Assembly (NCBI GenBank): GCA_024276825.1
Contig: JAJRWI010000044.1
Location: 1 to 64,000 of the forward strand
Source of the DNA: an archaeon
Lineage (GTDB): Archaea; Asgardarchaeota; Thorarchaeia; Thorarchaeales; Thorarchaeaceae
Reading direction: 5' to 3'
DNA: 64,000 bases
The notes under the pieces are model-generated. The model had not been told where the DNA came from and searched no databases. It worked only from the letters and a program-made list of their open reading frames with translations. The translations under genes and the position numbers were made by a program. The first letter of the stretch is position 1. Each line of letters opens with the position of its first letter. Positions 1 to 64,000 of this stretch are shown here, in pieces.

Positions 1-267
1 CTCGAGAAGTCTTCTTCCCTCGGGCTTTCGTACGTCTGACCTCTGGGATCAGACGCGCTAGTCCAATAGACAATTCACAGAGTACAATTCAAGATCATAC
101 AAAAAAATGATGAAACCCGTGCATAGACTGCCGAATGCCCCTTCATTGAGATGGATGAGTTGTTAGGAGAGGTATCATGACGCCTGCGCCCACCTTCGGT
201 CCTGGTGGTGGGAGTAAAAAGACCCTGACCTTCCCAACGTCAAAGTGTGGATGTGGAAACCCCAAGA

Positions 268-1188
268 ATGATGAATCTGACCAGTCTTCTGCATTCAGAA
301 CTTTACTGTTCACAACGATATTCTGGACATCATCATTCATCTTTGCAAAAATACTCTATTCACAACCAATGCCTATTACTCCTATCACATTTGTTGCACT
401 CCGCTACACTCTGGCGGTCCCCTTTTTCTAATCCCACTCTTCTACCTCGCTCCCAAGAAGTCAGTAGAGGCTCCTGTATGGAAGACTCTGTTCCTGTCTG
501 CCCTCACTGGCTTTGTTCTCGCTCAGATGCTGCAATATGTGAAACTGAGTGTCACAACTGCAAGCGAAACAATCTTCATTCTAAACTCGAATCCAATCTT
601 TGCCATTTTGATTATAATGACAGTCTTGGGGGAAACCATCAAAAGAAGGAAAGTTGGTGGTATGTGCCTTGTCTTCACAGGAGTCTTCCTGATAGTCATT
701 GGGAGCGGGCCTATTGATCTGGTCTTGGGACCAACTTGCATTTTTGGTGATACTCTGATACTCCTCTCAGGTTTCTTCTCAGCAGTGAATGCCATAGTAG
801 GAAAGTTCGCACTCCTCTCTGTGGACTCTTTGACACTCACACTCTATAGCATTCCGTTCTCGGTACCATTTCTCTGGATTCTTGCTGCGATCATTGAAGA
901 TGTTTCAATAATCTTTCATCTTAACACTTTATCATGGATCATCATTCTCTGGGTGGTTGTGGTTACCAACGTGATTGCCTTTTTCCTCCAGTATGATGCT
1001 CTCAGTCATATAGAAGCATCAAGGGCTCAGTTATCACTCAACACAATCACCGTCTAGGGCCTGTTCATGTCAATATTGATCCTCAATGAGAGTATCACTC
1101 CTGTCAAGTTATAGGCGCAGTTCTGACACTTAGTGGTGTGCTCCTAGTTCAACGTTCCAGTAGGGAAAAACCGGTCAATGCTGGTTAG
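268..1188 (+). pseudogene. EamA/DMT family transporter pseudogene (start uncertain)
   Basis: DMT-like hydrophobic segments (FWTSSFIFAK, RYTLA, GDTLILLS, LNESITP, QVIGAVL) are broken by a frameshift at the T-run ~423-427, an in-frame TAG at 1055-1057 and a second frameshift near 1104. Confidence 0.8.
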
Positions 1189-1196
1189 GTGCTGAC

Positions 1197-1526
1197 TCAC
1201 TTTTTACTCGTGATCTCTAAAATTGGAATCTCATACGTGTAGAATACTCCATAGCTCCCTTGTACCACGCTCTTTAGAACACAATCAAGTTTCTTGTCAA
1301 CCTCACTGACTCCAATGGCCCATGTATAGACCAGTAGCTTTGCGCCCCGATCGGTGATAAACAGGTGTGTGCCAACCAATCCCTGATCCCTTGGCAACCT
1401 CAGTATCCCCTCTATGACCTCATCAGCTAGATCCATCGCAGACTTGCGAATAGAGTCATCCCCAGTAAATGTCCTCAGATCATGCACTTGATATTCGATG
1501 ATCTCCTGTTGCATCAGCGTTGACAT
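1197..1526 (-). CDS. hypothetical protein
   Basis: 109-aa ORF filling the gap, ATG start, no recognised motif. Confidence 0.5.
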   Translation of the reverse strand: MSTLMQQEIIEYQVHDLRTFTGDDSIRKSAMDLADEVIEGILRLPRDQGLVGTHLFITDRGAKLLVYTWAIGVSEVDKKLDCVLKSVVQGSYGVFYTYEIPILEITSKK

Positions 1527-1733
1527 ACCGATTTGTATATGCCTTATGATTTAAACACATCACAACTTCTCTCATTTCTTGGCTCCATATGCCTGCTCAT
1601 TACTGGCCAAGAGGTATAAGCCAAAAGCTTTAAACCATAATATCTAGAGTTCACCTGTATTCATTTGGCCTCTTTAGATAAGAGGCTATTTGATACAAAT
1701 GACTAATATACATCAAGACGTGGTGTTTCTAAA

Positions 1734-3032
1734 ATGAGTAAGAAAGATAAAGAGCACCTTAATCTGGTAGTAATCGGCCATGTAGACCACGGCAAAAGCA
1801 CAATGACTGGTCGTTTACTATATGAAACAGGTGCTGTCGATGAGAGAACATTCCAGCAGTACAAGGAAGAGGCGGAGAAGCTCGGACGGCCCAGTTGGGC
1901 ATGGGCATTCGCACTGGACCGACTGAAGGAGGAGCGAGAGAGAGGGCTAACAATAGACATTGCCTTCTTCAAGTTCCTGACCGACCGATATTATTACACA
2001 ATAATTGATGCTCCTGGCCATAAGGACTTTATCAAGAACATGATCACAGGAGCCTCACAGGCAGATGTCGGTCTACTTGTTGTATCTGCAAAGAAAGGTG
2101 AGTTCGAGGCTGGAATTGGCCCAGGCGGACAGACCAAGGAGCATGCTTACCTTGCATTCACACTTGGAGTACCCTCACTCATTGTCTGTATAAACAAGAT
2201 GGATGATGAGAGCGTCAAGTACAGCGAGGAGAGGTACAAGGAGGTCAAGGAAGAAGTCGAGGCCTTCCTGAAGCAGGTCGGATACAAGACTGATAAAATC
2301 CCATTCATTCCAACATCAGCTCTTGACGCCTGCAACCTGAAAGAGAGGACTCCCAACTTGACTCCATGGTACGACGGTCCATGCTTGCTTGAGGCTCTTG
2401 ATATGGTCGAGCTTCCAGCAAAGCCAATCGACAAGCCACTACGAGTGCCAATAAACGATGTGTATTCAATCAAGGGTGTTGGCACAGTTCCTGTGGGACG
2501 TGTTGAAACTGGTGTCATGAAGCCCGGAATGAAGGTCACATTCATGCCGCCCAACAAGACTGGAGAGGTCAAGTCAATTGAGATGCACCACGAGCAGCTA
2601 CCTCAGGCCATTCCTGGAGATAACATCGGTTTCAATGTTCGAGGCATTGAGAGAAAGGATCTTGGCCGTGGTGATGTTGCAGGTCCTGCTGATGCTCCTC
2701 CAACAGTGGCCGCTGACTTCACTGCTCGTGTGATGGTGATTCAGCATCCTAGTGCCATCACTGTTGGGTACACGCCAGTCGTGCACGCACACACCGCACA
2801 AGTGGCCTGTCGCTTTGACGAGATATTGGAGAAGTTCAACGAGCGCGGACAGAAGGTCGCTGAGAACCCTGACTTTGTCAAGAAGGGTGAAAGCATGACC
2901 GCCAAGCTTGTCCCACTCAAACCCATGGCCATTGAAACTTTCAAGGAGTTTCCACAACTCGGTCGATTCGCAGTCCGTGATATGGGTATGACTGTGGCAG
3001 TCGGTGTTGTGCATAAGATTACCAAGAAATAG
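1734..3032 (+). CDS. tuf: translation elongation factor EF-1 alpha
   Basis: GHVDHGKST, ERERGLTID, DAPGH, NKMD, GRFAVRDM. Confidence 0.99.
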   Translation: MSKKDKEHLNLVVIGHVDHGKSTMTGRLLYETGAVDERTFQQYKEEAEKLGRPSWAWAFALDRLKEERERGLTIDIAFFKFLTDRYYYTIIDAPGHKDFIKNMITGASQADVGLLVVSAKKGEFEAGIGPGGQTKEHAYLAFTLGVPSLIVCINKMDDESVKYSEERYKEVKEEVEAFLKQVGYKTDKIPFIPTSALDACNLKERTPNLTPWYDGPCLLEALDMVELPAKPIDKPLRVPINDVYSIKGVGTVPVGRVETGVMKPGMKVTFMPPNKTGEVKSIEMHHEQLPQAIPGDNIGFNVRGIERKDLGRGDVAGPADAPPTVAADFTARVMVIQHPSAITVGYTPVVHAHTAQVACRFDEILEKFNERGQKVAENPDFVKKGESMTAKLVPLKPMAIETFKEFPQLGRFAVRDMGMTVAVGVVHKITKK

Positions 3033-3044
3033 ACTCCAGTTCAA

Positions 3045-3083
3045 AGAACCGGGTCTGCAAGGCCCGTGTTCTCAATATTTTTT
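3045..3083 (+). terminator. hairpin plus T-tract after tuf
   Basis: agaac-cgggtc/ggcccg-t-gttct stem followed by tttttt. Confidence 0.45.
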
Positions 3084-3157
3084 ATTGACATTACTTGTAT
3101 AGTGATGTTCCAGTCATAATATTTATGTGGCCAACAACTTCGACTCTTTGCAGACAA

Positions 3158-3273
3158 GCTGGGGTATTCTAGCCTGGTATGAAGCTGGATTGCTAATCCA
3201 GTGTGCTGAGCACTCGAGGGTTCAAATGAGTCTATGACTCGCATTGACTCTGAAACTCCCTCCCCCAGCGCCA
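3158..3273 (+). tRNA. tRNA-Ser(GCT) with 30-nt intron at position 59/60 (3227-3256), CCA encoded
   Basis: Acceptor GCTGGGG/CCCCAGC, anticodon arm CTGGA-TTGCTAA-TCCAG, long variable arm, T-stem GAGGG/CCCTC interrupted by a bulge-helix-bulge intron. Confidence 0.93.
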
Positions 3274-3363
3274 TCTCATTATGGAGCCTTCCTCTCTCGA
3301 TTCTTCTCAGGTTATTTTGACTCACTTCGATATGTTTTTACGAGAACGAATCGAACAGAAACA

Positions 3364-3680
3364 TGCGACGGGTAGGGCCGGGTCGTTTGCCGCGACCTGT
3401 GACCGGTAATGGCAATAGCCGGGGCCAGTAACCGACACTGAGGGTGAACCGGGAACTCAGTGGGTCCAGTCGCCGGACGGTGATAAGCAGTCTCTGGAGT
3501 CTGCCACGGCCGCAGCAACGGTTGAAGGATCGTTGTAAGCGCGCTTAGACTCCCGAACCGGGTCAGGCCAGGGATGGAACAGCCCTAAGGGAGAGTGGTG
3601 GAGCCCCAGAGGTAGCTGCTTTGAGGAAGGCACTGATCAGCCCACTGACAACCGACACTCGAAGTGGAGGGGCCGTCGCA
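3364..3680 (+). ncRNA. ffs: archaeal SRP (7S) RNA
   Basis: Terminal helix TGCGACGG/CCGTCGCA, ~317 nt, GC-rich, helix 8 GGGTCAGG-CCA-GGGA-TGG-AACAGCCC-TAAG. Confidence 0.92.
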
Positions 3681-3700
3681 CCTTTTTCTGGCACCACTGT

Positions 3701-5491
3701 TTAAACCATTGCACCAGCAGCTCTTTTAATCTCAACTATCTCCTCAAAGACTTCTAACTCAGCTGGAGTCAACTCCTCTTTAAACTTCGTCCTGATAGCG
3801 ATGATATGGCCGTCGGGAATGTCGGTGTAGAGGATATCATCTTTTTTGACCTGTCTTCCGATAGTGGGCCCACGAATGGAAACCGCCACTTCCATTCCAT
3901 CAGTTGCTTCATCAATGGTCACTCCCCTGTCCTGAATTTGTAGGATCTGTCCCACACGTTTACCATCGGACCTAATCAGTCCCACTTTCGACTTTAAATG
4001 ACCATGGACCCTGACTCCCACAACTGCGGGATTATTCTGTCTGAAGATGTACTCTGGAAGAATCTCAAGTTTAGCGGGGCGAATTATTGCACCAAGCGAC
4101 TCTGCCTTTGCCTGTTCTCGCTTGACAATCAACCATGCATTATACTCGTCATAGAGTCTGTAGATCACCTCATTGAGAAAGATCTCAACACCATACTCTG
4201 CCGCAAGCTCTTCTATCTCTGGAGTAACTTTAACATTAAACCCAAGAACCACTGCATTAAGTGGGTCCGAATCTCCCGCAGCTTTTGCCTCCACAATATC
4301 CCTCTTCACTATGGGGCCTACATCAGCAACTCTCACGGGGACCTTGCGGTCTCGCAGAAACTGCAAAACAGCCTCAAGAGACCCAAGTGTATCAGTCTTG
4401 AGGACAATGCCAGACTTGTCAGTCTGAATCCTAATGGATCCAACCTCGTCCCTGACTATTTTCTTATATTTCTCAATCTCGGATGGATTGATCACAGCAT
4501 ATACTGGAGCTCCTGCAACTGCTCCCTCAAGATCAGGCGCCACTATCTTGACACCTGCTGCAGCATGAACCTCATCAACATGAATGAACTTTTCTCGTGG
4601 GTCACGAATCTCATCAAGCTCTTTGGGCTGCAATAATGCACGTATCTTGGTGACCACAACATCATCAAGCCCCCCAACAACAATTGTGTCAGTCTTTTTC
4701 AGAATCCCCTCATAGATAATTGTGTCAAGCGTGAGGCCCAGACCCGTTTCTTCCCGAATCTCAAGGACCGCCCCTTTTGCAGGCCCTGAAACCATTCTCA
4801 ACCGTTCCTTCATGAACTGTTGTGTGAGTCCTGAAAGAACCATTAGCAGCTCTGGAATCCCAGTGCCTGTCTTTGCACTTGTCGGAACAATTGCGACTGT
4901 TGTCTTGAAATCAGTAACCCTATCAAAACGTTCTGACTGAAAACCATTTGCTGATAACGCGCCAACCAGCTCATAAAGCCTGCGATCTAATTCTGCTTGT
5001 GTTGAGTCACTCTGTGACTTTATGGCCTGCACAAGCCCCATTTCTTCCTTGTCCCTCCATCCCGGAACTTTGTCAAGCTTGTTTGCTGCAACAAGAAATG
5101 GTGTTCGTCCAGACTTCAATATTTTAAGACTCTCATAGCTCTGGGTCAAAAAGCCCTCATTGATATCCACAACCAGAATTGCAAAATCTGCAATTGCTCC
5201 TCCCCTTCTTCTGAGGTTCAGATATGCCTCGTGTCCAGGTGTGTCAATGAATAACAGTCCCTCTATCGACAAGTCAGTCTTGACGGCCTTGAGCAGGTCA
5301 CCACAGATTGCTCTTATTGTTTCAGTTGGGAAAAAGGAGGCCCCAATATGCTGTGTTATTCCTGCAGCTTCTCTCTCTTGGACTGCGGTTCCTCTCATTT
5401 TATCTAGCAAGGATGTCTTTCCATGATCAATATGTCCTAAAACAGTGACAATTGGTGACCTAAGCTTAGCCTCTTTACTCATTAATGCCAT
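3701..5491 (-). CDS. infB: translation initiation factor aIF5B/IF-2
   Basis: LRSPIVTVLGHIDHGKT, GITQHIGA, DTPGH, NKLD. Confidence 0.98.
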   Translation of the reverse strand: MALMSKEAKLRSPIVTVLGHIDHGKTSLLDKMRGTAVQEREAAGITQHIGASFFPTETIRAICGDLLKAVKTDLSIEGLLFIDTPGHEAYLNLRRRGGAIADFAILVVDINEGFLTQSYESLKILKSGRTPFLVAANKLDKVPGWRDKEEMGLVQAIKSQSDSTQAELDRRLYELVGALSANGFQSERFDRVTDFKTTVAIVPTSAKTGTGIPELLMVLSGLTQQFMKERLRMVSGPAKGAVLEIREETGLGLTLDTIIYEGILKKTDTIVVGGLDDVVVTKIRALLQPKELDEIRDPREKFIHVDEVHAAAGVKIVAPDLEGAVAGAPVYAVINPSEIEKYKKIVRDEVGSIRIQTDKSGIVLKTDTLGSLEAVLQFLRDRKVPVRVADVGPIVKRDIVEAKAAGDSDPLNAVVLGFNVKVTPEIEELAAEYGVEIFLNEVIYRLYDEYNAWLIVKREQAKAESLGAIIRPAKLEILPEYIFRQNNPAVVGVRVHGHLKSKVGLIRSDGKRVGQILQIQDRGVTIDEATDGMEVAVSIRGPTIGRQVKKDDILYTDIPDGHIIAIRTKFKEELTPAELEVFEEIVEIKRAAGAMV

Positions 5492-5605
5492 CTCACAAGA
5501 AGAGTTATTGGTTGTCCAAAGGAGAATCTTAAGAAATTGTCGCTTTGCTCCTTCATAAGAATCTTATACCTTTTGCAATCGCATGACGGTGATTGATTAA
5601 CTGGC

Positions 5606-6286
5606 TTGGTGAAAAAAGTGGAACAATCTTTAGTGATTATCAAACCTGATGGCACTGTGCGAAGGCATGTGAGTGCAATAGTATTAAAGACACTACTGGA
5701 TCAAGGGCTTCGAGTGAAAGCATTCAAAGAGATGAGTGTGCCCCGTTCCCTTGCTGAGAAGCATTATGCGGTACATAAGGAACGCCCCTTCTTTCAATGG
5801 TTAGTGGACTTTCTCACTTCTGCTCCCGTCATAGTGATGATTCTTGAGGGTGAAGATGCCATTGAAAAGATTCGTAATGCTCTAGGGAAGACCTTTGTCC
5901 AAGATGCTGATCCCACATCATTGAGGGGAAAATATGGCATATGGAAGGGTGTGAACATAGCACACGCATCTGATGCCCCCGAAACTGCCAAGAATGAGAT
6001 TGCCCTGTGGACCTCAGAAGGGGGATTGGAGGTGTCAAGTGATGCACAGGCCCTAGCCTCTCAATATATTGAGCATTACATTAAGAGCGATATTGATATG
6101 ACCATGAAGATCAGAAAGACAGTCGTAGATGCCATTGAGAGCAACAACACATCTGAGGGAACAATAGATATTCTGACAGAACTCCTTGGCAAAGACTCCA
6201 ATGGGATTAATCAATCTGACATCAGAACTCTGGCAAAAGTAATTCATGATTTTATTCTTGAAGAGATCTCTAATAAAAACAAATAA
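5606..6286 (+). CDS. ndk: nucleoside diphosphate kinase with C-terminal extension
   Basis: IIKPDG, HYAVHKERPFF, SLRGKYG, NIAHASD catalytic His. Confidence 0.93.
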   Translation: MVKKVEQSLVIIKPDGTVRRHVSAIVLKTLLDQGLRVKAFKEMSVPRSLAEKHYAVHKERPFFQWLVDFLTSAPVIVMILEGEDAIEKIRNALGKTFVQDADPTSLRGKYGIWKGVNIAHASDAPETAKNEIALWTSEGGLEVSSDAQALASQYIEHYIKSDIDMTMKIRKTVVDAIESNNTSEGTIDILTELLGKDSNGINQSDIRTLAKVIHDFILEEISNKNK

Positions 6287-6359
6287 GGTGGCTTCTATGC
6301 CACCTCTATTTTTAGTCTAAAGCCCTAAAAGCCTAAGACCGAATCTTACTATTTTTGGC

Positions 6360-6560
6360 CTAGCGTTGGGTCTTTCCGCCCTTCTCATATGCCGCTGACC
6401 ATTTGGTGTCACGAGGCTTCATCCGACGCTTTAGCATTGCGGTCTTGCACTTGTTTGAACAGAACCATAGTACCGAACCGTCCTTAGTCTGCACAAAGGC
6501 AGAACCAGTGCCAGGCTCAATAGTCTTTCCGCAGAAGTTGCATTTCTGTGTGCCGACCAT
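6360..6560 (-). CDS. rpl24e: 50S ribosomal protein L24e
   Basis: CNFCGKTIEPGTG...FCSNKC. Confidence 0.96.
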   Translation of the reverse strand: MVGTQKCNFCGKTIEPGTGSAFVQTKDGSVLWFCSNKCKTAMLKRRMKPRDTKWSAAYEKGGKTQR

Positions 6561-6562
6561 TA

Positions 6563-6793
6563 TTACCGCCTCCGCATCTTTCGTGCCTCACGCTCGGTTT
6601 CACGTAGTATCAGAATGTCTCCAAGTCTCACTGGGCCCTTGACATTTCGTGTGAGGACACGACCTTTATCACGCCCCTCAAGAATCTTGACTCGAACTTG
6701 AGTGATCTCTCCTGTGACTCCAGTGCGGCCCAAGAGCTGAATGACCTCTGCAGGTATTGCAGGAGTCTGTATTCCTTCGTCTTTCTTGCTCAT
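6563..6793 (-). CDS. rps28e: 30S ribosomal protein S28e
   Basis: [12 protein letters not shown]...[19 protein letters not shown]. Confidence 0.97.
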
Positions 6794-6814
6794 TGAAACC
6801 CATCACCTGGAATT

Positions 6815-7186
6815 TTACTTACGAAGAGCCTCAATCTTCTCAACAATCTCAGTCACAAGATCCTTTGCCTTTCCTTCAACGATTATCGATGCAGCAGCTG
6901 TTGGTCTCTCAATACCTACAGCAGCACCCAAGTCCTTTTTGCTGCCTACAAATATGTATGGGGCCTTTCTATCATCACAAAGACCTGGAAGGAACAAGAT
7001 GATCTCTGGAGGCTCGACATCTTCTGCGATTATAACAAGTCTTGCGATTCCACGCTCGATGCTCTTGGTGGCCTCGTTAATTCCCTTTTTGACACGGCCA
7101 GTAGTTCTGGCTATCTCAAGCGCTTCTAGCGCCTTTTTCTGAAGCTCCTCTGGAGCTGACCATTCAATGAACGATGGCTTTGGCAT
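6815..7186 (-). CDS. rpl7ae: ribosomal protein L7Ae
   Basis: KKGINEATKSIERG, AEDVEPPEI, LGAAVG. Confidence 0.97.
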   Translation of the reverse strand: MPKPSFIEWSAPEELQKKALEALEIARTTGRVKKGINEATKSIERGIARLVIIAEDVEPPEIILFLPGLCDDRKAPYIFVGSKKDLGAAVGIERPTAAASIIVEGKAKDLVTEIVEKIEALRK

Positions 7187-7326
7187 GTTTATTACCTCTG
7201 TTCTCACTTCATCGGCATTAATGAAGAATCATCAACCCTGAATTCACAAGGTTCTCTCTGGTTCTCAAAGTATCATCTTTTAAGCCTGTCGAAGTGTAAG
7301 CAGTAACATTCTGAAGCTTGCTATAA

Positions 7327-8319
7327 TCAATATCCCAATCCGCTGATAGTCCTAATCAAGTCTGAATCCTGTACATTAAGATAATCAAGCACAGAATATC
7401 TATTTCGTCTTCGCATTATCTTGAGTGCATGATGAATGTTATCAATCATGGTTTCCATATTAAGACCTATCATGTCCATTGTGTGTGGTATTGACTTAGC
7501 CTTCAGTAGTGCAATTACATCTTCAGCTCTGTATTCACTATATCCTGATTGATGCAGATAATAAACACACAAGGGCGTAGCAAATGCGACTTGGATTCCA
7601 TGAAGGCTATACTGTTCTCTGTCCATTGCATGAGATATAGCATGTTCAGTTCCTGAACAAGGCCGTGAACTTCCAAAGGCACTCATTGCCTTCCCACTAT
7701 TAATCTGAGCTCGAATCAGTGTTTCTAGAGAGTCATCTTGTATCACCGAGTTTAATGCATCACTCATAAACTCGAAAATCTCCCTGTCAAATGGCTCATC
7801 CTTCTCGTCGTGTCCAAGTTTCCACTCTGCAAGACTGGACATCTTACTAATTATATCTCCTATCCCCGCATGTCTTAGAATTGCCGGCGCCTCTGCAATT
7901 ATTGATAGGTCTCCCACCACAGCCATGGGGCTTTTACATCTCTCTGAATATCTATATCCATTATGTGTGACTGATGCAACATCACTAGCAATGCCATCAT
8001 GGGACGCAGCTGTTGGCATTGCTATCCACTCCAGATTATTATCTCTTGCAAGAAGCTTCGCAGTGTCTATGCTTCTTCCGCCACCAAACCCAACTATTAT
8101 ATCTGTATCCTCATTAATGGGTGTTTCTCCAATCACATACTCATCTACCATCACCCAACGGTCTTTAGTTCCCAATAACTCATCTAGTCTGACCCCATAC
8201 CGCGAGTATACCTGTCGATCACTGACAATTAAGGGGTGAGAATAACTCTCTAGCAGATTTATTACTTGATTTATGACCCCATTGCCGATGATGATTATAT
8301 GCGGGTCGGCGTCAATCAT
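7327..8319 (-). CDS. egsA: sn-glycerol-1-phosphate dehydrogenase
   Basis: GGGRSID, PTAASHDG, SRPCSGTEH, HGIQV. Confidence 0.92.
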   Translation of the reverse strand: MIDADPHIIIIGNGVINQVINLLESYSHPLIVSDRQVYSRYGVRLDELLGTKDRWVMVDEYVIGETPINEDTDIIVGFGGGRSIDTAKLLARDNNLEWIAMPTAASHDGIASDVASVTHNGYRYSERCKSPMAVVGDLSIIAEAPAILRHAGIGDIISKMSSLAEWKLGHDEKDEPFDREIFEFMSDALNSVIQDDSLETLIRAQINSGKAMSAFGSSRPCSGTEHAISHAMDREQYSLHGIQVAFATPLCVYYLHQSGYSEYRAEDVIALLKAKSIPHTMDMIGLNMETMIDNIHHALKIMRRRNRYSVLDYLNVQDSDLIRTISGLGY

Positions 8320-8518
8320 TGTATGTCTTGATTTGACGATACTCTCTCATTGTTAAGCTCTTCCATCGGGCGCCAAACAACAAAAGCACATCAAAACAAA
8401 CGTCAGATTATTTAACATGGCCATTGCCTCGAAAGTTCAGATTTGGGAGTGAGTGTTACACTGGAAACACTACAATCTATACATATTTCCAGCATGTTTT
8501 CAATTGGAGTCGTTTGAG

Positions 8519-9016
8519 ATGACCCATTACGTCAAGGTTGCCCTCATGGGATCGGGATTTGCAGGAAAGTCCACACTGATCAAGCTTCTTACCGACAAGG
8601 TTGAGAAGCTCAAGTGCAACTACACCCCCACAGCTGGCATGGACTGTGGTACAATCACTCTTGACTCAGCAACTAAGATATCTCTTATCGAGATGGGCGG
8701 TCAGGCGCACTTCGAGTTCATGTGGCCCGACTTACTCAGGGGGAGTAAAATGGTCGTGGTTGTCACAGAGAGCACCCCCAAGGCCGTCTTGAAGACTCGT
8801 CAACTTCTCCATAAATACAAGGACATGCTTCAGGGCGTGCAAATCATTGCCATTGCTAACAAACAGGACCTTCCTGGGGCGATGAAGCCGGAATCGGTCC
8901 AAGACCTACTTGGCATTCCAACTTATGGAATGGTAGCAGTAGATCCCAAACAGCGAGTCCATGGATACCGATTGATTGTTGAGGGGCTTCGTGGAATGAT
9001 TCAGGTCGCTGGCTGA
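8519..9016 (+). CDS. Ras-superfamily small GTPase (Arf/MglA-like)
   Basis: G1 GSGFAGKS, G2 PT, G3 EMGGQ, G4 NKQD. Confidence 0.88.
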   Translation: MTHYVKVALMGSGFAGKSTLIKLLTDKVEKLKCNYTPTAGMDCGTITLDSATKISLIEMGGQAHFEFMWPDLLRGSKMVVVVTESTPKAVLKTRQLLHKYKDMLQGVQIIAIANKQDLPGAMKPESVQDLLGIPTYGMVAVDPKQRVHGYRLIVEGLRGMIQVAG

Positions 9017-9106
9017 ACTCAAAACTAATGGCCACGGCCAATTAGAAGATTACTAAAGTTTACTGTTTAGCAATGCTTTTATACGGACCTCTCTGATTTT
9101 TGAATC

Positions 9107-9178
9107 GCCCAGGACACGGGCGTGTGAGCTGAAAGAAGAAGCATTCAGCGAGTCCGTCCGGGATAGTGTCTTTTGGGT
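9107..9178 (+). promoter_or_regulatory. structured 5' leader of the rpo3 ribosomal protein operon
   Basis: Long hairpin downstream of TATA-like TTTTATA (9077-9083): CCCAGGACAC/GTGTCTTTTGGG and GCTGAA/TTCAGC with flanking GA/GA. Confidence 0.5.
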
Positions 9179-9209
9179 TTCATCAACGCCCTCTTGGTCA
9201 GGTGAGAAA

Positions 9210-10010
9210 ATGGAAATAACAGTCCTGTATAGAGATAATGAAACAATTCATTTCCTAGTTGAAGGAATTGACGTGGCATTTGCTAATGCATTACGTCGGA
9301 CCATGCTCACCAAACTGCCTGCCATGGCAATTGATGAGGTTCTCATAATTGAGAACACAAGCGTGATGTATGATGAGATCTTGGCGCAACGCCTTGGTCT
9401 AGTCCCACTTGTCACCGATTTGGAGTCTTATAATCTTCCAGAAGAGTGTGACTGTGAGGGAAAGGGCTGTAGTCTATGTCAATGCACTCTGACCCTTGAA
9501 AAAGAGGCTGGCGATGAAGATCTGATCATATATTCGGGTGACTTGTCATCACAGGACCCGAAGGTGGTGCCTGCGACCAACGGTATCCCTCTTGTCAAAC
9601 TTGCCCCTGGCCAGAGTATAATCCTTGAGGCCTATGCTAAGTTAGGGACAGGACAGGAGAATGCCAAGTTTCAGCCTGTTTCCACTGTGGCTTACAAATA
9701 TGTTCCAATAGTAACTGTTGACACATCAAAATGCGATGCATGTGGTGCCTGTGTTGATGTGTGCCCCAAGAAAATCTTCCTGTTGGATGATGGCACAATA
9801 TCCACACAGAACACATTGGACTGTACTCTATGTGATCTATGTGTGAACTCTTGCGAGCCAGGCGCAATAACCATTGACTCGAAAGAGGACACATTTCTCT
9901 TTAAGGTCGAGTCGACTGGTGCACTGCCTCCTGAAGTTATTGTGGAAAAGACAGCTGAATTATTGAAAGAAAAGGTGAGACAGGCGCTAGACTTCGCAAG
10001 TTCTCTGTGA
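9210..10010 (+). CDS. rpoD: RNA polymerase subunit D (Rpo3) with ferredoxin-like insert
   Basis: ANALRR, ENTSVMYDEILAQRLGLVPL, AKFQPV, two CxxCxxCxxxC motifs. Confidence 0.97.
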   Translation: MEITVLYRDNETIHFLVEGIDVAFANALRRTMLTKLPAMAIDEVLIIENTSVMYDEILAQRLGLVPLVTDLESYNLPEECDCEGKGCSLCQCTLTLEKEAGDEDLIIYSGDLSSQDPKVVPATNGIPLVKLAPGQSIILEAYAKLGTGQENAKFQPVSTVAYKYVPIVTVDTSKCDACGACVDVCPKKIFLLDDGTISTQNTLDCTLCDLCVNSCEPGAITIDSKEDTFLFKVESTGALPPEVIVEKTAELLKEKVRQALDFASSL

Positions 10011-10018
10011 GGTGTTTA

Positions 10019-10384
10019 ATGATGGTACGATCTGGACCGACTGACCCAAACACTCGCACTTTAATCAATGCGCTTATGAAAACATCGACAAAGCATAATG
10101 TGCGGATATGGAAACGCGTGGCTGAGTTGATTTCACGACCCACTCGCAAGCGTCCAGCTGTGAATGTGGGGAAGATTGCAAGACATACTAATGATGGCGA
10201 CATTGTTGTCGTTCCTGGAAAGATACTGGGGGCCGGCACTATCTCCCACAAAGTCACTGTGGCTGCTCTGAATGCCTCTGCTACAGCAAGGGCCGAAATA
10301 GTGGACGCAGGTGGTTCTGTTATCACGATTAACGAGTTACTGGCCAAGGTTCCAAAGGGGAATGGTGTGACTATAATTATCTGA
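10019..10384 (+). CDS. rpl18e: 50S ribosomal protein L18e
   Basis: IWKRVAE, VNVGKI, VVPGKILG. Confidence 0.96.
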   Translation: MMVRSGPTDPNTRTLINALMKTSTKHNVRIWKRVAELISRPTRKRPAVNVGKIARHTNDGDIVVVPGKILGAGTISHKVTVAALNASATARAEIVDAGGSVITINELLAKVPKGNGVTIII

Positions 10385-10394
10385 GGTGTTCATA

Positions 10395-10847
10395 ATGAGT
10401 GAGGCCGAAATTAAAGTCTATGATGCTGAGAATCTTGTCATTGGAAGGCTTGCTGCTAGAGTCGCAAAAGATGCTCTACTTGGAAACCGGGTAGCCATTG
10501 TTAATGTTGAAAAGGCCATAATCACTGGGGATAGAAGAACAGTGATAGAGGCATATAAAGAAAAGTTCAATATCCGGACCTCATATAACCCCCGCAAGGG
10601 CCCATTCCATCATCGCAGACCAGACAAGCTCGTGAGAAGAATAATTCGGGGAATGCTACCCTGGCCCAAGCCTCGTGGAAAGCAGGCCCTCAAAAGGGTC
10701 CACGTGTATATTGGTATACCTGATCAGTTTACAGAGGTTGAGAAGATAGTTCTTGAAGACTGCAAGTATTCCAGTCTAACTAGGAAATTCATTACTGTTG
10801 GGGACCTCAGTCACGAACTTGGTTGGAGAAACCCGGAGGTGCGTTGA
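10395..10847 (+). CDS. rpl13: 50S ribosomal protein uL13
   Basis: GRLAA, GPFHHRRP, RGMLP. Confidence 0.96.
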   Translation: MSEAEIKVYDAENLVIGRLAARVAKDALLGNRVAIVNVEKAIITGDRRTVIEAYKEKFNIRTSYNPRKGPFHHRRPDKLVRRIIRGMLPWPKPRGKQALKRVHVYIGIPDQFTEVEKIVLEDCKYSSLTRKFITVGDLSHELGWRNPEVR

Positions 10848-10848
10848 G

Positions 10849-11247
10849 ATGCGAGTAGTAGTATCCACAGGCAAGAGAAAGACAAGTCTGGCGAAAGCCA
10901 CAATCAAGAAAGGAAAGGGACGAATCAGAATCAATGGGCGCCCACTTGAGATAATTCAGCCCGAGGTTGCAAGACTGAGGATTATGGAACCACTGATTCT
11001 CATTGGTGAAGACTGGAAACAATATGACATTAAGGTACGGGTCAGGGGTGGAGGCTTTATGAGTCAGGCTGATGCTATTCGCATGGCTATTGCTACTGGC
11101 CTGATAAAAATGAGCCAAGACTATGAAGCCAGATCTAAGATGCTCGAGCATGACAGAACTATGCTAGTTGGTGATCCAAGAAGGACCGAACCCAAGAAAT
11201 TCGGTGGGCCTTCTGCACGGTCAAGATATCAAAAATCATATAGGTGA
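10849..11247 (+). CDS. rps9: 30S ribosomal protein uS9
   Basis: [30 protein letters not shown]. Confidence 0.97.
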
Positions 11248-11260
11248 GGTGGCAGCAGAA

Positions 11261-11479
11261 TTGATAATTCCAGTAAGATGTTTCACATGTGGAAAAGTTG
11301 TTGGTGACAAATATGAAAAGTTTCAAGAGGCAATACGACAGGGTGAGGACCCTGCTGCAGTTCTTGACAGATTAGGATTACACAGATACTGTTGTCGGCG
11401 AATGCTGCTCTCACACATTGACATTATTGACAGTTTCATGGCATACTCAAAAGTTGAAACCCCGGAGGCAAATCAATGA
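11261..11479 (+). CDS. rpoN: RNA polymerase subunit N (Rpo10), TTG start
   Basis: [11 protein letters not shown]...RYCCRRM. Confidence 0.96.
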
Positions 11480-12114
11480 TTAGTGATGGCGAAATCTCAG
11501 AGGCGGACCTTCTTGCTCCCATGGACAAGTACCTCGCAGCTGGTTGTCATATTGGAACCCAGGTGAAAACACAAGACATGGAACCTTTCGTCTATCGTCA
11601 GAGACCGATTGGGCTCTATGTACTTGATGTGCGAAAGACCGATGAACGAATCAGGGTTGCAGGGAAGTTCATTGCACGATTCGAACCCGAGAAGATTGTG
11701 GTTGTATCAGGCCGTGTCTATGGTAAACGCCCTGTAGAATCATTTGCGCACTTTATTGGAGCTAATGCCTTCACTGAGAGGTTTGTACCGGGAACTCTCA
11801 CCAATCCTAATATCTCCGGTCCAAGATCGTATATTGAACCCGAATTAGTGATTCTGACCGACCCCCGAACTGACTCTCAGGCTCTCTCTGAAGCTGGTAA
11901 GATTGGGGTGCCTGTGATTGCACTCTGTGACACAGACAATGTGACCAATGGTGTTGATCTCATCATCCCAACAAATAACAGGGGTCGTAAGGCTCTCGCA
12001 CTAGTGTATTTTCTACTGGCCCGTCAAGTACTGAGAGAACGCGGTCAGATTGCAATGGATGGCGAGGCTCCATTTACAGAGGCAGACTTTGAGCCCCAGA
12101 TTCAAAGAATCTAA
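11476..12114 (+). CDS. rps2: 30S ribosomal protein uS2
   Basis: [27 protein letters not shown]. Confidence 0.97.
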
Positions 12115-12147
12115 AATATGTGGGAGGCCTACACCTCCCTCTATTCT

Positions 12148-12540
12148 TTACTCTATTATCACAACCCCGTTGTCTGCATCTATCTTTATTTTTTGACCCG
12201 TCTTTATCTTCTCAATATCAATCTGATCAACTGCAGGTATCTCTGAGATTATGCACCCTACTGCAACAACAGGGTCGGTTGATTTATTCACTATGGCAAG
12301 TGGGCCCTTTCCAGCCTTTTTCAGGGCATACAAGACATATGACCCAACAGTTGAGCCTTTTCCCGTGGGGAAGACAAGTATCTTTCCAGAGATGGACCGC
12401 CCCTCGAGTTGATGTCCTTTCTCGACAATCTCGCCAGTTTCGGGATCACATCCTCCATAGAAGGAAATATCATCAGTAGTTACAAGTGCCTCACCCTCAA
12501 CTTTGCCACTGAATATTCTTCGTCCCTTTAATTCAATCAT
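12148..12540 (-). CDS. phosphomevalonate dehydratase small subunit (AcnX swivel domain, DUF126)
   Basis: ISFYGG.DPETG, GKGSTVGSY; operon context. Confidence 0.9.
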   Translation of the reverse strand: MIELKGRRIFSGKVEGEALVTTDDISFYGGCDPETGEIVEKGHQLEGRSISGKILVFPTGKGSTVGSYVLYALKKAGKGPLAIVNKSTDPVVAVGCIISEIPAVDQIDIEKIKTGQKIKIDADNGVVIIE

Positions 12541-13733
12541 GATGTCGCCTCCCTGATGCATTCCTCAATGGTCCTAATCTTGACTTTGAACTTGTTCTTG
12601 CCTCGAGCGTAGAAGCAAGCTTTAGCTGAATCTGTCATAAGTGTCTTGAACTTGCCCTTCAATGGTGCCACAGCACAACAGGCATCACTGACGAGAAATG
12701 CCCCTGCAGACTCAATGACATCATAATAGCCCATTTTAATGGCAAGATCTTTTGTTGGCTTTGCAGTAGTTATCCATATGGTCTTGCTCTCTGAAACCTT
12801 CTTGTTTCTCAAGAGTTCGGCCACTCGAGCAATCTCTTTGATGCTGGCATGCGGACATCCTATACTGATGAAGTCTATCTCTTCGGTTTCATCATCTAGA
12901 GTCTTCCTTGCATTTTCAAGGTCTTCTTGTGTAATCACTTCATTTATCTCTGGCTTGGGGGTTTTATTTGGCGTGATTCCCTCTATATGAAAGAGTGCCA
13001 CGCCACCGTATGTTGCAATTGATGCACAGAGGGACTTTAGCTCCTCAGTTGAGGCCTTTGGAATACCGGTGATATATGGGATCTTCTTTCCTGTTTTTTC
13101 ACCAATCACTTCTCCCAAAAGACCAAAGTCATCGGTAGATGACAGGGTCGCTTGGACCTCATAACCGACCTGTGCCACTCGATTTTCCCGAAGATGCATA
13201 CCATACTCAGCGGTCCTGCCAGTCAGAGCAGCAGCTAAGGCACTTGGTCCACCTTCTCTATTGGTCATCGCACCAATCACTGAATTTGCAAAACAGACTG
13301 CTGAGGACTCTGCCCATGCTATATGTTCTCCAAAGTGTGGTAGATTCCCAATAAGGTATGGAGTGCATGTACATGTTGTTATCACTCCCATCTTGGCAAA
13401 TGCCTCAACAACCCTCTGCTGATTGCGAGCAAATTCTTCATCTATCCCATGTTTTTTCCACTCTTCAAGGTCCATACCTGCTGGGTTGAGTGTCGTGAGA
13501 ACTCTGGTCTTGCCATCTTCAGCCATCTCTGCTAGATATTCCAACCCTGCCTCACCCAGATTGTGATATGATACCCCCGCAATCTGTACACTTGACACAG
13601 GTATCAGTCTTGAGGCACCGTATATCTCTCCCAGAGTGGTTATTATCTCCATGGCTTTTCTTGTGGCCTTGCCATATTCTCCCTCAAGCATGTCTTTTTC
13701 TTCTTTAGTCAACTCAAGCCCCATTTTACTCAC
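12537..13733 (-). CDS. phosphomevalonate dehydratase large subunit (AcnX, DUF521)
   Basis: TCTCTPY, AWAESSA, TNREGGP, GCPHAS, DACC, TDSAKA. Confidence 0.92.
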   Translation of the reverse strand: MSKMGLELTKEEKDMLEGEYGKATRKAMEIITTLGEIYGASRLIPVSSVQIAGVSYHNLGEAGLEYLAEMAEDGKTRVLTTLNPAGMDLEEWKKHGIDEEFARNQQRVVEAFAKMGVITTCTCTPYLIGNLPHFGEHIAWAESSAVCFANSVIGAMTNREGGPSALAAALTGRTAEYGMHLRENRVAQVGYEVQATLSSTDDFGLLGEVIGEKTGKKIPYITGIPKASTEELKSLCASIATYGGVALFHIEGITPNKTPKPEINEVITQEDLENARKTLDDETEEIDFISIGCPHASIKEIARVAELLRNKKVSESKTIWITTAKPTKDLAIKMGYYDVIESAGAFLVSDACCAVAPLKGKFKTLMTDSAKACFYARGKNKFKVKIRTIEECIREATS

Positions 13734-15033
13734 CTAGATACTTCTTGATGTCAACCTCTGGAAATCGTGCTTTGTCAAAGCTCTTACCCTTGGTCACAAG
13801 CGGCTTTGTACAGTCAAATCCACACTTTGTTGTCATTTTTGTCCCAGGTTCGGCACTTGGATCGAGAGAACTTCCTGGCTCTTTGTCCTTGATCAACAAA
13901 TCAACATCTGCTTGGAATCGTGTTGCCATTGCCCACTCCCTCTCTTGCTCATCATAGATGTCGACATCATCATCGTATATCCAGATGTGTTTTGCACTCT
14001 TGTGTCCCTCAAATGCAGCCTCAATTGCCTTGATTCCCTCATCCTCATGCTTTTTCTTAATCTTGACTGCCACATGCAGCCAGCTGGCTCCTCCTGGAGT
14101 GATGTTCACATCTAGGACGTCAATACCCCTGTCTTTAATCTTTTTGAAAATTGTTGGTTCTCGTGGCATGCCCATCAATATCTTGTGCTCAGATCTTCCT
14201 GGCAAAAGGCCCTGCCAGATTGCATCACTTCTATGAGTGATCTTCTTGACTTCAAACACTGGTTCCTGACGCACAACATCAACAGTTTCTGTGAGATCAA
14301 TGAATGGCCCCTCATCTGCCTTCTCCTCAAGTATCACTCTTCCTTCTAACACAAACTCACAATCAGCTGGAATCATCAGGTCTACAGACTTGGCTTTCAC
14401 CGTCCTGATGCGCTTTAGGGCGTTTGCAATCTCTAACTCGTCAACACCAGTTTCCACACTTGTGGCTGCTGCAATCAAGATCTCTGGAGTGTTCCCGATG
14501 CAGAATGCAACATCGACCTCTCCATTTCTCTCAAGAAACTTGTAAAAGTCCCTTCCTTTTACTACCCGGGTCACCATCTTGTCCTTTCCAATTTGCATCG
14601 CTCTGTGAAAGTCCAAGTTTTGTCCAAATTCAGGATCTGCTGAAACAACAACCCCTGATGAAATGTATGGACCACCATCAATCTTGTTGTGAATCAAAAT
14701 TGGAAGGTCATCAAGATTGACATGATTCTCCACAACCTCTTGACAGGGTGCTTTATCAGTCACCTCAGGTGGACTTCTGTTCTCAATTGCAGATGTGAGT
14801 GTGGGGATTATCTGTTCAGGAGTAATTCCAAAATAGTCTGCTATCTGCTTCTTGGTACAAAATAGATTTCCTGCAACTCTATACTCACTGTCCATCAACT
14901 TCTCAAAGAGTACTGGAGTTGGTTCAAATGTCTTCAAAACTCCTGCAATCTCCAGATTCTTTGAAACACTTTTCTTAATGACCGTGAGTTCACCTCTCTC
15001 TCCAAGTTCCTTGATATAACTCTCAAGTATCAT
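13726..15033 (-). CDS. UbiD-family anhydromevalonate phosphate decarboxylase
   Basis: DGGPY, EGPFID, EH.ILMG, DDDVDI, WAMATRFQ, SSLDPS; lies between mvk and PMDh. Confidence 0.9.
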   Translation of the reverse strand: MILESYIKELGERGELTVIKKSVSKNLEIAGVLKTFEPTPVLFEKLMDSEYRVAGNLFCTKKQIADYFGITPEQIIPTLTSAIENRSPPEVTDKAPCQEVVENHVNLDDLPILIHNKIDGGPYISSGVVVSADPEFGQNLDFHRAMQIGKDKMVTRVVKGRDFYKFLERNGEVDVAFCIGNTPEILIAAATSVETGVDELEIANALKRIRTVKAKSVDLMIPADCEFVLEGRVILEEKADEGPFIDLTETVDVVRQEPVFEVKKITHRSDAIWQGLLPGRSEHKILMGMPREPTIFKKIKDRGIDVLDVNITPGGASWLHVAVKIKKKHEDEGIKAIEAAFEGHKSAKHIWIYDDDVDIYDEQEREWAMATRFQADVDLLIKDKEPGSSLDPSAEPGTKMTTKCGFDCTKPLVTKGKSFDKARFPEVDIKKYLGE

Positions 15034-15044
15034 TACAACACCTC

Positions 15045-15986
15045 CTATAGACCAAATGAGGTCTTCCAAACAGCTGCGGCACCACTCTTCTCCAAAGCGT
15101 CAGCAATAATATTCATTGTCTTCTCATCAGGGGCCAATGAGATCTGATTACCTCCCCTTCCAGTGCCCGTCATCTTTGCACCAAGTGCACCATTGTCCAG
15201 AGCTACTCTCACAAGGTCATCAAGTTCTTTGCAGGACACTGTCAGGCCTTGTAATAACTCATGGTTTCTGTTCATAAGTTGTCCCACTTTGTCCAAATTT
15301 AGATCAAGCAAGGCATTACGAGCATTATGTACTAATGTGCTATACTCATTGGCAATCTCTTCAAACCACTGAGGGTCTGTTTCCTTCTTTGCACGAACAT
15401 CCCCTACGACCTCCGTTGTACTTGCGGTAAGACCAGTTGATGCTATCACAAGATACACTGGTTCACGAAGCTTCAGTCTTTCAAATGTTGGTGGCCCTCC
15501 CCGAAGATCTCTCACATACCATACAAGACCGCCAAATGTTGAAGCTGTGTTATCTATTCCTGATGGGGTTCCATGGTATCCCTTTTCACCTTCATAGGCT
15601 GCTTGGTTAATCGCATCATCATCAAGTCCAAGATTATACTCTTCATTCAATGCCCGTGCAAGAGCTACGCAGCTGGCGGCACTTGCACCTATCCCAGATG
15701 CACAGACAAGGTCTCCACCAAACTCGATATGAATGCCAGATTTTGACAAATCAATACCCAAATGTCTGATCACATTATCAATCGAAACTCTCTGTTCATC
15801 CTTCTTCTTCTCCTTGTATCCTGGCATCTCTGGCCTATTATCATCAAGCGTCCAACCCGGCTTATCTGTACGTGTCACATGGGCAATAGTTTCGGAAGCA
15901 ATGCCTGCAGCTATTGCAGGAAGTCCGTACACTACAAAATGCTCTCCAAAAAGTATCGTCTTTCCTTTTCCAGAACCTGACCCCAT
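15045..15986 (-). CDS. mvk: mevalonate kinase
   Basis: GKTILFGEH, SGIGASAA, HGTPSGIDN, GAKMTGTGRGG (GHMP kinase). Confidence 0.95.
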   Translation of the reverse strand: MGSGSGKGKTILFGEHFVVYGLPAIAAGIASETIAHVTRTDKPGWTLDDNRPEMPGYKEKKKDEQRVSIDNVIRHLGIDLSKSGIHIEFGGDLVCASGIGASAASCVALARALNEEYNLGLDDDAINQAAYEGEKGYHGTPSGIDNTASTFGGLVWYVRDLRGGPPTFERLKLREPVYLVIASTGLTASTTEVVGDVRAKKETDPQWFEEIANEYSTLVHNARNALLDLNLDKVGQLMNRNHELLQGLTVSCKELDDLVRVALDNGALGAKMTGTGRGGNQISLAPDEKTMNIIADALEKSGAAAVWKTSFGL

Positions 15987-16074
15987 AATCTCACTCTCTG
16001 GTCTTTGGTCGAATTAGCGAATCACCAATCTCACTTTTGAACTCTTCCTTTAAGCGAGTATCGCACTAGCGGGT

Positions 16075-16467
16075 TGCGCGTAGATGCGTAGAGGTCAGAC
16101 AAAAGATATGAGTGTGCAATGAGAACTTTCCGCACAGGGACTAGATGGGTCGGGCCCAACAGTGTCACCGGGATGACGGTGGATAAAATGACCCTGGACG
16201 ACCAGACGAAATGATCCATTTGTGTTTCGAACATGTATTGAAAATTGTCACTCCCGGTCATCCACAGTCCCAAAAGAACTGAGGGTCGTTATTATGAGTG
16301 TAATGAGCCCACTAAAATATTGCGGAATCGATGTCAGCAAGAAGACTCTGGTCTGTGCTGCTATTGGTGAACTTGATGAACACGACAGACAATATCTACC
16401 AGGGCAGGCATCCGATCTGGGTCTTGTTGGACACCAATCAAAGAATCATCTAAATGATACTCTATGA
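16075..16467 (+). mobile_element. truncated IS110-family element: structured left end plus transposase N-terminal fragment (ATG 16294); boundaries approximate
   Basis: YCGIDVSKKTLVCA matches the first DEDD motif of IS110 transposases; ORF ends after 57 codons. Confidence 0.7.
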
Positions 16468-16658
16468 AATTGTGGGGGGCCTAAATAGTATCGTGGGAAA
16501 CAATGGTCTGAAATTTGTCCAATGCCGTTCCTGGAAGGACAGGACTTCAATGTCCAAGACTGTCCAATTTACAATGAACGGTAATGAATGCTATGCCACA
16601 ATACTCATCTGCAATACAAGTTACTGCTAATCAAAAGGCAATGAGAGTGATATCCTAA

Positions 16659-17624
16659 GTGAGGCTGCTTGATTTATTCTGCGGGGCTGGAGGCTTCTCA
16701 TTGGGCTTTAGTGAGTATGTGGATGAATCTCACCTTGCAATTGATATAGATACTTGGCCACTGCAGACCTACAGGTATAACCATCCGAATGTCACAATCA
16801 TGCAGCATGATATTGCATCTATTCACTCACTGGAGATTGAACACTTGCTGGGTGGCCTACCCGACGTGATAATCGCATCGCCCCCCTGTGAAGAGTTCAG
16901 CCGTGCAAACCCCCTGAGTGATCTACCCGCAGCAGAACGAATCTATGGTGAGGGCAGCGCACGCCTTCTTCTGGACACGATACGTCTGATAGGAGACCTT
17001 GAGCCCAAGGTCTTTGTCATTGAGAATGTGGCAGCCCTGACTGCATCTGGCGGGCATCAGATAGTGCTCAAAGAGTTTGATCGAGTGGGAATTGACGATA
17101 TCAAGTTTAACCTAATAAGAGCACACCAACATGGAAACCCATCTCAAAGGCTTCGACTGTTCATCAGTAACATCGAATTCAACCTACCTCGAAACAATGC
17201 ACCATGTGTGATGGATGCATTAGTAGGGCTCCCCCCTCTGGGGTTCGAAGCCCTTCTTGATTACTATGATCCAGTGCCAAACCATAGTCTGCCCATTCTG
17301 AGTGATGACAAGATAAAGAAGATACAAAAGGTGCCATGGGGCAAAGGAATTAAGCATTTCAAGGGCTCAAGAAACAGGACTCTGCCCAACTGGGTCCGAT
17401 TATATCCTGATAGAGTGTCGACATCAATAATAGGCTCTGGAAGATACATCCACCCTTATGAGGACAGAATTCTCACCGTGAGGGAACACGCACGGCTCAT
17501 GAGTTATCCCGATGATTATGCATTTATGGGTCCTCTTGAGAGCCAGTATAACCAAGTCGGTGAGAGTGTACCACCACTGATTGCGAGTCTTATTGCTAAG
17601 GAGGTTGTTAAACACATTGAGTGA
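16659..17624 (+). CDS. C5 cytosine methyltransferase (Dcm family)
   Basis: DLFCGAGG, SPPC, ENV, QxRxR, LTVREHARL, QVGESVPP. Confidence 0.92.
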   Translation: MRLLDLFCGAGGFSLGFSEYVDESHLAIDIDTWPLQTYRYNHPNVTIMQHDIASIHSLEIEHLLGGLPDVIIASPPCEEFSRANPLSDLPAAERIYGEGSARLLLDTIRLIGDLEPKVFVIENVAALTASGGHQIVLKEFDRVGIDDIKFNLIRAHQHGNPSQRLRLFISNIEFNLPRNNAPCVMDALVGLPPLGFEALLDYYDPVPNHSLPILSDDKIKKIQKVPWGKGIKHFKGSRNRTLPNWVRLYPDRVSTSIIGSGRYIHPYEDRILTVREHARLMSYPDDYAFMGPLESQYNQVGESVPPLIASLIAKEVVKHIE

Positions 17625-18099
17625 GGAACTTAAAAATATCTACATTGTACTCCATAATGTCCATGCTGTGTCCAAAGTCTTAGAAACCGCACAGGTAGTC
17701 TACGGATTCGGCATCCATAATTTCGTGATCTCTAAGGCTGAAGGATCAGCTGCACAGACTGGGGTTCCCGATGCAAATAAGATGGCTTTGAAAATGAAGC
17801 GCAATTTTATGGTTCTTTCTGATCTTTCAGACGTGCTTGAAGTGTTAGATGTCGAGCGCCCTTATCTTCTCGTGTCTCCAAAACTCACTAAGAGCCGTAT
17901 CGACCTTTCTCACTTGGCAGATGTTGCATGGACTGGCAAGCGACTTGTGATTGTAGTGTCTGGGAGTACGAGTTCATTCTCTAGAAAGGAGATGGACTTT
18001 GGTGAATGTGTCAGTCTTCCCACTGACTTTGACATAGGTCCTGCAGGCACTGTAGCAATAATTCTGCATGCCATCACTAGTATCAACAAGTCAAAATAA
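17617..18099 (+). CDS. DUF2122/COG4080 SPOUT-like putative RNA methyltransferase
   Basis: LHNV, SKAEGSAAQTGVP, FSRKE motifs; overlaps MTase stop. Confidence 0.7.
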   Translation: MSEELKNIYIVLHNVHAVSKVLETAQVVYGFGIHNFVISKAEGSAAQTGVPDANKMALKMKRNFMVLSDLSDVLEVLDVERPYLLVSPKLTKSRIDLSHLADVAWTGKRLVIVVSGSTSSFSRKEMDFGECVSLPTDFDIGPAGTVAIILHAITSINKSK

Positions 18100-19368
18100 T
18101 GATGGGACCAATGCTCTTGAACCATGAATCTTTCCCTGAATAAGTGCCTTTATGGCTCTGGCTCTTGATGGCACCAAACTCAATGCAGAAACTCCCATTA
18201 ACTTGCACAGGGCGGTCATTGTGGATGCGAGTCGATTACAAGTTGGTGATGTATATACATTTTTCTTGCCAAGCCGCCTCTCCAAGTAATCACGAGTTTC
18301 ATTGATTGCACAATCACCAGCTATTAACACTTTCCCCTCTATCTGTGCTAGTATTCTCTCATCAAATCCCTTCCCCATGAGTATGGAAAAGCCCCCCTTA
18401 CCATTGTAGTCATAATAGAGAAGCTGGAGCAGCATCAGCACATTGAGCATGCAGCCCTCTGGACAAAGAAGTTCTCTTCCTTGAATTATGTTAACATCAT
18501 CTGGGTAATTGTTCACTATATTGTAAGAGTACTTTTTGACAAAACGCTCCAGACTCCCTATGACCTCAATCGCCCCCAAATCGCCCACATCATTGACCAA
18601 TGCAAGATGTTTCACCTCTTCAAGATTATAACCCAGTACTCTTGATCCTACCACATCTACCGCAAGAGTGTCAGTCCCACCTATCAACACATCAAGGCAT
18701 TCAATTGACTCATTCAAATAGGTCCGTAATGGATAATGCCCATTGAAGACTGCAAAACTGCCATCAATAATTGTGTAATCTGGCTTTATCAGATGATAGA
18801 TGTCTGCCAGATACTGGTGGAGGTTGTTGTTATGATGAATCCCTCGGTCTTTATGACTGGGGAATGCCATCTGGTTCTTGACGCCAAGAGTGACTGTTGA
18901 CATCGAGTGAGTCTTAAGCTTTGGGACTGAAACATAGGTGTAGTCATCATTATTGATGAACCTCTCCACTATGGCTCTTGGAAACTCCACCTCACCAAAA
19001 TGCCGCAGTCTGACTCTCTCAGTTGGCATTTCATCCAGATAAATCGGCTTTGCACCAGTCTTCTTGCAGACCTCATGATAACCTGCAAACTCAAAGACGA
19101 CTCTTGTCATGTTTCCCTGAGTTGAATTCTCCATCAAAAAGACCTTGGACGCCCCCTCCTCGAAGAAATAATTGATTACCTCTTTCAAAACTTCTGGTGA
19201 TGTGAATGAATACGGCTTGAAGTCTACTGCATTGGGCTTGAGATATACCTCTCCAGAGCCTTTAATCAACTCGCGCCCTCTACATGTCTGCTCAAAGACT
19301 TGACTTACAGCTTTTGACGGATCATCACCCATATCAACAACAGCAACTCTTGTCATTATGGTCATCAC
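18091..19368 (-). CDS. DUF362 Fe-S domain protein
   Basis: VYLKPN, PKLKTH, TLGVKN, IIDG, CPEGC. Confidence 0.85.
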   Translation of the reverse strand: MMTIMTRVAVVDMGDDPSKAVSQVFEQTCRGRELIKGSGEVYLKPNAVDFKPYSFTSPEVLKEVINYFFEEGASKVFLMENSTQGNMTRVVFEFAGYHEVCKKTGAKPIYLDEMPTERVRLRHFGEVEFPRAIVERFINNDDYTYVSVPKLKTHSMSTVTLGVKNQMAFPSHKDRGIHHNNNLHQYLADIYHLIKPDYTIIDGSFAVFNGHYPLRTYLNESIECLDVLIGGTDTLAVDVVGSRVLGYNLEEVKHLALVNDVGDLGAIEVIGSLERFVKKYSYNIVNNYPDDVNIIQGRELLCPEGCMLNVLMLLQLLYYDYNGKGGFSILMGKGFDERILAQIEGKVLIAGDCAINETRDYLERRLGKKNVYTSPTCNRLASTMTALCKLMGVSALSLVPSRARAIKALIQGKIHGSRALVPSLF

Positions 19369-19401
19369 TATGCGGTGTCAAACTAAAAAACATTGAGTAA
19401 T

Positions 19402-19479
19402 TGGTGGGCCGGCCCCGATTCGAACGGGGGATCCCTTGGTCCCGAACCAAGAATCATAACCAAGCTAGACCACCGACCC
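19402..19479 (-). tRNA. tRNA-Pro(CGG), CCA encoded
   Basis: Reverse complement GGGTCGG...CTTGG-TTCGGGA-CCAAG...CCCCG-TTCGAAT-CGGGG-CCGGCCC-ACCA. Confidence 0.96.
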
Positions 19480-19527
19480 ATCAATAATGGCACTGAATTA
19501 GGCGATAATTTAATCATTTCGTTACAA

Positions 19528-20348
19528 TTAATTCTCATATTTACTCTGAAGATATTTTACAGGCCCTAAGAATATTCCCTCAGTGCTATACACTTTTGAT
19601 TTATTGATATCAACACAATGATTGCTAAATATTGGCCCAATCAGACTTCCAGCTGGTTTGTTTATTGCAACACCCTGAACAATTGGATTAAAACTTGGGA
19701 TGTTAAGGAGCACACCCTCTGAATCTTCCTCTATCTCACTGACTCCGAGGTTCCGACGAATGCAGTTCTTGTTCAGTTGTGATTGAATGACCACAGGGAC
19801 TCTCTCACTCCTTCGTGTGAGCATTGTTTCAGATCTTGGGAGTCTGACTCGTTTGACCCTTTCAATTGCTGGGTGACCATGTCCTGAATAATGATCTTTG
19901 CTCTCAACACTTCTACAGATGGCCATGCATGACCATGAATCAGTCCAATTACAGGGTCATGATTAACGACAGTGCCATGCACGTCCGTCACAATCACACC
20001 TCTTGGCAATAATGACTCAAGTCCACCATCATGGTTTCCTAGGACAACAGTGACAGATACGAGTTCTAGTAACCCCTCCATAAACTCGGGAACAACCTCC
20101 CAATTATATGCCCTGTCCATCTCAATTGTATGTTTGACATCACCAATGATGAACAGGTCTTCCGAATTGTGCTTTTCAATCAACTCACTAATTCGATTAA
20201 GCATCGCAAGATGTTGTGAATGAACGCTAACTCCTACCTGTCTGGCAAGAGTTATGTGATACCCCAAATGCAAATCAGAGATGACCAATTTTGTTGTATC
20301 CCCATTAATGATGACTACTGCCCGATTATCGAGAATTACTTGGCTCAT
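19528..20348 (-). pseudogene. metallophosphoesterase (COG1407-like), frameshifted near 19888
   Basis: SDLHLG, GDVKH, GNHD and HGH in one frame; GHGHP and IPSFNP continue in another frame. Confidence 0.75.
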
Positions 20349-20443
20349 TTCATCACTCCGATGATATAGAATCCTATAGTCTAGCAATAATAGAAAATGG
20401 AGTTATATTTTAAGATGATTATCACTATCAAGTATCGAGCAAG

Positions 20444-20830
20444 ATGCTACTCTCTCTCAAAGAAATAAGAACTCTATCAAAAGAGGTCCTTGAACAAAGC
20501 GATATAGAATATTTTCAAGACAAATACGGTAAACGCTTTGTCAGGGCAATGAGGGCTGTTGAAGAGGGAAAGGTCAGAAAATATCATTTCTCCCCGAGCA
20601 GAGTCATTCGCTGGACTGTGGTTGGACGTTCAAAGGAATATCTTGTTATTCCCGAGGTGTTTTGTTCCTGCAGGGACTTTTACCAATCTGTCGTTATTCA
20701 GAGAAACTCAAAGATGTGCTACCATCTTCTTGCTCAGAAAATAGGAGAGATCAGGGGTCAATTCACGGTGCTCAACATGACTGATGCTGACAGACGAAGG
20801 TTATATCATGTCTGGCGTAAGGTGAGCTGA
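20444..20830 (+). CDS. SWIM zinc finger protein
   Basis: FCSCRDF...MCYHLLA (CxC-n-CxH). Confidence 0.85.
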   Translation: MLLSLKEIRTLSKEVLEQSDIEYFQDKYGKRFVRAMRAVEEGKVRKYHFSPSRVIRWTVVGRSKEYLVIPEVFCSCRDFYQSVVIQRNSKMCYHLLAQKIGEIRGQFTVLNMTDADRRRLYHVWRKVS

Positions 20831-20927
20831 TCAGCAATTACCAGTACGAGTCTAATACAATGTGAAAGGTTTAAAACGTGCTTGGGGCTGAGGCACTCAG
20901 CTCAAGCAAGACCTCGGAAGGAGCACT

Positions 20928-22031
20928 ATGTATCGGACAAAGTCGATTAGAATTGGTATGCTTGCATTAGCACTCATGCTGATATTGACAACCATCCCCC
21001 CAAGCGTCACTGCCCAGACCGATGATTTAGACACAGTTGTGGTTCTGTATGATCAGAGTCACCAACAACAGTTTGATGCTTTTGATGAGCGTGGGTTTAA
21101 ATTAATGCTTGACAAGGTCAATGCATCAACAAGATATATAGTGCGAGTGAATGAGGACGAACCTCTCAATGATACTATACTAAAAGATGTGGACATTCTC
21201 ATAATAGCTGACCCTGACAAGGCTGCAGAATTCGAATCTGAAGAGATTGAAGGAATCTCAGAATTTCTTACCAACGGCAGTTCTCTCATGCTACTTGGTG
21301 ATCCTACCATCTCCCAGAACTCAACCTATTGGGCTGAACAGCCATTTCAAGACTTGGGTGAAAACATTGCTATTAACAAGCTACTGGACTCGCTCAATAT
21401 AACAGGGGTCCGATTTAGCCTGAATGAAACTCATGACAGAATATGGGCCGATACAATGTTTGACTATGATCACGCATTTAATGAAACAGTACCTTGGTTA
21501 ATCGAGTTTGACTCCACAACATGGGTTTCAACACATCCAATATTCAAAGACATCAACACATTACTCTCTATGACTGCTACATTAAAACCATTGGATGACC
21601 CAACTGTTATAGCACGTGGTTATGACACATCTTTTGCCCAATTCAGACGTGGCCCCTACACTTGGGGAAACATCTCATATCCAAACATGACCTTGGACGA
21701 CTTCCAAGAAATGCCATACTCATACTCAGCAATCAATGGTACACTCCCGCCATGGATGTCAGCATTTGAGTACGAAAACGCTAGGATAATAATTAGCGGT
21801 TCAGCAATAATGTTTACTGGACGAGAACTGGATCTCCCCGAAACCGACTCCCGTTACGAGTCACAATGGTTCTATATGGCTGATAACTCAAGACTGTTCA
21901 TGAACATGCTCGACTGGTTGTCAGAGGGTTTCACGGACCCACCAAGTGCAATTGTTCCAATGACATTACTCTCAACAACAATTCTGGTTGTTGGTGTTGT
22001 CTACTATATATTCAAGAAATTACGACGATGA
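20928..22031 (+). CDS. type I membrane protein with GIFT domain (Wbp1/OST48/IFT52-like)
   Basis: Signal peptide, VLYDQSH, NARIIISGS, DNSRLFMNMLDWL, C-terminal TM plus KKLRR. Confidence 0.7.
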   Translation: MYRTKSIRIGMLALALMLILTTIPPSVTAQTDDLDTVVVLYDQSHQQQFDAFDERGFKLMLDKVNASTRYIVRVNEDEPLNDTILKDVDILIIADPDKAAEFESEEIEGISEFLTNGSSLMLLGDPTISQNSTYWAEQPFQDLGENIAINKLLDSLNITGVRFSLNETHDRIWADTMFDYDHAFNETVPWLIEFDSTTWVSTHPIFKDINTLLSMTATLKPLDDPTVIARGYDTSFAQFRRGPYTWGNISYPNMTLDDFQEMPYSYSAINGTLPPWMSAFEYENARIIISGSAIMFTGRELDLPETDSRYESQWFYMADNSRLFMNMLDWLSEGFTDPPSAIVPMTLLSTTILVVGVVYYIFKKLRR

Positions 22032-22121
22032 TTAACCAACCAACATCAAATCAAGAGAATAGCAAGTTTCAGCAATACTACTGAATCTTACACTCTATCA
22101 ATCAAAAATGGGTCTGACAAA

Positions 22122-22742
22122 TCACCACTCAGGCCTTTTCAATCCCCCTGCTTTCAACACATCATTGATTGTCTGCTTTAATTGATCCGTCCCAACCCGT
22201 TTCTTGGCACAAGTTGGGACTATGATTGGCTCTTGATGTGATACGGCTTCCAACATCCTCTCACGAAGAAATTGTAATTCATCATCAAGTTGTTTCTTTT
22301 TCAGCTTATCAATCTTATTTGCTACAATCACAACTCTCGGTGAAACCTCTGACAGAAAACCATAGAACTCAATATCAATTGGAATCTCTCCCCGGTTGTC
22401 CCAACGCTCATACAATATTCTAAATAGTGAAATATCAAGAATCAAGACAGACACGGCTATCTTCGGGCTCCACTCCTCAAGCCTGTGCACTATGGCTGTC
22501 TTTGTTTCTTCAATGAACTCCTTGCTCTGACCAGCCATGTGACCAAAACCTGCCATGTCCGCCAACAGATATGCCCCTAGATCAATGAATTGTTCCCGTC
22601 TTGTGCTCCCAGGCTTCTTTCCAACCCTAACTCTCTTTCCAGTCAGTGCCCTGATTGTACTACTTTTTCCCACATTGCTCCTACCAACGAAAACAATCAG
22701 TTTCTTTGTCCGATCAATTCCAGAATGGTCGCGTTCTTGCAT
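22122..22742 (-). CDS. engB: GTP-binding protein EngB/YihA
   Basis: GRSNVGKSS, GKKPGST, DMAGFG, NKID. Confidence 0.9.
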   Translation of the reverse strand: MQERDHSGIDRTKKLIVFVGRSNVGKSSTIRALTGKRVRVGKKPGSTRREQFIDLGAYLLADMAGFGHMAGQSKEFIEETKTAIVHRLEEWSPKIAVSVLILDISLFRILYERWDNRGEIPIDIEFYGFLSEVSPRVVIVANKIDKLKKKQLDDELQFLRERMLEAVSHQEPIIVPTCAKKRVGTDQLKQTINDVLKAGGLKRPEW

Positions 22743-25557
22743 ATTCTCTCTCCGCCTTAGCAATCAGCCTTAACAGATCAATCCTGCATAGTCCAGGCCG
22801 TAGTATTCGTGATGCTCCCTTTGGACCAATGCCTCTACCTGCCATAACAATCAAGGCTTGTTTGCCATAGTTTGCCACAAGGGTTGCTACTAAGTCTGCA
22901 TTCTTAAACCTCTTTTCATCCTCCTGAGATAATAGATTTCCTCTTCGAACCATCTGTACAATCTTGAGCAGTCGCGAATCGTTCGGAAAAGTCACTGCAA
23001 TCCTCTTTGAGCCGCAGAGTGGGCATTTCACATTATGACTTATCGTCTTTAGGGTCCTAATAGAACTCCAATCGCCATCGCCCATGCAAACCAGCTTTAT
23101 CCTCTTTGAAAGAATTCTTTCCTCAAGTAGTCTAAGAACCTCCTCTTCCTCTGTTATTTCTCCGATGACTTCGAAACGGGTACGTTCCTCTATGACCATC
23201 TTTGCAAATGGTGAGGGGGTGTCTGTCTTTACAACCCTGATGTTTATGCATCCATCATGCACTCCCTTGAACACAGAAATTACCCGCTTTTCATCTAGCT
23301 TCTCATCAAGGACCTCCCTCATGGTTTCAACGAATACAGGTGTTCCTTCGAACGATTGTATAATGCGCCTGACTGGAATCTCCTTGATCTTTGCATCTCT
23401 CTTGATAATCCCCATCCTTCTACCAACATGGATAAATCGCGATGCAAAAGTCTGAGTCCTCTTTACTGCTAGTCTTAGAATTTCAGATATCTGTTCAGTG
23501 CTATATTCATTAAAAATATCTACAACATGTTCCGGATTTATCATGTCCTCTCCTATAAACACAATTCTATATGGGTCGCGCTCAAAACCAATATCTTTTC
23601 CAACTCGTGTTGTGAGTAATGCTGAGAGTATTATTCCAAAGGTTTCGTTGGCCCTTGTTCCAAATGGTGCATGAAGAACAACTCCTTCTCCAAAGTCCTC
23701 AACTATCAATCTCTTTTTTGATGGGAAGCATCCAAGTATACTCTTACAAGAATCCAACGAATCAATGATGAATTCGTAAACATCTTTTGAGATGTGATAT
23801 CTGGAACTCAGATGAGTGGTGAGTCTGCTTGGATCTTTATCAGAATAGAGGGCCCATAGGTCAGCAACCTCACTTGCAACCTCATAAGGAACTGGTATCA
23901 TTTCTCCAATCCATCTTGGGGCCTCAGAATCAGAATCACTGGCAGATGCACATATCACCTCCTCATTCTCAATTGAAACCACAAACCATGGTCTACCCCT
24001 GATTACAAAAACATCCCCCACATCTAGATTGTCCGCCACATAATCCTCATCGAGTACACCTATTGGGCTTCTAGTAGTGATATCCACCACTTGTATTTGT
24101 CGTGTGTCTGGAATTGTTGAGAGGTTCTCATAATAGAACACTCTTGTTCTTCCAGTCATCTTAAATCTAGTTCCCTCCTCTCGGATGAACCCCCTATCAA
24201 TCATGAATCTAAGAATGTCATTGAACTCCGCTTCACTCAGTTTTGAGTATGGATATGACCTTTTAATAAGATCATGTAAGTCACTATATTCCATTTCACC
24301 GATATCTAAAAGCACCCCGCATATCTGATGCATCAGCACATCTCTTGGCCTAAGCGGAATTGACGCTCTCTCAACCTTATTTGATAATGCCCGCCTTATG
24401 ATAACTACTGACTCGAGAATATCGTCTAAATTATATGTTGTCAGGATTACTCCTCTTGAAGTCTGCCTCACTCCATGTCCTGCCCTCCCCATTCTTTGCA
24501 ATGCTCTCATAACAACTCTGGGTGAAGAGTATTGAATCACAAAATCAGCGGACCCTATATCAATTCCAAGTTCAAGACTCGAGGTTGCAATGATAGCTCT
24601 GGAATGTCCCTCCTTCAATCGCTTCTCAGCAGCCATTCTGCTCTCCTTTGATAATGAGCCATGATGGATGTCAAACTTGAAGGATGGTTTCATAGAACTA
24701 ATCTTTGACCCCAACACCTCAGCAAATGATCGTGTATTGACAAAGACAATAGTAGTTGTGTATTGCTCTATCAGGCTCATAATACGTCTTAATCTTGCTG
24801 TGGAATGCTTTGGATATCTAATTCTCCTTGAAATTCTAATGTCCTCTTCTGAGGGGATTGGGCTTTCGACCCTGACATCTAACCTCCTGCTCTCATATCC
24901 TGCCCAGACTATGTTTACTGTCCTGCCAATACCCCCTAAGAAAATCGCAACCTCTTTTGGATTGCCCACAGTTGCTGAGAGTCCAATCCTCTGAATGGGC
25001 CTTTCCACCAACTTCTCGAGTCGTTCTAGTCCAAGACTCAACTGTGTGCCTCTCTTGCCATTTGCAAGCTCATGAACCTCATCTACCACTACTGCAAATA
25101 CTGTTCTTAAATGATATTTGAGCCTCTTTCCAGGCAATATGGCCTGAAGGCTTTCTGGTGTTGTTATCAATATATTGGGCGGTGTTATTGCCTGCTTTCT
25201 TCTCAAATATTTAGTAGTGTCTCCGTGTCGCACGTCAATTGTAAGATTCAGATGTTTGCAGAGCTCTTTAATGCGATTGAAAACATCCCTATTCAGGGCT
25301 CTTAGGGGTGTGATGTATATTATATAAAACCCAAAGAGGCCACCCTCTCTTCCCTTCATCTTTGATAGACGATATAATAGTGGCAGCAATGCAGCCTCTG
25401 TCTTACCACTTCCTGTAGGGGCGAGCAATAACACGTTCTCTCCCCGCAAAACTCTAGGAATGCCTTTTTTTTGAATTTGACTGAACTCAACAATGCCATG
25501 CCTTTCTAGGAAACCTCGAACCTCTCCCAGAATGTCTGTTTCACTCATACTGGCCAT
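22714..25557 (-). CDS. lhr: Lhr-like ATP-dependent helicase
   Basis: APTGSGKT, DEVH, SAT, LELGIDIG, QRMGRAGH, C-terminal Cys cluster. Confidence 0.93.
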   Translation of the reverse strand: MASMSETDILGEVRGFLERHGIVEFSQIQKKGIPRVLRGENVLLLAPTGSGKTEAALLPLLYRLSKMKGREGGLFGFYIIYITPLRALNRDVFNRIKELCKHLNLTIDVRHGDTTKYLRRKQAITPPNILITTPESLQAILPGKRLKYHLRTVFAVVVDEVHELANGKRGTQLSLGLERLEKLVERPIQRIGLSATVGNPKEVAIFLGGIGRTVNIVWAGYESRRLDVRVESPIPSEEDIRISRRIRYPKHSTARLRRIMSLIEQYTTTIVFVNTRSFAEVLGSKISSMKPSFKFDIHHGSLSKESRMAAEKRLKEGHSRAIIATSSLELGIDIGSADFVIQYSSPRVVMRALQRMGRAGHGVRQTSRGVILTTYNLDDILESVVIIRRALSNKVERASIPLRPRDVLMHQICGVLLDIGEMEYSDLHDLIKRSYPYSKLSEAEFNDILRFMIDRGFIREEGTRFKMTGRTRVFYYENLSTIPDTRQIQVVDITTRSPIGVLDEDYVADNLDVGDVFVIRGRPWFVVSIENEEVICASASDSDSEAPRWIGEMIPVPYEVASEVADLWALYSDKDPSRLTTHLSSRYHISKDVYEFIIDSLDSCKSILGCFPSKKRLIVEDFGEGVVLHAPFGTRANETFGIILSALLTTRVGKDIGFERDPYRIVFIGEDMINPEHVVDIFNEYSTEQISEILRLAVKRTQTFASRFIHVGRRMGIIKRDAKIKEIPVRRIIQSFEGTPVFVETMREVLDEKLDEKRVISVFKGVHDGCINIRVVKTDTPSPFAKMVIEERTRFEVIGEITEEEEVLRLLEERILSKRIKLVCMGDGDWSSIRTLKTISHNVKCPLCGSKRIAVTFPNDSRLLKIVQMVRRGNLLSQEDEKRFKNADLVATLVANYGKQALIVMAGRGIGPKGASRILRPGLCRIDLLRLIAKAEREYARTRPFWN

Positions 25558-25775
25558 TTCCTGCGAAGCGACAATATCTCATTAATCAAGATCTGAATAT
25601 CTGTTCTCAGTGTTATCTCAGCGTCATCCCTTTTCACTTCGAGCCTCTGTAACGCATTATCTATATCACTGCAGCTCGATAACACATCATCTATAATATC
25701 CCTGACTTGGCTCAAATTTGTAATATGTGCTGCAATATTCTTAAATGCACTCTGAACTAGACTGACTAGAGCCAT
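25545..25775 (-). CDS. hypothetical helical protein
   Basis: 76-aa ORF overlapping the lhr start. Confidence 0.6.
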   Translation of the reverse strand: MALVSLVQSAFKNIAAHITNLSQVRDIIDDVLSSCSDIDNALQRLEVKRDDAEITLRTDIQILINEILSLRRKWPV

Positions 25776-25795
25776 CGGGAGATCACTCCCGAGAG

Positions 25796-25909
25796 TTATT
25801 CTTCCTCCTCTTCACCGTAGATCATGTATCCCAGTATTAGTAGGAGTGCAAAAACACCCATTACTGCAAGAATGACAGGTATTAACGATTGCAGGAAATT
25901 TGTTTGCAT
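25796..25909 (-). CDS. 37-aa single-pass membrane microprotein (not in ORF track)
   Basis: MQTNFLQSLIPVILAVMGVFALLLILGYMIYGEEEEE*, GAGGAG upstream, co-oriented with neighbours. Confidence 0.65.
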   Translation of the reverse strand: MQTNFLQSLIPVILAVMGVFALLLILGYMIYGEEEEE

Positions 25910-25963
25910 GAGAATCCCGCTCCTCTGGAATCTGACTACTTATAATCATTGCTGAATTAATGA

Positions 25964-26215
25964 CTACTCCTCCTCTGACCTCTCCTTGTAATACTCGTCA
26001 ATGAAAGTACCATAGACATCTACAGCCTCAGTAAGAGGATTGACCTCATCAATGATCATCTCAAGCCCGCAGGCACCACACTTGACACTCGCAAACTGCT
26101 TTTCCTTATACACCTCGATCTTGATTGCAGTGTTCCCACATTCAGGACAATCATACACATCAGGAATTCTCTTCTGCGGTCTTTTCCTGACCTTCTGTCT
26201 ACGTCGTCTTCCCAA
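25964..26215 (-). CDS. elf1: transcription elongation factor Elf1
   Basis: GRRRR..., CPECG, CGACG, VDVY..FID. Confidence 0.92.
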   Translation of the reverse strand: MGRRRRQKVRKRPQKRIPDVYDCPECGNTAIKIEVYKEKQFASVKCGACGLEMIIDEVNPLTEAVDVYGTFIDEYYKERSEEE

Positions 26216-26376
26216 ATTGTTCACCTATTCCTATTTCACATATTGTGGACATGGCCCTGAAGAAATAGAGCGGTTTCAACCACTCCTGATTTGATTTAAG
26301 CATTATGTTGAGTGAAGATCACTGTCAAATTTTAGTTGAATAGAAGGCTTCATATTATGGTCTGACTGCGACAAGA

Positions 26377-26613
26377 TTGATGACCGAACTGACAAAAAAC
26401 GCAGAGTGCATTTTGCGTATTCTGGAATCCGCAGACTCTCTAACAACATCGGAAATTCTAGAACGTGCCCGCCTACCCGAGTATGCAGATATCTGTCAGG
26501 ACTGTGCGGGTGGCGATGCCTTTGTTGTTGCTGCAAACCAACTGGTAGAGGCCGGACTGATTAAGAAGAAGTTTGGTAAGGGCGGATATCGCTGGTCACT
26601 ATTGAGGGAGTAA
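26377..26613 (+). CDS. small winged-helix-like protein with CxxC
   Basis: ILRILE..LTTSEI, CQDC, LVEAGLI..GGYRW. Confidence 0.6.
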   Translation: MMTELTKNAECILRILESADSLTTSEILERARLPEYADICQDCAGGDAFVVAANQLVEAGLIKKKFGKGGYRWSLLRE

Positions 26614-26615
26614 CC

Positions 26616-27857
26616 ATGGTCGATTGGGCAAAGATACGCGAGGACTTTCCAGTACTGAAGCGAATCATCAATGGTAGACCCTTAGTTTACCTTGATAGCG
26701 CATGCATGTCTCTTAAGCCTATTCAAGTATTAGAGGCTATGAATGAGTATTATGAGAAATACCCCGCTTGTGCCGGTCGAAGTATTCACAAACTTGGTGA
26801 AGAGGCATCAAACGCGTATTCAGATGCCCGAGGTAAGTTTGCCAGATTTATCAATGCTGCAGAACCTGAAGAATGCATTTGGACTAGGAATGCAACAGAA
26901 TCGCTCAACATAGTAGCAAATTGCGTGCATCTTGAAAAGGGCGATAAAATAGTGACAACCTCGCTCGAACATCACAGTGGTTCATTGCCATTTGTTGAAA
27001 GAGCACGTCGAGATGGACTTGAACTCGTGGTAGTTGAGGCAAAATCTGATGGGACCTTTGACATTGAAGACTGGAAGCAGGCCATTGATAATAAGGTCCG
27101 TCTAATATCAGTTGTTCACTCATCCAATGTGACTGGAACCATTGCACCCATGAAGGAGATAGTGGAGATTGCACACGATCGGGGCGCTCTTGTTATGTCA
27201 GACGATGCCCAGTATGCCCCACACCACCCACTAGATGTTCAAGCCCTTGATATCGACTTCTCAGCAATCTCAGTTCACAAGATGTGCGGCCCTACTGGTG
27301 TCGGTGTCCTCTATGGCAAGCTGGATCTGCTAAAGAGCATGGACATGTTCTTAGTTGGTGGTGATACGGTGAGTGATGTGCGTTATGAAGACCACAAGAT
27401 CATTCCAGAGTATCTTCCTCCTCCTGAGAAATTCGAGGCAGGGCTTCAAAACTATGCAGGCGCTATCGGTGCTGGTGCAGCTGCTGAATATCTTATGGCC
27501 ATAGGACTTAAGGAAGTGGAGCGACACGAAAGGTCCCTCCTATCATATGTACTTGATGAATTGAAAGATCTTGGTCATGTACGATTCCTTGGCACTGATG
27601 ACATCAACATAAAGACTGGTCTTGTGACATTTTCAATTGACACTATAGAATCTGCACATGATATTGCAACCTTCTTGAATGAAGAGTTTAGTGTGATGGT
27701 AAGAAGCGGTGCCCACTGCACTCACCCATTCCATTATCAGATGAATATACCCCCATCAAAAGGCACTGCTAGGGCCAGCTTCTATCTATATAATAACAAG
27801 GGTGATGCAGATATATTTCTTGAAGGCATTCGGGCCCTGATTGAGGCAAGTTCCTAA
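26616..27857 (+). CDS. sufS: cysteine desulfurase (SufS/CsdA)
   Basis: YLDSA, EHHS, HKMCGPTG, FEAG, RSGAHC. Confidence 0.92.
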   Translation: MVDWAKIREDFPVLKRIINGRPLVYLDSACMSLKPIQVLEAMNEYYEKYPACAGRSIHKLGEEASNAYSDARGKFARFINAAEPEECIWTRNATESLNIVANCVHLEKGDKIVTTSLEHHSGSLPFVERARRDGLELVVVEAKSDGTFDIEDWKQAIDNKVRLISVVHSSNVTGTIAPMKEIVEIAHDRGALVMSDDAQYAPHHPLDVQALDIDFSAISVHKMCGPTGVGVLYGKLDLLKSMDMFLVGGDTVSDVRYEDHKIIPEYLPPPEKFEAGLQNYAGAIGAGAAAEYLMAIGLKEVERHERSLLSYVLDELKDLGHVRFLGTDDINIKTGLVTFSIDTIESAHDIATFLNEEFSVMVRSGAHCTHPFHYQMNIPPSKGTARASFYLYNNKGDADIFLEGIRALIEASS

Positions 27858-29632
27858 TTAATCATACTATCAAGCTTCTCTCTTACCCTCTTGCTCTCCT
27901 CAACAATATCTGGAAACTCGACATAATTAGCAGTGACCTCAAGCTCATTTCGCAATCGATTTCTGCTTACTCTTCCTCTGATTAATACAAACTTACCAAG
28001 AATGCGATCCTGCAGCAACTCGGTGGGACTCATCTCCCCACCCTTACCTCTTTCAATCAACTCACTAGCCTCTCTTGCACTTATCGACATTAATCGTTCA
28101 GCTGTATTTCCAAATAGGGTTACCATAATAGTTTCTGAACCATCATCGACTCGAATGGAATATGCGAAACGGTAGTCAGGTTGTTCTACCTCTCCACAGG
28201 TTGGGCAGAAATGCTTACCTCTGTCCTCATTGACCTTTTTATTGCACTTTGGGCACGCCAGATAGATTGGCCTAGTTTGAGACATGGTGACAATGATCCC
28301 CCTAATCTCTACAGTCTTTCCATCCAGCTCTTCATCTATCTCCTTAATCTCCACTGGTTTTGCAACCATGAATGTTTGTTTAGAGAGGTTTCCAACATCT
28401 AATTCCATGAGATTGGAGTCCTGTGGATTTATCTCAATCTCTGCTCTCCTGCCTGCTTGAAGCTCAATACTCCCCTCCCTCTCTTTAGTGTAAGCATGAC
28501 AAATTCGAATAACATCACCTACCTGCAATTCAGCAACCTTGTCTACTGCCTCATTCCAAAAAGTAACTCGAAGCTCTTGCAAGTCCTCATCTACAACTAT
28601 AATGTTCTGTACCTTGCCCTCACGTTCATCCTTCTTCCACTCCCTTGCTGGAAACATCCTGACAACTTTCCCTTCAACATCAACGTCTCTCATGTCAGGG
28701 GTCAGTTCCTTTATTCGTCTTAGCCCAAGACTCTCACTAAAACCTGCATCAGCACTGATCTCGACTGACTCGAGCTCACCCTCTATCCTCCTCTCTATTA
28801 CCGCAGAGCGCCCACTATGCACCTCAACAGCTCCATCTCTTGAACTCCGAGTATAGGCGCCACTGATTCTGATTACCTCTCCGACCTGCACATCCCTCAT
28901 CTGTTCTGCAAAGTCATCCCAAAACACAATGCGAATAGAACCTGTGTCATCTGCCCCTATGACACTAAGGACCTTGCCCTCAGAACCATCACTCTTGCGA
29001 ATGAACGTGCTTAGATTAAAGACTCGTGTTATCTTTGCCAGTACGGTGACATCATACATCCCCTCAGTCAGATCTTTGATCTTTGTACTTTCAGGCAGTG
29101 CGAGTTCAGTATTAAACTCTTCTAACTCATAATCCTCAAGTACTCTAATGGAACCCATACGTCCAATGTTCAATTCAAGAGAGTCACGAAGCCCCTTCTT
29201 GACATATCCTCCACGAATCTGAACGACATCTCCTTTGTTTATGTGCCCTTCTGAGATGGCCCTAGTCATATCGTCCCAAAGTACAACACGAATTGTACCT
29301 GTACTATCCCCAACCAGCAAGCTGGCCACTCTGCCTTCACTGCCATCCCTTCGTCTAAATGTTCTCATAGTGTCAAGTCGTATGACTCTTGCAATCAATG
29401 CCACATTTCGTTTGTCCTCAGTGATATCCTCAACTCTAAATTGCCCTCTTGATGAGTCTTGTAGGAGGTCTACTCCCAGTTCTCTTGCTACTATCATTGC
29501 AGCAGCTTCATCATTAATCACATCTGGCCCCAACTCTTCACGCTTTTCTTTAATCATAGTCAGGATGTCTTTTCTATCGTATTGTGGGTGATGCTTCAAA
29601 ATTCTCTCAATTATTTCTTCAAGCGAATGCAT
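27854..29632 (-). CDS. rpa: replication protein A large subunit (4 OB folds plus Zn finger)
   Basis: Repeated DxTGxIRxVxW OB motifs, ACPKCNKKV..CPTC. Confidence 0.92.
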   Translation of the reverse strand: MHSLEEIIERILKHHPQYDRKDILTMIKEKREELGPDVINDEAAAMIVARELGVDLLQDSSRGQFRVEDITEDKRNVALIARVIRLDTMRTFRRRDGSEGRVASLLVGDSTGTIRVVLWDDMTRAISEGHINKGDVVQIRGGYVKKGLRDSLELNIGRMGSIRVLEDYELEEFNTELALPESTKIKDLTEGMYDVTVLAKITRVFNLSTFIRKSDGSEGKVLSVIGADDTGSIRIVFWDDFAEQMRDVQVGEVIRISGAYTRSSRDGAVEVHSGRSAVIERRIEGELESVEISADAGFSESLGLRRIKELTPDMRDVDVEGKVVRMFPAREWKKDEREGKVQNIIVVDEDLQELRVTFWNEAVDKVAELQVGDVIRICHAYTKEREGSIELQAGRRAEIEINPQDSNLMELDVGNLSKQTFMVAKPVEIKEIDEELDGKTVEIRGIIVTMSQTRPIYLACPKCNKKVNEDRGKHFCPTCGEVEQPDYRFAYSIRVDDGSETIMVTLFGNTAERLMSISAREASELIERGKGGEMSPTELLQDRILGKFVLIRGRVSRNRLRNELEVTANYVEFPDIVEESKRVREKLDSMIN

Positions 29633-29817
29633 TTGTCACCATTCCTGTCACTAAATTGAGCAGTGTTCTCACATTGATTTCATCATTATCACCTATAAAA
29701 TTCCCCACTCTAAAGTTCCGAGCTATTTGGGCATTGCTTGGCCTTTCTCTCCATCCAATGAAATCGAAAACCTGTTCTGCCGAAAGACACAATACTCATC
29801 ATTAACAAGCAAGTCAT

Positions 29818-32800
29818 GTGATAGATTCAGACTTGGAACTCCCCGCTCACAGCAAGAGCTACTCATTATACTTTGAGAAGCTGAGTAAAGAAGTGGAACG
29901 CATCTACTCTATTGCAAAGGCTGCACGTCAAAAGGGGTATGATCCCTCTCTTGATGTTGAAATTCCTCCAGCTCATGATGTTGCAGCAAGAGTGGAGGCC
30001 ACACTTGATGGTCCTATTGGGGTTGCTGCTAGAATCAGAGAGTTACAGAAGGAAAAATCGCGCGAGGCAGTGGCCTTCATTGTGGCTAAAGAAATTGCAA
30101 TGGGCGAACTTGGTGGGATTAAGGATCGTGAGAAAGCAGCTGACAAGGCGGTTCGCGTTGCATTGTCAATCTTAACTGAGAGCATAACAGCCGCGCCCTT
30201 AGAAGGGATTGCTAAGGTCAAGATTAGAGGCTCCGGCTCTGATGAATACCTAGCAATATACTTGGCTGGCCCCATTAGAGCAGCTGGTGGGACTGAAGCC
30301 GCCATGACTGTTCTTGTGGCTGATTATGTACGACAAGTGCTGGGCATTCCACCATTTAAGCCAACGGAAGAAGAGGTCGAACGAGCACTAGAAGAGGTGG
30401 AGATGTATGCCCGAGCAGTTCACTTGCAGTTTCCTGTTCACCCTGATTTGATTCGCTTTGCTGCATCCCGCTTACCAATAATGCTAACTGGAGAACCAAC
30501 AGAGGAATATGAGGTGTCTGGAACTAGGGACCTCGACCGCATTGAAACAAACCGTGTTCGTGGCGGTGCAGTACTTGTCCTCACTGAGGGTGTGGTGGGC
30601 AGAGCGGCAAAGCTGCTAAGAATAGTTGAATCCCTTGATATACCTGGCTGGGAATGGCTAAAGGATATCAAAGAGAAAAAGCCTGCTGAAAAGTCTAAGA
30701 GTACAGACCCAGACACAGCGATTGCCCCTAAACCTGACTATCTTGCTGATGTGATTGGCGGGCGACCAGTGTTCTCTCATCCAATGAGGCCAGGCGGATT
30801 CAGGCTGCGATATGGAAGGTCTCGCAACACGGGTCTTGCAGGGGTGGGAGTTCACCCTGCGACAATGTATGTGGTTGAGGAGTTTTTGGCTCCAGGGACC
30901 CATATACGCACAGAACGCCCTGGAAAAGGGTCTATAGTGACTCCTGTTGATTCCATTGAAGGGCCAATTGTTTTACTTAAAGATGGGACCGTAAAACAAC
31001 TGTCCGATCCAGATGAAGCCAAGAGTCTCAGCGACAAGATTGAACGGATTCTATATCTTGGGGATATATTAATTGCTCTTGGCGAGTTTCTTGAGAACAA
31101 TCATCCTTTGGCTCCTCCTGGCTATTGTGAGGAGTGGTGGTCCCATGATCTGCATGAAATGTGCAACTCATTATCTTTCTCTAATCTCAATCGTGCCCTA
31201 CAGAACATAAACATCACAAAAGAGGAGATTGACCAATTCATCATGTTTCCACTCACTCACATTCCCACGCCAGAACAAGCAATACTACTTTCCAAAGAAA
31301 TAGGAGTTCCACTCCATCCTCGATACACATACCGATGGAAGGCGCTTGCGGTTGACGAAGCAAAGTCTCTCCGTGATTGGATGGTCAAAGAGCATAAGAT
31401 TGAACAGACCTCAACTGGATCACTTATGGTCTTACCACTCGACATACGACAAAAGCATACACTTGAACGACTTGGAGTCCCACACACATTAAATGCTAAA
31501 AGAACTCACATCATAATGTCCGATAGTCCACTCACGATACTCGCCCAAATTGGAAAGGGTAAGTCTAGTCATGACCATGATGACTCTCTTGAGTTCATTA
31601 ATCAAGTATCTGAGATACATATTAAAGACAAACTCGGTCTATCAATTGGTGCTAGGATGGGTCGCCCAGAAAAGGCGGAAGCAAGAAAGATGAAGCCGCC
31701 TGTGAATGTACTATTTCCAGTAGGTCGTACAAGGGGAAGCGAACGCCGTATCGAGGCTATTGCAAAGAGTTCACAACAGACAGAAACCCTTGATTCATTT
31801 GGTCAGGGTGTTCCCAATACTTCATCATCCGGAACTTCCACTGGTGGAATCTCAGTCGAGATGGTTTCACGATTTTGCGCCAATTGTAATTTGGTAACAT
31901 TCGAGTCTCGTTGTTCCTCCTGTGGCACTTATACTGAAGTCCAGTACTACTGCTCCCAAGAACGATGTGGTCTTCCTATTGACTCCCGTTCCGGCATGTG
32001 TCCCAATAAGCATGATGTTAATCTAATTCGCGCAACAAGAAAATATGAAATTGACATCAATGACTTACTAAACAGGGTGAAGGCCGAGATTGACGAGCCC
32101 CAGTCATATAATCTCCGAGGAGTGCTGGGTCTTACAAGTGAGTTGAAGACTCCAGAGTACATTGGAAAGGGTATTCTTCGAGCAAAACATGAAGTGTTCT
32201 GCTATCGTGATGGTACTGCACGTTTTGACATTACTGATGCGCCATTAACACACTTTACTCCCAAAGAGGTTGGAGTTGACATTAAGACTCTGCGTGAATT
32301 GGGCTATATTGTTGATTACAAAGGGAACCCACTAGTATCAGAAGATCAGATTCTAGAACTGAAGGTCCAAGATATTATTGTGCCTGATACTTGCGCCGAC
32401 TATCTGATGCGAATTGGCAATTTCGTTGATGATTGCCTAGAGAAAATCTATGGATTTGAACGGTACTATAACTTCAGTACACCAAAAGATGTGGTTGGCC
32501 AAGTAGTGATTGGTCTTGCTCCTCACACCTCTGCAGGAATAATTGGCCGCATTGTGGGATTCACCTCTGCAAGCATTTGCTATGCTCATCCCTACTGGCA
32601 TGCTGCAAAAAGACGAAACTGTGACGGTGATGAGGATGCAGTCATACTCTTAATGGATGCATTATTGAACTTCTCCAAGTCGTATCTGCCAGCTGGTCGT
32701 GGTGGCTTTATGGATGCGCCTCTGGTCCTTTCAGTAATTCTGAATCCCTCTGAAGTTGATGATGAGGCACATAATATGGAAGTGTGTGAGAGATATCCTG

Positions 32801-33378
32801 CTCAATTCTATGAACTTGCTAGTTTGTCTCAGTCCCAGAAATCTGCTGAAGCCCTTGTTGATAATATTCACTCCCGAATTGGTACTGAGGCTCAATATGA
32901 GGGGTTCAAATTCACACACAGTACATCATGCATCGATAGTGGCCCTCTCAATACACGATACAAGATTCTAGACAGCATGGCTGAGAAGCTCGAGGCACAG
33001 CTCCACCTCGCTTCAATCATTGATGCAGTAGATGCATGTGATGTTGCTGAACGTGTGCTATCCACTCATTTTCTCCGCGACATCCGTGGAAATCTTCGGG
33101 CATATTCCACACAGAAGGTCCAGTGCCGAAAATGCCATCGCGTATACAGGCGGCCCCCATTATCAGGCAAATGTATCTGCGGATCCGATTTGGCACTTAC
33201 GGTACGCCAAAAGAACATCTCCAAGTATTTGTCTGTGGCAGAAAAGCTGATCAGTGACCATGGTCTTGGTCCCTACCTCCAAGAACGTCTAAGGCTCATA
33301 AACACTTCTCTTGCCTCATTGTTTCTATCTGAACAGACTTCTATCCTTGACTTTTTTGATAGTGATGAATCTGAATAA
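29818..33378 (+). CDS. polC: DNA polymerase D large subunit DP2
   Basis: GPIRAAGGT, GFRLRYGRSR, HAAKRRNCDGDED. Confidence 0.98.
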   Translation: MIDSDLELPAHSKSYSLYFEKLSKEVERIYSIAKAARQKGYDPSLDVEIPPAHDVAARVEATLDGPIGVAARIRELQKEKSREAVAFIVAKEIAMGELGGIKDREKAADKAVRVALSILTESITAAPLEGIAKVKIRGSGSDEYLAIYLAGPIRAAGGTEAAMTVLVADYVRQVLGIPPFKPTEEEVERALEEVEMYARAVHLQFPVHPDLIRFAASRLPIMLTGEPTEEYEVSGTRDLDRIETNRVRGGAVLVLTEGVVGRAAKLLRIVESLDIPGWEWLKDIKEKKPAEKSKSTDPDTAIAPKPDYLADVIGGRPVFSHPMRPGGFRLRYGRSRNTGLAGVGVHPATMYVVEEFLAPGTHIRTERPGKGSIVTPVDSIEGPIVLLKDGTVKQLSDPDEAKSLSDKIERILYLGDILIALGEFLENNHPLAPPGYCEEWWSHDLHEMCNSLSFSNLNRALQNINITKEEIDQFIMFPLTHIPTPEQAILLSKEIGVPLHPRYTYRWKALAVDEAKSLRDWMVKEHKIEQTSTGSLMVLPLDIRQKHTLERLGVPHTLNAKRTHIIMSDSPLTILAQIGKGKSSHDHDDSLEFINQVSEIHIKDKLGLSIGARMGRPEKAEARKMKPPVNVLFPVGRTRGSERRIEAIAKSSQQTETLDSFGQGVPNTSSSGTSTGGISVEMVSRFCANCNLVTFESRCSSCGTYTEVQYYCSQERCGLPIDSRSGMCPNKHDVNLIRATRKYEIDINDLLNRVKAEIDEPQSYNLRGVLGLTSELKTPEYIGKGILRAKHEVFCYRDGTARFDITDAPLTHFTPKEVGVDIKTLRELGYIVDYKGNPLVSEDQILELKVQDIIVPDTCADYLMRIGNFVDDCLEKIYGFERYYNFSTPKDVVGQVVIGLAPHTSAGIIGRIVGFTSASICYAHPYWHAAKRRNCDGDEDAVILLMDALLNFSKSYLPAGRGGFMDAPLVLSVILNPSEVDDEAHNMEVCERYPAQFYELASLSQSQKSAEALVDNIHSRIGTEAQYEGFKFTHSTSCIDSGPLNTRYKILDSMAEKLEAQLHLASIIDAVDACDVAERVLSTHFLRDIRGNLRAYSTQKVQCRKCHRVYRRPPLSGKCICGSDLALTVRQKNISKYLSVAEKLISDHGLGPYLQERLRLINTSLASLFLSEQTSILDFFDSDESE

Positions 33379-33388
33379 TGAATATGAA

Positions 33389-34240
33389 TCATTTATTGTT
33401 TAGCGCAAGATGTAGGAAACTTCTGTCCTCAATCATACCAATCAGGTTGCCAGAAGCTGAAAGCACTGGTGCCTGATCTATGTCATTCTTCCTGAACACT
33501 CTGACGCACTCTGCTATCGATGTGACCTCTGTCACATTGATAATATTCTTCGTCATCACATCCTTAATTGGGACTTGTGGCAATTTCAGAAGCTTCTTTG
33601 TTACCACCAAGAAGTCCTTTGAAGTCCATCCCCACTCAACCGAAGTGTCCGTGCCACTATATGTTGCTGAAATATTATCCTCTATTGTTTCCTCTGAGAG
33701 TCGAATGTAATCGCTCACTGAAATCATACCTACGACTCCTCCACTCTCATTGACAACCACAAGGGCATTCTTTCCTGCCATCTCCATAATCATGAATGAT
33801 AGTGGTAATGGGGTTTCAGACCAGACTGCAATAACGCGGGTATCAATGAAATCTTTAATTGTTATTTCTTGATATCTTTCATCATTCTCAAGAGTAGCAC
33901 CAAGAATGTCCGGTATCGAGAGGAGTCCTACTAATTCATCATTGTCCACAACAGGTAGCCTTCGAAAGTTTTTCTCAATCATTATCTTGGTTGCTGTTTT
34001 GATGTCCATTCGAGGCGTAACAGTCACAGGATCTCTTACCATGAGCATTGCAATCTGATTCTCATCAGGTTTTCGGAGTAAGTCAGTTCTAGTGATCATA
34101 CCTACTAGCCTTTTTGTGCCCCTCTTTACCACAGGGAATCCATTGATCTGCTTTTCTGCCATGATTTGTAGGACATCATCTCGTGTGCCCGGAACTGACA
34201 CATATACCACTGATTGCTGCATACAGTCTGCTACCTTCAT
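33389..34240 (-). CDS. CBS domain protein (4 CBS)
   Basis: FPVV..LVGMIT..DL and RRLPVV repeats. Confidence 0.88.
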   Translation of the reverse strand: MKVADCMQQSVVYVSVPGTRDDVLQIMAEKQINGFPVVKRGTKRLVGMITRTDLLRKPDENQIAMLMVRDPVTVTPRMDIKTATKIMIEKNFRRLPVVDNDELVGLLSIPDILGATLENDERYQEITIKDFIDTRVIAVWSETPLPLSFMIMEMAGKNALVVVNESGGVVGMISVSDYIRLSEETIEDNISATYSGTDTSVEWGWTSKDFLVVTKKLLKLPQVPIKDVMTKNIINVTEVTSIAECVRVFRKNDIDQAPVLSASGNLIGMIEDRSFLHLALNNK

Positions 34241-34367
34241 TGTTTCAATACTCCAGTATTGCATAATGTGATGACATTATTGACACTTCTGCTTTAGTAT
34301 ATTTACGCAAAAGTATCAGAACATGAGTAGAAATACTATTGCCCTTTTATGGTTTTCCTCACTCAAT

Positions 34368-34943
34368 CTACCATGGTGTCTTTTTCAACTTGAGTAAATA
34401 TCCTGCAACATTACTCACCCAATGAATGGCAAGCGTAAACAGAATGAGTACTGCTACATATTGTGGTGCGGGTGTCAACAACGGGGCTAGAAAAATTAGT
34501 GCCATGATGATGAATCCTAACCGATCAAGCATGAGTGCTGGAGCCCCTCCCCTCAAGTCTACCCTTCTCTTAAGAAATGATCCCAACAGGTCCCCGATTA
34601 ATGTTCCAAAGGACAGCAAGAACCCCCCAAGCACAGTAATACCAAGAATTGCATCCATGTCTGGGGTGACTATAACATACTCGGTCATGAACTCTCTAAC
34701 ATAAGGGGCCCCCATATTCAATGCCCAACTAGTCAGTGTTCCCAGAACAACACCCGCGATGAATCCTCGTATTGTCTTATTGTCACCAAACAGACGCTTT
34801 CCATCACTCAACACTCTCCCATTATCAATGGGTCTTCCACCTCCAAATATCACAGGCATTGAATTTGCAATCCATGCTGGCAGTCCAAGCCATAATGCCA
34901 GTCCAAGTAAAGTAACCTCTTCATACATCATTGCCACATCCAT
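34368..34943 (-). CDS. carS: CDP-archaeol synthase
   Basis: PAWIANSMP, DGKRLFGDNKT, GDLLGSFLKRR. Confidence 0.93.
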   Translation of the reverse strand: MDVAMMYEEVTLLGLALWLGLPAWIANSMPVIFGGGRPIDNGRVLSDGKRLFGDNKTIRGFIAGVVLGTLTSWALNMGAPYVREFMTEYVIVTPDMDAILGITVLGGFLLSFGTLIGDLLGSFLKRRVDLRGGAPALMLDRLGFIIMALIFLAPLLTPAPQYVAVLILFTLAIHWVSNVAGYLLKLKKTPW

Positions 34944-34949
34944 GAATCA

Positions 34950-35660
34950 CTAGTCCCCATCTATGTCAGCATCTGGGGAGATTGAAAAGCCTTTATTTGT
35001 AAGATAGAACATCTCATTAACTGGGATTTCTCCTAGTCGTATTCTCTCAATCATCCTCTCACCGCTCTGTCTACCCTTTCTAATTCTTATTACATGATCC
35101 GCCCAATAATCAAGTATGTTTCTTGCAACAGGCTCTATCTCTCCATGCTTCTTAAGAGCCCCCCTCACCTGATTGAGAACAAGTACGGCTATGTCCTTTT
35201 GCTTGGCTAGCCCTTTCAATATACCAACTTGCATGTTCAATTCTCGATGGGCTGCATAATTTGTCTTTTTACCTTTGAGCACAGTACGATACAGCCTTGT
35301 TATTGTATCTATGACTATTAAGCGTGTGTTCTCCCTCACGTAGAGTTCAAGATCATCAATTATCAATCCTTGCTCATTAAAGCTGGTTGGATGAAGAAGC
35401 CTGATAATCGGACTAATAGACTCGTACTCTACTCCTGAAATCTGCTCAAGTCGCTCAATTGGGGAGGTGCTTTCTGTATTGATGTATGCAACTCTCATCC
35501 CCAATTGCAAGGCAGCAGAAACAAACTGAAGTGCAAAAGTGGTCTTGCCAGAGGCCGCTTCTCCAAAGACATGTGTGATCCCCCCTGTGAAAACACCACC
35601 ATCCAATATTCTATCTAATTTGGACACTCCTGAGGGAAGAATCAAGTCACTTATCTCCAT
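34950..35660 (-). CDS. radB: RadB recombination paralog
   Basis: LDRILDGG, GEAASGKT, LIVID, NQV; lacks the RadA N-terminal domain. Confidence 0.82.
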   Translation of the reverse strand: MEISDLILPSGVSKLDRILDGGVFTGGITHVFGEAASGKTTFALQFVSAALQLGMRVAYINTESTSPIERLEQISGVEYESISPIIRLLHPTSFNEQGLIIDDLELYVRENTRLIVIDTITRLYRTVLKGKKTNYAAHRELNMQVGILKGLAKQKDIAVLVLNQVRGALKKHGEIEPVARNILDYWADHVIRIRKGRQSGERMIERIRLGEIPVNEMFYLTNKGFSISPDADIDGD

Positions 35661-35713
35661 TCTATTGTCAGAATCAAATAAGTGATAAACATAACTTATG
35701 TGGTCTTTATGTC

Positions 35714-36487
35714 ATGACTGTCAGTGATATCGCAATTGTCACCGAGGATCCTAAGATCCTCTATTACACAGTAAGACTGCTGAGAAGACTAAACCTTCAG
35801 TTCATAGTTCTCACCCCAAATGAGGCTGATGTCACAATTGCAAAGGTGTTTATTTGCACTGCTGGTGAAGTATCTAAGTTTCATCACATTAGTCATGATA
35901 GGTTTGTACTAGTTAGCGACCCTTTGGAGCCAGATGTGACTGCTATTGAACTTGTAATGAAACTTCTTGACCTCCCTGCTCCCTACGAGATTGTTATCGG
36001 TGTTGACCCGGGCGTTCGGTTCGGTCTTGTTTTTGTGGCTGATGGGACACGTATCTATGGTGAAACCTGCTCAAGTCCATTCCAAGCTGCGAGATCAACA
36101 AAAAGATGGAGTGATTTTGTTCTTGCAAACTTGTCCAAATGTTCACTTATTGTTCGAGTAGGCACAGGTTCGAAACTCTACACAACACTATTTCTAAGGG
36201 CACTTCGTAGACTACATGACATCTTTCAGCTTGAACTTGTAGATGAACGCAACACCACTCATCCTGGCCAATCCGACCAATCTTCTGCATATCTTATCGC
36301 CTCACGTACTGGCAGATTACCGTCAAAGACAGATTACGAGCTTGATCAAAAGGATGGTTTCATTAAATCACTGATGCATCTTGTTGATGGTCTCACGGAA
36401 GGACATGTAAAGCTCTCTCGTGATGATGCGCGGGCAATACTTGATGATAGAACAAATCTGGAGAGATTTCTTGACGAACGCTTTTAA
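35714..36487 (+). CDS. YqgF/RNase H-fold nuclease-like protein
   Basis: IGVDPG, VDERNTT, DQSSAYLIA. Confidence 0.65.
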   Translation: MTVSDIAIVTEDPKILYYTVRLLRRLNLQFIVLTPNEADVTIAKVFICTAGEVSKFHHISHDRFVLVSDPLEPDVTAIELVMKLLDLPAPYEIVIGVDPGVRFGLVFVADGTRIYGETCSSPFQAARSTKRWSDFVLANLSKCSLIVRVGTGSKLYTTLFLRALRRLHDIFQLELVDERNTTHPGQSDQSSAYLIASRTGRLPSKTDYELDQKDGFIKSLMHLVDGLTEGHVKLSRDDARAILDDRTNLERFLDERF

Positions 36488-38409
36488 TGCTGAACCGAGA
36501 AGAATCCCTCAAAGCGATCTCTGACTAGTCCTGGATCATCTGGCACGACCTCAGTGACCTCCCTCAACCACAAGGGCATGAACCTCTGAAGGTACATCGA
36601 CGCAAATCGCTGATCCAGAAGAATTATTGCCCCCCTGTCCTCAAGTCTTCTCACTGGCCTGCCAGCAGCCTGAACTGCTCGGGTCATTGCAGGCATCACA
36701 TAGGCATATTCCTGTCCCTTCCCATTAAACCGCTTGTTATAATAATCTATCAATGACTTAGTACTATGAGTTGGTCTTGCATATGGGACTCCCACAACAA
36801 TCACACTGTTCATTGTACTGCCAGGAAAATCGCCCCCCTCTGAGTTTCGCCCTCCCTGTACTCCAAGCAAGACGGCCCCTTCACCCTCGCCCATTTTCTT
36901 GTATTCTTCAATTAACCTGTCATTCTCCGAGGTCTTCATCCCTTGTTTTTCAATGTACAACTTTTTTGCTAGCCGTTCTTCAAGTCCAGCACTCAACAGA
37001 GATTTTGCAACTGAATAACTTGCTGCGAATATTCCCGTATTGCCCGGAGTTGTGTGCGCAGCAGCCACACAAATATCGACCATGTGTTTGAAAGTTCTAG
37101 ATGTTCTATTGTTTAGTGAGGTGTCAAGTCCCTGAATGACAAGGCCCAGCCGATTACTGAGTGCAAATGGACTCTGGAACCGCCTTTTAATGGCTGTGGG
37201 TTTAAGGCCTAGCATCTCGGAATATGCATCAATTGGGCTTATTGTACCTGAAACAGCAACTGTGCTATGAACCGAGCGTAGTATCTTGTTAGTGACGTTA
37301 GTTGGATCCAATGCAATGATGTCTAACGACAATCTTCCCTTATTCGTCCTACCTGAAGATAGAACAAATGTGTAGTCATTACGGTCAGTAAAGTGTAACC
37401 ACTTTACCATGAACTCACCAACTCTGTGAATTGCTGATCTGGGAGTCTTTCCTGCTCTTAACAGACTCTTTTGAATGGTCTTCCCTAGCTTCTGCATGTG
37501 TGGGATTGGTTGTGCTGCGCACTCAGCCCCGAGCTTTGTTGCAATTGCATTGTAGACCTCTCTTGGGTTGACTGGAATCTCTTCCTCTGACTGTTTTTCG
37601 GACAACTCCAGAATATGTCTTGCAAGCCCTTTACAAAACTGTCGTGAAGTGGCATCATTATATGTACTAGCCTCCTTAATTGCTGCTCTGATTGTTCCAA
37701 TTGTCAGAGAATCACTAGCAGAGTCCAACGCTGTGGCAGGCACATTATGAGCTTCATCTTGAACCACTACTATCTTTGAAAGAGGGACATCTAGCTCAGG
37801 AATGAAGGTTTCCAGAATGAAAGGATCAAAGATATAAAGATAGGACAATGCTACCACATCCACAACCTTAGCCAACTGCTTTGCGAGTTCGTATGGGCAG
37901 TACCCCCTAATCCTTCCTATTTTCACTATATCCGGCGCAGTCATGACTCTGAAGGGCATATCTTCCAGAAGGTCCTCAGGGTTTCCTGCTATCCTCACAT
38001 TGTCGTAATAATCACACTTTCCTGAGCTCTTGAGGTGGCTGCATATCTCACTTACAGGAGCAAGACTCCCTGCATTGCTTAACAAGAACTCATTAAGGCA
38101 CATATGTGCCCTCCCACGAAATGATACTCCAGTCACATCCTGTTTCTCTGATATCTCCAACAATTCCTCTACTACCCTGTCAAGTTGCCTATGAGTTCTC
38201 GCACAGTAGAGAATCTTTCCATCATTCTCCTTGATCCATGGAAGCACTCCACACAGGGTCACACAGGTCTTTCCAAAACCATTTGGCGCTTCAATACACA
38301 CTTCTACACCCTGTCTTGTGCCCTGTTCAATCACACTCATCATTTCATACTGCCCATCTCTACTCTGTGCATATGGGAAGAAATCCTTTGCATTGAATCT
38401 GTCGGGCAT
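36484..38409 (-). CDS. xpd: XPD/Rad3 Fe-S DNA helicase
   Basis: APNGFGKT, RTHRQ, CPY, DEAH, SGT, QAAGR. Confidence 0.92.
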   Translation of the reverse strand: MPDRFNAKDFFPYAQSRDGQYEMMSVIEQGTRQGVEVCIEAPNGFGKTCVTLCGVLPWIKENDGKILYCARTHRQLDRVVEELLEISEKQDVTGVSFRGRAHMCLNEFLLSNAGSLAPVSEICSHLKSSGKCDYYDNVRIAGNPEDLLEDMPFRVMTAPDIVKIGRIRGYCPYELAKQLAKVVDVVALSYLYIFDPFILETFIPELDVPLSKIVVVQDEAHNVPATALDSASDSLTIGTIRAAIKEASTYNDATSRQFCKGLARHILELSEKQSEEEIPVNPREVYNAIATKLGAECAAQPIPHMQKLGKTIQKSLLRAGKTPRSAIHRVGEFMVKWLHFTDRNDYTFVLSSGRTNKGRLSLDIIALDPTNVTNKILRSVHSTVAVSGTISPIDAYSEMLGLKPTAIKRRFQSPFALSNRLGLVIQGLDTSLNNRTSRTFKHMVDICVAAAHTTPGNTGIFAASYSVAKSLLSAGLEERLAKKLYIEKQGMKTSENDRLIEEYKKMGEGEGAVLLGVQGGRNSEGGDFPGSTMNSVIVVGVPYARPTHSTKSLIDYYNKRFNGKGQEYAYVMPAMTRAVQAAGRPVRRLEDRGAIILLDQRFASMYLQRFMPLWLREVTEVVPDDPGLVRDRFEGFFSVQH

Positions 38410-38505
38410 AAGAACTCCATCTCGATTTCAAGAATAAAACCTTGATAATGCTGTTGTTCTGCTCTAGATTTATTACTATGAACACACTACTGCAACTGGC
38501 GAACA

Positions 38506-38853
38506 GTGTTGGAATTGGATGATATCACTGAATTCGAGTCCGATTTACTCAGCGGACATATCAAGGTCCGAATCATTGACATGGATAATGGTCTGTTAGT
38601 CATGATCACTGATTCTGACAAATTCAAACTTGGAGTTACCTCACTAGCGATTCCCTCAAGACCTGGCATGGACACACCAGTTTCCAGTGGAATATTTAGC
38701 CCCGGTTCTGATGATACCATGGTCAGAACAATTGCAGAAAGAATCAGTGCATGGACAAAGCGACCCTGTCTACTTGTAGTTCATGCAAAGAGCAAAGACC
38801 GAGAGTTCATGGTAGGAATACTCACTCTTCTTAAGAATCAGCTTCTGCAATAA
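38506..38853 (+). CDS. proteasome assembly chaperone PAC4-like protein
   Basis: SLAIPSR...PVSSGIF...IAERISAWTKRPCLL resembles recalled PAC4 pattern. Confidence 0.55.
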   Translation: MLELDDITEFESDLLSGHIKVRIIDMDNGLLVMITDSDKFKLGVTSLAIPSRPGMDTPVSSGIFSPGSDDTMVRTIAERISAWTKRPCLLVVHAKSKDREFMVGILTLLKNQLLQ

Positions 38854-39064
38854 GATACTCAATCAGCTCTTTCACCCATCTTCCTGTTTCATCCAGTGCT
38901 TGAACCCTTTTCAGATAATCCTCCCAGCGAATGCCCAATGCTTGTTTCCAGTGTTCAAATGCACTCTTCAGGTTGTCCATTGCCCTACTATGATACTCAC
39001 AGTATTTTCCTGATTCCACTTTTGGCCTGCCACAGACAGGGCACTCACACACTCCACTCTCCAT
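38831..39064 (-). CDS. small Zn-binding hypothetical protein
   Basis: CPVCG...YCEYH; overlaps topA stop. Confidence 0.65.
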   Translation of the reverse strand: MESGVCECPVCGRPKVESGKYCEYHSRAMDNLKSAFEHWKQALGIRWEDYLKRVQALDETGRWVKELIEYLIAEADS

Positions 39065-41165
39065 TGTTTACACCTGACCTTCTTCTCTTCTTATCTAAGA
39101 CTTTCAGATCTTCGGCTCTTCCAAGACATTTGGTCCAGTTAACACATGTTTCCCATGTCCTTCTGGAAACAATCTTTATCATCTGATGACCACAGAAGGG
39201 ACACTCCTTTTGAAGGGGCACAATCCTCCCCTTTTGCGGTAAGGGGAATGTCTGATCACACTTCTTGTCCCTGTAATTAGAGCACCCTATGAACCGTTTT
39301 CCAGTCTTGGGTGACTGGATTATCATCAGAGTGCCATCCTCACACTTTGGACATGGGCCAATCACCTCCTTCTCTCGCCAGTATCTTCTCAGGCCATTTA
39401 TCAGTGAAGCTCCTATCATTTCCTCCTTTGACTTGAAATCGTCCAGTATAATTGCAAGATCCCTCCTTGCTTTGGAGAGGACTTCATTACGAGTTCTCAC
39501 TCCCTTCTGAATAGCCTCCATTTCCAACTCTAAATGTCTTGTCATATCCACGGAGAGCACTTGCGGTGCATACTGTTTCAAGGTTTCATAAACAGCATAA
39601 CCCAATGTTGAGAGCTCAAAATTATCGCCAATCGTGTATCCCCGCGATTTCAAAGAATCAATTATCGATGACCTAGTGGCTTTGGTTCCTAGGTTCTCAC
39701 GTTCGAGCTTTTTCAACAGGCTAGAATGATTGTATCGTGCTGGTGGTGATGTGTATTGTTCATCTGCTGAAACATGAATCAGTTGTAATTCAGCATCCTC
39801 TGAAATCACAGGAATAATTACTTCTTTGGAATAGGCATAAGGAGAATAGTATTCCATCCACCCTCTCTCAATTATTCGCAAACCCCTAAGGAAGAGACCA
39901 TGACCACCACACTCCAAATCCACCCTCATGCTGGCTTTTTTGCTAGGCTTACCAAATAGAGCAAAGAATCGCTTTACGATGAGATCGAACAGCTTTCTCT
40001 CAGTTTGTGTCAATCTCCTTGTTGGTCGTTCCCCTGTGGGGTGAATTGCGGGGTGGGCCGGGTCATCTCTCTCTCCTTGGACTGGTTTGAGTTCTTCTCT
40101 CAGAATCTGTCGTGCAATCCCTTTGTAACTCCTCATGGATGATAGTCCGGTGAGTATTGCCTTGAGATCTATGGTTTTGGGAATCTTCTGACTGTTGGTT
40201 CGTGGATATGAAATCAGTGCATCTAAGTATAACTTCTGAGCAATAGCAAGGGTCTTGCTTGGCTTGTATCTAAACAGTCTGTATGCCTCTGTCTGCAACC
40301 CGCTAAGATTGAACGGCACAGGCGGGGGTTGAGTGATGATACTCTCTCTCACAGACTTGACGGTTGCATATTTGTCTTGTAAATCGCTGACGATTGAGTC
40401 AGCAGTACTCTTGCATATGACTCTCTTCTTCTGATACTCAATCTTGAACTCATGTCCGTCATGACTCCCGATGATGTTTATAATCCAAAAAGGAATGGGG
40501 ACAAACAGATTAGTGTCAATATTTCTCTCTGCCACAAAGGCGAGACTGGGGCCTTGAACGCGTCCTGTGGACACGATCTTGAACCAGCCAGATACATTTT
40601 TGATTGCTAGCGTCAGAGCTCTTGTCAAATTAATCCCATAGAGCCAATCAATCTCATGCCTTACTTGACCTGCCTCAATCATTGGGAAATCAAGAGTTGG
40701 TGATACTTTATCAAACGCACTTTCGAGTTCTACCTTCGTAAGTGTGGAAAACAACATCCTCTGGGCTTGATTAGGGTCTGTCTTGCATGCATATTTGAGA
40801 GTTAGATATCCAATAAGACTACCCTCTATGTCATAATCTGTTGCAACAACAAACCGATCGATTTCTTTTGAAAGGCGTGAGATGAGCTGAATGATTCTCT
40901 TGATGTTTGTTGCCTTCTTGTCCACTTCGTATTTGGGAACCCATTCCATATCCATTTTTGGATAATTCCACCCTTTCTCAGTCTGTTTGAGTTCATAGAG
41001 ATGTCCTAGAGCGTACACAACGACAAGCGAGTCACCACCTCGGTAACATTCAAAATAGGAGATCTTCTCCTTTTTCGTTTCTTTTGGACTTCCCTGTTCA
41101 TCCAGCGCCATTGCTATCTTTCTTGCAGCTGTTGGCTTCTCTGAAATGATCATTACTTTAGACAA
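39045..41165 (-). CDS. topA: DNA topoisomerase IA
   Basis: ISEKP, ATDYDIEG, GRVQ, ISYPRT, C-terminal Zn ribbons. Confidence 0.96.
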   Translation of the reverse strand: MSKVMIISEKPTAARKIAMALDEQGSPKETKKEKISYFECYRGGDSLVVVYALGHLYELKQTEKGWNYPKMDMEWVPKYEVDKKATNIKRIIQLISRLSKEIDRFVVATDYDIEGSLIGYLTLKYACKTDPNQAQRMLFSTLTKVELESAFDKVSPTLDFPMIEAGQVRHEIDWLYGINLTRALTLAIKNVSGWFKIVSTGRVQGPSLAFVAERNIDTNLFVPIPFWIINIIGSHDGHEFKIEYQKKRVICKSTADSIVSDLQDKYATVKSVRESIITQPPPVPFNLSGLQTEAYRLFRYKPSKTLAIAQKLYLDALISYPRTNSQKIPKTIDLKAILTGLSSMRSYKGIARQILREELKPVQGERDDPAHPAIHPTGERPTRRLTQTERKLFDLIVKRFFALFGKPSKKASMRVDLECGGHGLFLRGLRIIERGWMEYYSPYAYSKEVIIPVISEDAELQLIHVSADEQYTSPPARYNHSSLLKKLERENLGTKATRSSIIDSLKSRGYTIGDNFELSTLGYAVYETLKQYAPQVLSVDMTRHLELEMEAIQKGVRTRNEVLSKARRDLAIILDDFKSKEEMIGASLINGLRRYWREKEVIGPCPKCEDGTLMIIQSPKTGKRFIGCSNYRDKKCDQTFPLPQKGRIVPLQKECPFCGHQMIKIVSRRTWETCVNWTKCLGRAEDLKVLDKKRRRSGVNNGEWSV

Positions 41166-41251
41166 TTTATCTCGCCTCGCCTTGGTACAAATGCTCATAC
41201 CACGATAGTCTTAAAAGCAGACCGCAAAACACACGACTAGAGGTTTTAGAT

Positions 41252-41677
41252 ATGAAACCATGGTGGCCTAATATCATCATTAAACCAAAGGTCAGACTTG
41301 CAAGACCCAGATTTAAGTCGCTCTCACGACCTCCAGACTTTATACTGTTTGGCCTCTTAATGATAGCAGTATTCTTCGTACTTGGTGGCAACATATACTC
41401 ACTAGTAAAGACTCCTCCTGCCATTGCTGGGGGACCAGATGGGTCACCAATCCTGATTGCCCCAGGCATTGATTATCAACTTGGAATGGAGGGCATTGTT
41501 GCCTCTGTTGCAATGCTCACTGGCACAATAGGTCTTGGAATCATCTACTACTCATCAAAATATGTGTTTCAGCCGACTTATGCAACTCGTCTGCTTATCC
41601 TTGGCATAATAATGAGTGGTGTGGCCTTTCTAATTCTAGGCTACTTCTTTGGAGTCAAGCTGAGGCTATTCCAGTAG
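41252..41677 (+). CDS. OST3/OST6-family DC2/OSTC-like oligosaccharyltransferase subunit
   Basis: Three TM segments; GGNIY..KTPP, QLGMEG, FFGVKL. Confidence 0.78.
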   Translation: MKPWWPNIIIKPKVRLARPRFKSLSRPPDFILFGLLMIAVFFVLGGNIYSLVKTPPAIAGGPDGSPILIAPGIDYQLGMEGIVASVAMLTGTIGLGIIYYSSKYVFQPTYATRLLILGIIMSGVAFLILGYFFGVKLRLFQ

Positions 41678-41687
41678 CACAATTCAC

Positions 41688-42401
41688 CTAGACTATGAGG
41701 GAAACGGGAAGTTTTCCTCGCAGTCTAAGATCACTAATCAGCCTTTTGGCTATCACAAGCTTCTTCCTCTTTCTTTCATTTGCCAAGAAGTCGTCATTAT
41801 GCTCTGGCTTCGACCAATGTCCCACGATGTTTCCAAAGTCCATTCCAAGCAGAATGACACTTTTAGGATGATAGTGGGATGCAATATAGCACGCCCTGTC
41901 ACCGTCTGTGAATCCCCCCCAAAGATGCACATTACCAACTGGCTCAACCTGTGTGCTGCCCAAAACGTCACCTAGGTCTGGTACAACCGATTTTATCTTA
42001 CTGATATTATCGCCATGGGCATGGATTATACCAAGTGCTCCCTCTTCCATCATTTTACGAATATCTTCAATTTTCCCATCAAGGTCTGAAACAATGATAT
42101 CGCAGATCATATCCCTCTCGATAAATGCGGTGGTTGCACCATCTGCCGCAATGAAGGCTCTCCTCTTATTGATCCCCTCATTTTTAATCCAGTCTAGGCC
42201 TTTTCCCAATGATGGACCCGCCCCACAAATGACGATATCTTTCCCCTCTATATTTGACTTTAGTCTGCTCAGTAATACTGCTGTTTCTATATGTTCGATC
42301 AACATACTAAGAACTTTAGTGGCTCTTCTGTCCTCAGAAGGATTCAGGTTCAATTCCTGAACAATCTCAAAATATAGCGGTTGCCATTCTTCCCATCTCA
42401 A
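41688..42401 (-). CDS. mptE: 6-hydroxymethyl-7,8-dihydropterin pyrophosphokinase MptE
   Basis: GAGPSL, ADGA, SDLDG, HAHGDN, GGFTDGDRA, GMDF. Confidence 0.92.
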   Translation of the reverse strand: MRWEEWQPLYFEIVQELNLNPSEDRRATKVLSMLIEHIETAVLLSRLKSNIEGKDIVICGAGPSLGKGLDWIKNEGINKRRAFIAADGATTAFIERDMICDIIVSDLDGKIEDIRKMMEEGALGIIHAHGDNISKIKSVVPDLGDVLGSTQVEPVGNVHLWGGFTDGDRACYIASHYHPKSVILLGMDFGNIVGHWSKPEHNDDFLANERKRKKLVIAKRLISDLRLRGKLPVSLIV

Positions 42402-43237
42402 TTAGGATCACCATCTCTTCTGAGTGCCTCACCAATCATTGATGCTATCTTTGCCTCTCTTACATCATGTGCTCTGATCATATGTGCCCCATTCACAACA
42501 GCTATTGCAGTGGCAGCAATTGTGCCCTCAAGTCTGTCTGCAGGGTCCGGCTGATTCAATAATGATCCGATGAATGCTTTTCGAGACACGCCTATCAAGA
42601 CTGGTTGTTCAAACATCAAAAACCTCTCAAGATGACTAATGATGGCGAAGTCGACCCCTGGGGGTCTTCCAAAGCCTATCCCTGGATCAACGATTATCTT
42701 GTCCCTGTCTATTCCCCCTTCAACTGCTCGTTGTATACCAACACCAATCACTTCTATTGTTTGGCCCATACTCGAGCAGGGTCCTCCACACTCAGCCATT
42801 ATTATCACTGGGACCCCCCTGTCTGCTACAAGCCTGATCATCCTGTCATCCTTTAGTCCTGATACATCGTTTACAAGTTGTGCCCCCATGTTAAGAGCAA
42901 TCTCAGCAACAATAGGAGACCTTGTATCTATTGAAACCGGTAGAGTCGTGTTATCACATATAATCTTCATGTATTGTCTGACCCGCTCAATCTCTGTCTT
43001 CACCGAAACTGCACGGTCCCCATAATAGTTACTAGGAGCTGTGGATGCAGCACCAACATCAATAATGTCTGCCCCCTCCTTCTCCATCTTCTCTAATATA
43101 TCTGGAATCACCCACTTGTCATCAGCGACAGAGCCCACATAAAACGACTCGGGTGAGAGATTAATGACTCCCATGATTCGTACTGGGTTATGACCTCCAA
43201 TTCTTGTGTTACCAATGGTTATGATATGGCTCTTCAC
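42398..43237 (-). CDS. folP: dihydropteroate synthase
   Basis: MGVINLSPESF, IDT, NDVSG, DPGIGF, SRK, RAHDV. Confidence 0.93.
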   Translation of the reverse strand: MKSHIITIGNTRIGGHNPVRIMGVINLSPESFYVGSVADDKWVIPDILEKMEKEGADIIDVGAASTAPSNYYGDRAVSVKTEIERVRQYMKIICDNTTLPVSIDTRSPIVAEIALNMGAQLVNDVSGLKDDRMIRLVADRGVPVIIMAECGGPCSSMGQTIEVIGVGIQRAVEGGIDRDKIIVDPGIGFGRPPGVDFAIISHLERFLMFEQPVLIGVSRKAFIGSLLNQPDPADRLEGTIAATAIAVVNGAHMIRAHDVREAKIASMIGEALRRDGDPN

Positions 43238-43321
43238 CTGCCCTTACCTCGATGTTTGTGGTCAGATAGAAGGAAATAAAATCTTGGTATATTGTCAAAG
43301 CCCAGCTCAAAGGTGAATAAA

Positions 43322-44470
43322 ATGACTGACAGCCTCGAACGAACACACCTGTTTGAATGGCACAAGTCCAATGGTGATGTGATACCATTTGCTGGCTGGG
43401 AGATGCCAGTAAGATATTCCGATATCAGGACTGAACACATGACAGTACGAGATCATGTGGGAATATTTGATACTACCCACATGAGGCGTTTCTGGATAAC
43501 AGGTCCTCAATCTCTAGAGTTTCTTCAGTACCTGACAACTAATAACGTGAGAAAACTGAGCGTTAATGGTGGACACTATTCAACCTGTCTAAATGAACAT
43601 GGCGGGACTCGCGACGATCTCATGTTATATCGTGTTGGTGAGAATGAGTATGTCTGGGTCACAAATGCCAGTAATGGCGAGAAGATCTGGGAACATTTAA
43701 ACAAGCATGCATCGAAATTTGATGTTCATGTGAATGACCGGTCCAAAGAGGTTGTCATGATTGCAGTTCAAGGACCGAAAGCACTGGCTCTATTGTCAAA
43801 GTTGGCTGGTCGTGATGTGAGCGATCTTCCGCGATTCAGCTGTAACAGAATCGACCTTGCAGGTCGTGATTGCTACTTATGTCGAACTGGATATACTGGT
43901 GAAGATGGCGGTGAGATTCTCCTACTGGACACTCCATTCACTGACACTGGCAAGAAGAAGGCAATTGCATTCTGGGAAGAGATACTCAAACAAGGCGAAG
44001 AGTTCAATGTAACACCCTGTGGTCTTGGAGCACGTGACTCACTTCGTCTTGAGGCTGGTCTTGTTTTATATGGACATGAATTAAATGAAGACACATCACC
44101 TATCGAGGCCGGAATACCCTATGCTGTGAAGTTTAAGGTGGATCCCCACTACATTGGCTATGATGTGGTAAGAAGCCACAAGAAGGAGGGCACAATCAGA
44201 AAGACACGAATCGGTCTTATCATGATTGATAAAGGTATTCCTAGACAGGGTTATTCAATACTCCTCAAGGGCGAGAATGTCGGCGAAGTGACAAGTGGAG
44301 GCATGTCTCCTATACTGCACAATGGCATTGCTCTTGGCTTTGTGAAGCCCAATATAGTTGAGATTGATGATGTGGTAGAGATCGATATTAAGGGCAGAAT
44401 TCGTAAGGCTCGCGTGTCAAATTGGCCATTCTATGACACCGATAAATATGGTGACAGGAGAGTTGAATAA
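43322..44470 (+). CDS. gcvT: glycine cleavage system T protein
   Basis: FAGWEMPVRY, RTGYTGEDG, GLGARDSLRLEAG. Confidence 0.96.
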   Translation: MTDSLERTHLFEWHKSNGDVIPFAGWEMPVRYSDIRTEHMTVRDHVGIFDTTHMRRFWITGPQSLEFLQYLTTNNVRKLSVNGGHYSTCLNEHGGTRDDLMLYRVGENEYVWVTNASNGEKIWEHLNKHASKFDVHVNDRSKEVVMIAVQGPKALALLSKLAGRDVSDLPRFSCNRIDLAGRDCYLCRTGYTGEDGGEILLLDTPFTDTGKKKAIAFWEEILKQGEEFNVTPCGLGARDSLRLEAGLVLYGHELNEDTSPIEAGIPYAVKFKVDPHYIGYDVVRSHKKEGTIRKTRIGLIMIDKGIPRQGYSILLKGENVGEVTSGGMSPILHNGIALGFVKPNIVEIDDVVEIDIKGRIRKARVSNWPFYDTDKYGDRRVE

Positions 44471-44524
44471 CTCCCAAAGGGATTTATAGGATAATAACTC
44501 AGAATCTAGTGCTGGTGGACTCCC

Positions 44525-44926
44525 ATGTCTGAAGGAAAAAACGTTATCGAAGGGCTATATTATAGCAAGGACCACGAGTGGGTCAAGGTTGAATCAGATG
44601 ATTTGGTAATTATTGGAATCACGGACTTCGCACAACACTCACTCCATGAGATAACCTATGTTGAAGTTTCGGAAGTGGGAACAACACTAAATGCAGGTGA
44701 CGAATGTGGACTTGTGGAGTCCATGAAGGCCTCATCTGAGATATTCACCCCCCTTTCTGGAGAAGTCATTGAGGTCAACCCTGCTCTAGAACTGTCACCT
44801 GAAGTGGTCAACGAGTCACCCTACGATAAGGGCTGGCTGATGAAAATGAAGCCCTCAAATCTGCAAGAAGAGATTGCATCACTCATGGATGCCAAAGCAT
44901 ATAGTGACTACATCGACTCTCTCTAG
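44525..44926 (+). CDS. gcvH: glycine cleavage system H protein
   Basis: HEW, GITDFAQ, ESMKA lipoyl Lys, PYDKGW. Confidence 0.96.
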   Translation: MSEGKNVIEGLYYSKDHEWVKVESDDLVIIGITDFAQHSLHEITYVEVSEVGTTLNAGDECGLVESMKASSEIFTPLSGEVIEVNPALELSPEVVNESPYDKGWLMKMKPSNLQEEIASLMDAKAYSDYIDSL

Positions 44927-44931
44927 ATAGC

Positions 44932-44960
44932 AATGATGTAAAGACTCGCTGTACATCATT
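44932..44960. repeat. 9-bp perfect inverted repeat between gcvH and STT3
   Basis: AATGATGTA-N11-TACATCATT. Confidence 0.5.
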
Positions 44961-45031
44961 ACAACCAACAGCAACCTTTTTAGCGGAACCAAGATTGACT
45001 CGGATGAAATGAGTCAAAAGGAGCCCTACCT

Positions 45032-47803
45032 ATGACCAGAATTGATAGAATAAAAAGATCCACAATCAGGTTCTTAAAACAGGTGTTTCATAAACCAAAG
45101 GCAAAGATCTCTAGAGGATCAATCCTGCTGTCAATTGCATTATGCCTCATCTTTTTTGCGGCACTTCTCCTACGAATATACCCCCTAATGGACTCGCAAC
45201 CACTCGTCAGGGCCTTTGACCCTTGGTTTCAACTGAAGGTGTCGCAATTCATTGCCGAGAATGGTTTTGGAGCATTCTTCAACTGGTATGACACGACAAC
45301 TTGGGTTCCTTTTGGTAGAGATATCACCAGTACCACTTACATTGGAGTACCTTTTACAACAGCTTTCTTCTACTTCTTACTTAACAACTTGGGAATTCAT
45401 GTTGATATCCTGACAGTTGCTCTGGTGCTTCCTGCATTCATGGGTGCTCTTACAACATTGATGGCCTTCTTCTTGGGCCGTGAGTTGCACAACAACACTG
45501 TGGGCCTCCTGAGTGCAGTCTTTCTGGCTTTTATGCCCGCCTTCATCCAGAGGTCAATTGCAGGGTTTTATGACAATGAGTTCATCGGGGTCTTTGCAAT
45601 CACCCTCACGATATTCCTATTCACAAGGAGCATAAAGCGCGACTCGACCTTTTCTGCTGTCGCCGCTGGACTCTCTCTTGCATACCTTACGGGATCATGG
45701 GGTGCAGCAGATTTTGTGACAGACCTCTTTGCAATGTATGCCTTTTTCATGCTTGTATTTGGTCGCTATAGCAAGAGGCTACTCTCCTCTTACCTTATCA
45801 CAATCTCTCTTGGCCTCTTTCTGGGAGGCTTGGTTCCACGAAATGGTTTTGACGATCTGACCTCATTCCAACTACTTGTGCCAATTGGTGTGGGCATCCT
45901 ACTTGCAGGCTTTGAGGTTTGGAACAGACTTGGCGGCTACAGAGAAGCAACTGCCAAGGCACTTACTCCCTATTCACGCCCACTTATGCTGGGGATAATC
46001 ACACCAATCATTGGGGCCGCTGGCTATTTCATCTATGCTGGTGGGGCAGACCTTGACATCTCCACCGCTAACAGTAATCCCATCCTCAATATAGGTGGAA
46101 AGTTCCTCACGGTAATTAACCCATTCTATAGATTGGATCAACGTATTTTTGCATCAGTTGCAGAACACTTGCCGAGCCCCTGGTCAAGTTTCTATAACAC
46201 TCTTCTCATCCTGATATTCTTCTTCCCACTAGGAATGTATTTTCTGTTCAAACGTGGTCGGGATGAGGACTGGCTGATCCTCCTCTATGGAGTCACTGCT
46301 GTCTATTTCACAGGCAGCATGATTCGTCTGAGTCTTATCCTTGCACCTGCTGTTGCAGTACTCTCTGCAATGGCTGTTAATGGAATGCTCATGCCATTTG
46401 CCAAAGTGGCAACTCAAAAGTCTGTGTTTGAACGACGAAGATTTAGACTGAGTTCGTCACTCACATCAGAACACACGATCATTGCTTTCGGGTTTGTCGG
46501 ACTGCTCTTGTCTGTTAATCTATTGCTTGGCGTTTCATACACAACCGTGCAGATAGGCAATCCCGAATTTGCTAGGGCAAACCTCTCAGATCAAACGCAA
46601 TGGACAGATTGGCAGACTGCAATGACTTACATGAGGAATGTCTTACCAGACGATGCAATCATTGCTAGCTGGTGGGACTATGGCTATTGGATAAATAGTG
46701 CTGCTGGAAAGAAGACGATAGTTGATAATGCAACATTCAATAGCACGCAAATAGCATTAATGGGCTATGCACTGATGTCGACATCGTTGACAGAATCTCT
46801 GAAGACATTCAAAAGATGGAACGCCACGCATGTGCTTGTCTTTTGGGGCCATAAGGTGAATCAAATCGGTGGCGATGAAGGAAAGTGGCCATGGATGGTC
46901 AGAATTGCTGAGGACAAGCTTGGAAGTAATGTCATTGATGATAAGACCTACCTTGGTGATGATCCTTCAACTCCCGATGTTGAAGAAACCGAGTACACAC
47001 TTGATCCATTCTTCCAGTCCACACTCTACAAACTCCTGCTCTATGGAGAACCACATGATCAGAATGAGGCTGAAGAGATGCAACTGTCTCAGAACCGCAT
47101 CTATTGGGACACTTATCAGACTGGATACATGTCTGGCGATCCTCGTTGGACTCAGAACATCCCTTCAGACCTTCATGGTGCATTTGATCTATCATTCATC
47201 AGCTACTCATTCGGCTTTGTGAAGATTTATGAGATTGACTACACTATGTACTATCAATATCTGAACCAGACTCGTGCTGACTGGGCCCTCGAGAAGGACA
47301 TTGGTCTAGCCGACATCTCCTTGGATGGTAGTCTATCTAATGCCGAACGAAACTTTCCAAGCTACAATGTGGTCTTTGGTGGTGGTTATGAGGCAACCGT
47401 GTATTCTCAGGCCAATTCAACCCACCTATATCTGGGTGTTGACATGGCCAACTACTCGGTGAATGATGACGCCTTTGGAATTCAGATATCTCCCCTTGAC
47501 TCACCATTAGACTCCGACATACGTGTTGTGAATTATGATGGTCATGATGCCTTTGATGGACACATTGACTTCAATGGCAATTGGAAGGAGGACTCGACTG
47601 GCACAAACTCCACCGAGTTTGCTAAGGGCGACGGCGTAATCGAGTTCATCATTCCATTGAATTCTCATGACCCACAGGACCTCACCATGAAACCCGGAAT
47701 GAATTATCAGATTCGATTCATGTGGTGGGACAATGTCAATAAAGGCGAACCGACCTTTGCAGCTGATTGGGTCGAATTCTGGGTCCCGATAGACCTGTAT
47801 TAG
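45032..47803 (+). CDS. aglB: oligosaccharyltransferase STT3/AglB with C-terminal beta domain
   Basis: FDPWF, DNE, SVAEH, WWDYG, DNATFN, KWPWMVRI. Confidence 0.95.
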   Translation: MTRIDRIKRSTIRFLKQVFHKPKAKISRGSILLSIALCLIFFAALLLRIYPLMDSQPLVRAFDPWFQLKVSQFIAENGFGAFFNWYDTTTWVPFGRDITSTTYIGVPFTTAFFYFLLNNLGIHVDILTVALVLPAFMGALTTLMAFFLGRELHNNTVGLLSAVFLAFMPAFIQRSIAGFYDNEFIGVFAITLTIFLFTRSIKRDSTFSAVAAGLSLAYLTGSWGAADFVTDLFAMYAFFMLVFGRYSKRLLSSYLITISLGLFLGGLVPRNGFDDLTSFQLLVPIGVGILLAGFEVWNRLGGYREATAKALTPYSRPLMLGIITPIIGAAGYFIYAGGADLDISTANSNPILNIGGKFLTVINPFYRLDQRIFASVAEHLPSPWSSFYNTLLILIFFFPLGMYFLFKRGRDEDWLILLYGVTAVYFTGSMIRLSLILAPAVAVLSAMAVNGMLMPFAKVATQKSVFERRRFRLSSSLTSEHTIIAFGFVGLLLSVNLLLGVSYTTVQIGNPEFARANLSDQTQWTDWQTAMTYMRNVLPDDAIIASWWDYGYWINSAAGKKTIVDNATFNSTQIALMGYALMSTSLTESLKTFKRWNATHVLVFWGHKVNQIGGDEGKWPWMVRIAEDKLGSNVIDDKTYLGDDPSTPDVEETEYTLDPFFQSTLYKLLLYGEPHDQNEAEEMQLSQNRIYWDTYQTGYMSGDPRWTQNIPSDLHGAFDLSFISYSFGFVKIYEIDYTMYYQYLNQTRADWALEKDIGLADISLDGSLSNAERNFPSYNVVFGGGYEATVYSQANSTHLYLGVDMANYSVNDDAFGIQISPLDSPLDSDIRVVNYDGHDAFDGHIDFNGNWKEDSTGTNSTEFAKGDGVIEFIIPLNSHDPQDLTMKPGMNYQIRFMWWDNVNKGEPTFAADWVEFWVPIDLY

Positions 47804-47832
47804 AAACAACAACTCTGCTCAGCTGGCACTAA

Positions 47833-48009
47833 CTACAGCAGTGCTGCTGAGCGAACTTTTCTCTTTGCTCTCCTTCTATACTCGCCATACTTGTCTGCTG
47901 GAGAGTACTTTGGGGGTTTTGGGTCTTTAACAGCCTCTCCGCATTTCGGGCAGCGTGCATCATCAAGAGTATAATTATTACAATGCACGCACTTGTACAT
48001 ACGAGTCAT
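47833..48009 (-). CDS. nop10: H/ACA RNP protein Nop10
   Basis: YTL..CPKCG..PPKYSPADKYGEYRR. Confidence 0.94.
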   Translation of the reverse strand: MTRMYKCVHCNNYTLDDARCPKCGEAVKDPKPPKYSPADKYGEYRRRAKRKVRSAALL

Positions 48010-48017
48010 TATGATCA

Positions 48018-48812
48018 CTACTTGCGATTGAAACTGAACGTGCCATTTGCACCCTCAACAATCTTAGAAATGGCTGATGTCATCTTTGATAGTACCTCTT
48101 CTGCCTCTTTATAGTCTGGGCTGACAATCCTCAATTTGTATCTGGGTGAACCAAGTGTGTAAATCTCCACAGTTGATCCCTTAAACTTGGAGCCCACTTC
48201 CAGTCCTTTAAGGAGTGCCTTTTTGATTACCTCCACACCTTCGGGTCCGGGCACTTGTATAGACATCTCACCATCTATCTCGACGGAAGGTATCTCTATT
48301 CTGGCCTTTGCGAGTTCCGCAATCTGCTTCTTCAATGTCTTGTCTGCTTCAATCTCCTCAAAGGCCTTTTCACCAATCTCTGCAGCCTTCTCCAGCCCAC
48401 GATAGATCTCTCCATAATAGTCCTCTATTGGCCAACCTATTCGCTCATAAATCTCCTCAATCGTCATCCCATTCTCTTTAGCCACCAGCTCTAGCAACTT
48501 CTCGGCCTTCTGTGCCCTCTTCCACTCATTGTTCTTGGCTCGCTTTGCCTCTGATGACACCCTTCTCAACGAGCAGTCGATGTGGTGTCTCGGAATGTCT
48601 ACATTCAGGACCTTCACAACTACTCTCTGTTTCTCGTGGATATGATTCCTGATGTTCCTGACCCACGTGCTGCTTATTTCAGACACATGAATGAACCCCT
48701 CCTTATCACCATACTCGGGCAGTATCACATATGCACCATAGTTGGTGACTTTCGTTGCTACAGCTATCACATATTCATCAGGTTGGGGCCATTCTGCACG
48801 CTTCAGGACCAT
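48018..48812 (-). CDS. eif2a: translation initiation factor aIF2 alpha
   Basis: S1 domain EGFIHVSEISSTWVRNIR, IDCSLRRV. Confidence 0.96.
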   Translation of the reverse strand: MVLKRAEWPQPDEYVIAVATKVTNYGAYVILPEYGDKEGFIHVSEISSTWVRNIRNHIHEKQRVVVKVLNVDIPRHHIDCSLRRVSSEAKRAKNNEWKRAQKAEKLLELVAKENGMTIEEIYERIGWPIEDYYGEIYRGLEKAAEIGEKAFEEIEADKTLKKQIAELAKARIEIPSVEIDGEMSIQVPGPEGVEVIKKALLKGLEVGSKFKGSTVEIYTLGSPRYKLRIVSPDYKEAEEVLSKMTSAISKIVEGANGTFSFNRK

Positions 48813-48846
48813 CCTAGATCATCTCCTTTCCTCTCACTCGTGCAGT

Positions 48847-49047
48847 CTATGTGAGAATCTCGACTTCTCTCGCTATGGGTTCAAGTTTCACTCTTCCACC
48901 TACTGGCTTTGCAAGCACTTTACCACATTTCAGACACTTGACCTCCGTCGTGGCATGCCCAAAAATGACCTGCTCGTTCTCACACTCTAGACACTTCACT
49001 CTTATGAATCGTGACTTTGGCTGCTGCACTATCTCTTTCCTAGCCAA
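48847..49047 (-). CDS. rps27e: 30S ribosomal protein S27e
   Basis: PKSRFIRVKCLEC...CLKCG..PVGG. Confidence 0.95.
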   Translation of the reverse strand: MARKEIVQQPKSRFIRVKCLECENEQVIFGHATTEVKCLKCGKVLAKPVGGRVKLEPIAREVEILT

Positions 49048-49211
49048 TCTTATCACCGCTGAAATCATTATCGCCACTGCCTCTCTGGCAGAGAAAAGGA
49101 CTCCTATGGGTCTTATTATCGTCGTGTTTGTGTCATATTATAACTCTATCGACACGTATAATAAAAAACAACTCTTCCGAAGATCAGAGGTACAGAATTC
49201 TCTAGTACAAT

Positions 49212-49490
49212 TTACTTCTGTATTTCTACTTTCTTAACCCTCATTCCTTTCGACTGAATGATATAGCCACAGTCTTTGCATTTGAACTTCAACACGGTCT
49301 TCTTGGTGGTCTTGGCAAACCTCTTCTGGATTGGCTTTGGAAATGATCCATACCCCTTGGTCTTACGTGTCATCCTCCGTTTACCCTCTGCCATGGATCT
49401 GTCCTTACCCTTTTTGTATATTGATACAGTGTGCTCTGTATATGCCCTGCATCGTGGACAGTACCTGTTTATTGTTCCTCTCATCTTCAT
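49212..49490 (-). CDS. rpl44e: 50S ribosomal protein L44e (eL42)
   Basis: YCPRC..TEH, GYG..PKP, KTTKK, CKDCG. Confidence 0.95.
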   Translation of the reverse strand: MKMRGTINRYCPRCRAYTEHTVSIYKKGKDRSMAEGKRRMTRKTKGYGSFPKPIQKRFAKTTKKTVLKFKCKDCGYIIQSKGMRVKKVEIQK

Positions 49491-49558
49491 TCTTTTCGAC
49501 CACCAACTTGTGCCGCTTTCCTCTCTGTTCCATTTATAATTCTTGAGGATTGACGGTC

Positions 49559-49756
49559 CTATATTAGCCCTAATTGCCTCGATATATGCGCCGCCACTAC
49601 TGCCACTATCAGTATGGCCGCTATAATCATCACTAGCGTGGGCCCAACCTTGATGCCAGGCGTCTCATCCTCGAAGAAGCGTATGAGGCCAGCTCCACCT
49701 GAGGGCATTGGTCCTTCACCCTTCTTCTTTCTGCGCTTTTTAGCAGTCTTTGGCAT
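49559..49756 (-). CDS. secG: Sec61 beta/SecG translocon subunit
   Basis: AGLIRFFEDE..IKVGP plus TM. Confidence 0.92.
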   Translation of the reverse strand: MPKTAKKRRKKKGEGPMPSGGAGLIRFFEDETPGIKVGPTLVMIIAAILIVAVVAAHISRQLGLI

Positions 49757-49873
49757 AGGGAGTTCACCAGAGGTGAAGTTGAGGTGATGGCTTTTAATCC
49801 TTTTGACAGGTCAAATAAAGAAGTCGCAAGATTCAGAAGGATACATGTAGTCACTAATTGGAAGCGCGAGGTC

Positions 49874-51238
49874 ATGAGAAGTAAGGCAGAATCTAGGCTG
49901 AGTGGGCTGGCAGTGATAATGTTAGTGAGCACCATGCTTATCACACAATGGGCCATTGGTAGTGGTGTGCCACCAGGCTTTTTGAAACCACCGCGAATCG
50001 CAGTGTTTCGTGGTGATACTGACTATGCATTATTATTGTCCTGGGACGATGGAATCAACGATGAGGTCCTGGCATATATCGAGGAGGAGTTTGGGGCGCA
50101 TCACACCTCCTTTGTTGTGACCTCACAGATTGATGAAAGGCAGTTATGGGGCCTGGACCTCCTCTTCCGAGGACATGATATTCAGTCGCACTCGCATAAG
50201 CATATCTATCACGCTTTGCTTAACAGGAGCTATTGTGAGTGGCTATACTTGAGGAGTGTTGAGAAGATCAGGTCCAAGTTTGGCTACGACGCAATTCTAA
50301 TGGCCTATCCATATGGGTCTTATGGCTACACTTCCTCGCGAGTGGCGATGGAATACTTTAATGTCGCACGTGGAGTGAATCCGGAGAAGCCGCAGATGCT
50401 GGGCACATGGCCGATTCCCGCTGATGAAGTGAGAGGTTGCAAGCAGTCCTTTCCTCTTGTCAGCGGCCTATCCGGGAACACCACAGAATGGCTCCAGTCA
50501 TCATTCACGAGTATGACTAAGTTGGGAGTGTATCGGGCGTTCAAGTGCTATGGTCATGCAGCGTTGTTCAATGGCAGTGAAATTAGGAGGTTTAGTGAGG
50601 TCTTGGCAGAAATTGCTGGACGCGGCGATACATGGATTACAAGTTGGGGGGAGGCGGTGGCATATAGCATAGAGCGGGAGCGGACACAAATTGAACACTA
50701 TTCACTTGGCATCAGCCGACTGACCTTCATACTGGTTGCGGACTTCAACATCACGCGATTTTCAGTCCCATTGACATTTGTTGTGGAGGTGCCACTTGGC
50801 TGGACTACTCCCACAGTGCTCGACGAAGGGAGAATACTATCAAGCCAACTGAAGAGCAGTCCTGACGGTCGAAGATATGTGGTCTTTGATACACTGCCGC
50901 AGAATCAGCAAATTGTGATTACGGCCAATGTTTTGATGGACACAGCCCCACCTGAAGTGTCCAATCTGCGCATGATGTTGAGTGATGAGGGAGTCTGTTT
51001 CATGCTTGACATAACCGATATGAGTGGAGTGGTGACTGATGTCAACATAACGATTACAACAGAACTAACCGTTTACTCTTTCAAGAACGTGCAGAATCCC
51101 GTCTTCTGGAACAATGCCACCTACGGCTGTGTGGTGTTCGGTCTTAAAACTGGAAGTTGCATCATGGAGGTTTCTGCAGTCGATAGTTCTGGGAACTCCA
51201 TGAACTTGGTCTATGAGATATTAATTCATCCCCAATGA
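49874..51238 (+). CDS. membrane-anchored polysaccharide deacetylase (NodB-like) with C-terminal beta-sandwich domains
   Basis: LSWDDG, HSHKH, AYPYG; N-terminal TM. Confidence 0.78.
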   Translation: MRSKAESRLSGLAVIMLVSTMLITQWAIGSGVPPGFLKPPRIAVFRGDTDYALLLSWDDGINDEVLAYIEEEFGAHHTSFVVTSQIDERQLWGLDLLFRGHDIQSHSHKHIYHALLNRSYCEWLYLRSVEKIRSKFGYDAILMAYPYGSYGYTSSRVAMEYFNVARGVNPEKPQMLGTWPIPADEVRGCKQSFPLVSGLSGNTTEWLQSSFTSMTKLGVYRAFKCYGHAALFNGSEIRRFSEVLAEIAGRGDTWITSWGEAVAYSIERERTQIEHYSLGISRLTFILVADFNITRFSVPLTFVVEVPLGWTTPTVLDEGRILSSQLKSSPDGRRYVVFDTLPQNQQIVITANVLMDTAPPEVSNLRMMLSDEGVCFMLDITDMSGVVTDVNITITTELTVYSFKNVQNPVFWNNATYGCVVFGLKTGSCIMEVSAVDSSGNSMNLVYEILIHPQ

Positions 51239-51541
51239 TTAAGGTTCATCAGTGCACTCACAAGGGCTTTTTCCACATCTAGAGCAGACATAATTGTACT
51301 TGTTAAGTAATGCCTGTGCAAGATCGATGTTGAGAAGGTTGGCAATGGAAATTACCCATGCAAAGAGGTCTCCGAGCTCCCTCTCAACATCTTCTTGCGA
51401 TCTATTCTGCATGATGGCATCGCTGAGTTCTGCAAGTTCCTGAAATGTCCTCAACAGGGTGCGACCTACTCCGCGTTCCTTGTCGCGCTCGTAGTAAATC
51501 CTATGAATCATCTCTTGTGCTTCTCGGATATCCATTTTCAT
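51239..51541 (-). CDS. MazG-like NTP pyrophosphohydrolase
   Basis: QELAEL, ELGDLFAW, C-terminal Cys cluster. Confidence 0.85.
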   Translation of the reverse strand: MKMDIREAQEMIHRIYYERDKERGVGRTLLRTFQELAELSDAIMQNRSQEDVERELGDLFAWVISIANLLNIDLAQALLNKYNYVCSRCGKSPCECTDEP

Positions 51542-51564
51542 CCCTGCTGAGTGTTATTCATGAT

Positions 51565-52887
51565 TTATAGGAATCTCAGGTGCTTGTAGGCTGGAGTCTT
51601 AGTATCAAAGGCAAACTGTACTTTCTGATACTCCTTTCTAAACTCTGCAACGTCTTCGGCCACCTTCACGACACTCTCACCTTTCATGACGACTCTATGC
51701 ATGAACTCTGCAATCGCATCCATCTCTGGCTCCCTCATCCCAAGTCGAGTCATTTCACTGGTACCAAGTCTAATGCCACCGGGAGTCTTATAATCACGTC
51801 CCATCTTTTTATCCCATGGAAGCAGATTTCTATTGATGATGATATTGGCTCTCTCAAGTTGTTCTTCCACAATACGACCGTTCTTCATCGGAGTTTCTGA
51901 GATGTCCACAAGAACAACATGCGACTCTGTAAAGCCCTTGTGTTCGGCAATCACCTTCCAACCGCGATCATAGAGGGCCTGAGCGAGTGCTTTGGCATTT
52001 TTGATGATTTGTTCTGAGTAATCCTTTCCAAATTCCATCATCTCCGCAAGGACCACAGCAAGACCTGCAACATTATGCAAGTGATGATTACTCATCATAC
52101 CGGGAAATGCAGCCCGCTTCACTGCCTCTGAAAGTTCCTCCCTTGCAAGGACAATACCGTGTTGTGGACCTGGCATAGTCTTATGAGTGGAGGCAGTCAT
52201 GATGTCTGCTCCCTCCCTAAGTGGGTCTTGAAATCTACCTGCGGCGATAAGTCCCGAAACATGTGCTGAATCATATCCAATGCGCATTCCATACTCATCT
52301 GCGATATCCCTGAACTCTTTCACAGGATGCGGGAACGGGAATACACTGCCACCAAATAGCAGGAGCTTTATCTCTTGCCCCCCTTCTTGCAGTTTTCTTA
52401 TCTCTTTGATACTAGCATCTACATCGATATTGAATTCCTTCTCGTCAAAGACCCAATTGCGCACCTTGTGCCCCCTGACTGCACCTGCGGTTCCACCAAG
52501 ATTTCTTCGTGCATGAGAAATATGACCACCATGAGCAATTGATAATGCCATCATCCTATCGCCAGGGGCCATTGTTGCAGTGTACATCATCAGGTTGGCA
52601 ACAACTCCCGAAACTGGCCTTACATCTGCGAACTCGGCGTTATAGAGCTTCTTAGCAAGGTCAATACAAATCAGTTCTACTTCATCGATATACTTGCACC
52701 CGGCATATACTCTCTCACCAGGCCAGCCCTCTGCATAGCGGTCTCTGAAATCACATACTATTGCTGATCTCACCGCGGGTGAAGAAATGTTCTCGGATGC
52801 AATGAGATTAATCGTCTTACTCATCCAATTATCGTGCTTTTCAATAAGATCAAATACTGTGTCATACAACTTCTTGTGTTCACTCAA
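51565..52887 (-). CDS. glyA: serine hydroxymethyltransferase
   Basis: LIASEN, YAEG, STHKT, GIRLGT. Confidence 0.97.
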   Translation of the reverse strand: MSEHKKLYDTVFDLIEKHDNWMSKTINLIASENISSPAVRSAIVCDFRDRYAEGWPGERVYAGCKYIDEVELICIDLAKKLYNAEFADVRPVSGVVANLMMYTATMAPGDRMMALSIAHGGHISHARRNLGGTAGAVRGHKVRNWVFDEKEFNIDVDASIKEIRKLQEGGQEIKLLLFGGSVFPFPHPVKEFRDIADEYGMRIGYDSAHVSGLIAAGRFQDPLREGADIMTASTHKTMPGPQHGIVLAREELSEAVKRAAFPGMMSNHHLHNVAGLAVVLAEMMEFGKDYSEQIIKNAKALAQALYDRGWKVIAEHKGFTESHVVLVDISETPMKNGRIVEEQLERANIIINRNLLPWDKKMGRDYKTPGGIRLGTSEMTRLGMREPEMDAIAEFMHRVVMKGESVVKVAEDVAEFRKEYQKVQFAFDTKTPAYKHLRFL

Positions 52888-53000
52888 ATGATGACCTCCC
52901 AAGCCATGAGGATGTGTGCGCTGAGGTCCAACTTCGTTATATCACTTGCGACAGGGCTGCAATCAGTCTGAATGTGGTTTAATACACTAACAGAAGAAGA

Positions 53001-53136
53001 TGGCGGGCCAGGTGGGACTCGAATTCGTGTTGTGTTTCGTAGTGAAACCCAATCCCACGACCAACAAGTCTCTCCAATCCCAGCAAAATACTGGAGATTT
53101 AAGAGCCTGTCGCTATACCGACTTAGCCACTGGCCC
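53001..53136 (-). tRNA. tRNA-Lys(CTT) with two 30-nt introns (37/38: 53070-53099; 53/54: 53024-53053), CCA encoded
   Basis: Removing both inserts gives a 76-nt cloverleaf GGGCCAG...ACAGG-CTCTTAA-CTTGT...GTGGG-TTCGAGT-CCCAC-CTGGCCC-GCCA. Confidence 0.92.
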
Positions 53137-53280
53137 ACGATTCAATGTCTTTTCAGATTGAGTTTATAGATGTTGCGATACTGCATCCACCTCTTACCAC
53201 CAAGAATAAGATTAGGAGGCTATTTATGGTGCGATGATATATATCTCTAGACCATTGGAAGCAGTATAAGAGGTGTTCTG

Positions 53281-54915
53281 ATGCTGAAGATGATTAGCAA
53301 TAACAAGTTCTTTGTAGTCGCACTCGTTGCGACTATAGTCACTGCTGGAATGTCATTTGGAAACCTTCCCACGCCTTCCCCTCCTCAAGGCGTTCAGGTG
53401 ATTAATGGAGTCACTTTCAACTTTTCTGATTACCCGTTTGTCCCTCATGAGTCATTGGCCCTGTTTAACTATCTGGACACGATAGTCAGTAGCAAATATC
53501 AAGGGTATGGCGAATGGGAGGGGTGGTATGCAGAGAACTATCATGGCCTTCATCATTATGTGCTGGCCTTCATGGACTATACTGTCAGTGCGATGTTTGA
53601 AGCTACTTCTGGATATCGTACTGATTACTATCGTGAGTTTGCATATGATCTGATAAAACGAATGAACACTACGGAGGAGGAATGGGGTGAAAACAGCATC
53701 GAATACAAGGAGTGGACACATCCCGAGTATAACTATGTTGATTACTATTATCCAAACAATGCATCCGATCCCAATGCAGTATACGTTGGGGGCTGGCGCG
53801 GTCCCGCAAATATCATGTGGACCGGACATTATGCCTTGATGCAGGCATTATATGAGAGAAACTTCAACACAGGTGAGTTTATTGATGAACTGAGCTGGTT
53901 TATCAAGGACTGGAACCTCTCACTGTTGACGGATCGCCATGGCAATTCAAAGGAGGGTGGATTATGGGGTGTTGGACTGATTCCATGTGAACCATACATT
54001 GTCTTTGTTCAATGCAATTCAATCCCCATACTGACAACTGCCCTCTATGACAATATGATGGGTACAAACTATATGCCCATGTGGGACTATGGACTGAACT
54101 TCATAAATACAGTCATGCAAGATCAATATGGTCTCTTTATGGATGGCTATTATGTGGATCGACCAACTTCAATCTACTATAACACTGAACGCCTGCCTGA
54201 TACAATCCCTGGTCCTGCACAATCACTGTATGCCAAAGATGGCAGGTGTAAAGTGTCATCTTACTGCAATGGTTGGGCTCTAGCCTTTCTTGAATACATT
54301 CAAGAGAACGAAACTATACATGATTACCCAATTTTCTTGCAACATTTCAAGAAAGACATATCTCCCGACATGGCATATATCATTGACACTTACAATAATC
54401 CAACTGGATTCGGGACATTTGATATACTTGGCACACTATTCACAATGCATCTTGCTAATCAGCGGGGCGATTATGCATTAAGAAACCGTCTTGTTAATTT
54501 TCTCTATAGCTCCTATAATAAAATCTGGTCATCTGATGGGCGTAGAATGTATTATGACACGCTCTCCATCGAACCATTCATGCAACCAGTTCTTGCATTT
54601 GGCCACATATGGGCCACAAACCCCGTTACTATAAAAGACCTCGGTGATGCACGTCCAGCCGAATTCTGGAATTATCCATATATCAGCTCAGCTGATGATG
54701 ATAATATTTGGGTCTATCAGGCCCAGTGGGATCCCAACAAGTCTGCATTCATTCTGAATATCCGCGTAGACCGGACTGCCACATTGACATTCAGCAATTT
54801 TGACGCAACTCCAACTGCATATTTTGGAGGAACGGTCCTCACTCAATTGACTCAGGCTGCTGATGGATATACTCTGACACTAAGCCCGGGTCAGTATAAC
54901 CTTGTGATAATGTGA
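53281..54915 (+). CDS. secreted/anchored linalool dehydratase/isomerase (Ldi/LinD) family protein
   Basis: NIMWTGH and CEPYIVFVQCN match recalled LinD NIMYKGH and CEPDNYFVQCN; N-terminal signal or anchor. Confidence 0.82.
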   Translation: MLKMISNNKFFVVALVATIVTAGMSFGNLPTPSPPQGVQVINGVTFNFSDYPFVPHESLALFNYLDTIVSSKYQGYGEWEGWYAENYHGLHHYVLAFMDYTVSAMFEATSGYRTDYYREFAYDLIKRMNTTEEEWGENSIEYKEWTHPEYNYVDYYYPNNASDPNAVYVGGWRGPANIMWTGHYALMQALYERNFNTGEFIDELSWFIKDWNLSLLTDRHGNSKEGGLWGVGLIPCEPYIVFVQCNSIPILTTALYDNMMGTNYMPMWDYGLNFINTVMQDQYGLFMDGYYVDRPTSIYYNTERLPDTIPGPAQSLYAKDGRCKVSSYCNGWALAFLEYIQENETIHDYPIFLQHFKKDISPDMAYIIDTYNNPTGFGTFDILGTLFTMHLANQRGDYALRNRLVNFLYSSYNKIWSSDGRRMYYDTLSIEPFMQPVLAFGHIWATNPVTIKDLGDARPAEFWNYPYISSADDDNIWVYQAQWDPNKSAFILNIRVDRTATLTFSNFDATPTAYFGGTVLTQLTQAADGYTLTLSPGQYNLVIM

Positions 54916-54916
54916 G

Positions 54917-55546
54917 GTGGCAAAAATGACCGAAGAAACAACGAAGTCAGAAGCGAGCGCTGAGAAAATGACTGTGCTTGAGCGTTGTAGAATGAATGAC
55001 AGATCCGCATTAATGAAAACAATGCTCTATGCATTAGTAGGCGCAGCTCTATACACCATTCTACAAATGATCCCTCACCCGTTCATTGTTTTGGGTCTGC
55101 TAAAATTCGGCCTACTTCCCTCATTAACAATAATTGCACTTGTTGGTGCAATAAGGGGGCCCACAGCAGGCTTTCTGACTGGCTATCTAGGCGAGGTGAC
55201 ATATGGTCTGCTAATTCATAATACCATAGTGACAATGACTCTTGATGCTGCAGCATTTGGAGTTATTGGTCTGATAGTGGGATTGGCATCATATGACCTC
55301 AAGAATGGCAGGTCTTTGGTGAAGTTGTCAATACTGTCAGTCACAGGTCTGATATTTTCGACTCTGCTGATAGTAGTGATTGCAATGAAGGTCGAGGTAT
55401 ACGGAACATTAGCAATTCTCGGCTTTGAGATGTTGCCTCTCTTGACCCTCGGGATTCCAACACTCATGTTCTTGACACCTGTTCTCGCAAGAATCTGGGC
55501 CAAAATCGCCATTAGTTTGTCCCCAGCTGGTGAAAAAGCCCATTGA
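54917..55546 (+). CDS. ECF transporter S component
   Basis: About 6 TMs; IALVGAIRGPTAGFLTGYLG signature. Confidence 0.78.
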   Translation: MAKMTEETTKSEASAEKMTVLERCRMNDRSALMKTMLYALVGAALYTILQMIPHPFIVLGLLKFGLLPSLTIIALVGAIRGPTAGFLTGYLGEVTYGLLIHNTIVTMTLDAAAFGVIGLIVGLASYDLKNGRSLVKLSILSVTGLIFSTLLIVVIAMKVEVYGTLAILGFEMLPLLTLGIPTLMFLTPVLARIWAKIAISLSPAGEKAH

Positions 55547-55731
55547 GAATTGAGAGAGTTATTCTCTCACTTCTCTTATTCTTTACACCTGACACAGATA
55601 CCATGCACACCAAAACTACAATGAACGATCCATCCTGCAAAGTGGGACTTTTTCTTTTTCCCACTATATTTATAGGAGAGGACATACTATCCCTTGTTCA
55701 CTTTGATTTTTATCAAGGAGGTTCAAGACTC

Positions 55732-56535
55732 ATGTTTAATCCGTTAGGTCCTAGCCTTGAATTGGTCTGGGATTTTATTGCCATGATAATATCATTCGTG
55801 CTCGTGTTGCTTCTGGTGCAAATAAACGCGGCAATTGAGAAGAGTGGGAAGCTTTCAACAATAGTGACTAGAAAAGTCATTCATACATTTGCAGCTCCTG
55901 TGTGGATGGTTTCATGGCTGTTGTTCTCAGGTGGCCTGTTCAGCAGATGGTTGGCCATGATAGTACCCTTACTCTTTGTCCTGCAATTCCTTGCCATAGG
56001 AACAGGAAGAGTGGAGAATGAAGACTTTGTGAGATCAATGTCCCGCAGTGGCGATCCAAAAGAATTACTTGGTGGCACACTTTACTATGCAACTATCATG
56101 GTGATTTTTGGCATCCTGTGGTTCTATGTGCCCCCTGGTGGCAATGTTGCACAAGCATCACCAATTGCGATTATTGCATTGGCATGCCTTGCAGGCGGTG
56201 ATGGACTGGCCGACGTGATAGGCAGAAAATATGGTGGTGAGAGAAAATTTGGCATTGGTGGTTCTGAAAAGACAATTGCAGGGGCATTTGGAATGTTCAT
56301 TGGAAGTCTTCTCTTTAGCATTGTCTTGCTATTAATATTCTCCCTTGTAGTTTCGTCATTTGTAGTGGCTGATATCTTCGTACCTCTTCTAATTATCAGT
56401 ATTGTCGTCACAATCGTCGAATTTCTAACACCCAAAGGCTATGATAACATCAGTATTCCAATTGCAGCGGTCATTACAATGATCCTCCTGCCCTACATCA
56501 TTCCTACCTGGGCATTCCCCTTACTTACACTCTAG
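55732..56535 (+). CDS. CTP-dependent phytol/farnesol (polyprenol) kinase
   Basis: RKVIH, SMSRSGDPKELL.G.LYY, GDGLADVIGRKYG, KTIAG, DNISIP; GGAGG RBS before 55732. Confidence 0.85.
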   Translation: MFNPLGPSLELVWDFIAMIISFVLVLLLVQINAAIEKSGKLSTIVTRKVIHTFAAPVWMVSWLLFSGGLFSRWLAMIVPLLFVLQFLAIGTGRVENEDFVRSMSRSGDPKELLGGTLYYATIMVIFGILWFYVPPGGNVAQASPIAIIALACLAGGDGLADVIGRKYGGERKFGIGGSEKTIAGAFGMFIGSLLFSIVLLLIFSLVVSSFVVADIFVPLLIISIVVTIVEFLTPKGYDNISIPIAAVITMILLPYIIPTWAFPLLTL

Positions 56536-56568
56536 ATTAAATATGCAATTATAGATGGTGGCGGTCTC

Positions 56569-57387
56569 ATGAAGAACGAGCTCACAATAATCAAGCTTGG
56601 GGGTTCGCTGCTAACAGACAAGTCCCACCCTTACTCGGTTCATAGTAACATACTGGAAACGGTTTCTCACGAAATCAGAGATTGCATGGACAAAGGGCTG
56701 ATACAATCGCTAATTATTGTTCATGGTGTTGGCTCTTATGGCCATCCACCAGTGCTAGAACACAAGCTTCACAAGGGCTTCATGGGACCCCATCAGCTTT
56801 TGCCCCTCTCAAAGACTCAAGCAATAGTCGCTGAATTCAGGGCAATAATTGTCAGAGCATTACAGGATGCAGGTATACCTGTCTGTCTGATGTATCCTTC
56901 ATCTATGATGGTTCAAGAAAGGATGAGGCTCACACGCTATTTTCTTGAACCACTAGAGGGATTCCTATCATTAGGAATGGTGCCCCTGCTTGGTGGTGAT
57001 ATTCTGATAGATCCTGCTATGGGCTGGAGTGTCGGAAGTGGTGACCAGATTGCAGTGGTATTGGCCAAGGAACTTGGTGCAAGGCATCTATATTTTGCCT
57101 CTGATATTGATGGTGTTTTTACTGCAGATCCAAAGCAGAACCCTGATGCAGAGCTCATTGACACAATTAATTTGAACAAGGCTGAAGAAATTTTGGAAAG
57201 ATTGAGAACATCCAGCGGTGCTGATGCAAGTGGAGCAATGCATGGGAAGATAAATGCAATCCTGAGCCTGAAAGATGATATTCAAAATGGTCTTGATGTA
57301 GCAATTCTATCAATGATGACTTCTGGCAGGCTTACTGCCCTTCTGGAAGGCGGTGATACAAGAGCCACCTGTTTCTCGGTTGTTTGA
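56569..57387 (+). CDS. ipk: isopentenyl phosphate kinase
   Basis: IKLGGSLLTDK, HGVGSYGH (IPK signature His), SGDQ, DASGAMHGK. Confidence 0.88.
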   Translation: MKNELTIIKLGGSLLTDKSHPYSVHSNILETVSHEIRDCMDKGLIQSLIIVHGVGSYGHPPVLEHKLHKGFMGPHQLLPLSKTQAIVAEFRAIIVRALQDAGIPVCLMYPSSMMVQERMRLTRYFLEPLEGFLSLGMVPLLGGDILIDPAMGWSVGSGDQIAVVLAKELGARHLYFASDIDGVFTADPKQNPDAELIDTINLNKAEEILERLRTSSGADASGAMHGKINAILSLKDDIQNGLDVAILSMMTSGRLTALLEGGDTRATCFSVV

Positions 57388-57443
57388 AATCTTTTTTATT
57401 ATGTAATATCAAAGGACGAGCTTGACTCTAGAGAGGTCCTGAC

Positions 57444-58520
57444 ATGAGCGAAGTCGAAACAAGGATGCCCCATAATATAATGAGAGACCGTGACGTTTTT
57501 GAAACACTCAATAATCATCTCTATGTGACCCATGGCTTCATACAACCCCGGGACAAAATAATATGCTACCTCAAATATATACCCGATATGAATGGCAAGT
57601 GGATCTCCCCCCATGGACGCTATAGGAGAGTATTCTCAGGGGGTCCCGAATCGGTAATCTCTGCCATGAAGATTTCACATCAATCCTATTTTCAATATGA
57701 TAAACATCTTGGGGTTGAAATTTTGAAGGTCCCAGTCGATGACGTCCTGCGGTACTATCGCCCTGAGGACCGGATGAACGACATAATCAAGCACGGACCA
57801 AATGATGCTTTGGAAGAACGGGCCAAGACGATTGCAGAGATGCTCCATGACACTCTAAAAATACCCTTTGATAGGATAGGAGTGGCTGGAAGTATCTCAT
57901 GGCATGGACATAATCCCTCTTTCTCGGATGTGAATATGAATGTGTATGGACAAGATGCCATTAACAAACTGCTGAATGGCAGAGATATGATTGTTGAAAC
58001 ATATCCAAGCGTTCGATATCGAACCATCAAGGAATGGGCCGATGGGAGCATTGTTCGTCTGTGTATGCGAATTACTCACATCACCAAAGAGGACATGATC
58101 CCATTGTTTAAGAGACGTCGCGAAATATGCCTAAATGACATCTATACTGGAATCATGCCAGTCCTCCTACCCAACGAGGCTCCAATAAAGCATGGTCATG
58201 AATCATATCACGCCATTAACGATGTTCCTCTCAAGGCTGAGCTCGAGATTTTAGACACTCAGTTTGGATCATTGACCCCCGCCATATATCAGACAATCTC
58301 TCAACCCCTTGATATTATTGATGGGGACCGAATCACCAGACTGATGATCTATGATGGTGCCTTCAAAGACCTTCTCCTGCCTGGTGATACTGTAGAGGTG
58401 AATGGAACAATTCAAAGAGTGATCACAAAAGACTCAAGTGAGCTTTATCAGATTATGATAGGAACAATGAGGGGTGTGGGCAGGGAGTTTCTCAGGCTTG
58501 TTGACCAATCATCAGGCTAA
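57444..58520 (+). CDS. predicted nucleotidyltransferase (COG1665-like)
   Basis: YLKYIPD, IGVAGS...SDVN.NVYG. Confidence 0.65.
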   Translation: MSEVETRMPHNIMRDRDVFETLNNHLYVTHGFIQPRDKIICYLKYIPDMNGKWISPHGRYRRVFSGGPESVISAMKISHQSYFQYDKHLGVEILKVPVDDVLRYYRPEDRMNDIIKHGPNDALEERAKTIAEMLHDTLKIPFDRIGVAGSISWHGHNPSFSDVNMNVYGQDAINKLLNGRDMIVETYPSVRYRTIKEWADGSIVRLCMRITHITKEDMIPLFKRRREICLNDIYTGIMPVLLPNEAPIKHGHESYHAINDVPLKAELEILDTQFGSLTPAIYQTISQPLDIIDGDRITRLMIYDGAFKDLLLPGDTVEVNGTIQRVITKDSSELYQIMIGTMRGVGREFLRLVDQSSG

Positions 58521-58533
58521 GGAATGTGATAGA

Positions 58534-59592
58534 ATGAGAGTTAAAAGGCTCTGTGTCAGAGTGCCCAAACATCTTGGCGAGCATACAAGACAGAAGCTCT
58601 TGGAACACGGCGCATTAGATATTAAATGCAGAATACTTGAAGTAAATGGGCATCTTATGATACCAACCAGACCTGAAATCAAGAAGTCCGTGGTTGCAAA
58701 GATATTTAGCGATACACCCTGTGAGATATGCCCTCATGAGTTTGATATGTTGTCCTCGGGTCCAAGGAGCCTTGAAGAAGCTCTTGCTGGAGTGTTGAGC
58801 CATAAAGAATTGAGTCTTTTGCCGCGTGCTTATGACCTCATTGGTGATATTGCGGTTCTTGAGATTCCCCCTGAATTGGAACAATACTCATCACAAATTG
58901 GCTATGCCTTCCTATCCATACATAAGAATTTCAAAACTGTCCTTGCAAAAGAGGGGGCAATCTCAGGACTTACCCGAACTCGAAAATATCGCCTGTTGGC
59001 GGGTGAGAACAAAACAAGGACGGTGCATACAGAGTATGGCGTTAAAATTGCAGTAGATCTTGCAGTGGCATATTTCAGTCCAAGATTATTGGAGGAACAC
59101 CATCGAGTGGCAAGTCTTGCGTCAGATGGCGAACGCGTCTTTGATATGTTTACTGGGGTTGGACCATTTGCCCTTCATATTACAAAGCATCATGCTTCAG
59201 ATGTGGTTGCTGTTGATATTAATGGGGCAGCAATCATTCTACTCATGGATAGCATTGACATGAATCAACTCACTGGCAGGGTCTTCCCAGTCATCAGCGA
59301 TGCCAGGGATTATGCATATGCTTGCACCGTTGATTTTCATAGGATCATAATGAATCATCCATCTGGGTCTGAGGCTTTTGTAGATGCCGCATGTAGAGTA
59401 ATAGCCCCTGGTGGAGTCATTCACTTTTACTCATTCATTGCTGGAAATAATCCAGAAGCGCAGATGGAGAAAAAGATCACTAGACTGGTTACTGCTGCAG
59501 GTCGTAAGGTGTCAGACATTCCAACAATCAGAAAGGTCCGCGATAGTGCTCCTTATGAGTTCCAGATGGTCGCAGATGTAGTCATTGATTGA
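58534..59592 (+). CDS. trm5: tRNA m1G37 methyltransferase Trm5 family
   Basis: YDLIGDIA, YFSPRL, DMFTGVGPF, RIIMN. Confidence 0.9.
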   Translation: MRVKRLCVRVPKHLGEHTRQKLLEHGALDIKCRILEVNGHLMIPTRPEIKKSVVAKIFSDTPCEICPHEFDMLSSGPRSLEEALAGVLSHKELSLLPRAYDLIGDIAVLEIPPELEQYSSQIGYAFLSIHKNFKTVLAKEGAISGLTRTRKYRLLAGENKTRTVHTEYGVKIAVDLAVAYFSPRLLEEHHRVASLASDGERVFDMFTGVGPFALHITKHHASDVVAVDINGAAIILLMDSIDMNQLTGRVFPVISDARDYAYACTVDFHRIIMNHPSGSEAFVDAACRVIAPGGVIHFYSFIAGNNPEAQMEKKITRLVTAAGRKVSDIPTIRKVRDSAPYEFQMVADVVID

Positions 59593-60007
59593 TGAATACA
59601 ATCTCGCACTCAATAATCACCTTGGGGTCCTTGATGGTTGCAATGAACTCTCGATTAAGGTCTGCAGCTGCCTTGTCCGCTCTTACCATCAATGTCCTAC
59701 TACACTCAAAAGAACTCTTACGTGCTACCATACTATTCTTGTCAGAGTAATCTAGACCTGAACTCCCTCTTCCCACTATCTCCTCAGTAATACCCCCTGC
59801 GCTCAATCTTAGAATTATCAGTGTACTTGACTGTCTTGCCAGTAGCTTGATGACATCATCCAACTCAGCAAGGTTTGTACTCGAACGAACCCCCACAATA
59901 CAGTTCCCTCGTTTTGTGAGATGAACTTCATTTGTTATCTCCAATGTTGTTCGATGGGTTGCAATAATATTCTCGTGGCCATGGGCTCTAAACTGCACTC
60001 GGTGCAT
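59582..60007 (-). CDS. DUF371 protein
   Basis: GHENIIATHRTTLEIT, GNCIVG, RKSSF, ADKAAADL. Confidence 0.88.
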   Translation of the reverse strand: MHRVQFRAHGHENIIATHRTTLEITNEVHLTKRGNCIVGVRSSTNLAELDDVIKLLARQSSTLIILRLSAGGITEEIVGRGSSGLDYSDKNSMVARKSSFECSRTLMVRADKAAADLNREFIATIKDPKVIIECEIVFINQ

Positions 60008-60064
60008 GATTGTCAGCTCTTACTAATCTATTTATCATACAATACACAATTATAGTCGATAATT

Positions 60065-60742
60065 ATGCTGGATAAAGACCTTACTCGTGATAAGGAACGA
60101 CTAATTAAACGTCTGAAAAACATTGGTTATCTGACCAGCAAGTCAGTAGAAGATGCCCTAAGAAGAGTGCCCAGAGAGGACTTTCTTCCTGACTATCTGA
60201 GAAAAGATGCGTATCGCGATACGCCCCTCCCTATTGGTCATGGGCAGACAATCTCTGCCCCTCACATGTGTGTGATTATGTGTGAGGGTCTCCAATTAGA
60301 GAAAGGGATGCGCGTTCTTGAAGTGGGTGCTGGATCAGGATACCATGCAGCCCTTTGTGCTGAGCTGGTCTATACTCCTCATGACCCGCAAGCAGGTCAT
60401 GTATACACCATAGAGATTGTTACGGAACTAATAGATTTCGCCCGTCGAAACCTTGAGAGAGCTGGCTATTCAGACAGGGTTACACTTATCCATGGAGATG
60501 GGGGCAAAGGCTTACCCGAGTATGCCCCATTTGATCGCATTCTTGTTGCAGCTGCAGCACCCAAGATACCTCCCCCATTAATTGAACAACTTGCCAATGA
60601 TGGAATCATGCTGATCCCTGTGGGATCACACGGGTTCTATCAAGAGCTCATGATGGTCATTAAGGACTCGGAAGGTCAGACAACATACAAACGATGGGGG
60701 GGTGTGGCATTTGTACCATTGACTGGTGAATATGGCCATTAG
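60065..60742 (+). CDS. pcm: protein-L-isoaspartate O-methyltransferase
   Basis: QTISAPHM, LEVGAGSGY, APFDRI, FVPL. Confidence 0.96.
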   Translation: MLDKDLTRDKERLIKRLKNIGYLTSKSVEDALRRVPREDFLPDYLRKDAYRDTPLPIGHGQTISAPHMCVIMCEGLQLEKGMRVLEVGAGSGYHAALCAELVYTPHDPQAGHVYTIEIVTELIDFARRNLERAGYSDRVTLIHGDGGKGLPEYAPFDRILVAAAAPKIPPPLIEQLANDGIMLIPVGSHGFYQELMMVIKDSEGQTTYKRWGGVAFVPLTGEYGH

Positions 60743-61428
60743 TCTGCCCGATGAAGAGGTATGATTGTCAAGGTGACTGAACTGCCATCCTCCAGATTCA
60801 ACTCCTCTCTGAGGTTTATGGGTGCGATTATCTCAATCACATTCTCACTATGATGAGTGCGCTGAGCAATTACCACTGCTCCATCGATAGACCCATTGAT
60901 TTTCACCCGATAGCAAATCACATCACCGAAGGTCCTGTCTTCCTGAGTGAATCCCTTTACTATTAATGGGGGTCCCCTACGCATTCTGTTAAGAGCTATC
61001 CGTGACCCCTCATTCTGTACAAGGATATTCAGAGTACCTGGATATGGTCTGAACCCCAAGGCTTTCTCAAAGTGTTCTGAATAGACCTCCACATAATATG
61101 CTCCCTCACCAAGCCCCCCCATGACTCTACCTCTAATATCGAATTCATCCTCATATTGAGTGAATGCTGTTTCAAGCCCTTTTAGAACATCATCCAATAC
61201 TTTTACTCCCTTTTTGGTGATCTTGACCAGCATCCCATTAGATGAATGAGTTCTCTCAACATATTCTTGGTTCACGCAAGTCATTATTCTGCGTGAAGCG
61301 GTCTGTTGACTGATATTCAGCAACTTGCCAAGGTCACTTGTAGTAATTATTATCCTTCTATGAATTGCCCCCTGTTGTGCCAAGGCATAAAGAGTGAACC
61401 AGATGTCAGGCTCAGTCATAAGGCTCAT
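60739..61428 (-). CDS. ribK: CTP-dependent riboflavin kinase with N-terminal HTH (RibK/RbkR)
   Basis: SQQTASR, GLGEG.YY, PYPGTLN, RTHH. Confidence 0.93.
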   Translation of the reverse strand: MSLMTEPDIWFTLYALAQQGAIHRRIIITTSDLGKLLNISQQTASRRIMTCVNQEYVERTHSSNGMLVKITKKGVKVLDDVLKGLETAFTQYEDEFDIRGRVMGGLGEGAYYVEVYSEHFEKALGFRPYPGTLNILVQNEGSRIALNRMRRGPPLIVKGFTQEDRTFGDVICYRVKINGSIDGAVVIAQRTHHSENVIEIIAPINLREELNLEDGSSVTLTIIPLHRAD

Positions 61429-62069
61429 TCATCTCTCTCCTTAAGGTCAAGCTTTCTCTCAAACTCCTGTACTCTCTCAATAAGCCTCTCTTGTCGAATG
61501 GCACTTGTGACATCGCCCCTAGTCCTCTCAACAATTCCTCTACCAACATCACATTTTCGTCGCAAGTCAGGAATGAGTGCATTCGGATAGTCAAACGATA
61601 CAAGCTCATCAAGAATGTCTTCCATGAACATCAGTAGTTTCTTAGCCCTCTTCATATCATTCTCTCGTAGGGCCTCTAATGTTGCTCTTCTCAGCTCTCC
61701 AATCACATCAGCAAGCCCTGTCAAATACGGTCGTGATGGTATATCAAACCTGTCTGATGCTGAAACCTCTCCATCTCTCAGTATTGTCAACAGATTGACA
61801 GCTTCAGTCAACTCTTGATATGCCACATCAAGAATCTTTGACTTTGACATAAAGGGACTCTCTTCCAATCTACTATCAATCTGATTGATAATATCATAGG
61901 CCGCATTGATATTGTTCTCTGATTTCTCGTACTCCCCTCTATGAGCCTGCTTTATTGCCTCACTGCATAGTCTGACAGCATCCCTTGCTGCTGGAAGGAC
62001 CTCCTCTCGAATTGCATCATCATGATCTATCTCTTCTCTTACTCTATTCAGAATATCACTCAGTTTCAA
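61425..62069 (-). CDS. Translin/TRAX (C3PO) family protein
   Basis: QELTEA, YLTGLADVIGELRR, LRRKCD. Confidence 0.88.
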   Translation of the reverse strand: MKLSDILNRVREEIDHDDAIREEVLPAARDAVRLCSEAIKQAHRGEYEKSENNINAAYDIINQIDSRLEESPFMSKSKILDVAYQELTEAVNLLTILRDGEVSASDRFDIPSRPYLTGLADVIGELRRATLEALRENDMKRAKKLLMFMEDILDELVSFDYPNALIPDLRRKCDVGRGIVERTRGDVTSAIRQERLIERVQEFERKLDLKERDE

Positions 62070-62081
62070 TCCTGATCCCTC

Positions 62082-63125
62082 TCAATTCAATCTCTTCACA
62101 TGTTTCATCTTTGAAAGTAGCACTACTCTGCTCTCTACTTGCTCATCAACTAGATAATACCCTGTTAATGATGATATTTTCTCCGAAAATGCACGAATCT
62201 CAGAATGAGATGGTGCATTCTCAGGACACATTCTACCCCTAGATGACCCTAGATACATGTATCCTTTCACCTCTATGAAGTCAGGCTCTCCCTTAAGAAT
62301 TAACTTCGAATATGACCTTGGGTAATGCATGTTCCTCTTTGCTACCATTGTCAGTCTGTTCACTGTGCGAGTGGACATCGATTCTAACAACTCTTGAGTC
62401 CGATTTAATCTATCCCATGCATCAGGATGAACAGGATGACAGAGTTTCTTTAGAGTCTTTTCATCTGGAGCAGCAAGAGTCACATACAATTGCGTGGGTA
62501 AGGTCAAATCTGACAGCACCGTAGGCTGAAGACCATTTGTGACAAGAAATGAGGTCATACCGCGACCATGAACCTCTTCAATCAGATCGCTTAGAAATGG
62601 ATACAAGGTCGGTTCACCTGCCAGAGATATTGCAACATGCTTTGGTTTTCGTGCCTCAAGGTATTTTTTCTTAGAAACATTAGCCCCAGCTTCTGGATTA
62701 TATCCTCCCAGTGATCTAATATTTGCCATTAGTGTTGCATCAAGCAGGTCCTTGGCAGGCTCAACACCATCTTGAATCACACTCAGTTGATCCCAGTAAA
62801 CTCCAACATCTACAGGGGTCACTCTCCAACAGAAATCACAGCTCTGACTGCATTTGTCCACCACAGGCGTCATCTGGACACACCTATGGGACTCGATGCC
62901 ATAGAACCGTTGCTTATAGCAGTGATCACCAGTCAAAAGACTTCTTCTCTGCCATTGACATGCTTTGAACGCCCCTCTTATCCCTAGGATATGATACCCC
63001 TGACTATCAAGGCGTTCTCTGAGTTTTTCTGGCATATTATCTGTCAAGGTGGTATCAATCTGATTGTCATAATTTAACTTTTCAAGATTATCAAATGTCA
63101 TTTTTCTGTGCCAATTCATCTGCAA
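62082..63125 (-). CDS. taw1: 4-demethylwyosine synthase Taw1/TYW1 (start uncertain)
   Basis: CYKQRFYGIESHRC, CSQSCDFCWR, SLAGEPTLY, EVKGYM. Confidence 0.94.
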   Translation of the reverse strand: MQMNWHRKMTFDNLEKLNYDNQIDTTLTDNMPEKLRERLDSQGYHILGIRGAFKACQWQRRSLLTGDHCYKQRFYGIESHRCVQMTPVVDKCSQSCDFCWRVTPVDVGVYWDQLSVIQDGVEPAKDLLDATLMANIRSLGGYNPEAGANVSKKKYLEARKPKHVAISLAGEPTLYPFLSDLIEEVHGRGMTSFLVTNGLQPTVLSDLTLPTQLYVTLAAPDEKTLKKLCHPVHPDAWDRLNRTQELLESMSTRTVNRLTMVAKRNMHYPRSYSKLILKGEPDFIEVKGYMYLGSSRGRMCPENAPSHSEIRAFSEKISSLTGYYLVDEQVESRVVLLSKMKHVKRLN

Positions 63126-64000
63126 GTATTTCTTGCTGCGCCCATGAGCCTGTTAGCACCCCTTTCCTTGACAATTCTCCTAGATGTTTCCTACTCTCTT
63201 CATCAAGTCTTCCTGGCGGCATATTCTCAAAGGCACTACCGGGTAATGGCATAAACACATGACCATGAACCTTTGCTCCCATGTCTACAAGCTCATAACA
63301 CAAGTCAATACTTGCCCTCAAATCGTCCTCTCTCTCTCCAGGTAAGCCGAAGATAATATCCACATGTGGAATGAATCCACACTCTAATGCCACCTGAACT
63401 CCATTGATTCCTTCAGCTACAGTATGATGTCTGTTTGATATTTCAAGGACTTTATCACTTCCTGACTGGACCCCTATCTGAATGGTCTTATTTGCCACAT
63501 ATTGGCGAAGAATCTCAAGAGCTTTCTTACTAACAAACTCTGGACGCACCTCAGATGGAAATGCTCCAAAGTATACCTCTTCAAGACCATTTATTCCTGA
63601 TACTCCTCTGACCAGCCGCTCAAGCTTGTCTAACTCTACTGATCTCCCGTGGCCACCATAACACAAGGCATTGGGCGATAAGAACCATGTACGCCTGAAT
63701 CCTCTCTCTCTGACGGCTCTATCAACCCAATACAACACATTCTCTATGCTCCTATGACGTACTCTGCCTCCTGTGAGATAAGGTGTACAACAGAACTTGC
63801 AGGAGAAGGGACACCCTCTTGTCACCTCAATGGGCCCCACAACATTCATCTCGATTGCAAAGGGCGGATAATTGTCCAGTTTTATCTGTGAGAGGTCTTT
63901 TGGTCTTGGATAATTCTCTCTGATATTTGAAACAACACCCTCAATGCCTGCTGGGTCATCACGAGTCACCAACCGATGAACAAGATCTGGAAATGTCCGT
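63091..64000 (-). CDS. radical SAM protein (B12-binding/TIGR04013-like), 5' end outside the window
   Basis: EVTRGCPFSCKFC, FPSEVRPE, QSGS; frame open to the window edge. Confidence 0.85.
   Translation of the reverse strand, partial: RTFPDLVHRLVTRDDPAGIEGVVSNIRENYPRPKDLSQIKLDNYPPFAIEMNVVGPIEVTRGCPFSCKFCCTPYLTGGRVRHRSIENVLYWVDRAVRERGFRRTWFLSPNALCYGGHGRSVELDKLERLVRGVSGINGLEEVYFGAFPSEVRPEFVSKKALEILRQYVANKTIQIGVQSGSDKVLEISNRHHTVAEGINGVQVALECGFIPHVDIIFGLPGEREDDLRASIDLCYELVDMGAKVHGHVFMPLPGSAFENMPPGRLDEESRKHLGELSRKGVLTGSWAQQEILADELAQKNDI

Follow-up and report, generated by a model that had tools for sequence, protein, structure and literature searches.

Do the four co-oriented genes near the end of this Thorarchaeia contig encode one pathway that harvests isoprenoids from outside the cell, or do they lie together for another reason? 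The preliminary description of the window (the whole stretch of 64,000 nucleotides that was analysed) took them for a single route in which external terpenes are converted outside, imported and phosphorylated twice, bypassing the mevalonate pathway. Its gene calls are confirmed and all four family identities hold: the Ldi and IPK assignments stand above profile cut-offs and the other two are carried by S-component and kinase folds, with PF07155 just under its cut-off and the kinase without a family-model match. The features are as follows:

53281-54915, + strand: LinD/Lis-family enzyme (P0001, 544 aa), with a Pfam PF18566 match
54917-55546, + strand: ECF S-component-like six-helix membrane protein (P0002, 209 aa), from its PF07155 score and AlphaFold fold
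55547-55731, + strand: spacer of 185 nt between pairs A and B, read from the sequence
55650-55659: T-run in the spacer
55664-55676: TATA-like box in the spacer
55715-55722: Shine-Dalgarno-like AAGGAGGT in the spacer
55732-56535, + strand: TMK, a polytopic membrane kinase of the VTE5/FOLK/dolichol-kinase family (P0126, 267 aa)
56569-57387, + strand: IPK2, a second isopentenyl phosphate kinase paralogue (P0004, 272 aa), with an NF040647 match

The S-component gene opens with a GTG 1 nt past the LinD-like stop codon (the next ATG is at 54926). The TMK frame is readable from 55543; database orthologues and an exact 267-aa record (P0126) begin at Met64, so the true start is placed at 55732. IPK2 starts 33 nt downstream of the TMK stop. 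Given gaps of 1 and 33 nt and a 185-nt spacer, the genes therefore form two tight pairs, A (LinD-like enzyme and S-component) and B (TMK and IPK2). On inspection of the sequence the pairs have separate promoter-like regions, and the spacer elements suggest that pair B has its own promoter. The tight spacing first noted from the sequence is strongly borne out: both pairs recur in dozens of genomes, far beyond chance.

We lean towards reading the locus as two independent two-gene modules, with the workings proposed below, that share a single slot in a synteny block conserved among Thorarchaeia. Among 87 Thorarchaeia genomes, a count that rests on related and partly incomplete MAGs, 36 carry both pairs, 10 only A, 28 only B and 13 neither (Fisher p = 0.34). 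Elsewhere, pair B is found in six other Asgard families with no LinD gene nearby. Family f13 has pair A, and a search at E ≤ 1e-25 found no TMK orthologue there; family f22 also has pair A, and the kinase-like genes read there have no adjoining IPK2. The shared slot belongs to a housekeeping block (SHMT ... P5-Trm5-four more genes) and its contents vary: both pairs, either alone, or one in place and the other elsewhere in the genome, as in G018 and G073, where pair A sits in the slot and pair B does not. The pairs are gained and lost independently.

These distributions weigh on the proposal of a single pathway, in which external terpenes or tertiary alcohols would be turned by the LinD-like enzyme into primary allylic alcohols, which the S-component would bring into the cell and TMK and then IPK2 would phosphorylate for lipid or cofactor synthesis. 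The four functions are chemically compatible, the LinD site is intact on an enzyme predicted to lie at the outer face of the S-component, IPK2 is an extra copy beside the housekeeping IPK, and at most 3 kb separates the pairs in 19 of the 36 genomes with both, from several genera. However, there is no co-occurrence signal, each pair is found without the other inside and outside Thorarchaeia, and a promoter-like spacer divides them; SHMT and Trm5 are retained in the same block as the pairs, and shared ancestry therefore suffices to explain the adjacency. Linkage is conserved within each pair, and neighbourhood conservation, the check that the preliminary description itself put forward, does not support the single route. 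A bypass does not stand either: the source genome has an HMG-CoA reductase, a UbiD-family gene and a first IPK, and the mevalonate route is therefore present and a bypass not needed. A functional link from A to B in this genome is possible but unsupported, and we consider it, like the single pathway, improbable.

Turning to the two-module reading, the first gene of pair A encodes a recognizable member of the LinD family. Pfam Ldi (PF18566) scores it at 50.3 bits (cut-off 26.1) over profile positions 138-199, and a distant orthologue (L040) reaches 85.9 bits over positions 2-198; a PDB search returns LinD (5g1u/5i3t) at E 4e-8. Its NIMWTGH and CEPYIVFVQCNS align with LinD M125/H129 and C171/C180, and the equivalents of these four residues are unchanged in 20 orthologues, down to 33% identity. 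LinD D39′ and Y45′, which come from the neighbouring protomer of the pentamer, correspond to D66 and Y73 in the window protein and vary among orthologues. An N-terminal signal-anchor helix (approximately residues 10-27) and a Pro-rich linker precede the Ldi-like catalytic domain, behind which comes a C-terminal extension of some 100 aa.

Compared with Castellaniella defragrans LinD (Ldi; PF18566; 5g1u, 5i3t, 5hlr), the archaeal protein has a homologous catalytic domain with the M125/H129/C171/C180 site kept and a predicted location outside the cytoplasm. It differs in showing only about 20-25% identity over part of the domain, in its length (544 aa with the extension versus 397 aa), in an N-terminal anchor that looks uncleaved, in an S-component partner that is always present and in a family without conserved D39′/Y45′; in contrast to the bacterial gene, no catabolic terpene genes lie near it. 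A second characterized family member, Lis of Thauera linaloolentis, is anchored in the membrane by four helices (PMC4791888). Lis resembles the archaeal enzyme in being membrane-attached, but its four N-terminal helices are fused and its domain is predicted to be cytosolic, whereas the archaeal enzyme has one helix, a separate six-helix S-component and a predicted outward orientation.

The partner, P0002, scores 26.3 bits against PF07155, just below the cut-off of 26.7, and its orthologue L041 scores 29.6 bits. In hhalign, P0002 gives 98.5% against a PF07155-marked protein encoded next to a distant LinD relative, and the neighbour of P0251 carries PF07155. When the AlphaFold model of P0002 (pLDDT 79.6) was used in a fold search, the top 23 PDB matches were all S-components (RibU, ThiT, PanT, FolT, BioY), with probabilities of approximately 1.0 and TM-scores of 0.49-0.66 depending on the target. 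The genome also has an EcfA-EcfA′-EcfT operon on contig C24 (ABC, ABC and CbiQ/EcfT genes) with no adjacent S-component of its own; contig C81 carries CbiM-CbiQ-CbiO. P0002 thus shares with the known ECF S-components (RibU, ThiT, BioY, FolT, PanT) a predicted fold, a weak PF07155 signal and an EcfAA′T module available in the genome, but it forms its own subfamily, is always encoded beside the LinD-like enzyme and is predicted to bind it. We know of no S-component that is coupled to an extracellular enzyme or carries an isoprenoid alcohol, and a literature search likewise returned no such case.

The association of the two genes is persistent. In the window the S-component gene immediately follows the LinD-like gene, as it does in all 13 related loci with readable DNA at that position, in six of six loci of two other Asgard families (33-36% identity), in five additional Thorarchaeia loci and in a more distant lineage (L074). 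The adjacency holds at every locus with readable downstream DNA, down to 33% identity. Structure prediction of the complex gave an ipSAE of 0.71, while the best of three controls reached 0.00; the mark used is attained by 58 of 80 solved complexes and by 2 of 110 mismatched pairs. At least 83% of contacts are shared between runs, with a partner pLDDT of 80 or more, and the predicted contacts join residues 10-30 and 358-430 of the LinD-like protein to 50-66, 93-110 and 156-192 of the S-component. To our knowledge no LinD/S-component complex has been solved, so it seems unlikely that the score arises from likeness to one. The prediction supports binding of the LinD-like enzyme to the S-component.

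We hypothesize that module A is a membrane-anchored, outward-facing LinD/Lis-family enzyme seated on an ECF-type S-component, acting on allylic or tertiary isoprenoid alcohols and alkenes by acid/base hydration-dehydration or a 1,3-hydroxyl shift. Its N-terminal helix would pack on the S-component helices, and its catalytic domain would cap the outward loops L1, L3 and L5, which gate the pocket of the S-component. The likeliest mode would be "convert and capture", in which the enzyme product passes straight into the S-component and is then imported, by the S-component alone or via the genome's shared EcfA-EcfA′-EcfT module. Pair A is probably a module that couples an enzyme to the capture of an allylic isoprenoid alcohol or alkene.

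Alternatively, pair A might import nothing: the S-component-like protein would be an anchor or a lipid-presenting subunit, and the enzyme would act at the outer face of the membrane to modify or detoxify some hydrophobic isoprenoid. Candidates are membrane lipids, the tails of quinones or polyprenols, and toxic terpene alcohols; in some lineages an extractor or exporter of the MacB type would take part. In-membrane helix-helix packing in the predicted complex fits this idea, as do the four-helix anchoring of Lis and the existence of a Lis-like fused form (P0320). In three of four f22 loci and in a distant relative, moreover, the LinD-like gene lies beside a small membrane protein and a MacB_PCD/FtsX permease, joined by an ABC ATPase in one f22 locus scanned; such neighbours hint at export or extraction rather than import. 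However, this MacB link is absent at the Thorarchaeia loci, the four-helix domain of the Lis-like protein proved unrelated to the S-component when the two were compared, and the partner has a predicted S-component fold with a family signal in a genome with a free EcfAA′T module. We regard a pair A devoid of import as unlikely.

In pair B, TMK carries the motifs GGDGLADVIGRKYGG and E..TP...DN..IP. In their source annotations its 463 homologues go by the names dolichol kinase, phytol kinase or diacylglycerol/polyprenol kinase. Searches of P0126 against Pfam and NCBIfam gave no match; PF01148 is weakly matched in 5 of 16 orthologues (best E 0.0018), and CdsA (4q2g) at E 0.054 across the motif region. 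The CdsA-type PGHGG..DR.D signature is absent, and the A1 consensus has no HGG motif. From a structure model of moderate quality (pLDDT 69.7), an Atlas fold search returned a plant "putative phytol kinase" cluster (TM 0.80), the "diacylglycerol/polyprenol kinase family" (0.78/0.89) and DOLK (TM 0.62).

IPK2 is a clear family member, with 176.9 bits against NCBIfam IPPK_Arch (NF040647; cut-off 120) and E 2e-34 against solved IPKs. The genome's other IPK, IPK1 (G000:C28:40633-41400; 203 bits), adjoins rpS10; where a genome lacks TMK, IPK1 is its only IPK. In the tree, a single clade (99/92) apart from IPK1 (100/99) gathers the 14 IPK2 rows, of which all but one, from G013, are TMK-linked. IPK2 keeps the catalytic motifs KLGGS, GSYGH and SGDQ but bears a clade signature, S-V-[G/C]-SGD, where IPK1 and solved IPKs have I-L. 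Two tail-pocket positions hold the smaller Val and Gly/Cys in IPK2 versus Ile and Leu/Val, and one of these is the Ile changed to Ala in PDB 7lnw relative to 7lnt; these pocket changes are modest. Next to the archaeal IPKs of M. jannaschii (3k4o), M. thermautotrophicus (3ll9) and Ca. M. alvus (7lnt), IPK2 is alike in passing the equivalog cut-off with its catalytic motifs kept, and differs as a separate clade, with an altered tail pocket, that accompanies TMK and coexists with a housekeeping IPK1.

Of the 64 Thorarchaeia genomes with TMK, approximately 60 have IPK2 next to it, and the two genes are also neighbours in six other Asgard families (f2, f9, f12, f14, f20, f24). Of 23 genomes without a TMK orthologue, 21 have one IPK, G004 has none and G013 has two. 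Joint gain and loss, with adjacency in seven families, is the pattern expected of consecutive steps, and pair B is probably a two-step route that salvages prenols to prenyl diphosphates. The CTP-type TMK would phosphorylate a free isoprenoid alcohol in the membrane and IPK2 would add the second phosphate, returning the prenol to the prenyl diphosphate pool as salvage or recycling beside the intact mevalonate route. Farnesol or geranylgeraniol would be the most likely substrate and a C5 prenol a less likely one. The C5 substrate stays a candidate because IPKs generally do not accept geranyl phosphate (PMC13386471), the pocket shifts of IPK2 are modest and the genome also encodes a DUF92/VTE6-family protein, which could be a long-chain prenyl phosphate kinase. 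Furthermore, only IPK2 is seen in five genomes, one of them a single-contig genome of the same genus, and IPK2 may therefore be no more than an ordinary, competent IPK.

It is very unlikely that TMK is the dolichol kinase of N-glycosylation and IPK2 a second ordinary mevalonate-route IPK, adjacent for co-regulated isoprenoid supply: the source names, an STT3 gene approximately 8 kb upstream, the five genomes with IPK2 as sole IPK and its full set of IPK motifs agree with this, but a near-universal TMK paralogue (G000:C77:2673-3389, ~30% identity) fits a housekeeping dolichol kinase better, TMK is missing from 23 of 87 genomes, the two genes come and go together across seven families, and the IPK2 pocket changes are clade-specific.

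The salvage route proposed for pair B has known counterparts. Plants and cyanobacteria salvage phytol and farnesol with VTE5 or FOLK followed by VTE6, and Plasmodium has a prenol kinase, PolK (PMC9782597, PMC10849223). Here too, two consecutive kinases would take a free prenol to its diphosphate, and the first belongs to the same membrane family as TMK; in pair B, however, the second kinase is an IPK paralogue with the amino-acid-kinase fold rather than DUF92/VTE6, and the two genes form a fixed pair. In archaea, kinase activities from farnesol and geranylgeraniol to their diphosphates were measured in 1996, and the reviews consulted name no genes for them. The two-step activity of Sulfolobus is the same reaction as that proposed for pair B.

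These Asgard archaea live in terpene-bearing anoxic sediments. It seems doubtful to us that, in Thorarchaeia with both pairs, an anabolic "isoprenoid-alcohol utilisation pathway" from environmental terpenes or tertiary allylic alcohols (isoprene/methylbutenol, linalool, nerolidol) supplements the mevalonate route; if true, this would bring with it the first ECF transporter capped by an enzyme and the first natural case of an IPK serving as a prenyl phosphate kinase. The negative result has its own lesson, that tidy four-gene "pathways" within conserved synteny blocks can be accidents of ancestry. Pair A, if our reading is right, would provide the first case in which an S-component is physically tied to an extracellular enzyme, together with the third type of enzyme in the LinD family. 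Pair B, for its part, gives the long-missing step from farnesol or geranylgeraniol to the diphosphate a concrete pair of genes that can be tested. An IPK paralogue in the role of second kinase would solve this step in a new way and be a useful component for engineering routes from alcohol to diphosphate.

The four genes form two co-oriented pairs in a metagenome-assembled genome of the class Thorarchaeia (2.9 Mb, completeness 98%): pair A, a LinD-like enzyme and an ECF S-component-like protein, and pair B, a membrane kinase of the VTE5/FOLK/dolichol-kinase family (TMK) and a second isopentenyl phosphate kinase (IPK2). Their positions in the window, together with a gene relevant to isoprenoid supply, are as follows:

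14194-14760, minus strand: UbiD-family gene, candidate anhydromevalonate phosphate decarboxylase
53281-54915, plus strand: LinD-like gene, 544 aa; Pfam Ldi PF18566 at 50.3 bits (cut-off 26.1)
54917-55546, plus strand: S-component-like gene, 209 aa; ECF riboflavin-type PF07155 at 26.3 bits, just under the 26.7 cut-off
55732-56535, plus strand: TMK gene, 267 aa (P0126); no Pfam or NCBIfam match
56569-57387, plus strand: IPK2 gene, 272 aa; NF040647 (archaeal IPK equivalog), 176.9 bits (cut-off 120)

All four plus-strand ORFs that the preliminary description had placed here are present, and its division into two tight pairs agrees with the successive intergenic gaps of 1, 185 and 33 nt, the 185-nt spacer between the pairs reading as promoter-like (a T-run, a TATA-like box and a Shine-Dalgarno-like AAGGAGGT). 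Its family assignments also stood: the LinD-like protein and IPK2 by the profile scores listed here and, for the former, by solved structures; the S-component by its fold and a better-scoring orthologue; and TMK as a prenol-kinase-family member by fold matches, direct family evidence being weak. The TMK start is Met64 of a longer ORF, and an identical 267-aa record as well as all orthologues begin at this residue. Between the upstream SHMT gene and the LinD-like gene lies a tRNA gene (53004-53136, minus strand; Rfam RF00005, 38 bits, E 1e-6), which we read as intron-bearing because of its length of 133 nt; ARAGORN reported no tRNA over 52800-53300, but Rfam does detect this one. Downstream of IPK2, P0005 (57444-58520, plus strand, 358 aa) is followed by the tRNA methyltransferase gene Trm5b (58474-59592), a pairing constant across Thorarchaeia. 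This Trm5 neighbour, with zero Pfam, NCBIfam or PDB sequence matches, is a candidate partner in tRNA modification.

Each pair is retained without the other, and their adjacency comes from shared ancestry. The single four-gene pathway proposed earlier, in which terpenes or tertiary alcohols are converted, imported and phosphorylated twice, is not supported by neighbourhood conservation. The LinD-like gene occurs in 46 of 87 Thorarchaeia genomes, accompanied by TMK in 36 and without it in 10; a further 28 genomes have TMK without the LinD-like gene, and 13 lack both (odds ratio 1.7, p=0.34). Kinship among genomes would inflate rather than mask a real link. Pair B is common where the LinD-like gene is absent. 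Outside the Thorarchaeia family, LinD-like genes were found in two Asgard families only, f13 and f22, the first of which has no TMK orthologue at E<=1e-25. Among the 36 genomes with both pairs, 19 have them within 3 kb of each other. The place they occupy here is a variable slot in a conserved backbone, with SHMT upstream and P5 (P0005)-Trm5 plus four more genes downstream: it holds both pairs in this genome, the kinase pair alone in G010 (same genus), G047 and G076, and the LinD pair alone in G014 and G052, while in G018 and G073 it holds the LinD pair and the kinase pair lies elsewhere. Such independent content within a conserved backbone explains the adjacency by shared ancestry.

In phmmer, the LinD-like protein matches solved structures of Castellaniella LinD (E 4e-8). 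Its NIMWTGH motif aligns with LinD M125/H129 and CEPYIVFVQCNS with C171/C180; across 20 orthologues, with identities down to 33%, none of the four changes and the two motifs are nearly constant. The equivalents of D39' and Y45', which LinD takes from the neighbouring protomer, are present in the window protein but variable among orthologues. Two lysines, a hydrophobic stretch and a Pro-rich linker make the N-terminus read as a signal anchor, which would leave the catalytic domain extracellular. The family is small: its profile, run against 1.84 billion representatives, gave 177 clusters at E<=0.001. Some members have four helices fused at the N-terminus and in this resemble Lis, the characterised, membrane-anchored linalool isomerase of Thauera (PMC4791888). 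The idea that the four-helix domain of such proteins is a fused S-component was ruled out (hhalign probability 0.1%). Our literature search found no description of LinD homologues in archaea.

The enzyme has a constant neighbour wherever the sequence beyond its gene was readable. The S-component-like gene lies directly 3′ of the LinD-like gene in the window and in all 13 related loci for which that sequence is available; the order recurs in six of six loci of two other Asgard families, where identity to the window proteins is 33-36% for the LinD-like and 25-30% for the S-component-like protein, and also in five further Thorarchaeia loci and one still more distant lineage. No S-component was seen in the contexts of LinD relatives at L072, L073 and L076, and a partial ORF downstream of the relative at L075 is not S-component-like; the pairing thus does not hold throughout the wider bacterial-type family. 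One S-component-like orthologue exceeds the PF07155 cut-off (29.6 bits), and the 23 best PDB matches of the AlphaFold model (pLDDT 79.6) are all S-components. The genome carries an EcfA-EcfA'-EcfT operon without its own S-component and, elsewhere, a CbiMQO set and a true RibU-like S-component.

Complex prediction, which yields a model only, supports binding between the LinD-like enzyme and the S-component: the pair scored 0.71 and the best of three controls 0.00, with contact agreement between runs of at least 83% and partner pLDDT of at least 80. Of 80 solved complexes, 58 attain that mark, as do 2 of 110 mismatched pairs. To our knowledge no LinD/S-component complex has been solved, so it seems unlikely that the prediction passes by likeness to one. 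The predicted contacts involve, on the enzyme, the N-terminal helix (residues 10-30) and a patch of its surface (358-430) and, on the S-component, residues 50-66, 93-110 and 156-192, which in its model are three outward loops and adjoining helix ends; the enzyme is thus predicted to sit above the mouth of the binding pocket. For pair A we favour a reading in which the capture of an allylic isoprenoid alcohol or alkene is coupled to the enzyme. Modification or detoxification at the membrane face is hinted at by MacB/FtsX-type ABC genes that adjoin the LinD-like gene in f22 and also in a distant relative. Loci of f22 (L040 9443-11786; L042 and L043 likewise) show a conserved gene trio after the LinD/S-component pair; in L040 the trio scans as a protein of 150 aa, a permease of the MacB_PCD/FtsX type and an ABC ATPase. 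In the distant relative (P0296), two LinD-like genes occur together with a DUF4418 protein and a MacB/FtsX permease.

HMG-CoA reductase and the UbiD-family gene indicate that the mevalonate route is present in this genome. Its IPK genes number two: besides IPK2 there is IPK1 (203 bits; G000:C28:40633-41400), which adjoins ribosomal protein S10. A TMK orthologue occurs in 64 of the 87 Thorarchaeia genomes, with IPK2 directly adjacent in about 60; the 23 genomes without one have a single IPK in 21 cases, none in G004 and two in G013. The adjacency extends to families f2, f9, f12, f14, f20 and f24. In a maximum-likelihood tree, 14 IPK2 sequences, all TMK-linked save one from G013, form one group (99/92) and 18 Thorarchaeia IPK1 another (100/99). 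The housekeeping IPK1 and its Thorarchaeia orthologues (L052-L070), a long-branched clade of their own, read VLGGGAHGH versus VHGxGSFGH in other IPKs, and a canonical-looking sister-family IPK (G001, L065) groups with neither type. An IPK2-type kinase alone, with no IPK1 found, occurs in G010 (a single 3.2-Mb contig), G017, G032, G040 and G072, a pattern that points to an IPK2 capable of serving the mevalonate route or, alternatively, to incomplete assemblies.

For TMK, the source names of 463 database relatives are dolichol kinase, phytol kinase or diacylglycerol/polyprenol kinase. PF01148 is a weak match, seen in 5 of the 16 orthologues and at E 0.0018 in the best case, and the orthologue profile matched CdsA alone among PDB sequences (E 0.054, across the GGDGLAD..GR..G region); the CdsA-type HGG..DR.D signature is not in the TMK consensus. 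With Foldseek, no PDB entry reached E<=0.001, CdsA 4q2e being a weak row. The atlas library gave a clearer answer on the fold; there TMK matches a plant "putative phytol kinase" cluster (TM 0.80), a "diacylglycerol/polyprenol kinase" cluster (0.78/0.89) and eukaryotic DOLK (0.62). A second paralogue (G000:C77:2673-3389; ~30% identity, no Pfam match), found in nearly all 87 Thorarchaeia genomes, may be a housekeeping dolichol kinase. At G023:C15:40895-41672 the TMK orthologue is split in two by TGA and TAG stops next to an intact IPK2.

In pair B, one of the two families must act beyond its known range. Known VTE5-family kinases act on alcohols of C15 and longer, and known IPKs on C5 substrates, with geranyl phosphate generally not accepted (PMC13386471). 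IPK2 retains KLGGS, GSYGH and SGD, with S-V-[G/C]-SGD in place of the I-L or I-V of IPK1 and solved IPKs. The Ile at the first of these positions is changed to Ala in PDB 7lnw relative to 7lnt. Mapped onto the pocket positions F83/I86/I156 of Methanocaldococcus jannaschii IPK, it corresponds to I156, where Ala reportedly lets in longer prenyl phosphates. The shrinking of two pocket residues, specific to this clade, makes us lean towards farnesyl or geranylgeranyl phosphate as the substrate of IPK2, longer than C5; a C5 route through pair B is rather improbable. Against the longer substrate speak the modest size of the pocket changes, a DUF92/VTE6-family protein (G000:C33:91983-92756) that could handle long chains, and the five genomes in which IPK2 is the sole IPK found. 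In the literature we found no IPK linked to a phytol-type kinase, and the reviews consulted assign no gene to either archaeal kinase activity, on geranylgeraniol or on geranylgeranyl phosphate. Pair B probably serves salvage, turning prenol into prenyl phosphate and this into prenyl diphosphate.
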